DNA from: Ministeria vibrans ATCC 50519
Taxonomy: Eukaryota > Protista > Filasterea
NCBI GenBank assembly: GCA_943704425.1
Contig: CALSCP010002457.1
Coordinates: forward strand, 1-64,000
Direction of reading: 5' to 3'
Length of the DNA stretch: 64,000 bases
Part shown: positions 1-64,000 of the stretch, piece by piece
Layout of the letters: every line of letters begins with the position of its first letter
Numbering within the stretch: the stretch's first letter is position 1
Made by a program: the position numbers and the translations under genes
Notes under the pieces: generated by a model
What the model was told of the DNA's origin: nothing
Databases searched by the model: none
Seen by the model: the letters and a program-made list of their open reading frames with translations, nothing else

Positions 1-352
1 GAAGCGCACTCTACTTCATGAGGCGGCGGAGGCGACGAACGCTATGATTGCAGCTCGGACGGTGGCAGCGATGGACGACAACCAGAAACTTCAACACCAA
101 CAAGTCCAACTTCAACACCAACAAGTCCAAATCCTTGCCAGCATCGCCGAGTCACTCAAAATTCTCGCAGCTCGAACCTTTCCGCGTGAAAGTACAGATA
201 CTTCCAACATGCCGACGTTTCCGTTCATCGCATCCCCTTGCGTTGGCGAACAGGGACGAAATTCGTCAACGTTGTCAACGATGCCGGCGTCCGCTTCTGC
301 CGCCGCTAGTGCCAGTGGACAGTCGGGGCCCTCGGCGTCCTTTGGAGTCTAG
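1..352 (+). CDS. 3' end of a gene convergent on the transposase; possibly the second (Myb/SANT-type) ORF of a PIF/Harbinger element
   Basis: Frame is open from the window start to the stop at 352. Coiled-coil-like segment (LQHQQVQ twice, from a 21-nt direct duplication at ~88-129) followed by a Ser/Ala tail. Lies tail-to-tail with the transposase. No Myb domain is visible in the window. Confidence 0.35.
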   Translation, partial: KRTLLHEAAEATNAMIAARTVAAMDDNQKLQHQQVQLQHQQVQILASIAESLKILAARTFPRESTDTSNMPTFPFIASPCVGEQGRNSSTLSTMPASASAAASASGQSGPSASFGV

Positions 353-438
353 TATTGGTGTACGTACTGCGACCACATACGTACACAGTAGTGTTGGCTG
401 GTATGTATGTGAGAGATTAATAAGAGATTAATAAGAGG

Positions 439-472
439 AAGAAGAATACAACCCATTTATTAATGATACAGT
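439..472. repeat. Dispersed 34-bp motif AAGAAGAATACAACCCATTTATTAATGATACAGT, copy 1
   Basis: Identical to 5098-5131. The reverse complement contains AATAAA followed by a GT-rich tract, just downstream of the transposase stop. Confidence 0.85.
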
Positions 473-492
473 AAACGCATCACATTTTTCAA

Positions 493-2282
493 TTACAAAT
501 TTCGATTTTTCACATGTGCGAGGTCACCTTGGTGAGGAAACCACATCTGATAGAGAGTGCACACTGCTCCAATGATCTCCGCGGTCGAGTCGACAATGTG
601 TCCCGTCGTTTTCATTCGCCTCATAATCGGAAATAGCCCGCCACACTGGCCAAAAGTTTGTTCGACAGACTGCCTCGCACACGCGAGCAAAGACTCATCA
701 AGTTCCAGTTTGGCGGCACACTTGAGATTTTTGAAACCTATATATACCCGCATAAAGATAGGCATAATGTTTAATTGTACGAATTGAATGCTGTTACCTA
801 TCTAGGGGGTAGACACGATTAAAAAAAGTACTACCTTTAAACATTCCGATGATATTCATATGGGGAGATTCGGAAAGTTTTCGAAGACTCTCCAAATCCG
901 ACTGATCCTCCGCGTAGTCGTGTGCGGTAAAAAACCCTTTGTCACCGAGAATGCTTTCGTTCTCCTCAAAGTACAGATCGCCTAGGGTGAAGACATACTT
1001 CTTCTATTTCATGAATTGCAAAATAACTTCACGTACCCTGAGAATTCCTTGTTCCCGAAGCAAAAATACTCAAAGCTCTCACTTGAGTCACATCAGGAGT
1101 GGATCCCGTGAATCCCGTTGCCATGTAGCTAAATTAAGACGAGAATTTCAGGGAGGACGTCAGACGGATTAGAGTTTGCGAATTGTGTGATCACACCGAA
1201 TTTGTCCATCAGGCGACACAACGGCCATTGAGCCAAGAAAGAATCCCAACCCTTTCAGGTGATGGATCGTAAGAAAGTTTGTGTGAAGTGAATCAGACTC
1301 ACATGGCTGACTTGGTTGCTGAATCTGCGTGTCAAAGAGTATTAAAACATGATTACCCGAGTCAGAGTGCCTCAATGAATCCCCAGCCAGGTGCCAAACT
1401 TGCGAAGTCGTCGTGACTTGATCTGCTGGCACAGAGTCCGATTCATGTGTTTGCGCTCGTCGTGGCTGGGCCAAACGACATATTTCGACTTTAGTGACAC
1501 TGCACTACTGAGGGTAAAGTCAAAGTATCGACCGACACAGCTCTCGCTCACACCGTAGGTAGCCGACAGATACTGAAACGTAAAGGCTTGAAAGTGGCGA
1601 AGCCCAATGAACACGTGCTCCTCGCTCGTGTATTTCGAGCGGCCACGCTTGAGTGGAAGGAGGCTGACGGCTGGTGTCCGTTTAAAAAGATCAAGTCTAA
1701 AAATAGCGACTCACTACAATCAATATTATAATGCAACATATACGTACTGCTCAGCGGCAACCACGATCTCATGAAACTGGGGCATCAAATCTTCAGTACA
1801 CGGATGATGTAACTAGGGTTGTTGATGCTTGCCATCGGGCAATCAGCGAGAGGAACTCGGGGAGAAAACTCATACAGGCTATGGGCCTTCGACACGCTTG
1901 TACCTCGCCCTCGACCCCTGTTCAAGATTCTGGACGCTGACTTGCTGGATAGAGGTTTCTCCAACTCTGTGCAAACACCGACGAGTGAACCATCCTTTGT
2001 TAGGCGCGCGAAATGGTGGGAGCTGTCTTCGACGGTCTCAACAATTTCGTCAAGTTCGCAAAGGGATTCCAAGGCGGCCTGACGAATGGGATAGAACAAG
2101 GGTTGAACCATCCCATTTATCAAGGGAATGAACATGATTTCACGGGAAAAGGAACCGTCAGATGCGCTCGCCACACTCGCAACGGTGAAAAAAGTGGCGA
2201 GATTCGAGTAGCCATGAGTTGGGAGTATAATATTGTCGCCGCCGCCGCCTAATCGAGTTCCCCAGAGAGCATAATCTATCAT
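493..2282 (-). mobile_element. Degenerate, intron-containing PIF/Harbinger-family (DDE_Tnp_4) transposase pseudogene
   Basis: HTH segment EEHVFIGLRHF..TFQYLSATYGVSESCVGRYF. First catalytic motif WLG(FIDG)T is disrupted by indels near 1370-1385. GFTGSHS(D) is frameshifted near 1095. Also ILGDKGF (~935-955) and ARQSVEQTFG (~650-685). GT..AG introns near 1326-1357 and ~1700-1745. TIRs not identified. Confidence 0.8.
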
Positions 2283-2528
2283 AGTCGTCTATTAACTATT
2301 ATTATTAAGTAACCGATGTGAGCCTGATGAGTGAATCTGCGATTTTTGGGGGCGGGGCGAGATTCTGAGAGAACGTTAACTTTTTTTGTTGTTCTTTTTC
2401 GATACGTCAGATTTATTTGAGTCTTAACTCCTACGACGGGGCACTTCTTTTTTCCTTCCTGTTGCTCGAATTGTTTCGACGCTCTGAACTTCAAGCACCA
2501 ACGTTACCTCCCGTTACTCCCGTTACTG

Positions 2529-5028
2529 ATGGCAGCGCGAAGGAGAGTTGCGGTGTTGCTCACCATTAGTGCTGCCATCCTCTGCGCCTTCTACGCGGTT
2601 GTTCACTCACTCTCGGCTGGTCAGACCACTGTTCATGACCGGACAGGCCGTAACTCCCGCGCTTGGCCGTTGCCAAGACCGTTGTCTCGTCTCGCTCTTT
2701 CGCTAAACTCCCAACAAAATCGCATCCTGAACGTAGACCCAATTCATGAGACTCAGGGTCCAACCGTTCCACCAAGGCCTTCGCCAAGAACCAGTTATCG
2801 CACGTTTTCCACGTCGAACGGGACACGAGGGCACGACAGCGGTATTCATCATTCGCAGATGTCGTCTCGGTTTCTCTCGGCTGCGCGCCCCGTACAAACA
2901 CACATCAATTGGCACGCACCCTCGCAAACTACAATAGAGAATAACACCCAATACCAGAGCTTGGATGTGTATCTTTTCACACGGGTGCGGTGACCACGCG
3001 AAGCATCTTCTTTTCTAAATTCTAGTTTCGACTTCCTTTCTACTTTCTAAAACCTTTTCTTAGGTTCACGCTTGTGGCATCTCCTGCTCCTACCTGCTTC
3101 GCCACCAGCTTCAACATGCCATGTATACGCTCAACATATCCTCTGCCAACGTCCTTTTAGAAATTTCGCCCTCGAGTGACGCAGCAGCTGTCAAAGATCT
3201 GTTTGTGACAGCCATGGCCTGTGGGCTGTCCAGAAACGCTATTCGCCTTGCGGACGAATCAGTGACACCCGCACAGCGACTTTTTGACCGTCTAAGCGAA
3301 ACAAATCGGCAGCTTCAACACGTTTGGGTTGTGCTGGCCAACGGTAACGACCTCGTTGATCTGGGGCAACGCACTGCTATTTCTGTCGCTCGCGAAATGG
3401 CTGCAAATCGCGCGCTCGTCCTCAGCTCACTGTGGCACCAACACGGCACTTGGCAGTCTAACGAAGAGACATCTGTCACTTTGGATACACCAATATTTCT
3501 GCAATACCCTTGTGTGCGTCGACAGCCGTCTGAGTTAGGAAAATTGGACAAAATGCAGCAGCGGAGAGTCTCTATGATCCGAGGCGACGTCGGCGTCACC
3601 GCTGACTTTCAGGACGTTTTTCAGTCACACTCATTGTGTGTCGTGGCTCTACTCCCTTCCGTACTGGGTTCAGGAGGCGACCGAGCTAAAGCCGAGCAAG
3701 TGTGCCGATCGCGCGTGACCATGACCATGGACAACGATGACACACGCCTGATGAATCTCGGCTCTGTGGCGCACTTCCCTTGCTCCGTTGGCACTCGTTA
3801 CGGTGATACGGACGCTGTGGAGTGCAGTATGGTATACCTAGCAGATACGCCCCCAAGGCAAAGTGGCCAACTACACCGCCGCTGTGTCAACGAAGGTCCA
3901 GTCGACACGGGCGCGTGTGCGCTCTCTTTCGGCGCCGGGCGACATGCTATCCTTGTGACTGGCACGTGTAGCGAAGCTCAAGGTATTGCAGCAGTGATAC
4001 GCACGGTATCGAGTTATGCATCCGAAGCTATTGATATTTTGGTGGTAACAACCGATGGTGGATGTATGCTGCGAGAGCTCGAGCTTCACAACGGATTTGC
4101 TACACCTTGGCTCGACCGCTCTGTGCCACCTTTGCTCCGTGGGCAATATGCCATGCGACGTCGGCGCATTTTTGTGAGCGAGTTGGATGTCGTAGAGCTC
4201 AACGGCTGGAGTGACAAGTTTGCTGCACTACACAACGTGTCGCACGATGGTCGTGCGCAGTTGTCACGAAGCGATCTTTTTACCCCGCTCAATTTTGTGC
4301 GCTTTCGCGTTGACAAATTGTTTCCGCCAACCGTAAAGCTTGCCCTGTACCTTGATACCGATGTCATGGTTCGCGCGGATGTTGTTCCCCTGTTTGGAGG
4401 TGTCGCAACAGAATGCTCGCGCGAGCATCCCCAATGGGCCATGGCTGCCGCATCGGTTGAACTGAGCCCTTATGTCCATCAAGACGCTCAAAGGCACAGG
4501 TTTTTTGGTTTCAGCGATTGGCTCGATAGAAAGCGACGTCCTGAGTTTGCTGCGAGAGTGACTGATGCAATCCGTAGGTACAATAGGCGGCCGCCAAAAA
4601 CGAAGAGAGGTCGCGATTCTTTACTGAACATTGGCGTGACACTGTTCAATCTGCCACGATGGAGGATGGACGAGATGGAGGAGCGTTGCATGCAATGGAT
4701 GGACTTCCTACGACACTACGAGAAGCAGACCTTTGCACAAGAGCCCCTGAACTTGGCCACGCGTGGATTTCAGTGTCTGATTGACAGTACGTTCAACATG
4801 CAGCCAGGTGGGGTGAGTTTTGCGTGCCTGGCGCACACCAGCTCGGGTGAGTCTCAGCATCCTATGGCGAATTTTCAACCTGTTATACTACACGCAAAGG
4901 GCCCCTACAAGCGGCATACGAACCGCTCGCGCGACGACCAGATTCGCCAACAAATGCCTGATGATAAGTGTGTCGAGGGTGTTTTTCAAGATGCGTGGGA
5001 CGACGCATTGCGTCTCGACTCCACTTGA
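2529..5028 (+). CDS. Type II membrane glycosyltransferase, family 8 (GT-A), ~806 aa; exons 2529-2984 and 3064-5028
   Basis: N-terminal signal anchor (RRRVAVLLTISAAILCAFYAVV). A phase-0 GT-AG intron at 2985-3063 joins the two track ORFs in frame. GT8-type motifs: RFRVDKLFP, LYLDTDVMV (DxD), LNIGVTLFNLPRWR, QEPLN, ILHAKGPYK. Confidence 0.85.
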
Positions 5029-5050
5029 CTTTATACTGTAGATAAATATT

Positions 5051-5180
5051 AATAAGAAGAAGAATACAACCCATTTAATAAGAAGAAATAGAAGAAGAAG
5101 AAGAATACAACCCATTTATTAATGATACAGTCACCACGCGAAGACACAGAAGAAATAAAGAAGAATACAACCCATTTATT
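5051..5180. repeat. Three clustered copies of the AAGAAGAATACAACCCATTT(ATT) motif, plus a degenerate copy at ~5498-5520
   Basis: Copies at ~5057, 5098 and 5158, in the intergenic region between two convergent genes. Confidence 0.85.
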
Positions 5181-5634
5181 TTAGGTCATTTTACCTTTTT
5201 CTTTCTTTTCTTCCTTTCTCTCCCTTTCTACTTTTTGCATTTTCCTTCTTCCCTTTTTCTTCTCCCCTTTTCATGCGAGATGCTTAGTTTAAACTCATGA
5301 GGCGTTTTCAGCTGCTGAGCGGTTTACTTGCTTGGGTGAATGGCTCTGCATGCAAGTCTCTCGGAATGTCCGTTTCGGCCCATGCGGGGGTGAAGCAGCC
5401 GCTTCGGATGGCTAGATTGTCTTGTACAATGAAGCTTTCGCCCTAGGACTTCCAAAATATATTAATTTAGGTTAAAATAAGATTTCAATAAGATAAGAAG
5501 AAGAGTACAATCCATTAATTATTCATAATAGAATACGACGAGTAATAAATAATCAAATTTAATAATAGTAATAGTAATACCAATAAAAATAATACTAATA
5601 ATAAGAATACTAATAATAATAATAAATAATTATT

Positions 5635-5665
<31 letters not shown>

Positions 5666-5742
5666 AATAAGAATAATAAAATTAATATAAAATATAATTA
5701 TTATATTTTTTTTCTACAATCGGTTTCAGTTTATTGAAAATA

Positions 5743-7758
5743 TCAGACATGACGAGGCGTGAGCTCAAAAATCAAATGACATTCTTCGGAACCTCTATTC
5801 CAGGAAGCGTGGGGGGCGGATGCATTGATAAAAGCCATACCAAACTGCGGCAAGTCCGAAGGTGCACTAGATGTCTTAGCATTGAGTGTGATCGAGCCGA
5901 CGAGCTGAAGCATGAGTACAATGTGAGAGTCGACATGAAACGGCGGCTGCGAGTTGACATGCGGTTTGCAGCTAATGGCAATGTTCACCTCATCCAACTG
6001 ATGTCGAACCACGCGACTGTAGCCGTTTAAGTCTAACAAACGTAACTTGGTCACCCGGCGACGTGCATCATCAAGAGAGTTGTCGAGTAAAAATAACGTG
6101 TCGCTTGAGCAAATAGTCGCCGGCAACGTTGCACCAACAACGTGCGTCTGCATGCGCACACACATATACGCGGCATAACCGTTGGTGGCATCATCCTCAG
6201 CCACAAAGACAGCATGACTCACGCCTGCGCCAACCATAACGATGTCGTGTCGTTTCAAGAGCACCCACTGCTCCACACTGGTCTGAACAGATCTATCAGG
6301 TAGGCCACTGGCGTCGACGGTACTGAGCAGTCTGAACACAATCATGCCTGACAACACGAAAAAGATTTCCTCATCGCCATGGTAATGGAGACCATGATTT
6401 TGCTGGTGTGCAGCACTTTGTTTGGTCACGTGTGCATGAACAAAGTCCCAAACAGGTGTGCTCACGTCCATCATGTGCAACTGGCACTTTTTCGAACAGG
6501 GAGTCTGAAGAAAACCCGCGAGGCGATTATCAATACGGAGTGTTTCGTCAGTTTGCAATGGCCGCGCATGACCACCATGATCTGGAACGTCGAGCTGAGA
6601 CTTTTCGAGAGACTTGCCTTGATGTAGGCGCACTGTGTCCAAATCAAGAATGTGATTGAGAGGCCTGCTGGGCGTGCGCCTGGCAAAAACGTCGGAGCGA
6701 ACACGCACGACAGGAGGAATCAGAGCCGCGTATTTGATGTGCTCAGCAGCATCAAATGTGAGTGGCTGACGAAGGGCACACTTGTTGGCGGCAGCGAACT
6801 GTGCAATGATGCTGTGACGCGGGGCATTGGTAGGGTTAATGACACCATGCCAAGTGCGTCCCTGCCACATGACAAAGTCACCGTCAGAAATAGAAACTTG
6901 CACAGCTTCCGCATGTGGCACTCGTGTTGTCAGGTATTCAGTGAGTCGCTCGGTGGCTGTGTGAAATTGGGCAGGAGTCTGGCCCTTGGACTTTGGCAGC
7001 CCTGGAAGAGCATCTTGAGCCATTGTAGGCACATAGTGAGATTGTCGAAGGACCCAAGGAGAGGTGCCCAAGTCGGGCGACACATTCTCGATGGCAATCC
7101 ACACAGTCACTGTCTCCCAGCAATCGAATACATTTACATCTGAGTGCCAGCGATGAACTTGGCCGGGATCACGGTCCAAAAAGTCAATGCCTTGAAGCAC
7201 AACATCGTCGTGGGGATCGAGCACAGCACGTACAGCGCTCACAATGGGCTCCTGCAAAGCAAGCTCGACGCACCCTGGCATGTACGCTGCGCAGCTTTTC
7301 AGCCAAGGCTCGCGAGCAAGCCCACGTTGCTTCCAAGACCCTTTATAAGCACCACGAGTGGATGTTCCGCTGAGACGCATCCACGTGTCATAGAGAGACC
7401 AGGCGTCGTCGCGTTTCGCCTTGGTGTTAAGATTTGACTGGAACACATCGCTGAAGCCGTCGCTCCAAAATTTGGTACACAGCGTGCTGTTCGTGCTCGT
7501 CTCGCATCGACTGAGGGATGCTTTGACAAGATCTGGAAGGTGGGCGACTGGAACTCGATCGGGTGACGACCGAGAAACGGGAGCATCAATAGCTTTGGAC
7601 GCGGAGATGGAGACATCCAGCTGAGCGACAGATCGCGCAGGGAAACGATCCAAGGGGAGCGACTCGTGCGGCGAGGAGGGCCAAAAATGAAGTGATAACA
7701 CCACAAAAGTGGCCAGAACGATCAGGGACGCGAGACTCTGACGACACGAGACACGCAT
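5743..7758 (-). CDS. Signal-anchored PhyH-family 2-oxoglutarate/Fe(II) dioxygenase fused to two cupin domains (671 aa, intronless)
   Basis: N-terminal TM (LASLIVLATFVVLSLHFW). PhyH motifs WHSD, VTVWIAIENV, GDFVMWQGRTWHG, R..IIAQF. Cupin 1: HYHGDEEIFFVLSG...GAGVSHAV. Cupin 2: FHVDSH...INASAPHASWN. Confidence 0.8.
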   Translation of the reverse strand: MRVSCRQSLASLIVLATFVVLSLHFWPSSPHESLPLDRFPARSVAQLDVSISASKAIDAPVSRSSPDRVPVAHLPDLVKASLSRCETSTNSTLCTKFWSDGFSDVFQSNLNTKAKRDDAWSLYDTWMRLSGTSTRGAYKGSWKQRGLAREPWLKSCAAYMPGCVELALQEPIVSAVRAVLDPHDDVVLQGIDFLDRDPGQVHRWHSDVNVFDCWETVTVWIAIENVSPDLGTSPWVLRQSHYVPTMAQDALPGLPKSKGQTPAQFHTATERLTEYLTTRVPHAEAVQVSISDGDFVMWQGRTWHGVINPTNAPRHSIIAQFAAANKCALRQPLTFDAAEHIKYAALIPPVVRVRSDVFARRTPSRPLNHILDLDTVRLHQGKSLEKSQLDVPDHGGHARPLQTDETLRIDNRLAGFLQTPCSKKCQLHMMDVSTPVWDFVHAHVTKQSAAHQQNHGLHYHGDEEIFFVLSGMIVFRLLSTVDASGLPDRSVQTSVEQWVLLKRHDIVMVGAGVSHAVFVAEDDATNGYAAYMCVRMQTHVVGATLPATICSSDTLFLLDNSLDDARRRVTKLRLLDLNGYSRVVRHQLDEVNIAISCKPHVNSQPPFHVDSHIVLMLQLVGSITLNAKTSSAPSDLPQFGMAFINASAPHASWNRGSEECHLIFELTPRHV

Positions 7759-7980
7759 GGAAGCAACAAAATGAATAAAAAATATTATTATAATAATAAT
7801 AATAATAAAAAGTAATAATAATAATAATTATTATTATTAAATCATTTTAACTCATGATGAACGGCTCTTATGGCTGCAACTCTGAACTCAAATCACACTC
7901 AAATGAACCAAAACCAAAAATTCGATTGGGATTTGGAAGATGATCTATATAAACCATTGTAAATGATTACAGATTCAGAT

Positions 7981-9836
7981 TTAAGTTTTAATACAGCTCT
8001 CATCACCCTCTTTACACCACGTGCGTAGATCGGTCGTATACGTTGGATTCCACCCATTGTCACGTTTGCAGCGATTGTACTCAATACGCAAATCAGTGCC
8101 GTGTAGAGAGAACTTCGCTTCCATATAGTCGCGTGGTTTCTTTTTAAGCCCCTTGTATCGCTGGGGTCCCCTACGGTTAATAGTTTGCACACGGTCATTC
8201 GGCTCCAAGACCAACGTGCGATAATCAGGTGTCGCAGTGCCCGCGATGATATTGCAATCTACTCTGACATGGTACGAGCTCGACTGGGCATCCCACGTTG
8301 CGCGTGCCTTCCCTTTCACATGTCCGTACTGGCATTCTCCCCCAGTCAGTGTAAAGGCATGCACAAGGGGTACGGTAGACTGAGTACAATACACGGCCAG
8401 AAAGGCAGAAAAGACGACTGCCACGACAGAGAGGATTAGAATCTTGCGCCATTCGACGGTGACGGGCGTAACGGTGGGAGGCGCGACGAGTCGGTTCCGA
8501 GTCGTCCTTTGCCCGTCGCCATTGGCGACAATCCTCTGAAGTGGCCGAAGAAAAAAGACGAAAGTGTTACGAGGATGGTTTGTGTAATAGATATATACTC
8601 TCTGCTCACCTGTGAGTTGGGCGGAATGTTAACTGCCTTGAACGGCCACAAGGGTGGCGAGTCCTTTCGGACAAATAGAAACTGTCCAATATTGGCGCTC
8701 TCAAGAGATAATTGCGGAAGAGTGAGTCGACCGCGCACGCATGTAGGCGAAAGGTGACTGTAGCCGAGCTTGAGCATGATTGAATTCATGCACTCGCGCA
8801 GTTTCTCTTGAACATGGCCCACCGTCGCCCAATTGCACAACTCTCCATCTGACTCACCGGCAAAGGCAGTTGGGTTTGCGCACCACAGCACTTCCTGCAT
8901 CGCCATCGAGAGCACTGTCCCTTGCCATGCCGTCCCTATCAGAGCCGAGGTGTTACTGAGCGACGCTCCGATGAACTGGTACGACGGGCGGTCGTATTGT
9001 TCACGCCACGCCACATCAATAAACGCCTGTGCCTCGTCTGGAACGAAGCAGTCGGCATTCAGAGCCGCACCAGCGGAGCATGCATCTGCAATGATGAGCA
9101 GGTGGCGCCAGCGTGATAGGAGAGTCAGGTCGAATAGTAGTTGCGTCATGGTATACCCTCCGGCGACCTTCTCTTTTTCGTCTTGATAAGTAACACTGGC
9201 GGCGTTGAAGGCGAGGGTGAAGCGTCCCTCGTCATCCTTGAAACCGTGGCCGACAAGATACACTGTCAGCTCTGTGTTGGTGTTTGCAGGGCCCTTGTGT
9301 TTGTCGTCAAGGGTGGTGGGCTTCGCCATTGCTGCCGCGCCAATGCACTCAATGATGCTGGTTTGTGGAAGACAAGGCACTGACTTCCACAGAAGACAGC
9401 CTTTGTTCTCCGCTTCGACCGCAAACTTTGCGCGTCTCGATTCCTCCGCCTCCTGCGCCGGCGTCAAGTCCGGCTTCTCCCCAAAGAATGACGTCGCGTC
9501 ACCGTACGGCACTGATCCTGCGCTGAGGGCCTTGTCGGTGACAACGGACACAAGGTCGTATCCGTTCTGAAGCATCCCAACGGCGGTGTTGCGAGCGGCA
9601 ACCAAAGCGCCAGGCATGTCGCAGAAGTAGGGTTCGGGTGTCGGTGTGTCCGCATCACGCCTTGCGCGCTGGCTGGTTGCGTCATTGTAGCTGCAGCGCG
9701 CAATGATGATGCCTTGTCGATACGTTCGTCGCAGACCATCGATCCCTGAGAAACACCCGGTGAGTAAAAGGCTGCTACATCCATGACACACATAATGAAC
9801 TACAAATGCTGCGACGGCAGGTGGGGCTGTACTCAT
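7981..9836 (-). CDS. Membrane-anchored caspase-family (peptidase C14, metacaspase-like) protein: caspase domain, TM helix and ~135-aa ectodomain; exons 9836-8610 and 8535-7981, ~593 aa
   Basis: C14 motifs YRQGIIIARCSY, MPGALVAAR, VYLVGHG (His), LIIADACSAG (Cys), and p10-like FIGAS...GTVLSMAMQEVL. Intron 8609-8536 (CAG|gtgagc...cacttcag|AGG) is phase 0 and splices in frame into the 7981-8424 ORF through WRKILILSVVAVVFSAFLAVYC. Confidence 0.75.
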
Positions 9837-10123
9837 AGAGAGGGCAACAAAGGACAATTCCGGGCGCGTCAAAAAATGACAGAAGCAGGAAAGCCACACA
9901 CGCCGGCTGACGGCTCACGGTTGACGGCTGTACGCGTCTGGATCATCAATCATGGGTGTTCTTACACAATTGATCAGCGCCCACAGCGGAAAAGGCAGTC
10001 ATTGAAAAATTATTGTCGATTTTGATTTTCGACGGATCAATCAACAAAACTGTGTGTGTGTGTGTGAGCGAATAAAAAATTAAAAGACAAAAGTTATTTT
10101 ATTTTTTTCTTTTCGTCATCGTC

Positions 10124-35450: not shown

Positions 35451-38121
35451 ATGTCGACCTATGTCCTGAAAATATGCGACCTGCCTTCCTCAGTTGCAGG
35501 TAGCCCTATATATTTTCGCCCGCTGGTTTGTTGTTTTCAACTCGTTCTCCTCCTCTCGAATAAAGGGGCCGACATCAACCACCTGCTCGAGTTGCAGGGC
35601 ATTGTCAGTGTGAAAAAAGTCCATGTGGACGTTGATCTGGCGACAAGGTAAGGAACGAAGCTCCCGTTTCATGTGATACATGTTGCATGTCATTTGCGTT
35701 GCTGTAACCTCTCTCTCTCTCTCTTTCGTGTCGTAGCCAGTCGCGAGGCATTGCGAAGGTGGCGCTCTCATCGAGGGACGATGTCGTCACCATACTCTCC
35801 AAGGTGTCGTTCAAGTGCACGCTACACAACGCACTCGTCAATATCGGTCTGTTCTCTGTCGACGGCGAATTGGAGCAAGACATCGCAGCGCGCCAAGGCC
35901 GCTCGCTCTACGTGCCCGTCAACGACGAAGCGGAGCTCCATCGTGACTTCTCGGCTTTCGGTATCGTCACGTGCATCCGTGTGACCAAAAAGTGCGCCTT
36001 TGTCACGTACCTTGACAAGCGTGATGCAGAGAAAGCGTTGATTGACCTGAAACGCAGGCGAGAGGACGCAGGTCGTCGACAAAATGTCTTTCTTGCAGCC
36101 CCACGACCTGCCATGGCGAGCTCCAGTAGCAGCACTTCGGCGGGAGTAGGAACAACAGGAACGGCAGCAACAGGTGCGACCTACTCTCCAGCAGACGACG
36201 GACCTCCCAGGATTGTCATCACCACGCAAGAACGCAGTGCTCCAACGACATCTGCTTCATCCGCACCGACTCCGTCGTATCATCGTCATGCCTCCCGGTC
36301 ACAAGTGGCGGATCCCTCATCATCATCCGGTCGCTACTTGCCGTATTGCCGGCAGCCACAGCCGGAACGCTCCAACTGGCAACCACCACACTATCGAGCC
36401 CAATTCCATTCTCACACTTCAACCCACCCGTCATACGATACATCCCGATCAATTCAACCCCCTCCGCCATCCAACCACTACTTTCCGCGAACACACGACT
36501 CATGGCAGCGAGTCTATCCACGCGATCCTCCTACGGCTGCAGGCCCGCCCAAACGATCACGCGACCCCCGTCGACCATCGACCCCCACCAGCCTTACACC
36601 TCCACCAATAGTCGTTCATCCACCCCTACCACCCCAAACACCTTCACTCCCGCCACCTCCGCCACCCCCGCCACCGCCCGCCTCAACCCGCTCTCGATCG
36701 ATTGTCCCCACCACGTCTATCCAATCTCCCGGAGTCCAGTCGCTCGAGACTGCCATGATGTCCAACGCGGCGAAGCGACCACGAGCTCACTCATCTTTGC
36801 TGGAAGAGGGCGAGATTGAAGAGGGCGAACTGGAGGCAGAAGCTGTAGGAAAGAGGCCGAAGATGCAGTCAAGCGCACGGGGGCAACCCCATCCCGCGCA
36901 CGCTCGCGTCCTGACGCAATTACAAGTGGACCAGGCGGCCAAGGAGAAGGCCGACGAGGCGATGAGGAACGCCAAAAAGGAGGCGGATGATGCGGAGAAA
37001 AGAAAGAAAGCTGAGGAGGCAAAAAAGAGGAAGGTTGAAGCAGCTCTGCAGAGGAAGGCAGCGGAGGATGCGAAGAAGAAGGCAGCGGAGGATGCGAAGA
37101 AGAAGGCAGCGGAGGAAGCGAAGAAGAAGGCAGCGGAGGATGCGAAGAAGAAGGCAGCGGAGGATGCGAAGAAGAAGGCAGCGGAGGATGCGAAGAAGAA
37201 GGCAGTGGAGGATGCGAAGAAGAAGGCAGTGGAGGATGCGAAGAAGAAGGCAGCGGAGGAAGCGAAGAGGAAGGCAGCGGAGGAAGCGAAGAAGAAGGCA
37301 GCGGAGGAAGCGAATCAGAAGGCAGCGGAGGAGCCAATGAAGGCAAAGAAATTGAAGAAGGAGAGAGCAAAGGGAAAAGACGAGCCCGTCGAAGAAAGTG
37401 GTCAAACGAAGAATGTGAAGAAGGCGGAGAAGTCAAAGAGGAAGGCGGAGAGGGTTCTGGAAGAGGCTAAGAGCCAGATGGAAGCTCAGCAAAAGGTAGA
37501 CTTCGCGAAAAAGAACGAAGATCGTGCGCAGAAGGAATTAGTGCTGTTGAAAGAACAGCTTCAGGCTGCTAACGAGGCTCAGGAGACGGCCGAGCGCAAG
37601 ACTCGGGAGGCACTCAAGTGGGTAGCAGATGCACAGCTTGCTCTAAAGCAGATGGAGCTTGAAAAGGATCATGCGCTTCGCGAAGCGCTAGCGCACGAGC
37701 AGCTCTTGGCCAAGCAGGTAGATGAGCTGACGGCACAGGTCAAGACGACTCGCCACGAAAACGAGCAACTGAAGCACTCGCGTGAAGCGTCATCTCTTCC
37801 AAACTCCTCGCGCGTGCGTTGCCGAGCGCTCTCGTGGAGCGACTCGGACGACTTGCCCAGCACAACCGAGGGCCAGCTGGCCGCCATCAGGTCTCTCTAT
37901 GCCCGCGGTGAAGAAACCGAAAAGGCTCTCAAAGCGGAAATTGCCGAGCGCGTCGAGTGGGTGCAGCAGTCCGAAAAGCGCGAGACACATCTCCGCACTC
38001 AACTTGAGCGCATCAAACGTCGCAACGAACGCCTGCTATCGCCTTCTAGCCTCTCCACCGCCTCTCCACCACTGGTGCCAACGCCACCACCGCCACCACC
38101 GCCACCACCGCCACCACCACC

Positions 38122-38157
<36 letters not shown>

Positions 38158-40453
38158 GCAGCAGCAGCAGCAGCAGCAGCAACAGCAACAGGTTCAGCCG
38201 GTCATTGCTCACTCGCCCCTTCCGATGCCTTCTTCGTCCTCATCCTTGATTGATACTACCTCAACAAAAGATGCGACGCCTTTCGCTGGAAGCAACGAGG
38301 ATAAGTCATCGCTGTTGGGCACAACCATACCTGTGACTGTGAAGAAAGAGGAAGATGATTCAGTGATGCCTCAAAGCGTTGTCAAGCCTGACAGGTCTGG
38401 TGTGGACAACGTGCAACGGCAACAACAGCAAGATCAGCACAAACAACAGCAATCAGGACGCAAGCGTAAGCGCTTGTCGTCATCCTCCTCCAAACCAACG
38501 TCTACGCCTGTGTTGCATTTATCGCGTGAGCTTCACTGTGAACACCCAAATACCACCGCACTGACGACGCTGGGTGCCGAAGCATTTGTGGTGTGCAGTC
38601 AGGGTCATGTACATCGACACTCGCTCGAGACGGGCGATGAGACAGGTCGTGTGGAGGGCACGCACAATGTGTCAGCGGTGACGCTGATACGCGATAGTGC
38701 GCTCGGCGTCTTGCTTGCATGCGGCGGTCGCGACGGCTCGGTGCGTGTGTTTGTGGCGGCAACTGGCATCCTAGTGCAAGCGTGGTTGCTGGATCAAGAC
38801 TATGTGACCGCCTTGGCAGGCTGTCATTTTGATTTGATGGCCATCACTTCGATGGGGAAGCAGCTGGTACATTTGGACATTGCGAGTGGCTGTACTGCAA
38901 TGGTCAATCACCATTTTGCCGACGAGATCCACAACGACTCGCGTGCGTCCGCCCTCGACGTCTGCTATGACCCCTCCGATTCCACTCTGCCGCCCGTCTT
39001 TGTTGTGGGCATTTCGCAACAGCTTGGACTGCTGCAACGACAGCCATCCAGTGCCGTCGAGTACCGCCTCTCCATTCTTGATGTGGGTGCCCCCGTACAG
39101 CAGTTTGTCTGCAATGGTGCGTCACTTGTGTGCACCACGACCGAACGGGCGTTGTTGACCACCGTACGCTATCAGAACATTGTGCGCAACGTTGCTGGCT
39201 TGTCCTGTCCACTGAAGACGGCGGGCCAGCCCATTCAGAATGAGGTCACAGCCATGGCGGTGGACTCCAAGTATGCGTATCTGGGCTACATCGATGGATA
39301 TGTGAACGTTCATGACATCAAAACGGCGTCTCTTGTACATGCCTTTACGGATGGCTTGGATCACCCCGTTCACAGCATTTCGCTGGTAGGCTCAAATGCG
39401 TTCGCTTGCCTCTCGGAGGGCACGCTCTGGTTGACTTCGACCATTCCTGCTCATGCGTACACTTGCCGCTGGACCGGGTGTGCGGTCTTGTGTGGCATGC
39501 TCTCACACCTTGAGATGCACGCACGTAGCGTGCACTTCGCCTCAGTCACGGGTGAGCCACTCACCGAAGTCCAATGCCAGTGGTGCGACTCTTCGACCCA
39601 GCCCTGTCTGGTTCACCTGAGCGACGCAAATTTCTCCAAACACATCAACGAGCACGGCGACACCTCATGGCATCGTCACAAAGAAGGTCGTGCGCAACAG
39701 GCCGTCACCATGGTGACACCACTTTCCCAGCTAGCCGTCAGCGCCGACATTATGCAACGCACCGACATCGTCTCCATGTGCGGCATGCCCGACTGTGGCA
39801 GTCTGGTGGACACGACAGCCGAATTGGCCGCGCACCTTGTCCGTAGTCACAACCATGAGCTGTTTGCTGGTAGTGAAAGCGAAAGGGAGGATGAGGACGA
39901 GGTTGAGGACGAGGAGAAAGAAGAAGAAGAAGAAGAAGAAGAGGAGGAGGAGGAGGAGGAGGAGGAGGAGGACGACGACGACTTTGATATCGATGTAGAA
40001 GAGAGCGACAGCAGCGATGACGACGACTTGTGCACGCCAGTGTGGCAAAACACGCGACCACCCAAACCTCAAGCGTCATCCACCTTCACCACCACCACAT
40101 CAACGACGGAAGCGCCCCCCTCCAAACGCCACAAGAATGACACAGCCACAACCAAGACGTACCCGCCCAAGCAACCCCCCAAGAAACACCCTATCCCCCC
40201 TTGGATCCGCAACAGCGCGTCGAAGCACTCGACCAACCACGCCAGGACCACCGCTGGCATCCCGCCCGACCCCTACGAAGTCTTGCAGATCCATCGGTGG
40301 GCCAATCCCTCCACCATCAAGTCACACTACTACGAACTCGCACGTCAGTTCCATCCCGACCGTAATCCAAACAATCCTGATGCCAACGCTCAGTTTGCTG
40401 CAATCTCCGCCGCATATCAAACTCTCGTCGCACAAAGTAATTCTCTTAAGTAG
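35451..40453 (+). CDS. Large multidomain protein: 2x RRM, Pro-rich, KKKAAEDA repeats/coiled coil, polyP/polyQ, WD40, C2H2 fingers (ZNF106-like), acidic tract, C-terminal J domain
   Basis: RRM1 is assembled from small exons (LKICDLP...DLATSQSRGIAKV). RRM2: SLYV..FSAFG...KKCAFVTY. WD40: CGGRDGSVRVF, LGYIDGYVNVHD. Fingers: CRWTGC..HLEMHARSVH, CQW..HINEH, CGMPDC..HLVRSH. J domain: DPYEVL..YYELARQFHPDRN..ISAAYQTL. Confidence 0.85.
37057..37330 (+). repeat. Coding 24-bp tandem repeat (GCAGCGGAGGATGCGAAGAAGAAG, encoding AAEDAKKK), ~11 copies
   Basis: Near-perfect tandem copies with few substitutions. Confidence 0.95.
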
Positions 40454-40525
40454 AACTAAGCTTAAGATTAATGAATGGCATGTACAATGATTGTACCATA
40501 AAAAATCTTTCTATGATATTTTGTG

Positions 40526-40806
40526 TCATTTCTTTTCCACGTTGACGTTGACAATTCTGCCCTCGATTCGGGGGGCAATGGCGCGAAACCGAGAGTTTGC
40601 CCATGGCTTGCCCATCCAGCGGGCGAGAGCGCGTCGCTGAGGACGAGTAGCCGAGTCAAAGGCATCGACGGCCTCCACTTGGCGGAAGAAGTTGCGCAGG
40701 AGAGTTGACAGAAGGGCGCCTTGTTCGTCGTCAATCACGAGCTTCAACTGGAGGAAAGACGACGAGAGAGAGAGAGACAGACAGCGACAGATTCAGCTCG
40801 AGAAAA

Positions 40807-40841
<35 letters not shown>

Positions 40842-40864
40842 CAGAGACAGAGACAGAGAGAGAC

Positions 40865-40895
<31 letters not shown>

Positions 40896-41261
40896 CAGAG
40901 AGACAGAGAGAGAGACAGAAAACAAGGTGATAGAGAGAGAAAGAGGTATCATTATTGCCGTGTGGCTTACGTCTTTGAGCATGGTGTAGCCATCGTTGCC
41001 CTGCTGAAGGTAATGGCGCGTACAGCACCTGAGTGTGTCTGTGTCTTTAATCTCGCGCCCGTTGAGGGTGACGCTTAGAAGTCGCTCACCAGCCCTCCTT
41101 GCGCCGTCAAAGACCACGCGAACGCCTTGGCTCACCTGTGGGAAGCGTCCTTCGTGCGCCGGATACCGCGACACGCCATTCTCAAGCGCAGCACGAAACC
41201 TTGCACCGCTTATCTCAACCACAACGCAACTGAATAGACAAGAGCGTAAGCTAGTGTGCGT

Positions 41262-41309
<48 letters not shown>

Positions 41310-41710
41310 TACGTGTCCTCAAAGGGAAAGGCATCCATCACATCGCCCACTGTGACTGTGCCAGGCTCAACTACACTGTCTCCACGAATGGACCCTGAAG
41401 AATGCATAATACACAAAGAGAGAGAACAGAGTTGAGAAAAAACGTGTTCTTTCGGTGTGTCCTTTGTACCGCCACACAAAAAGGCCACATCGCAATTGTA
41501 CGCGCCCAACATTACATCCGCTACCAGATTGCCCCACGTAGACTCAGCAGTGCGCACAACCTGACAAGAAACAGAAAATGTCAATTCTAACCCTAACCCC
41601 ACTTTCTCAAGTAGCCCATCTCTCAGTCACACACACACACACTCAGTCTCTCTTTCTCCCTACTCTCCCTCTCTCTATCACTTTGATTCTATATCACTTT
41701 TTCTTTCTCC

Positions 41711-41781
<71 letters not shown>

Positions 41782-41906
41782 AACTCTCTCTCTTGAACTC
41801 TCTCTCTCTCTCTTGAACTCTCTTGAACTCTCTCTTGAACTCTCTCTTGAACTCTCTCTTGAACTCTCTCTTGAACTCTCTCTCTCTCTTGAACTCTCTC
41901 TCTCTT

Positions 41907-41985
<79 letters not shown>

Positions 41986-43069
41986 AACTCTCTCTCTCTC
42001 TCTCTCAGTTCTTACACTGACACGCCCATCAAGTGCCACCTGAGTCGCTCCAATTTCCAGCTTGAGCATCTCATTCAGATCCGCCGACAGGGCATCGACC
42101 TCTGCTTTGGTCTCAGGCTCCTCCGCCAAGTCCCCTGTAATCGTGTGTCGCTCAACAGTCACGCCCGTCCGGCGGTGCGTCGTCGGATCGAGTGACACAG
42201 TCACCACGGAGAGGTCACGAAAGTCACTGCCACTCTTGAGCACAAGAGTGTCCCCAATGCGCTCTTCCATGTAGAAATGATCCTGAAGCAAACAGTCAAC
42301 AATAACTCATTACTCATTCTCTTTCTTTTTCCTCACATGACCGCCAAGAACCAGATCAATTTCGGGCACCTCCATCGCCAGGCGACGGTCGTTGTGCATG
42401 CGCATGTGTGTCAGCGCGACGATCAGCGTGCACCCTTCGGCGCGCAGTCTGACAGCGTAGCGATGTCCCGCCGTCACAAAATCCTCGTATGACAGCTCAC
42501 ACGAAGTGTTGGGGAGCGTCTCGATCCAGTCCTGCTCGACAAGCCCCACAATGCCAACTCGGACGCCGTTGTACGTTTTCGCTAGTGACCTTATCGAGCA
42601 ATCTAGGGAGGAGAGAGAGAAAGTTCAAATTGTTCATTTTCAGACCCTCCTTACCAACCAATGGCTCTCCCGTTGCTTGGCTCACGTTAGTCAGCAGCCA
42701 TGGGAAGGTGCAGGTCCGAAACAGCGACGTCTCGCAGCCAAAATCCAGATCATGATTGCCTACGGGTCAACAGTCACCATTCACTGTTGACATGGGACAA
42801 CACCCCACACACGCCAAACGCCTACCCACACACGCAACATCAACAATGCGGTTTATCACCGGGACCATATGATGCCCTCGAGTGATGGAGGAGAGTGTAG
42901 ACGGGTTGAAGACGTCGCCCGAGAACAGCACCGGCACCTGATCAGGAGCTGCGTGCGATTGGAGATCACGGATTTTTTGCACAAATCGAGCCGCGCCTGC
43001 TTTGGGCTCCGTCGCGCGAGGCGCCACATGGTATACGTCGTTGAAGTGGATGAATTTCAAAGAAGACAT
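40526..43069 (-). CDS. 5'-nucleotidase/apyrase family metallophosphoesterase without a signal peptide, multi-exon
   Basis: HFNDVYH, FSGDVFNPS, GNHDLD, ALTHMRMHND, LGGHDHF, SGSDFR, ESTWGNLVAD, GSIRGD, FPFED, EGRFPQVS, GNDGY. Confidence 0.93.
41715..42006. repeat. (CT)n microsatellite with an embedded GAACTCTCTT 10-12-bp tandem unit, intronic
   Basis: Direct inspection. Related (GA/GACA)n tract at 40805-40920 and (CT)n at 60941-61024. Confidence 0.9.
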
Positions 43070-43325
43070 GAGAAAAAAATAATAATTTTGATTTTTTGTT
43101 GAATAATCATGAGCTGTACTCAACGTCAATTCATAATAATTATTATTCTAATTCTCTAAGACTAGTGTATAGAAGTCGAGTTTTGGTTTCATGCAATTGA
43201 TCTGTTGAGTGAGTTGCTCGCTCTCGCTCACTCTCTGTTCTAGAGTCGAGACGCCTCTGCCTGACGCATTCTCATTCAGTGAACTAATAAATAGCTCACT
43301 GGTCATAGTTGTTGTTCATTTTTGT

Positions 43326-46300
43326 TTATACTAAGCTCTCTGCTAACCTCCTCTCCTCCATCTCGTGCTCAAACGCCACCATGTCACACAGTACAATGCG
43401 TCCGTCAGCGTTGGCCGCTACCACAATCGAGTCGGAGCTCACGTCCACCGTGCGCAACATGTTCAACTCGTGATACTGCACAAGGCGGCCACTCGAGCCG
43501 AGCCAGTACAGACCACCCTGAGCCGTCTTGTCGAGCACCGCCGTCTTGTCCGCGCCTGCCGTTGCCACGTAGACTGCATATAGCGTACGACTAATGGGCA
43601 CCCAGTCGTCGCGCCGCCATGCATACACGCGCGGCTTCGTATTCGTGCACGCCATAAAGCCATCTTCGCCAATCGACAGCGTCGTATGATTCTTGCCGCG
43701 TCCCAGCGACATCCAACGTCGCTCTTCGGCACGCCAGCGCAATGGCAACCCGCCCATATCCACTGCAAGCGCGTTGTCACCCACACCCGCCGAAATGAAC
43801 CGCACTTGACCAGGCAGCACGCGCCATCGCATCTGCCCATCACGACGGTGCACTGTGCCGTCTCGCGCGCGCGCCCACACGAACAACCCGTCACAGACAG
43901 AGACCCCCGCCAGCGCCGGCGGCGCCGCATCATCACACGTCCACTCGCCCGTCGCACGGTTCTGCTCATAGAGTGCTCCACTCCGCGTCACACACACAAA
44001 ACAACCAATTCGACCGCCTCGCGACACGTCCACCACAAACTCGGGCGGCTGTTGCGCAAGCACAAACCGCTGGTATGACGGCTCTCGCAGGAGCACTCCT
44101 CGCTCCCGCGTGCATCCCACAAGCACTCCATCGTCGCCCATCTCTACTTCCTTCATCCACACCATCCGCGTCACCGGCTCCCACTGCGCCTTCTCCACGT
44201 CCACCAGACGGTACACGCATCCTTCGCGATCCCACAACGCAACACTCGTTGACGATCCACAACTCACCCCCGCAATGTTCCGTGCCGACCCATTGTGCCG
44301 ATCCCAGTCACTGCCATTCCACACAAACACATTGTGCTCATTGTTGACACAGTACATCGTGCCGTCCGTGCCAACCGACAGTGCCTCGTGGCGACGTCCC
44401 CGAAGCCTCACAAACACCTGCTGTTCCTCAATCCACAAGTGCGGTGTCCGGTCCATGTCTCGTGGAAACATCACTGCCGCCGAGCCAACGCCAGCGTCCA
44501 CCCACCCACACCCTCCACGCGATGGCATCGCCACAGCAACCCACCCCATTCGCAACGCCAGATCCGCACGCTCCGCCTCCTCTTCCTCCTCCTCTTCCTC
44601 CTCGTCGACCTTCTCCTTTTCTTCCTCCTCCTCATCCTGTACCACATCGTCGCTGTGTCGTTGTCGCCGAAGTTGTCGACGACGACGCTGCACTCGCACC
44701 GCCGTGGCATAGCATCGACGGTAAAGGGCGTAGGGCGCATCACGCTGCACCGCCCACACGTGTGTGTCCGAGGCACTCACTTGCGCACACTCAAAGCTTA
44801 GCGGCTCCCTCACCCATTCTTGCGTGGCCGCATCAAATTGCCACAAAACACCCGATTGACCCACCACAAAGAGTGCCTCGTTCGATGCGTGACGCGTCAC
44901 CGACACTACAAACTCGGGGGGCTGCGGTGTAAACGCATTCTCAGGCAATTTCGAAAGCGAGAAGATGAGCCCATCGCGAAAGGAACCGACCACAGCGTGT
45001 GTCGGCGCAACGTCCATCGACTGCACCAGACGCAAACGTCCCTCGCGGAATCCAGGCGCATCACGGTGGATCCAGTCAACGTTGCCACACGCATCGCGGC
45101 CAAGAACGTGGCGCGCGTTGCCCACCGACACGGCCACGTGGCCCTCGGATTGACGCCGCATCTCTTTCCACCGCTTGGGGTTTGTGTGAAGCAACACCCC
45201 GTTGCCGTCCGAAACCCATGGAGACCCGTCGTGGCCCAGAGCACAATCAGGCGCCCGTATCTGTGTCGGGTACACTTCGATCAGTCGCTGACCCGACGAC
45301 GCCCGATGCATTGCCATGGCACCGCCACGACTCAGCACCATTAGCGCCCCCATCTGTGGACCACCCAAACTCACGGCACTCGCACCACCCTCGACCGGAA
45401 CGTGGTTCCAGTCATTGTTGCCCTCACGCGTGAACAAGTGTCCCTCGCGTGTGCGTACCGCCAGAAATCCACCCACACAATCAAGTGACACCTGAACACA
45501 GCGCTCGGGTGCACCAACAACACGCGTCCATGATGGTGGTCGCCCCTGGCGTGTGTTGTACGAGTAAAGCCCGCCATCTACACACACCGCCATCAAAAGC
45601 AAGCGTTTCTCGTCGGCCGACACGGACACGGCCGCCAACGGAGGTTGAGGCACTGTCAGGAGCACGCCATTGAGCGGTTCGCGCACCAGCACCACTCGAC
45701 CGCTGCTTGTCACGACCACAATGACCCCGTGGTGGTTCACATCCACCCACACAATGCCACCCAGCGAAAGAGGCAAATCCACGTCAAGACGCTCCCAGCA
45801 CTTCTTCGCATCTAGAAACACCACTCCAAGTGCGTCCCAGCCAACGGTCGCAAAACGTCCGCCCGTCCGCACTCCCATCAATCCCATGCTCGATGAAACA
45901 CTCGTCGTGCGCCCAATCTTCTCAAATGGCACACTCTGTCCACCCAGCAGTGCACGCATGCCGTCGTGTGCCGACAGCGTCACATACGTTCCGTCCGAAG
46001 CAACGTCGCCTGCTGTCACAATCGTCTCCGCGCGTGTCACCGCATTCCAACACGGCCGAGACGCACTCGCTTCCATCAGACGTCCCCCACACACCTCGAC
46101 AGCTGAGAGAGGACAGCCTCGACCACACGCGAGTCCCTGGCCACGCATCTGCCGCGTAATCTGCCCACCCCCGATTAGCTGCCATGACAATGGTGACGAA
46201 GAGGAAAGCTCCAACGTCAGCACTTGCCGGGTGTCCCTCTCCGTGGCAACCACCCAGCCGTCATCCGTGAGATCCGCCACGCAAAAGAACACTGACTTAC

Positions 46301-49300
46301 CCTCGTAGACACGCGGCAGCCAGCGCACTGTGGGCACGCGCTCATCGGTCGACGTCATGAGCCCAAAGTGGTTCACCGACACAACACACACAGCGCCAAT
46401 GTCGCTCACACACGCAAGCGACGACTCACCTGGACGTCGATGCTCATGTCCATACGGGCTCCACGTGGAAATGGACACATGTGCAAGTGCGGTGTCCTCG
46501 GGCAGAGTTGTGGAATGCCAGCGACGCTGCTCAAAGCGACGTTGCTCTGCCATCCGCACACTCAAATGCGTACGATGGATCTTGTTGTCGCGACAGGCCG
46601 CAAGCACAACACCACCGTGGCTCACGTCAACCGCGATCACGTCAAGGATTTCCACCAGGCGGATCCACTTGTTGCGCAGGCTGTCCAAACGCCACAACTC
46701 GCCGCTCGATGTCGCTACCACCACCTGACTCGCGTCTGCCGCACCCACACTCACGACACGTCGTAGACTCCCCACACGCGTCCACACGGGTGCGTCGTTG
46801 TGCCAGGTACGCCGGTGAACATATCCATTCGAGTTGTCCACGGCAATAAGGTCGCCATTGCAGCAGCAGGCAACCGCGCGAAAGGCAAGGCCATTAGTCT
46901 TTTCGCGACGCCACTCAAAATCACCATGCCACACCCACAGGGCACCACTCAGCGTTGTAATTGCACCCAGATAGCGGTGTGCCAGCGACACCGACGTCAC
47001 CGTCTCGCCACTGCCCACCATACGACTGGGCTCCAACGGGCGCAAAAGTGGTCTGCGTCCGGCATCCGTACACAAGAGAGCACCATCAAAGAGAGCCACC
47101 ACAAACCCATCGTGACCAACGGCAACTGCTGAGCACGGTGAATTTTCCACAGGCGAACACAACTGTTGCCAAATACCCTGGTCGCCCTCAAGAAACCAGG
47201 CAGTCTCGGACGACGACGACAGCGCCACCGTAAACAGCGGAGTCACCGAGCCACGTCCCGCCGTCGACACTCCCATGACGTCCTCAGGCAACGCCGGCAC
47301 AAACGTACGACGGTCATGCTCACGTTGCTGTAGCAAAACCATGTCACTCTGGAACTCGGTGCCGGGTGGTAGCACGGCGTGCACACGACCATCGGCACAC
47401 ACGGCCGCAATGGCACCCGCCGACGACACGTCCGCATGCAATACGCTGCCGAGTCGCTCAACAAGCGACCACTTGCCGTCACGATAACGCTCCAACGTAC
47501 CTCCCATGCGCCACGCCACAACATTCGCCTGGTTCGCCACTGCAACTCCCTCCATGCCCTCGTGGATTTTTCGCCATAAACCGGGCGCAACGCGCTCCAG
47601 CACTTGGTGGTTCACGTCCACCACATACATACACTGATCTTGCTGTTCGCCCAGACTCACGCACATTACACTCGCCGGCAGTCCCGTCTCCTCCACCCAA
47701 CACTTATCGGTCGTTGTGTACGTCCACACCAGACCGGCCACAGTTACCACCGACACCACCGAAGCCGAGGCCACCGCAACTTGCCTGCCTACGTGTGCCT
47801 CGGGCAACAGCACCACCGGATCAGACCATTCCTCACGGCGTCGGCTCCACCACTGCAGCGCACGACCGTCCTCACGCAGCGACACCAGCGAGCCGTCCAC
47901 GGCCGCCGCCACGGCCCGTCGCGGTGCGTCATTGGAAGTCCTGCACTCGTTCCAACGACCCTCCTTGCCCTCATCCATGTGCCACAGCCACACTTCGCCA
48001 CGTCCATTGAGTACGACCGCCTCGGCGTCCGAGCGCGACGAAAATGACACGGTACGCAAAGAGCCACTCGTCAGATTGGGCAACTCGGCGGTGTGCAGTC
48101 GCTGAAGCTCGCGAATTACACTCACAAATTGCTCAGCGCACTCAGCGGTCGCCACTGGCAGGCGCAACCAGTGGCCACACGGCGCCTGCGATCGACGTGC
48201 CTCCACATGCGCGCGACTCATCCTTTCCAGCTCGCGCGCACTGAACCGTACGTCACCGGGCGACGCACGACGCCGCAAATGCGGCGTGTGAACCACTACA
48301 AGATCCACAACACGCGAGTCGCCGGCGTTGATCTGGGGTGGAGCAAGCGCCGAAAGGAACGACTGAAATACCACGGAGTAGTCGCAGTCGCGCGCTCCCG
48401 ATACTGGCTTCACCAACATCAGACGGTCCGTTGTGAGCAGTAAAATGACAATTTGTCCGGCCGGCGCTTGCCGCAGCACCACGGGACTCGTGAGCTTAAC
48501 GTGCAGCGCATAGCGCTCACTACCACTCACAACACCAAGTTGTCGCAACACCTCCTGGTAGTAGGCACCGTCTGGATGGTATGCCTCGAGTACGCCACTG
48601 TGTGCCACCACACGCGGCAATCGCACCATGGTCGTGCCATCGTTAGCACACCGCCGTGACACCAGCACCGAAAAGGCCTCGGCCACTCCCACCAGCGGAC
48701 CAATCATCACACCAAGAGCACCAGCAATCACATTCAAAAAAAAGCCCTTGGCGCCTCGGCTGCGACGTCCTATACCCACCGAGCTGAACGCCTCTGTGAC
48801 ACCCGACGTCAGCGCCGACGCTGCATTCACGAGACGACCGCGGGAGCGGAGGGCACGCTGTCGCTGGTGGCGACGGTACAAATAGTCGGCGTCAAATATG
48901 CGACGGACTTTCACTGCTCCCACGAGCACGCTGGCAAACTGCGTCACACCACTTACCGTGTCCGCCACTCCGTCAACGAGGCCTCGCAGGGCGCGCTTGT
49001 CGCCACGCCCCATGTCCTTGAGTGCACGCCCAAACGTGTCCGCAATGTTAGGCAAGTTGAGAACCGCTTGCGCAACTAGCGGAACAAGCTTGGCCCAGAT
49101 GCTGTCAGAGACATGCGCAAAAAAGTAGCCTTGTAGCTCCATGGGAGTCAGGAACAAATTGCCGCGATCCAACGGCGGAATGTCAATCTTTAAATTGTTC
49201 ATGGTAGAGCCCCGCTCGATCCATGTATACAGCTGATTGTAGCGCGAGCGACGCAGATGCATCAGTTCATTGGCGCCTAGCATGCACGACCGGTAGTTAA

Positions 49301-52300
49301 GGCAAAGCTGAAGTTCGCCCAGATGTCCCGTGTACACATAGATGGAACCGCCCGTCGACGCCACCAACTCGGCCACGAGCGCCGCGTCCGATATGTTGGT
49401 GGGCGCAAAGTCAGGCAGCTCATCTTGAATGTCCGCTGCAAACCGGAGCAGAATCATAAGGTACACCTCCTCGAGCGACACCACCAGATTGGTCGGGAGT
49501 ATCACACGAAAATCGTCCACTGCCGCAATCTCCGTGCCCATCGACGTGATCACACCGTCCTCGCCAACATCCCGCGACGTCGGCACTGCCATGCTCAAAT
49601 ACACCTCGAGGAACTTGCACTTGCCCTCCACGGCCTCCTCGCCGCCACGGCTGTCGCTCATTGTCCGCTTCTTGGGTGCGCCTGCCGACACAACAATGGG
49701 GAAGGGTGTGTCCGCTTCGGTGACATTGTCTACCTGCAGTCGATCGATGATAAGCGACAATGTCGTCTTGGGCAATAGATCCGCCGAGATATTCACGTCG
49801 GTGAGACACGCATAAAGAATTTCGCGATTGCACTTGTCAATGGCACTAAAGCCAACACCCACGACGCGTAAATCAAATCCCCACGACCACACATTGGCCT
49901 TCTGCTTTCGCTTCAACGCCCGTGCTCGCAGTCGACTCTCCTTGCGTTCACGCGCCAGCGACACATTGCCACCAACGGAAAATCGCTCGGCATCCTCATT
50001 TTCGTTGTCGTCAGAGGAATCTTCAGAGTCGTCCTTGTCGTCGTTCTCGTCCTCTTCTTCTTCTTCTTCTTCTTCTTCTTCTTCTTCTTCTTCTTCTTCT
50101 TCTTCTTCTTCTTCTTCTTCTCCTTCCTCGTCGGCTCCCCCGTCCAACATTTCGTACGAGTTAAAAAGCGCGCTCCGTCCACCATCGTCACGAATCACAA
50201 CGCACCGAGTAAAGCCCTCAGGCTCGACCGACACGCTCAACAGACCCGAGCCGGGCAACACTTGTTGCACGTCAAAGTATTGGTGTTCATGTTTGCGTGC
50301 TCGCCCTGACTTCATCACAATCTGCGGTTCCTTCGATATCTTGCCACTCATGTCCACCGTCAACAGCCTGTCGGGGTAGGCCTCCACCGACACACGTCCA
50401 TTTGAGATTGTCCATCGTTCGCGAGCCCCATCGACGCGGTCGTTGCGCTCTCGCAGCACCAGTTTACCTCCAACCTTGCCCGCATCGCTTGGCACGTAGC
50501 ACAGAATGCGCTCACTGCCACGATGACGCAAGCGACAGTCGGCCGTCAGTTGCCATTGTTGCCAGGCGCGTTCGGGCGCACTCGCGTACGGCTCGTCAAC
50601 GGTGATCGTTCGTCGTCGAGCGCTCACTCGCTCGCCCTTGGCGTTGCTCAGCAACACCGTCGTCGTATGGTCTGCCTGTTTCACCGAGAGAAGCTGTTGC
50701 TTAGAGCCGCCGCGTAAAGCCAGCGAGAACCACACGGCATACTCAAGGGTGTATAGTTTGTGTTTCGTGCCCAAATCAATGTCCTCGGGCGGATCCATGA
50801 ACACGCTCGACTGCGCCGACTGGGTTCCCACGCGCACAAGACGGTGAGGTGGTGGCGCCAGGGAAAACGTTTGACACGTGACGCTTGAGCGCGGCGCAAG
50901 CTCAATGCATTCGTAGTTGCCCTTGCCACGGACACGGACGGCGGTGAGTACCAACTCCGGGTCGATCAGGCTGCACAAGTGACCTCCCGAAAACATCCAC
51001 TGCTGGTGGTAGGCCGAGCTGGAGACGGGTGCGCGTGCAATCACCGGCAATCCCACCTGTGGCTTGCCCGTGCCCGCAATGTCAATCACCAGGTTCTCGG
51101 CCATGTTCGCGATGCGCCCGTCCGACGTGAAGCGCCAGAGCTGTCGTCGACCGTGCATCCCGTGCGTCTTCTTGGGCACCAACGACAAGCGGTCGTAGCG
51201 TTTCTCCTTCAAACGCATGTAAAAGCCCTTGCGGTGCGGTTCATCGTACTTGCGCGTGCCTACACGACGCCCCGTGTAGTCCACGGCAAGCACACCGCGC
51301 CCCACCATCTCAATGTAAAAAAAGTCCGAATTGTCCACGAGGCGATCGCCACTATCGGCAATGGCACTCGCCACAGCCGGCTCGCGATCGCCCGAGTACA
51401 CATAGGGATCAACCACGACCGAAATGACCTCGCCTCTCGCGGCTGTCGTCTGATCAATCACAAAGGGAGTAGACGAGCCAGGACTCACGCGGATGAGATC
51501 TCTCAAGGCACCCGACTCGGACCTGGTGCTGGCGCGACGCGTTGCCGCCTCATCAGTCGCGTTGGTCTCGTTGGTGTGTCGCAACTGCTCATCAACCTCG
51601 TGCTCCTGTTCGTCAAGTAGTCGGTCAAAGTTTGGCAGCGTGCGCTGTCGAAAGAGCACTGGCACAAACGACTTGTTGATAAGACGGAATGCGGGTGCAC
51701 CCGTGTTGGAGCGCACAATGACGTACAACGCGGTGTCGCGACGACGAAACTCCACATTGAAGTGCAAAGGACTCGCGTGAGAGTCTCTGCCAGTGGCGGT
51801 CGCCCTCACTCGCATTTCAATCACGGTCGTGCCCAATGAATTCGCTTGTGGCTCGATAGGCGTCGACCAGTCGTAGCGCTCGTCAATTTTTCCTGTTTCA
51901 GGGTTGATTTTGATCATTTGTAATGTTGCACGATGACCCGACATGAAATAGAAGGGATGCAGGCGACCGTTGGGCAGCTCAAGTACAGTCGACTCAACCA
52001 ACGATGAGTCACTCTCGCAAGTCGACTCGTCACCGACAATCGCCCTTCCCGTCACTGACGACGGCCGCGACACGCACTGACCCAGACGAATGGCACTGCC
52101 TGACAGGTTGCACACCATGAGCGATGGATCGACGCGTAAATGAGTGGTGCGATTCGACGCGGACTGGTGGGTCGCGACCACTGTGAGTTGACGCACCAGC
52201 GAGTTGTGGCTCTTGAACACCATGACTTGAAGCGGGAAGAGGCTGCCCACGCTAATCTTAGACGACCACTGGATAGGCACAGGCTCACCATTGCTCAGAC

Positions 52301-55300
52301 GTGCGTTGGTTTTCTCGCCGAGAGACAGCGTAGGTCGACTGCGTGCCCCGTCAAACATGATGATTTCCTCTTCCTCGTTCGCGGACGCCATGCGCACACC
52401 GTGTGGAAAGGCAATGGAGTGAATTCCGTCGTTGCTGACGGCCAGAGGCAATCGCGTGCGGTTGTGAATGATAAAGGGCACATGGAAGCTGATTTCGCGC
52501 GCCTGGCATGTCTCGAGCGAGCGCGTGTTCATGTGCGTCGCCACCACAGTGATGTTGAGCTTTCGCGATTGCTCGTCGCACACCTCAAACAGAGGATTAT
52601 TCACATGGCCACCAATGGTGATAACCGCCTCGTCTGGCAGCTGCGAGTTGAGCACAGGGGGAAAGGACACGGTCACGCCGCTGTCGGGCTGCACACCTTC
52701 ACTGCTCGCAAAAAAGCCTTCAATGTGCACGTGGAGATCGACGTCAAGTGTGTTGCAATGCGCCAAGTGGTACACCGGCACGCGCGAATTGGGGGCGACC
52801 CGACCGCGTCGGTCACCCACAGTAATGTCAATGTTGCATGGCAAATCGTTGACGATGCAGAGCGGTGGAAGAACGGTGAAAATGTGCGACGCGTGCGTCG
52901 CTTGCACATTCGGGTAGGCTCCCGCGTCAACCTGTACCTCCATGTAAAAGCGCTCGGTGACATCGTCGTCAACGTGCGGACTTGCTGCAGGCAGTGTAAA
53001 GCGCGTCGGCATACCGCCCGTCTGCGGGAACGCCTCCCACGCAAAGATGGCGTCGCTGGGCCTCCAGCAGAACGAGTCCTGCATGTCCTCGCCCACAACG
53101 CCCGAGCGCATGCTGTACAAGTCTGCATCCATACTGCCACTGTACGCTCCGTCAACAATGCTGTTGCACAGCGTGTCGCTGACATTGGCGAGCGGCTTGA
53201 TGCGAAATGGGATACGCTGGTTGCGCACTGGGATGCCCACGGTCTTGCCCGCCGGAACAATCACAACGCGCTCGTCAATAACCGAAGTCATGTTCCGGTC
53301 CGCCGCCGCTTCTTGGTCAAAAAGCACAAACTCCCCCAAGTCATCATCAACTTTGCCTGCTTGCTGCGACTTAGCAACCGCACTCATCTCCTCAATGCGC
53401 TTGCGGGCCTGCGGCCACACGACGACCTGAATGGGAACACTCAGCTGATTGCACACTTGTACCGGCGACAGCACTTCGACGAGGCGGTAGGCACCGCGTA
53501 GCTTCACATTGACAATGATGATAAGGGCATCGTCAGGATCGTCAATGAGAATGGGTCGCAGCGGTGGCGTGTGTGGCGTGCTGTCATCAGCACGCAGCAA
53601 AACGGCGTGCGTGCGCTCCTTGATGTCAAGCGCCGGTGAGGGCGCATAGCCGGCAACGTTCAGAACCAACAGAGTGTCCGTCTCGCACGCCATGTCACGC
53701 ACACTCTGGCTTGGAAAACGAAAGCCAACAGTCTGGCCAGCCTCGACAGATTTGAGTCTACTCTGACGGCTCTTGTTGTTGTTGCTGTTGTTGTTGTTTT
53801 TGCTGTTGCTTACAGCGGCAAACTGCATCTTCATGTCAGTCCCATTGTAGAGACGATATGGATGAAACTTAGAGCGTGTCGCGCCAATGACGCCTGTGCT
53901 GCTCTGTAGCTCGGTGGCGGTCATCGAGTAGACTGACTCGGTGGTGCTGCTGTGCTCGCGCTGAAGTTGCTTTTTTTGTTGTTGTTGAAGCACGTCGCGC
54001 TCAAAATTGAGCTCCAGGTAGCGCTGAATGGCTGGCAGGGTCTGCGTGATCATAGTGTGGGTGAGATTGATTTCAATACGTCTGGCAATGTGTGCCTCGA
54101 AGCGTCGCCCAATGGCGGGGTCGCGGATGAAGCCGATAGAGAACGACTCGACAAGAGGTTCCCAACTGAGTAGGGCACCATTCCAATTGTCTAGCATGCA
54201 CTGCGCGATACCCTCGATGTACAAACGGGGCTGAGACCACTGCCTAAGGGTGAGATTGCTCTCGATACCCAAACGCAGCAGTGGCACGTCCATAAAAAGG
54301 GATGTGTCATCAACAAGGGTCACGGAGATCTTTTCAAGCTGCAAAGCAAGGTGCTCCTCGATGAGCACTTGTCTGCGTGAATCTTTTTTGCGACTGCGGC
54401 GTGTAGAAGAGTGTGACGGTAATGATGATGATGATGATGACGGCACCATCGACGAGAGTGTGTCGCGGTCGGTAAAGGCGGTCGTGGAGAAAGGCAAAGA
54501 CGACGGGTCCATGTGATCGTCGACGGTGTCGTCTACGGCAAGATCCAGGCTACGATGATCGCGGGCACGCGGAAGACCGGTGGGCAGAATCGAGTTAGTG
54601 GTGAGGGTCCCCGCAGCGTCAAAAACGCCTGAAGAGACAGCAACACCGGTTGCGCCCCCGCCACCCATGTATCCACCTTCTTCTGCCGTTGTTGCTGCTC
54701 CACGTCCCTCTCTCTCCCCTCGTCCAAGAGCATCAAGCGAATGGGCGCGCTTGTCCTTGCTCGCACCCAGATTGGTTTCAAGCGAGGCAAGCGAGTCTGT
54801 GTCGCTGTCTCGGTTGTCCATGGCAAGTTCGTCCCTGACTTGCTCGGGGACTTGCAGAAGGTTGGTAATGATGCGAGCGAGCGCACCCGTGTCAATGCTC
54901 GACAGTTGAAATTCGAGTGGAAACGAGCGAGCGCCCACCACGGTCTTGATGGAGTGCAAACGCGCAGGAGCACCCGGAGCAGACTCGTCGGGAAGCCACT
55001 TGTGGGTGATATTAAAGTGAGCGGTGAACGAGAAGGGCGCGTCGGTGATGACACGGTGTTGGTCCGGCAGAAGTATGGAGTCGAGGTGCGCAAAGAACAA
55101 AGCCCCACCCTTGAGGTTACACGCGCATTGGACTGTGTTAGATTCGAGGGTAGAGGTCGTGCTGCTGTAGTCACAACTGAATGCCACTGGCGACTCAGCG
55201 CAGTTGTCGCGGCTTTTGTTGTCGTTGTTGTTGTTGGAGTTGCCATCGTCAACTTGAAAGCGTACTCCAAACACAGTACCTGGAAGATGTTGCAACCATG

Positions 55301-58300
55301 TGTCGGCCGTGAGGACGTGCAAGTCAATCACTGTGAGTGAAACGGACGTGTAAATGGAGGTAAGGGGGGCGCTTGGCTCATCTTCCGACGATGGGTGCTT
55401 GGCCACGTTGGTTGCTGCCGTCGTGGACAACGATGCGACAGACGACGCCCCAGTCGCTGCGGTAAGTGACGCGTGGGTGCCATAAGCACGTGTGGTGAAT
55501 GTAGGGCGGAGAGTGTTCTCAGGAGGAGAGCGCATGAGGAAAACTAGGGTACGAGCAACGAAACGATCACGGAAAAACAATGTCACCGAGCCCCAACGAA
55601 TCACAAAGCGGTTCGCGGCGTCATTCGAGTCGAGAGTCGCAAAGAAAGCCATTGGAGCAGTGGTGTTGTTGGAGGAAGACGCCAACGTGGGTGCGCAGAT
55701 GGAGAGGAATGGGGCGTTGTCGGTATCGTCGTTCTCGTCGTTAGCACCTTTGTCATCAAACGATGCAGCCGGAGTGGACAGGTCATAGATTGAAATGGAC
55801 GCCAGTGATACGCTCGCCGAAAGACCTCGCTCGGCCGAAGACGCTGCCTTGAGGTGAACCTGTGAGGTACAAAGGCGAGCAAAGCGACCTTGTGTGTCCT
55901 CGAGTGAGACGAGCACCTCCTCAACATGGAAATCTTCCAGAACAAATGAAAGGAGATCGCTGGTCGCTGACGTTGGAGTAGGCATGGGGGTAGCGGCAAC
56001 GGAGACTGAAATAGCGCCAAGCTCGGCCTGAGATGCAACAATGAGGGAGCGAACACACGCGAGAGCTGGTGGAGACGTCATGGCAATGTTGTCACGGAGA
56101 AGCGCCATCGAGAGCAAATAATCATCCTCGGTCAATTCGAGTGATAGGCGTTCGATGCGCCCAGAGGCTGTGATCAAGGTCGCTGGAGCGTTGGAGGTGG
56201 CCGCTGAGACAAAGAAGGAGGGTATAATAGCGGTCGCCTGAGTGTCGGAGAGTGTGACAAAATTGGCAAATTGTTTGCGCTCTGCGATGTGGTTGCCATC
56301 AATGCAAAACACACGCGCGCCTGACAGGGTTACAGTGCTCGTGTGGCTCTCTCGGGTTGTCGAGGCAACCGTGACGCTGAGCGAGCCGGGCAGGAGACAG
56401 ACTTCGCTAGTGTCCTCGTGCCACGGGGCGACGGGCACGACAATGACGGGAGTCTCAATGCAAATGTTGGCGGAGAGACGGTAAAAGGGTCGCTCTGACG
56501 ATGAGGATGTGCTTGATGTGGCAGTGGTAGGCACTGACGATGCCGACGGCGATATCGACGACACGTGGACCGTTGATTTTGTAGCGACTGTCGATTGAAT
56601 GGCTGTTGATGCGCTGAAAAGAACGAAGTATTCGGCGAGCATCAATGCAACGGCCTGCACGTGAGTGTAGCGCAGCGCCCGAACCGTCAGCTGAATGGCA
56701 AGGTCGTGGAGCACGGGCACGTCTGATTCGGCAATGGGCGATGGAATGTCACAAAAGTCAACGGAGAGATGGAGAGCTCTGTCCGAGTCGGAGGAAACAG
56801 CCACCTCGGCATCATTTTTGGAGGAGAGATGATGAATGTCGATGGGCCACACAAGCAAATCCTGTTTAAAATTGTGCACAGCAAGTCGCAGAGTGTGACA
56901 TACCAGCTGGCACTGAACGCGTTCGGGTAGAAGACGCAACGCGAGGGTGGCGGCGCCTGTGTCGAGCGAGGCAAACAACTCGGAGGAGATCGATGCGGAA
57001 CCGCGTGCGTTGGGAGTCTCTGCAGGCTGGTAGGCGGTCACTTTGAGACCGGCAAGGTTCACTTGAAGTTGCACGCACTCGTTAAAAGAGCGACGTTGTG
57101 TCGCCGTTGTTGTTCCCATTGGCATTGGTGTTGATTCGATGAGCAAGGCGCGTGCGCGTCGCGCGCGTGCGGGTGATAATGGCAAAATCGGAGCAATGTC
57201 GAGGGGTGCGGCAACTGTCTGCGCACGACGACTCTCAATGTGGTCCGAGACGCTGCGCGAGGCGGCTAGCAAGACTTGCATTTGACGAACAACGACAAAA
57301 GGATGAATGGAGATGTGACAAAGAGCTGTGTCAATGACAATGCGAGTGGCAAACTGCTCGCCTTCGACGTAGCCATGCTGCTGCTCGACAACGAGACGCA
57401 CCAAAGGCTGTTGGTCGCGGGAGTCGCTGGAAAAGAGAGCGTACGAGTCGTCCATGAGCAACTGTGTTCTGCCAATGCAGAGCAATACAGAGCGTTCTTC
57501 GTTCTTCAGGGTGACACTTGAGTCAAAGCCCGCACACTGGAGACGCACAGCACGCCCTTGAGCCATGAGATTGAACGCACAGGGTTCGGCGTGCACAACC
57601 ACACGGACAGCGGTAGGAAGAAACTCAAGCGCGTCCTCAAAGACATCGTCGTCGTCGTCCATGTCAATGTCGTCCATCTCGTCGTTGTCGGAGGCGATCG
57701 GTCGCGTGGCAAGCGAGGAAGCAATCCAGGCGGCTGTTTGAGGAGCGACAACACTTGACAAAGGCTGAGATGGTAAAAATGGTGGCAGGTCTGATGGTGT
57801 GGTGGGTGTTGCTGGTAGGGCTGTGGGCTGCGATGGTGGTAATGCAGATGGAGCAAGGACAATGTCAGGCACACAGTCGACGATGTAGGAGGCGTGAGCC
57901 ATGTCGAGAGTCACAGACGACTGGTTAATGTGCACTTTCACGTCAATGTTAGACTGTGCATTGGGGCTGGTGGCAACGTCGACACGCGTGTACATGGACA
58001 TGGAGTCGAGGAGTGGGAAGGTAGTGTTGTTGTTGCCGTCATCATTGCTGTTGTGGCACAGGTCAAAACGCGCGTCGGAGAGCGAAATAAAGTAAGAGTC
58101 GACGAGTGGATCAACACAGGCGAATATGGTGATGGACTCGTCGCGGCCCTTTACGGCACTGTTACTGATGTTGTTGCAGTTGTCACTCCACGTACAGTGA
58201 ATGTGACCGGCGTTAGCAATGATTTGTGAGCGACCGTCGGCGCTTGGCAGTACAATGGTGGGAGTTGCAATGGCAGCAAAGACGGCGACGCGCATGGGAA

Positions 58301-60214
58301 GGGCAGGAGAAGAGTTTCGAGTGAGAGGGACAACTGTAGAGGGGACTGCTGAAGCAACTGGTTGCTGCGATGAGGCGAGGGCCGGCATGAAATGGTTGAG
58401 TAAGAGCGCGAGAAAAGCGTCGCTGTACACAAGACGTGACGAGAGGACGTCAATGTCAAGTTGAGGAACGCCAGGGTGATCGACTGGATTGGTGTCAACC
58501 TGGATGTAGATGAGACGCGGATCGCCGTCGTCGTCGTGTTGATCGCATGCAAACACAGGGTGCGTCGCAGGTTCAGCGTGCTCCTCTCCTCTTGATGGGC
58601 GTACAACATGCGATACGATAAGATTGTGGAGAGAGAAGCAAGCGGCGGTGGCGGATGGAGACTCGCGGAGACGCGCAGAGCAGGCGAGGCGGGAAACTTC
58701 GGCAATAATAGACTGGCCAAGCGAAGGAGCATTAAAGTGGAAAGCAACCGAGGGTAGTTGCAGAGCAAGGGTGATTGTCGCGTAGTGAGGGTCGTGCTGA
58801 GGTTCGCCTTCAAGAATATCTCCTTCCTGTTCTGCTTCGTGCAGGAGCTGCACCTCAGACTCGATGGTCTCCAGAAGTTCGCGTTCAACGTCGGGCTCGG
58901 TTGTGGTCCAGGACGAAAACCACGACGAGACATTAACGTAAGCAGAGGAAAGGACCGACGATGATGAAGACGCAGCAGCAGCAGCAGCAGCAGCGGCGGC
59001 GGCAGCAGCGGCGGCATTCGAGGTGGAGGAGGAACGCTGGTGCTCCTTGACTTTTGCGCGTGCCTCGCGACGAAACGCAACAATGTCGCTTGACGTTAGG
59101 GCGTCGGCAAGCTCGATGCGCTCAAGTTGACGGAGAGTCTCAACCGGAGGGGGCTGCTTGGACGCGTAAGATGGAAAGCGAGACATGTAGAGTGGAATGT
59201 ATTCGACGCGTAGGGTCGCGAGGGTGTCGGGCGAGAGAGGAGCGCGCGCGTCGCTTTGCGCCTTGAGACGTTTCTGAAGTTGATGCTGTTGTGCAGAAAA
59301 GGCGTCGGTAAACGACACGAGAAGCGCGAGAGAGTCAGGGCAGGTATTGAGCGTGACCGGTGATATGGTGCAGTCGAGTGACACTTGGGGGTCGCCCGAG
59401 GCGGCCGCTGTGTGTTTGTCGAGTCGCATTCGCAGGTCCACTGTCGCCTTGACATTATCGACGAGAGCCACTTGACCGAGATGAATGGCAAGCGTATCAA
59501 GGAGGAGTTGTTTGTGCGAGGGTGTGGAGGACGAGGTGGTGGACGGCGACGCAGCGGAGGGTTTTGCCGCGCTGTGGGCGTTTCCAACGTGCAGTTGCTT
59601 GAGCGAGACGCTGATGCAGTCGGCGTCGCTTTCGCCATGCAAACGGAGCACGACACGGTCGACTACCACGGAGAGACCGCGGACAACACGAGCAATGATG
59701 CCATTCTTTGCGCTGAGGCCGATGGAGCTGAGCCAGCCGGCGTGAGGAGCAGCGGGGGCCCGCGGAGCGGGAGAAAGCGCTTCGATGAGCGACTCCTTCA
59801 CGAGGCGCTCGCACTGGACGACATCAAACGCGTCCGCATCTTGCAGGCGGACGTCGGCGTGGACGTCGGTGACGACGACGCGGCACAGAATCTCGCTGGA
59901 GCGCCATTCGAGAGCAACTTCAACTTTGGCAGCGCGAAGACTGTCGACGACGAGCGGAAACGACGCAGGGAGCACCGGGTCCACAAGGAACTCCGCGTCG
60001 GTCAGCACAACGTGGACTGTCAAAACAGCGGCGGTGGGAGGGAGGAGGAGAGAATGAGAGAGAGGAGGCGGAAAATGTTATTTTGTTTCGCTTTTTCTTT
60101 TTTTTCGTTCGTTGTACCTTTCGACAGTGAGAAATCGGATTGCTTGTCGGCGCATGATTTCAGGTAGTCTTTGAGTTTGTTGTCAATGAACAGCTGGAAC
60201 AATCTTTGCATCAT
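43326..60214 (-). CDS. VPS13D: VPS13D-like bridge-like lipid-transfer protein (~5600 aa) with a C-terminal extension of tandem tectonin-like beta-propellers; exon 1 60214-60118, exon 2 60016-43326
   Basis: Chorein-N start (LFIDNKLKDYL...). FFAT-like DDDDDVFEDALE. DNWNGALLSWEPLVE. VAB repeats (PYRLYNGT, SPVQVCNQL, PPLCIVNDLP, VPFIIHNRTRLPL, FRLINKS). Ricin QxW repeats. VPS13D-like PGSGLLSVSVEPEGFTRCVVIRD. APT1 region (GFSAID..REILY, LQVDN), ATG2_C-like helices and a PH-like region (VRLPRVV). Confidence 0.88.
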
Positions 60215-60518
60215 CGTAAAATAAATCAATCAAGAACTGGAAAGACGACACAGCTGGAAAGCAGCACAATGCTACTGCCGTCGACCAGAGACACAGAATG
60301 AGATGAACGCAGAAGGAAGCGAAAGAACAAACAAATAAACGCACTATTACTAATATGACTTAATGTGTGAATCAATGAGTATCTCGAAATCTCTGGAGAG
60401 TCACAGACGCGACTCACACCGAGTCAGTAGTCACGCCGAGCATTCTTCTTCTGTCGTCTGCCTCTCTTTGCCTGCTTTTGTCGTTGCGTAGTGTACCTGT
60501 GACTCGTCCCGTGCTCCA

Positions 60519-60934
60519 ATGAGTCGCGAGGCAGCGACAGAGACTGACGCATCGGCGCGATCGTCATCCCAGAAAAAGTCCAAACTCCGAACGTTAGGCG
60601 TGCAGTTTGTGCGCGCTTCCAAACCCGGCGGGGCAAGTGCTGGTAGTCGACTCATGCTGAAACAACTCGTCGAAATGGCCGAGTAACGACCCAGAATGGA
60701 CCTGAAAGGTTTTTAAGATCTAAAAATTGGTGTTTTCTCTTCCTCTCCAGGGCCTCTCTGGAGAAAGCCAACCGCCGGCCGAACACTCGGCCGGAAGAAG
60801 CGCTACAGTTTGCAGAGGGGATGCTTGACGAGAATTTCGAGTGCATCCAGGACATGCCTGAGCCCATTCGTCAGCTTGCCAGCGTCAAGTTCATCTACGA
60901 AGGTGTTGCGATTGTCATGTTGCCTATCACGATT

Positions 60935-61029
<95 letters not shown>

Positions 61030-64000
61030 GCCTTTGAATTTATTTATCTTTCAAGGGTTGCACTGACTGTGCCGCTGGAAAGTACTCGAATACGGGAACT
61101 GATGTAAGCTCAAAAAGCACTACTGCATTTCAAGAAATAATATCAATTTTTTCGTTGTAGTCCTCCTGTCGCAACTGTCCCGTCGGCTACTACTGTCCCG
61201 GCGCCAAGACCCGTTACGCGTGTGATGCCGGCAAGGCACAACCTAGTTCCACACAATCGTCATGCCCTGCCTGCGCTGCAGGCAGGTATGCTGCATCAAA
61301 GGCAGCCAGCAGTTGGTACGAGTTATCTTTGCCTCCTTTCTCTTTCTTTCTTCCCTTATTTTTCTCTATTGTAGCGTCCAGTGTTCAGCCACCAAGTTCC
61401 AACCCTTGACTGGACAGTCAACATGCCGTCCTTGCTACCACACGGCATCGTCGTCGACTGACTTTGCTTCCTGCCATTGTGCTACCGGCGCTGTCTCCAA
61501 GACTGGTTGCTTCCCTTTCTCGGTGTGTGGAAATGACGATAACGAGACTTTTTAACTTCTTTTTTTTGTCTCTACATTAGATTAAGTACGGTTGCTCTAA
61601 ACGCGACTCGATCGTCACCGAACTCCAGATGACGAATACTCCGGCCGCTTACTGGAAGGTGAAGCCTCGCTTTGACGGCGACTTTGGTACCGAGGTGATG
61701 AAGTCAGGTAAACAGTCTGTCTCCCTCACTCTGGCTGGGTACGAGCCGACTCTCACGCAGAATCTTGTCAATGGTGTTGTTCACCCGGTACGACCATTCT
61801 CCAAACAGATTTTCGAATAGGGATCCTGACACCACTGCTTGCTCTTCTTACTCGTACTCTAGGGTGGCCAATTTGACGTTTGGTACAACGATTTCTACTC
61901 GATGGTTCCCTTCCCCTGTGGCTGCAATACGCGACCTCGTGTCTGTGCAAAAGTAGCCTCCCGTCGTCGCCGCCGTTACTACACAACGTATTCCACATCC
62001 ACGAAAATTACCCCCGAGCAAGTGGACGACGCGCCGCGCAACATTGAAGTCAAACAAAATCGAGGCCTGATCACCTTCACCTGGGTCGTCTACTCGCAGT
62101 GTGCTGTCCAGTACGAGCTTACCCGCAAGCTTGTTGGCTCTTCGGATTCCGCTCAGATCTTTACAGACCTCGTACATGTGCCCGAAAGCGAAGTCGTCCA
62201 GTCTTGTAACACAAAGATCAGTCCCGTCAATAGCTTTGACGACGTGCGTCTGAGCGAGCTACAACTCGGCTCTACCTACTCCTACTGTGTCACCGGTACC
62301 AACATCGATTACACGTCCAAGGTCGCGTGCAAGAGCCACGTGGTGCACTTCAACAGTCGTGTCCACGTCGACGTCATCACCATGCGCGGTGAACGACCTG
62401 TCGAAAAGGCCGAGGTAACTTGGGCTATCGAATCGGCGCCCTCGTCATGCGGTGCGTCTTCTTCTGGCAAAGCCGCAGAGCTTACCAACAAGCTGGGTCA
62501 GACCCACTTCTACATGGCGCCCATCTGCCTCACCGCCTCCAAGTATATTGTCAAGGTGACCGTATCCAAGCGCACCGACGGCAATCCCCACATCTTCAAG
62601 TGTGCTGATGGCAGCATCTGCGACAGCATTGAAATCGAAGTTGAACATCTCAACTTTGATCACAAGATTGTCTTCCGTGACGCCAGCACTGCTCCCGTCT
62701 CAGGTTAGGAAACGATCGAAAAATATATATCCAAAGTGCTAATTTTTGTTTTTGTTTTTGCCTTCCTCCCTCTCACTTTGTCCCATTTTTCCTTCTGTTG
62801 CTTTCACCTCAACTATATATATATTATATATATATATATCTCTCTCGATCTCGATCTTGATCTTGATCTTGATCTTTATCTCGTCTTTTTTCAATCTTTC
62901 TTTCTTTCCTTCTCTCTTTCCTTCTTTCTTTCCTACTTTCTTTCCCTTTCGGCTAGGCACTGTCAAGGTCCCGTTCAAGGTTCACAAGTCAGTCGTGGTT
63001 GACACTAGCACGGTAGAACGACGTGACGCTAAAAGCGCCCGCCGTTCGCCGTCGAGTACTCTTGGTGAGGGACTCGAACACACCAGTGTGACCTTCGCCG
63101 TGCCCGACGAGTCCTCCTTTGTTCAGCGACCCCTGGCCACCGAGCCCGTTGTCGACCCTGCCGCAGACAGTGTTGAGGATGACGCCGAGGCTATCAAATT
63201 GTCGGCGCGCTCCTCCAAGGCACCCACTCACATTTCTCTTCCCGACACCGCCTTCTCAGGCTCGTCTGTGGTCGTCAGCGACGCTGCTTCCGCCAACGCC
63301 TGCCAAACCGAATGCGATGGCATGACCATGTGCTTTGGCTTCTCGTTCCTGGCCGTCGCTGACGTGGGCGGCTTCAAGTGTCGCCTGCAGCTCTCCAGCA
63401 CCTTCAAGCCCGTCTTCTCCGAGGGCTCCACCTCCACCTGCTCAGCGCTGCACACCGACAAGACTGTCTGCGACCAGCAGGGATGCATCCCCGGCTGGAC
63501 TGGCCTCACATGTAACACGCGCACTCGCCACCAGAAGACGTTTTACTCGGGCTCGGCCATTGCCACAACCTCAACCAAGGCCACCGTCGACTTGTGCATG
63601 TCGTCTTGTGACTCCAACTCTAAATGCACCGCTTGGTCGTACCAGGGCACCACGTGTACCCACCAACTCGACAAGGTCTGGACCCATCCTGGCGGCATTG
63701 TGTACAAGAATAATGCCCAGAGTGGCTGTGCCAAGCAGTTTGCCAAAGACATTTCCTTCTCCGTCATCTGTGGTCAGAAGGCCGCGTGCAAGCCTGGTCA
63801 GATGGCTCCTCCCAACTCGGCCGTCTGCACCGAGCGTCAGCTTCTGACCACCTCACTTATGGGCACCGCCGACCTGCGTGCGCCCGCCGCCACTGCCGTT
63901 GTCTGCGCCGCCCGCTGCGAGGCTGCCCAGGACGAGTGTGCCGCCTGGACTTTTTGTCCTTCGTGTGTCACCGACAAGAAGTACCCGTGTCAGCTGTACA
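60519..64000 (+). CDS. Large Cys-rich extracellular-type protein (GCC2/TNFR-like Cys repeats, FnIII-like and beta-sandwich domains, PAN/Apple and EGF-like modules); 5' end uncertain, continues beyond the window
   Basis: Spliced exons give CTDCAAGKYS, CRNCPVGYYCPG, CPACAAGRY, PRNIEV..TFTW..Y.YCV, ACQTECDGMTMCFGFSF, CIPGWTGLTC, LCMSSCDSNSKCTAWSY, VCAARCEAAQDECAAWTF. Confidence 0.75.

Follow-up and report, generated by a model that had tools for sequence, protein, structure and literature searches.

A divergent caspase-fold head joined to a predicted membrane anchor and an orphan tail in a spliced gene of Ministeria vibrans

Introduction

Initiator caspases and MALT1 are as a rule activated by proximity, and clustering in the membrane is assumed to drive bacterial orthocaspases. 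The STAND (NLR-like) design, in which a caspase-like domain is followed by NB-ARC and by TPR or WD40 repeats, is known from bacteria and fungi too. PIGK/GPI8, a C13-family subunit of the GPI transamidase that has the caspase fold and is anchored in the membrane, is made with a signal peptide, has its head in the lumen and hardly extends beyond its helix.

Prokaryotic orthocaspases and type I metacaspases commonly contain transmembrane helices, and in some designs a p20 domain, a transmembrane helix and an outer sensor follow one another (PMC7475262). Cyanobacterial examples combine a p20-like domain and a transmembrane helix with an extracellular WD40 or CHASE2 domain (PMC7475262, PMC10896300). 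The characterised eukaryotic members are soluble or lipid-anchored, none of them with a transmembrane helix, and the membrane-located metacaspases TbMCA4 and CrMCA-II lack such helices as well (PMC10896300). A first-pass annotation of the locus described here had held that characterised eukaryotic caspases, metacaspases and paracaspases are soluble. This is roughly true of the characterised enzymes, but for all eukaryotic C14 proteins it would be too strong, since rare transmembrane helices are predicted in uncharacterised type I metacaspases of the unicellular green algae Auxenochlorella and Picochlorum (PMC10896300).

The window, that is, the whole stretch of DNA analysed, comprises 64,000 nucleotides (positions 1 to 64,000 of contig CALSCP010002457.1, assembly GCA_943704425.1) from Ministeria vibrans ATCC 50519. 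The host is a marine unicellular eukaryote, and its assembly measures 29.7 Mb. The evidence presented below supports one expressed minus-strand gene that encodes a caspase-fold head, in which the catalytic dyad is intact, followed by a linker, a single predicted transmembrane helix and a tail with Cys residues.

This order, a C14-type head with His and Cys followed by one transmembrane helix and an outer domain, is that of the transmembrane orthocaspases and type I metacaspases of prokaryotes. The present gene differs from them in being eukaryotic, in having two spliceosomal introns in common with its paralogues and in a head that scores below the Pfam threshold; moreover, its outer domain is an orphan rather than a known sensor, and a pattern scan turned up no close relative in bacteria. 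Homology to the heads of caspase-like-NB-ARC-TPR/WD40 STAND proteins of the same genome covers the entire head (25–26% identity, E values down to 4e-12), but the window protein has neither an NTPase switch nor a repeat sensor and carries a transmembrane helix and a short tail instead. Sequence identity to Yca1, TbMCA2, AtMC4/9 and MALT1 is 8–14%. Compared with eukaryotic metacaspases and MALT1, the protein lacks a Pro-rich/zinc-finger prodomain, death or Ig domains and a recognisable p10, and the Asp of helix alpha-1 seems to be absent. The green-algal proteins are likewise eukaryotic, C14-type and predicted to have a transmembrane helix. By their description, however, they are recognisable as type I, whereas the window head is far more divergent and belongs to an NLR-associated family; they are also predicted only, whereas splicing and expression of the window gene were checked. 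Unlike PIGK/GPI8, the window protein has no signal peptide and continues for 134 residues beyond the helix.

Results and Discussion

Gene structure and transcripts

The features of the gene are collected in Table 1. Of its two minus-strand open frames, the upstream one runs from 9836 to a donor at CAG/GTGAGC (8610/8609), and the second from an acceptor at TTCAG/AGG (8536/8535) to the stop codon. The intron between them has the GT..AG pair and a pyrimidine tract and, with a GC content of 0.41, is AT-richer than the exons. Because exon 2 ends at a codon boundary and exon 3 consists of 184 codons and a stop, the two join in frame.

Table 1. Coordinates of the gene and its protein features on contig CALSCP010002457.1
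Feature	Positions	Strand	Details
Alternative 5' mini-exon, coding part	9966..10002	-	ATG 10002-10000, MTAFSAVGADQL + 1 nt, donor TGT/GTAAGA, joined to 9745; X5 contig
Alternative start	9833..9836	-	ATG + A, donor at 9832 (ATGA/GTACAG), product M-R-IDGL; joint in X3 record 9
Intron 1	9746..9832	-	87 nt; 220 nt from upstream donor 9965; acceptor CTCAG/GG at 9746/9745
Exon 2	8610..9745	-	2 nt + 378 codons; caspase-fold protease head and start of linker
Caspase/hemoglobinase-fold domain	8652..9743	-	residues 1-364 of exon 2
Putative catalytic His166-Gly167	9243..9248	-	directly after strand 158-165
Asp220-Ala221-Cys222, putative catalytic Cys	9078..9086	-	after strand 214-221
Intron 2	8536..8609	-	74 nt, GTGAGC...TTCAG, phase 0; skipped in X1 and X3 contigs
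Exon 3	7960..8535	-	184 codons, TAA 7981-7983, 3' UTR of about 20 nt, poly(A) site near 7960
Predicted transmembrane helix ILILSVVAVVFSAFLAVYC	8386..8442	-	exon 3 residues 32-50; hydropathy and AlphaFold2 helix
Orphan C-terminal tail	7984..8385	-	134 residues after the helix

Four public runs, including X1, X3, X5 and X19, were aligned to positions 7400-10600. Whole-gene contigs of X1 (record 2, 1913 nt) and X3 (record 9, 1870 nt) skip exactly 8536-8609. The DNA contig of run X19 is continuous across this intron without a joint, and a metagenome scaffold (L028), which is 99.8% identical, likewise has unspliced DNA there. The first-pass annotation had proposed an in-frame 74-nt intron from the letters of the window and had suggested RNA across 8610/8535 as the check; both the intron and the spliced junction are thereby confirmed. 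X1 and X3 behave as cDNA, since the intergenic stretches 7828-7934 and 9968-10074 are uncovered in both and the neighbouring cathepsin gene is also spliced (10356-10481); the run index merely guesses 'RNA' for them. At the RNA level, splicing of intron 2 is supported by two runs from a single study, and contigs can hide rare forms. A poly(A) tail of 23 nt closes the X3 contig at 7960, about 20 nt past the stop codon, and the depth of the gene's transcript contigs is comparable to that of the neighbouring PhyH gene. The three-exon gene is real and expressed, and we consider it fairly probable that its product is a single-pass membrane protein of approximately 564–575 residues.

The N-terminus had been misread at first. 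The first 31 residues of the earlier translation (MSTAPP...CFSG) are read-through of an overlooked 5' intron (9746-9832 or 9746-9965), which record 2 of X1 retains and whose 87 nt stay in frame. X3 skips these 87 nt, and an ATG at 9836 with one further base and a donor gives a protein that starts with M-R-IDGLRRTYRQG. The older run X5, from 'organism B' (X1 and X3 are from 'organism A'), joins 9966 to 9745, skipping 220 nt, and the ATG at 10002 leads in phase to MTAFSAVGADQLW-IDGLRR, read as MTAFSAVGADQL-W-IDGLRR across a phase-1 joint. Conservation among the paralogues starts at IDGLRR or within one residue of it, directly after a pyrimidine tract and AG. Stop codons lie just upstream of the common acceptor in paralogues L002, L003 and L005, and a similar candidate mini-exon with a phase-1 donor was found 250–280 nt upstream in four of the five paralogues checked. 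The spliced forms thus begin 2–13 residues before the protease fold with short and polar N-termini, so that they have no signal peptide; for the same reason they have no prodomain, and the Pro-rich or zinc-finger part that defines type I metacaspases is missing. Type II is defined by a long linker between p20 and p10, and a Ca2+-binding Asp cluster also counts among the type-defining parts. The form that retains intron 1 has a mildly hydrophobic N-terminus, with a maximum of 1.67 in the 19-residue Kyte-Doolittle mean (KD19).

Identity of the protease head

Exon 2 and exon 3 were searched and folded separately rather than as the joined protein. The head matched no Pfam family at E ≤ 1 and did not reach the gathering threshold of PF00656 (21.4 bits), so that the HMMER search for Peptidase_C14 that the first-pass annotation had suggested came back empty. 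It also matched no chain in a phmmer search of the PDB sequences and nothing in a word search of 5.8 billion proteins. A profile of 15 heads from the genome gave only noise against the PDB sequences (best match, caspase-2 p18 at E 1.5). Against the 5.8 billion proteins, where 8000 candidates were scored and the outcome says little on distant kin, the profile found only two fragments of the same organism. These fragments come from metagenome or run assemblies. With no direct match in Pfam, the PDB sequences or the protein database, the kinship to C14 is drawn from transitive and structural evidence only. A routine annotation with Pfam would overlook the gene altogether.

The transitive evidence comes from the alignment of the 15 heads, whose collinearity extends from the first strand through to the final one. 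It shows no variation at Gly167, Asp220, Cys222 or Gly225 and almost none at His166 (Arg in one paralogue, L014), and all 23 invariant columns are preserved in the window protein. PF00656 is matched individually by 7 of the 15 heads at E ≤ 0.1, with a best E value of 7.8e-7, and weak stray matches to the same-clan C13 and CHAT families also occur (PF01650 in 2 of 15, E 0.05). LDTCHSG is the classic metacaspase/orthocaspase motif. It is present in the NB-ARC-linked heads, whereas the subfamily of the window gene has ADAC(S/N/T)AG at this place. The His-Gly and Asp-Ala-Cys motifs reported for the locus are indeed there (codons 9248-9243 and 9086-9078).

Structural evidence points in the same direction. 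An AlphaFold2 model of the head built with the 15-sequence alignment (pLDDT 80.4, pTM 0.88) has the alpha/beta caspase-hemoglobinase fold, with His166 and Cys222 at the ends of two central strands. Top Foldseek matches were Yca1, MALT1, the Candida and Trypanosoma metacaspases, caspase-9 and legumain (E about 1e-5), and PIGK was also among the fold matches. In the ESM atlas, 29 of the 30 clusters nearest to the head are Peptidase_C14 (PF00656), in bacterial families. In clan CD, the two central strands lead at their C-terminal ends into the catalytic His, with Gly next to it, and into the catalytic Cys (PMC4357240), and in the model His166-Gly167 is predicted to follow strand 158-165 and Cys222 to follow strand 214-221. 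From the motifs and the modelled fold, we assign the head to clan CD as a putative C14-like protease domain. Its dyad is intact, but the domain has diverged too far for the Pfam threshold.

The acidic S1 pocket of metacaspases is formed by an Asp in helix alpha-1 and another two residues before the Cys, Asp95 and Asp211 in TbMCA2 (PMC4357240). Asp220, two residues before Cys222, is the equivalent of Asp211 and is invariant in the 15 heads. The alpha-1 Asp at the position of TbMCA2 Asp95 seems to be replaced by Ala49 according to a manual reading, not a reference alignment, and the aligned paralogues have Thr or Ala at position 49. On the same manual reading, the 'VAA' that the first-pass annotation saw in place of the usual 'NDA' motif corresponds to Val48-Ala49-Ala50, in agreement with the spacing between the conserved residues Gly45 and Gly61-Tyr62. 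Asn52-Thr53-Ala54 was considered as the 'NDA' motif and was dropped, as the same spacing favours Val48-Ala49-Ala50.

Linker, transmembrane helix and topology

The head is followed by a Pro-rich linker of about 45 residues. Beyond it, the segment ILILSVVAVVFSAFLAVYC reaches a KD19 value of 2.74 and is the sole segment at or above 1.6 in exons 2 and 3; AlphaFold2, run on the single sequence, places a helix at exon 3 residues 29–52 with a pLDDT of 80–91. The transmembrane segment WRK-ILILSVVAVVFSAFLAVYC noted earlier is thus borne out by both hydropathy and the model. The N-side flank of the helix carries a charge of +2 (R, K), with more Arg further up, and the 15 residues on the C side are uncharged. 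With no signal peptide in the spliced forms and the positive flank on the N side, a cytosolic head and an exoplasmic tail are predicted. One hydrophobic helix, no signal peptide and a positive-inside bias together describe a single-pass N-in/C-out protein. This topology, which the first-pass annotation had also proposed, is likely, as judged from hydropathy and charge only.

The orphan tail

The 132 residues from Ser53 of exon 3 onwards contain five Cys, have a net charge of +7 and lack an N-glycosylation sequon. AlphaFold2 folds the tail with a pLDDT of 57 and gives it seven weak beta strands. Of the earlier description of a beta-rich domain with five Cys, the size of about 134 residues and the five Cys hold, while the beta-rich part is seen only in this low-confidence model. 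A Foldseek search with the tail model, likewise suggested at the first pass, gave nothing below E 0.1 and no solved fold.

An exhaustive HMMER scan of 1.84 billion representative proteins found no relative of the tail. Besides the ORF of exon 3 itself, recovered from a metagenome, the scan returned two long repeat proteins, which were rejected as kin, being compositional matches (PT/V-rich repeats, 17 stretches). Exon 3 had no usable match in the ESM atlas, and in its own genome it matched nothing except a 65-nt exact fragment adjoining an assembly gap. Searches of the paralogue loci by tblastn, in the three sense-strand frames, and by blastn also gave nothing, so that an origin of exon 3 by frameshift from a paralogue module is not visible. 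Among the six frames, that of exon 3 fits the local codon usage best, by a modest margin, and GC3 is 0.53 in the tail compared with 0.63 in exon 2. The metagenome copy L028 differs at 4 of 2018 bases; since the other copies are 99.8% identical, purifying selection on the tail cannot be seen by comparison.

Paralogues and origin of the gene

A six-frame search of the genome with the head gave 31 matches including the gene itself. Four are full-length paralogues (L002, L003, L004 and L005) with 53–57% identity and two are partial copies (L006 and L007). Approximately 24 further matches, at 26–33% identity, lie at the N-terminal ends of open frames of great length. Of seven such frames scanned against Pfam, five have NB-ARC and TPR arrays, one has NB-ARC and WD40, and one has no match. 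Two full-length NB-ARC paralogues pass the Peptidase_C14 cut-off, with 23.9 and 27.6 bits.

Both intron positions are kept in the four close paralogues, that of intron 2 being common to all of L002, L003, L004 and L005. What follows the second intron varies: a module of about 440 residues in L002 and L005, found again beside a more distant head on C2596, and a module of more than 1000 residues in L003, L004 and C837. Neither module type contains a credible Pfam family or a membrane-grade segment. The first-pass annotation had envisaged paralogues with variable ectodomains; instead, the paralogues carry other C-terminal modules without a membrane helix, and the gene is the only membrane-anchored member found in the five-gene subfamily. 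In the tree, the five genes form a clade (100/100) on a long stem (3.0) that groups with the NB-ARC-linked heads (97/98), and the window head has the longest end branch of its clade (0.61, compared with 0.15–0.47). Given this tree and the absence of a transmembrane helix from the paralogues' other modules, the gene is a one-off in a modular, lineage-specific family. These results show that the head is a diverged copy of a caspase-like 'effector head' that is otherwise joined to NB-ARC-TPR, NB-ARC-WD40 and other modules, and that the module behind the conserved phase-0 intron is here a membrane anchor with an orphan tail.

Patterns built from the five close paralogues were scanned against 185,579 prokaryotic genomes, a weak test that found no close relative. 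Because the introns are shared, the nearest kin lie within the genome and the prokaryotic scan gave no close kin, nothing suggests a recent horizontal transfer. The grouping of the clade with the NB-ARC-linked heads likewise lends no support to the horizontal origin considered at first.

Possible mode of action

By analogy, the protein is most likely a tethered protease that would be activated by clustering of its heads. The head would face the cytosol, the tail would be extracellular or lumenal, and the protease would be switched on when several heads come together in the plane of the membrane. Activation by clustering is proposed because initiator caspases, MALT1 and the NLR-type paralogues follow that logic. 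A transmembrane-tethered caspase-fold protease that is spliced and expressed would offer a eukaryotic case for testing activation by membrane clustering.

The helix and tail might also do no more than place a C14-like protease at the membrane, where it would cut membrane-proximal substrates. Such a protein would resemble the membrane-associated TbMCA4 and CrMCA-II, with a true helix replacing their lipid anchors; metacaspases are known to localise to membranes without acting as sensors (PMC10896300), and the tail has no recognisable binding fold. However, a Cys-containing tail of 134 residues exceeds the needs of an anchor, and the nearest kin of the head are receptor-type proteins, so that we regard a plain tether as possible but not favoured.

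Those same kin, NLR-type sensor fusions of the head's family, speak for a one-chain receptor-protease, in which the outer tail would bind a self, microbial or viral ligand and dimerise, and the cytosolic heads would cross-activate to start a death or immune response. The architecture matches the sensor, transmembrane helix and protease of cyanobacterial orthocaspases (PMC7475262), MALT1 and caspase-9, which are activated as dimers, are among the nearest solved folds, and five Cys in the tail are as expected in an oxidising compartment. This reading nevertheless seems unlikely as it stands: the tail is a small, poorly predicted orphan without repeats or a known binding fold, and a repertoire is missing, as none of the paralogues pairs a varied ectodomain with a transmembrane helix.

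Quite doubtful, too, is a young chimeric or decaying gene that has lost its ancestral C-terminal module and has recently recruited exon 3 or gained it de novo, leaving the tail, and perhaps the whole protein, with little or no function. The lack of any relative of exon 3, including in any paralogue frame, the long end branch of the head, the lower GC3 of the tail and the low confidence of its model would all agree with such a history. Against it, the chance of an open frame of 184 codons ending 20 nt before the poly(A) site is estimated at about 1/7,000, from (61/64)^184; in addition, every invariant residue of the family is kept in the head, frame 0 has the best codon fit of six, and transcript depth is comparable to that of the PhyH gene.

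Finally, the N-terminus that results from retention of intron 1 (MSTAPPAVAAFVVHYV...) might be a signal peptide, which would put the head in a lumen or outside the cell and the basic tail in the cytosol, as with the C13 enzyme PIGK/GPI8; the in-frame retention in X1, the KD19 maximum of the retained segment and the presence of PIGK among the fold matches agree with this, but the segment lacks a basic n-region, has His and Tyr breaking into it and is not conserved (stop codons precede the common acceptor in three paralogues), the positive charges lie on the head side of the helix, and the head has many Cys and no sign of secretory design, which makes an exoplasmic protease highly improbable.

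Clustering of tethered heads, our preferred reading, can be extended to a eukaryotic one-chain 'death receptor plus protease', in which the orphan outer domain would sense a surface cue, clustering would activate the cytosolic caspase-fold protease, and the whole would have evolved inside the protist instead of being a bacterial loan. We hold this fuller version to be improbable; if true, the protein would be the membrane-bound equivalent of the many NLR-type receptors with caspase heads in this genome. This protist combines one very divergent caspase-like head, behind which lies a conserved intron, with NB-ARC-TPR, NB-ARC-WD40, two unknown modules and a membrane anchor, and its genome is well suited to studying the modular assembly of cell-death or immune receptors.

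Recurrent C-terminal modules behind caspase-like heads

Two unrelated C-terminal modules, of ~440 and >1000 residues, recur after both close and distant caspase-like heads of the same genome (G000). No credible Pfam family was found for either, and each is a candidate sensor or effector domain of unknown type.

Occurrences of the two recurrent C-terminal modules (L002, L004 and L005, close paralogues of the head; C2596 and C837, contigs of the M. vibrans assembly G000)
Module	Locations
~440 residues	L002:1973-3310; L005:159-1424; G000:C2596:39130-40227
>1000 residues	L004:2672-4114; G000:C837:27467-28822

Irregular paralogue copies

At the partial copy L006 (G000:C2170:11597-15211), the paralogue head ends after ~195 residues, just short of the Cys strand, and is followed in a different frame by a P-loop-like ORF (GDKGVGKT); this copy may have arisen by truncation or recombination. 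The close paralogue L003 (G000:C2822:42053-43174) carries one in-frame TGA inside the head match and reads ADTC in place of ADAC, and it may be a pseudogene or contain an unrecognised intron.

Intron 1 donor and 5' leader

Two adjacent base differences, C>A and T>A on the plus strand, were observed in transcript run X1 at window positions 9827-9828, which are the +5 and +6 bases of the donor of intron 1 in the caspase-like gene. The same X1 contig keeps intron 1, and strain variation at these positions may affect use of the donor. In transcripts spliced from the 9832 donor, an upstream ORF of ~19 codons (window 9945-10002) starts at ATG 10002 and ends at a TGA near 9945, and represents a possible translational control element.

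Exon 3 fragment and neighbouring gene

A 65-nt piece of exon 3 (window 8323-8387), covering the end of the TM helix and the start of the tail, is 100% identical to L020:1504-1568 on contig C817 of G000. There it adjoins a run of N and is surrounded by unrelated adaptor-complex-like coding sequence; this second copy probably arose through misassembly or a very small duplication.

A cathepsin gene lies in divergent orientation at window 10127-10600, 290 nt upstream of the caspase-like gene. Its transcript-contig depth was 40-100x that of the caspase-like gene, and its intron (10356-10481) was removed in three runs.

Follow-up and report, generated by a model that had tools for sequence, protein, structure and literature searches.

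A VPS13-family gene of Ministeria vibrans with six predicted tectonin-type propellers behind its PH-like domain

The VPS13-family gene and its body domains

The window, the whole stretch of 64,000 nucleotides from Ministeria vibrans that was analysed, carries on its minus strand a gene of about 5,595 codons that is predicted from the DNA sequence to have two exons. The probable exon 1 (60118-60214), which was read by eye, begins with an ATG and holds 32 codons plus the first base of a codon that the intron splits; it resembles the beginning of the Chorein_N domain when exons 1 and 2 are read across by eye. Reading of the sequence then places a probable GT-AG intron of 101 nt (60017-60117), which interrupts the frame in phase 1 and is rich in pyrimidines towards its 3' end. 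The giant exon 2 (43326-60016), delimited by its stop-free frame, encodes all remaining VPS13 sequence together with the entire tail, and includes the stop codon at the end of the ORF (43326-43328). The ORF at 43326-60023 contains 5565 codons and no internal stop, and no N run lies inside the gene, indicating that it is free of assembly gaps. The sequence-only reading had described a single uninterrupted exon, which is correct for the tail but not for the whole gene, since a small exon 1 lies upstream across the 101-nt intron.

All profile searches and fold predictions were performed with the ORF of exon 2, without exon 1 joined. [quoted passage not shown] VAB, VPS13_C and the ricin-B lectin scored above their Pfam cut-offs. 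The VPS13_N match reached 19.1 bits, under its cut-off of 80, with the exon 2 ORF only as the query, and the VPS13_M match (PF25033; residues 1660-2092, 53748-55046; E 1.1e-11) reached 44.2 bits, under the 50-bit cut-off. Between residues 793 and 801 (57621-57647), inspection of the sequence revealed VFEDALE preceded by an acidic run, an unscored motif that we take to be FFAT-like by comparison with the FFAT consensus. The VPS13 adaptor-binding (VAB) domain (PF25036; residues 2355-2800, 51624-52961) was matched with an E-value of 7.5e-20 and 71.4 bits against a cut-off of 22.6 bits, and a six-frame search of the genome placed it identically. Behind the VAB domain lies a predicted ricin-B type β-trefoil lectin (PF00652; residues about 2952-3028, 50940-51170). 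A scan of residues 2880-3300 alone gave it 33.9 bits (E 4.2e-8; cut-off 29 bits), and its score within a long piece was only 25.9 bits. The C-terminal PH-like domain, corresponding to Pfam VPS13_C (PF25037), spans residues 3800-3983 (48075-48626) and ends with a helix; its score was 22.2-24.9 bits against a 21-bit cut-off, and the six-frame genome search also found it. At the C-terminus, VPS13 proteins conserve the accessory domains VAB, ATG_C and PH (PMC7613979).

Units and predicted fold of the tail

Immediately behind the helix that closes the PH-like domain, the ORF continues with a tail of about 1,580 codons made of six homologous units of 240-291 aa. The motifs that open them are found at ORF residues 3986, 4246, 4508, 4793, 5035 and 5326, corresponding to window nucleotides 48068, 47288, 46502, 45647, 44921 and 44048. 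The sequence-only reading had anticipated about six units of 230-300 aa, and the six that we found begin exactly at the motifs it listed; it had also placed them past the usual end of VPS13, and unit 1 indeed starts right after the helix of the PF25037 match that begins at residue 3800. Unit 1 (residues 3986-4245, 47289-48068; 260 aa) scored 67.8 bits in a leave-one-out profile comparison, and its BLASTP matches had E-values of 3e-7 to unit 2 and 2e-7 to unit p1 of the paralogue described below. Unit 2 (residues 4246-4507, 46503-47288; 262 aa) scored 36.1 bits, and unit 4 (residues 4793-5034, 44922-45647; 242 aa) scored 47.6 bits and matched unit 6 with a BLASTP E-value of 2e-7. Unit 5 (residues 5035-5325, 44049-44921; 291 aa), which carries a basic-then-acidic loop insertion, and unit 6 (residues 5326-5565, 43329-44048; 240 aa), which ends with a predicted helix at the C-terminus of the protein, are related to each other with a BLASTP E-value of 5e-13. 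Unit 3 (residues 4508-4792, 45648-46502; 285 aa) is the most divergent, with a leave-one-out score of 12.3 bits versus 6.2 bits for the best shuffle, while the other units reached 36-76 bits and none of the 200 shuffles made of each exceeded 9.7 bits. At the sequence level, the six units are thus homologous well beyond chance. The identity between them is 21-29% and their pI values range from 5.0 to 9.0, and tandem duplication of a single propeller within this lineage is the most likely origin of the tail.

Sequence and model comparisons identify the units as tectonin-type six-bladed propellers, connected by short linkers and amounting to 36 predicted blades in all. This assignment is based on the Pfam Tectonin match, on the relatives recovered by the exhaustive search described below, and on the hhalign comparison of units 1-4. 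When we scanned the whole tail, Pfam Tectonin (PF19193) was matched with an E-value of 1.1e-15 and 58.1 bits against a 30-bit cut-off. Units 5 (E 8.3e-10, 38.9 bits) and 6 (E 2.8e-7, 30.7 bits) match this family directly, while units 1-4 do so only by profile-profile comparison, in which hhalign against an alignment of bona fide Tectonin proteins gave a probability of 97.5% with an E-value of 5.5e-12. Pfam Hyd_WA was insignificant on the tail (E 0.97). The profile of the units was also compared with PDB sequences, where tectonin 2 ranked amid designed propellers ('Cake', 'Bagel') and a WD40 protein with similar E-values. Since this ranking is mixed, the similarity at the blade level is partly generic, and we dropped it as evidence for the family.

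AlphaFold models were made for units 6 and 3, and both were predicted as propellers. The model of unit 6 has a pLDDT of 88.9 and a pTM of 0.86, and its best Foldseek match is Laccaria tectonin 2 (5FSB; E 2.9e-11, TM 0.78/0.83, rmsd 2.3 Å) at a sequence identity of 19-20%, followed by carp fish-egg lectin. Unit 3 was modelled as a six-bladed propeller with lower confidence (pLDDT 71, pTM 0.72), and this model may be biased towards a propeller by the shallow alignments used for prediction, which contained 20 rows that were all propellers. For this model, Foldseek placed six-bladed Pizza6 proteins at the top and tectonin 2 seventh. The Pfam match, the hhalign comparison and the unit 6 model all agree with the tectonin-like blade pattern noticed earlier in the letters alone.

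Continuity of the tail and a second tailed locus

We next consider whether the tail belongs to the gene. The tail contains no stop in this frame versus 18-51 stops in the other five frames, and its GC contents at codon positions 1, 2 and 3 are 0.67, 0.50 and 0.65, versus 0.62, 0.46 and 0.63 in the body. The correlation of RSCU values with the body is 0.66 for the tail frame versus 0.30-0.38 for the off-frames. The tail is coding in this frame and is continuous with the body.

On another contig, a second VPS13 gene (G000:C1908) carries ricin-B, VPS13_C and a pair of Tectonin units within a single ORF of 1712 codons, and its propellers follow the PH-like domain, in the same position as in the six-propeller gene. 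The residues past the start of the VPS13_C match number 1766 in the six-propeller gene and 745 in this paralogue; as controls from the same genome, two other VPS13 genes end normally, their frames stopping 110 and 249 aa past that point. When the body of the paralogue was compared by tblastn with the other VPS13 loci, it was no closer to the six-propeller gene than to a different one of the five VPS13 genes in this genome, so that the idea of the two tailed genes as closest paralogues, or as products of one fusion event, is unsupported.

Exhaustive search of 1.84 billion representative proteins recovered 32 remote, short tectonin proteins, and 19 of the 20 matches that we checked are Tectonin-domain proteins. 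The same 1.84 billion proteins contained neither a long relative nor a fragment of the tail, and public assemblies therefore lend it no support. A word-index protein search gave no match for the tail within the full-length protein, for the tail alone or for VPS13 residues 2300-3985; the protein itself was missing from the result too, and we attribute this to a sequence that is too divergent and to the absence of the proteins of this genome from the index. The ESM Atlas gave sub-threshold leads only, namely tectonin, tachylectin and LpqB propellers at up to 0.88 and VPS13_C at 0.76, and no cluster in it combined the propeller leads with VPS13_C. A scan of JGI metagenomes with units 5-6 yielded no relative. 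Neither propeller nor tectonin is listed among the VPS13 accessory domains in two surveys (PMC7613979, PMC10683392), so that the earlier statement that no characterised VPS13 is known to have such a tail agrees with these surveys as well as with our sequence searches.

Based on the lack of an assembly gap, the body-like codon usage of the tail and the same continuity at a second locus, we consider it unlikely that the fusion is an artefact. The tail could be a separate neighboring tectonin gene, or it could be removed from the mature mRNA by internal splicing or early polyadenylation; no identical tail fragment turned up in the public protein sets that were searched and a stand-alone tectonin-like gene is present in the genome, as such an explanation would have it. 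However, the 1,580 stop-free codons run on with no linker gap after the PH helix, with shared codon usage and with zero N runs, and the passage from PH to tectonin recurs at a divergent locus on another contig, leaving this explanation only a very slight probability.

Proposed role and comparison with known systems

We suggest, with a probability of roughly 70%, that this is a real two-exon gene for a VPS13 bridge and that the chain of six propellers is an extra targeting or adaptor module at the acceptor end. The N-terminal end with the FFAT-like motif would dock on the ER, like that of other VPS13 proteins, and the C-terminal end would face the acceptor organelle. The position of the propeller chain suggests a targeting or adaptor role there, in which it would extend the reach of the VAB and PH domains somewhat and supply many further binding surfaces. 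Proteins, lipid head groups and glycans are all candidate ligands of the propellers.

Tectonin propellers are lectins in some proteins, and the propellers together with ricin-B might act as cytosolic lectin heads, which would bind glycans or methylated sugars that become exposed when phagosomes or lysosomes are damaged, or on bacteria that have escaped, and thereby recruit the bridge for repair. The unit 6 model is structurally closest to a genuine lectin, the sugar-bound Laccaria tectonin 2, and next to carp fish-egg lectin, and ricin-B is a second lectin-type fold in the protein. Damaged lysosomes recruit VPS13C and ATG2, exposed sphingomyelin recruits TECPR1 there (PMC12066097), and a VPS13 paralogue of Dictyostelium connects bacterial recognition with intracellular killing (PMC5484366). 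However, an identity of 19-20% to tectonin 2 is low, and the columns conserved among the units, namely the W, G and D-G positions, are ordinary positions of propeller scaffolds. Moreover, TECPR1 binds sphingomyelin through its DysF domains and is not known to do so through its propellers. We regard the lectin explanation as unlikely. Its fuller form is slightly less likely still: a single polypeptide would sense the damaged or bacteria-containing compartment through six propellers and ricin-B as multivalent cytosolic lectin-type heads and deliver bulk ER lipid through the VPS13 channel, jobs that animals split between separate proteins. The propellers might instead be protein-protein scaffolds that have no targeting role and that oligomerise the bridge, dock regulators or autoinhibit the C-terminal end. 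β-propellers are common platforms for protein interaction, WD40, Kelch, NHL and RCC1 scaffolds are numerous among what Foldseek matched to units 6 and 3, and the low identity between units and their spread of pI are as expected with distinct partners; but the location at the acceptor-membrane end beside the VAB and PH domains suits targeting at least equally, and we consider a purely scaffolding role quite improbable.

How VPS13 bridges choose the acceptor membrane is a central open question of the field. With six added propellers on a natural VPS13 and two on its paralogue, this genome would offer a clear example of targeting re-engineered by domain accretion, and the tail could be excised and assayed alone. 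Should glycans or damage signals prove to be ligands of the propellers, the protein would join the sensing logic of TECPR1 or galectins to repair by lipid transfer; otherwise, the propellers would represent one more lineage-specific accessory module.

The protein shares with VPS13D the VPS13 family domains, a C-terminal PH-like domain and a ricin-B lectin that lies within the VAB region or behind it (PMC7613979). It differs from VPS13D in its six propellers, about 1,580 extra residues past the PH-like domain, and no UBA domain appeared among the Pfam matches to residues 1-3984 at E <= 0.01. Compared by domain content, the label "VPS13D-like" given by the sequence-only reading is borne out by the ricin-B lectin at VAB but not by a UBA domain; the structural part of its interpretation, a VPS13 with ricin-B and six tectonin-type propellers after the PH-like domain, was upheld.

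The tail shares the Pfam match, the six-bladed fold and the profile-profile similarity with known tectonin propellers (PF19193; 5FSB/5FSC; fish-egg lectin 4RUQ), to which its identity is about 20-25%. The tectonin relatives that we saw are short stand-alone or multi-propeller proteins of up to 1,395 aa, whereas the propellers here form the cytosolic tail of a lipid-transfer protein. TECPR1 contains DysF domains and an ATG5-binding region, and TECPR2 contains an N-terminal WD40 domain and an LC3-binding motif. Like the present protein, both carry tectonin-type propellers, in their case as cytosolic proteins acting at endolysosomal membranes, where recruitment of TECPR1 is tied to exposed sphingomyelin and its function to the recruitment of ATG12-ATG5 (PMC12066097). 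In contrast, our tail gave no Pfam match to a DysF or WD40 family, and the only PH-like domain of the protein is VPS13's own. By its Pfam domains, the six-propeller protein is not a member of the TECPR1/TECPR2 group and has the propeller type alone in common with it. Finally, plant VPS13M1/M2 and other VPS13 proteins have gained lineage-specific β-rich accessory domains, some of them C-terminal (PMC7613979, PMC10683392), whereas the accessory module here is of the propeller, tectonin type.

Gene model and VPS13 domains

The main gene lies on the minus strand, where a single stop-free frame of 5565 codons runs from 60023 down to the stop codon at 43326-43328. The 5' opening of this frame falls within the Chorein-like N-terminal domain and the protein start is missing from it, and upstream we read from the sequence an ATG at 60214 with 32 codons that resemble a VPS13 protein start (exon 1, 60214-60118). 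A pyrimidine-rich intron of 101 nt in phase 1, from GT at 60117-60116 to AG at 60018-60017, restores the frame to exon 2 (60016-43326), which contains the rest of the VPS13 protein and the whole tail. Based on these features, we predict a two-exon gene of about 5,595 codons, all on the minus strand. N runs occur in the window at just two places, 22611-22950 and 33620-33629, both outside this gene. The exon 2 frame, without exon 1, was the query for every search, and residues are numbered in it.

When residues 1-3984 were scanned with Pfam, the VAB domain was found at 71.4 bits (cut-off 22.6), VPS13_M reached 44.2 bits, under its 50-bit cut-off, VPS13_N matched weakly and no UBA domain was detected. 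Shorter pieces were scanned separately; VPS13_C (PF25037), near its cut-off in the long piece, scored 22.2-24.9 bits against 21 on these, and residues 2880-3300 scanned alone gave a ricin-B lectin match of 33.9 bits (cut-off 29). A FFAT-like motif at 57621-57647 on the minus strand (residues 793-801), with an acidic run just before it, suggests docking to the ER via VAP proteins; its position is presumably roughly that in VPS13A and VPS13C. The body also contains a long glutamate/aspartate run at about 50000-50180 on the minus strand (residues about 3283-3340). GC skew changes sign inside the gene, from about +0.2 over the 5' third (54000-60000) to about -0.25 over the tail (44000-50000), so the base composition of the tail is unlike that of the N-terminal body.

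Propeller units of the tail

The sequence-only reading had placed tandem propeller repeats beyond the PH-like domain of VPS13 and had listed six motifs at which the units begin. Both points were borne out. The PF25037 match begins at residue 3800, the PH-like domain closes with a helix at about residue 3983 and unit 1 starts at residue 3986, and all six motifs are present in the main-gene frame, delimiting units of 260, 262, 285, 242, 291 and 240 aa. For the tail, this frame is clearly the coding one: it contains no stops there (18-51 in the other frames), GC varies over the three codon positions as in the body, and codon usage correlates with that of the body at 0.66, compared with 0.30-0.38 for the off-frames.

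The units are divergent, the others being 21-29% identical to unit 1. BLASTP connects units 1, 2, 4, 5 and 6 and two units of a paralogue at E-values of 1e-6 to 5e-13 (best shuffled control 0.037), while the best match of unit 3, at 0.04, is no better than the shuffles. In a leave-one-out profile test with 200 shuffles each, unit 3 was again the weakest, with 12.3 bits where the best of its shuffles reached 6.2, and the other units scored 36-76 bits against at most 9.7. Unit 5 carries a basic-then-acidic insertion at about 44480-44620.

Four results favour tectonin as the family of the tail, in agreement with what had been read from the sequence. Tectonin (PF19193) is the sole significant Pfam family of the tail (E 1.1e-15). 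Scanned singly, units 5 and 6 match it at 38.9 and 30.7 bits, and units 1-4 gave no passing Tectonin match. When units 1-4 were aligned and compared with ten aligned sequences of bona fide Tectonin proteins, the probability was 97.5% (E 5.5e-12, 205 columns). The AlphaFold model of unit 6, from a 20-row alignment, has about 24 strands and a terminal helix (pLDDT 88.9, pTM 0.86), and its top PDB match in Foldseek is Laccaria bicolor tectonin 2 (5FSB; E 2.9e-11, TM 0.78/0.83, rmsd 2.3 Å), followed by carp fish-egg lectin and designed six-bladed Pizza proteins. The model of unit 3 is a weaker propeller (pLDDT 71, pTM 0.72) whose matches are again six-bladed propellers, tectonin 2 coming seventh; the input alignments for both models were shallow and composed of propellers. 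Among PDB sequences, the unit profile also picked up WD40 and designed propellers, with E-values close to that of tectonin 2.

A second tailed locus in the same genome

The case for a real fusion rests on continuity, on codon usage and, most strongly, on a second locus in the same 29.7-Mb assembly. Contig C1908 contains, at 26737-31875 on the minus strand (2737-7875 of the stretch L004), a 1712-codon ORF, truncated 5' where the contig ends, in which ricin-B and VPS13_C (PH-like, residues 968-1033) are followed by two tectonin-type units (Pfam Tectonin 33.3 bits; unit profile E 1e-14 and 6e-12). Its identity to the main-gene tail is only about 30%, so this copy is old and independent, and a duplicated assembly error does not explain it.

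From the start of the VPS13_C match to the stop there are 1766 aa in the main gene and 745 aa in the paralogue; control VPS13 genes on contigs C2820 and C1103 stop after 110 and 249 aa. We count at least five VPS13 loci in this genome, including the one on C1103 and two about 20 kb apart on C2820 (16319-20818 and 40360-41472; open frames of 4645 and 2658 aa). Past the PH-like domain, the C1103 frame (end of stretch L012) enters a TG-type microsatellite translating as a C/V/M/Y repeat, probably a non-coding intron or 3' UTR. A small, multi-exon, stand-alone tectonin-like gene with a proline-rich PPxY-type end, on the minus strand of C2583 (35800-36800; about 2880-3810 of stretch L014), may represent the type of gene from which the propeller came.

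Relatives and possible function

The last 1200 aa were searched exhaustively with HMMER against 1.84 billion representative proteins; only 32 matched (E <= 1e-3), mostly on units 5-6, the best at 7.6e-11 with 25% identity and the longest 1395 aa. Tectonin-domain proteins made up 19 of the 20 checked, and none of the 32 was a long VPS13-like protein, which suggests that no sequenced relative in this library has a recognisably homologous tail; this holds for homologues of the divergent tail, against which only a tiny share of the library's presumed Tectonin proteins scored, and another VPS13 with an unrelated tectonin domain could go unmatched. The main-gene protein itself was not recovered, so proteins of this genome are outside the library. 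Nothing further on relatives came from protein word-index searches, ESM Atlas look-ups or a metagenome scan.

VPS13 proteins form a bridge: the N-terminal end, with its FFAT motif, contacts the ER, and the VAB, ATG_C and PH domains at the C-terminal end pick the acceptor organelle (PMC7613979). Six propellers strung together behind the PH domain would most plausibly extend or diversify recognition at the acceptor end. We consider it unlikely that the propellers are a lectin module that senses damage, as the sequence-only reading had proposed. The idea is attractive in that the closest relative of the fold with a solved structure is a lectin, the same protein has a ricin-B domain, VPS13C, ATG2 and TECPR1 are all active at damaged lysosomes (PMC12066097), and a Dictyostelium VPS13 influences bacterial killing (PMC5484366).

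In the titles and abstracts of 20 of the 22 papers that mention both VPS13 and tectonin, tectonin is not named and no fusion of the two is described, and a review of lysosome repair handles VPS13C and TECPR1 as separate proteins (PMC12066097). Two systematic surveys list UBA, ricin lectin, discoidin-like sandwich, C2, PH, beta-tripod and other accessory domains of VPS13, and the propeller is missing from both lists (PMC7613979, PMC10683392). We regard VPS13 with a six-propeller tail as a real and unusual domain architecture.
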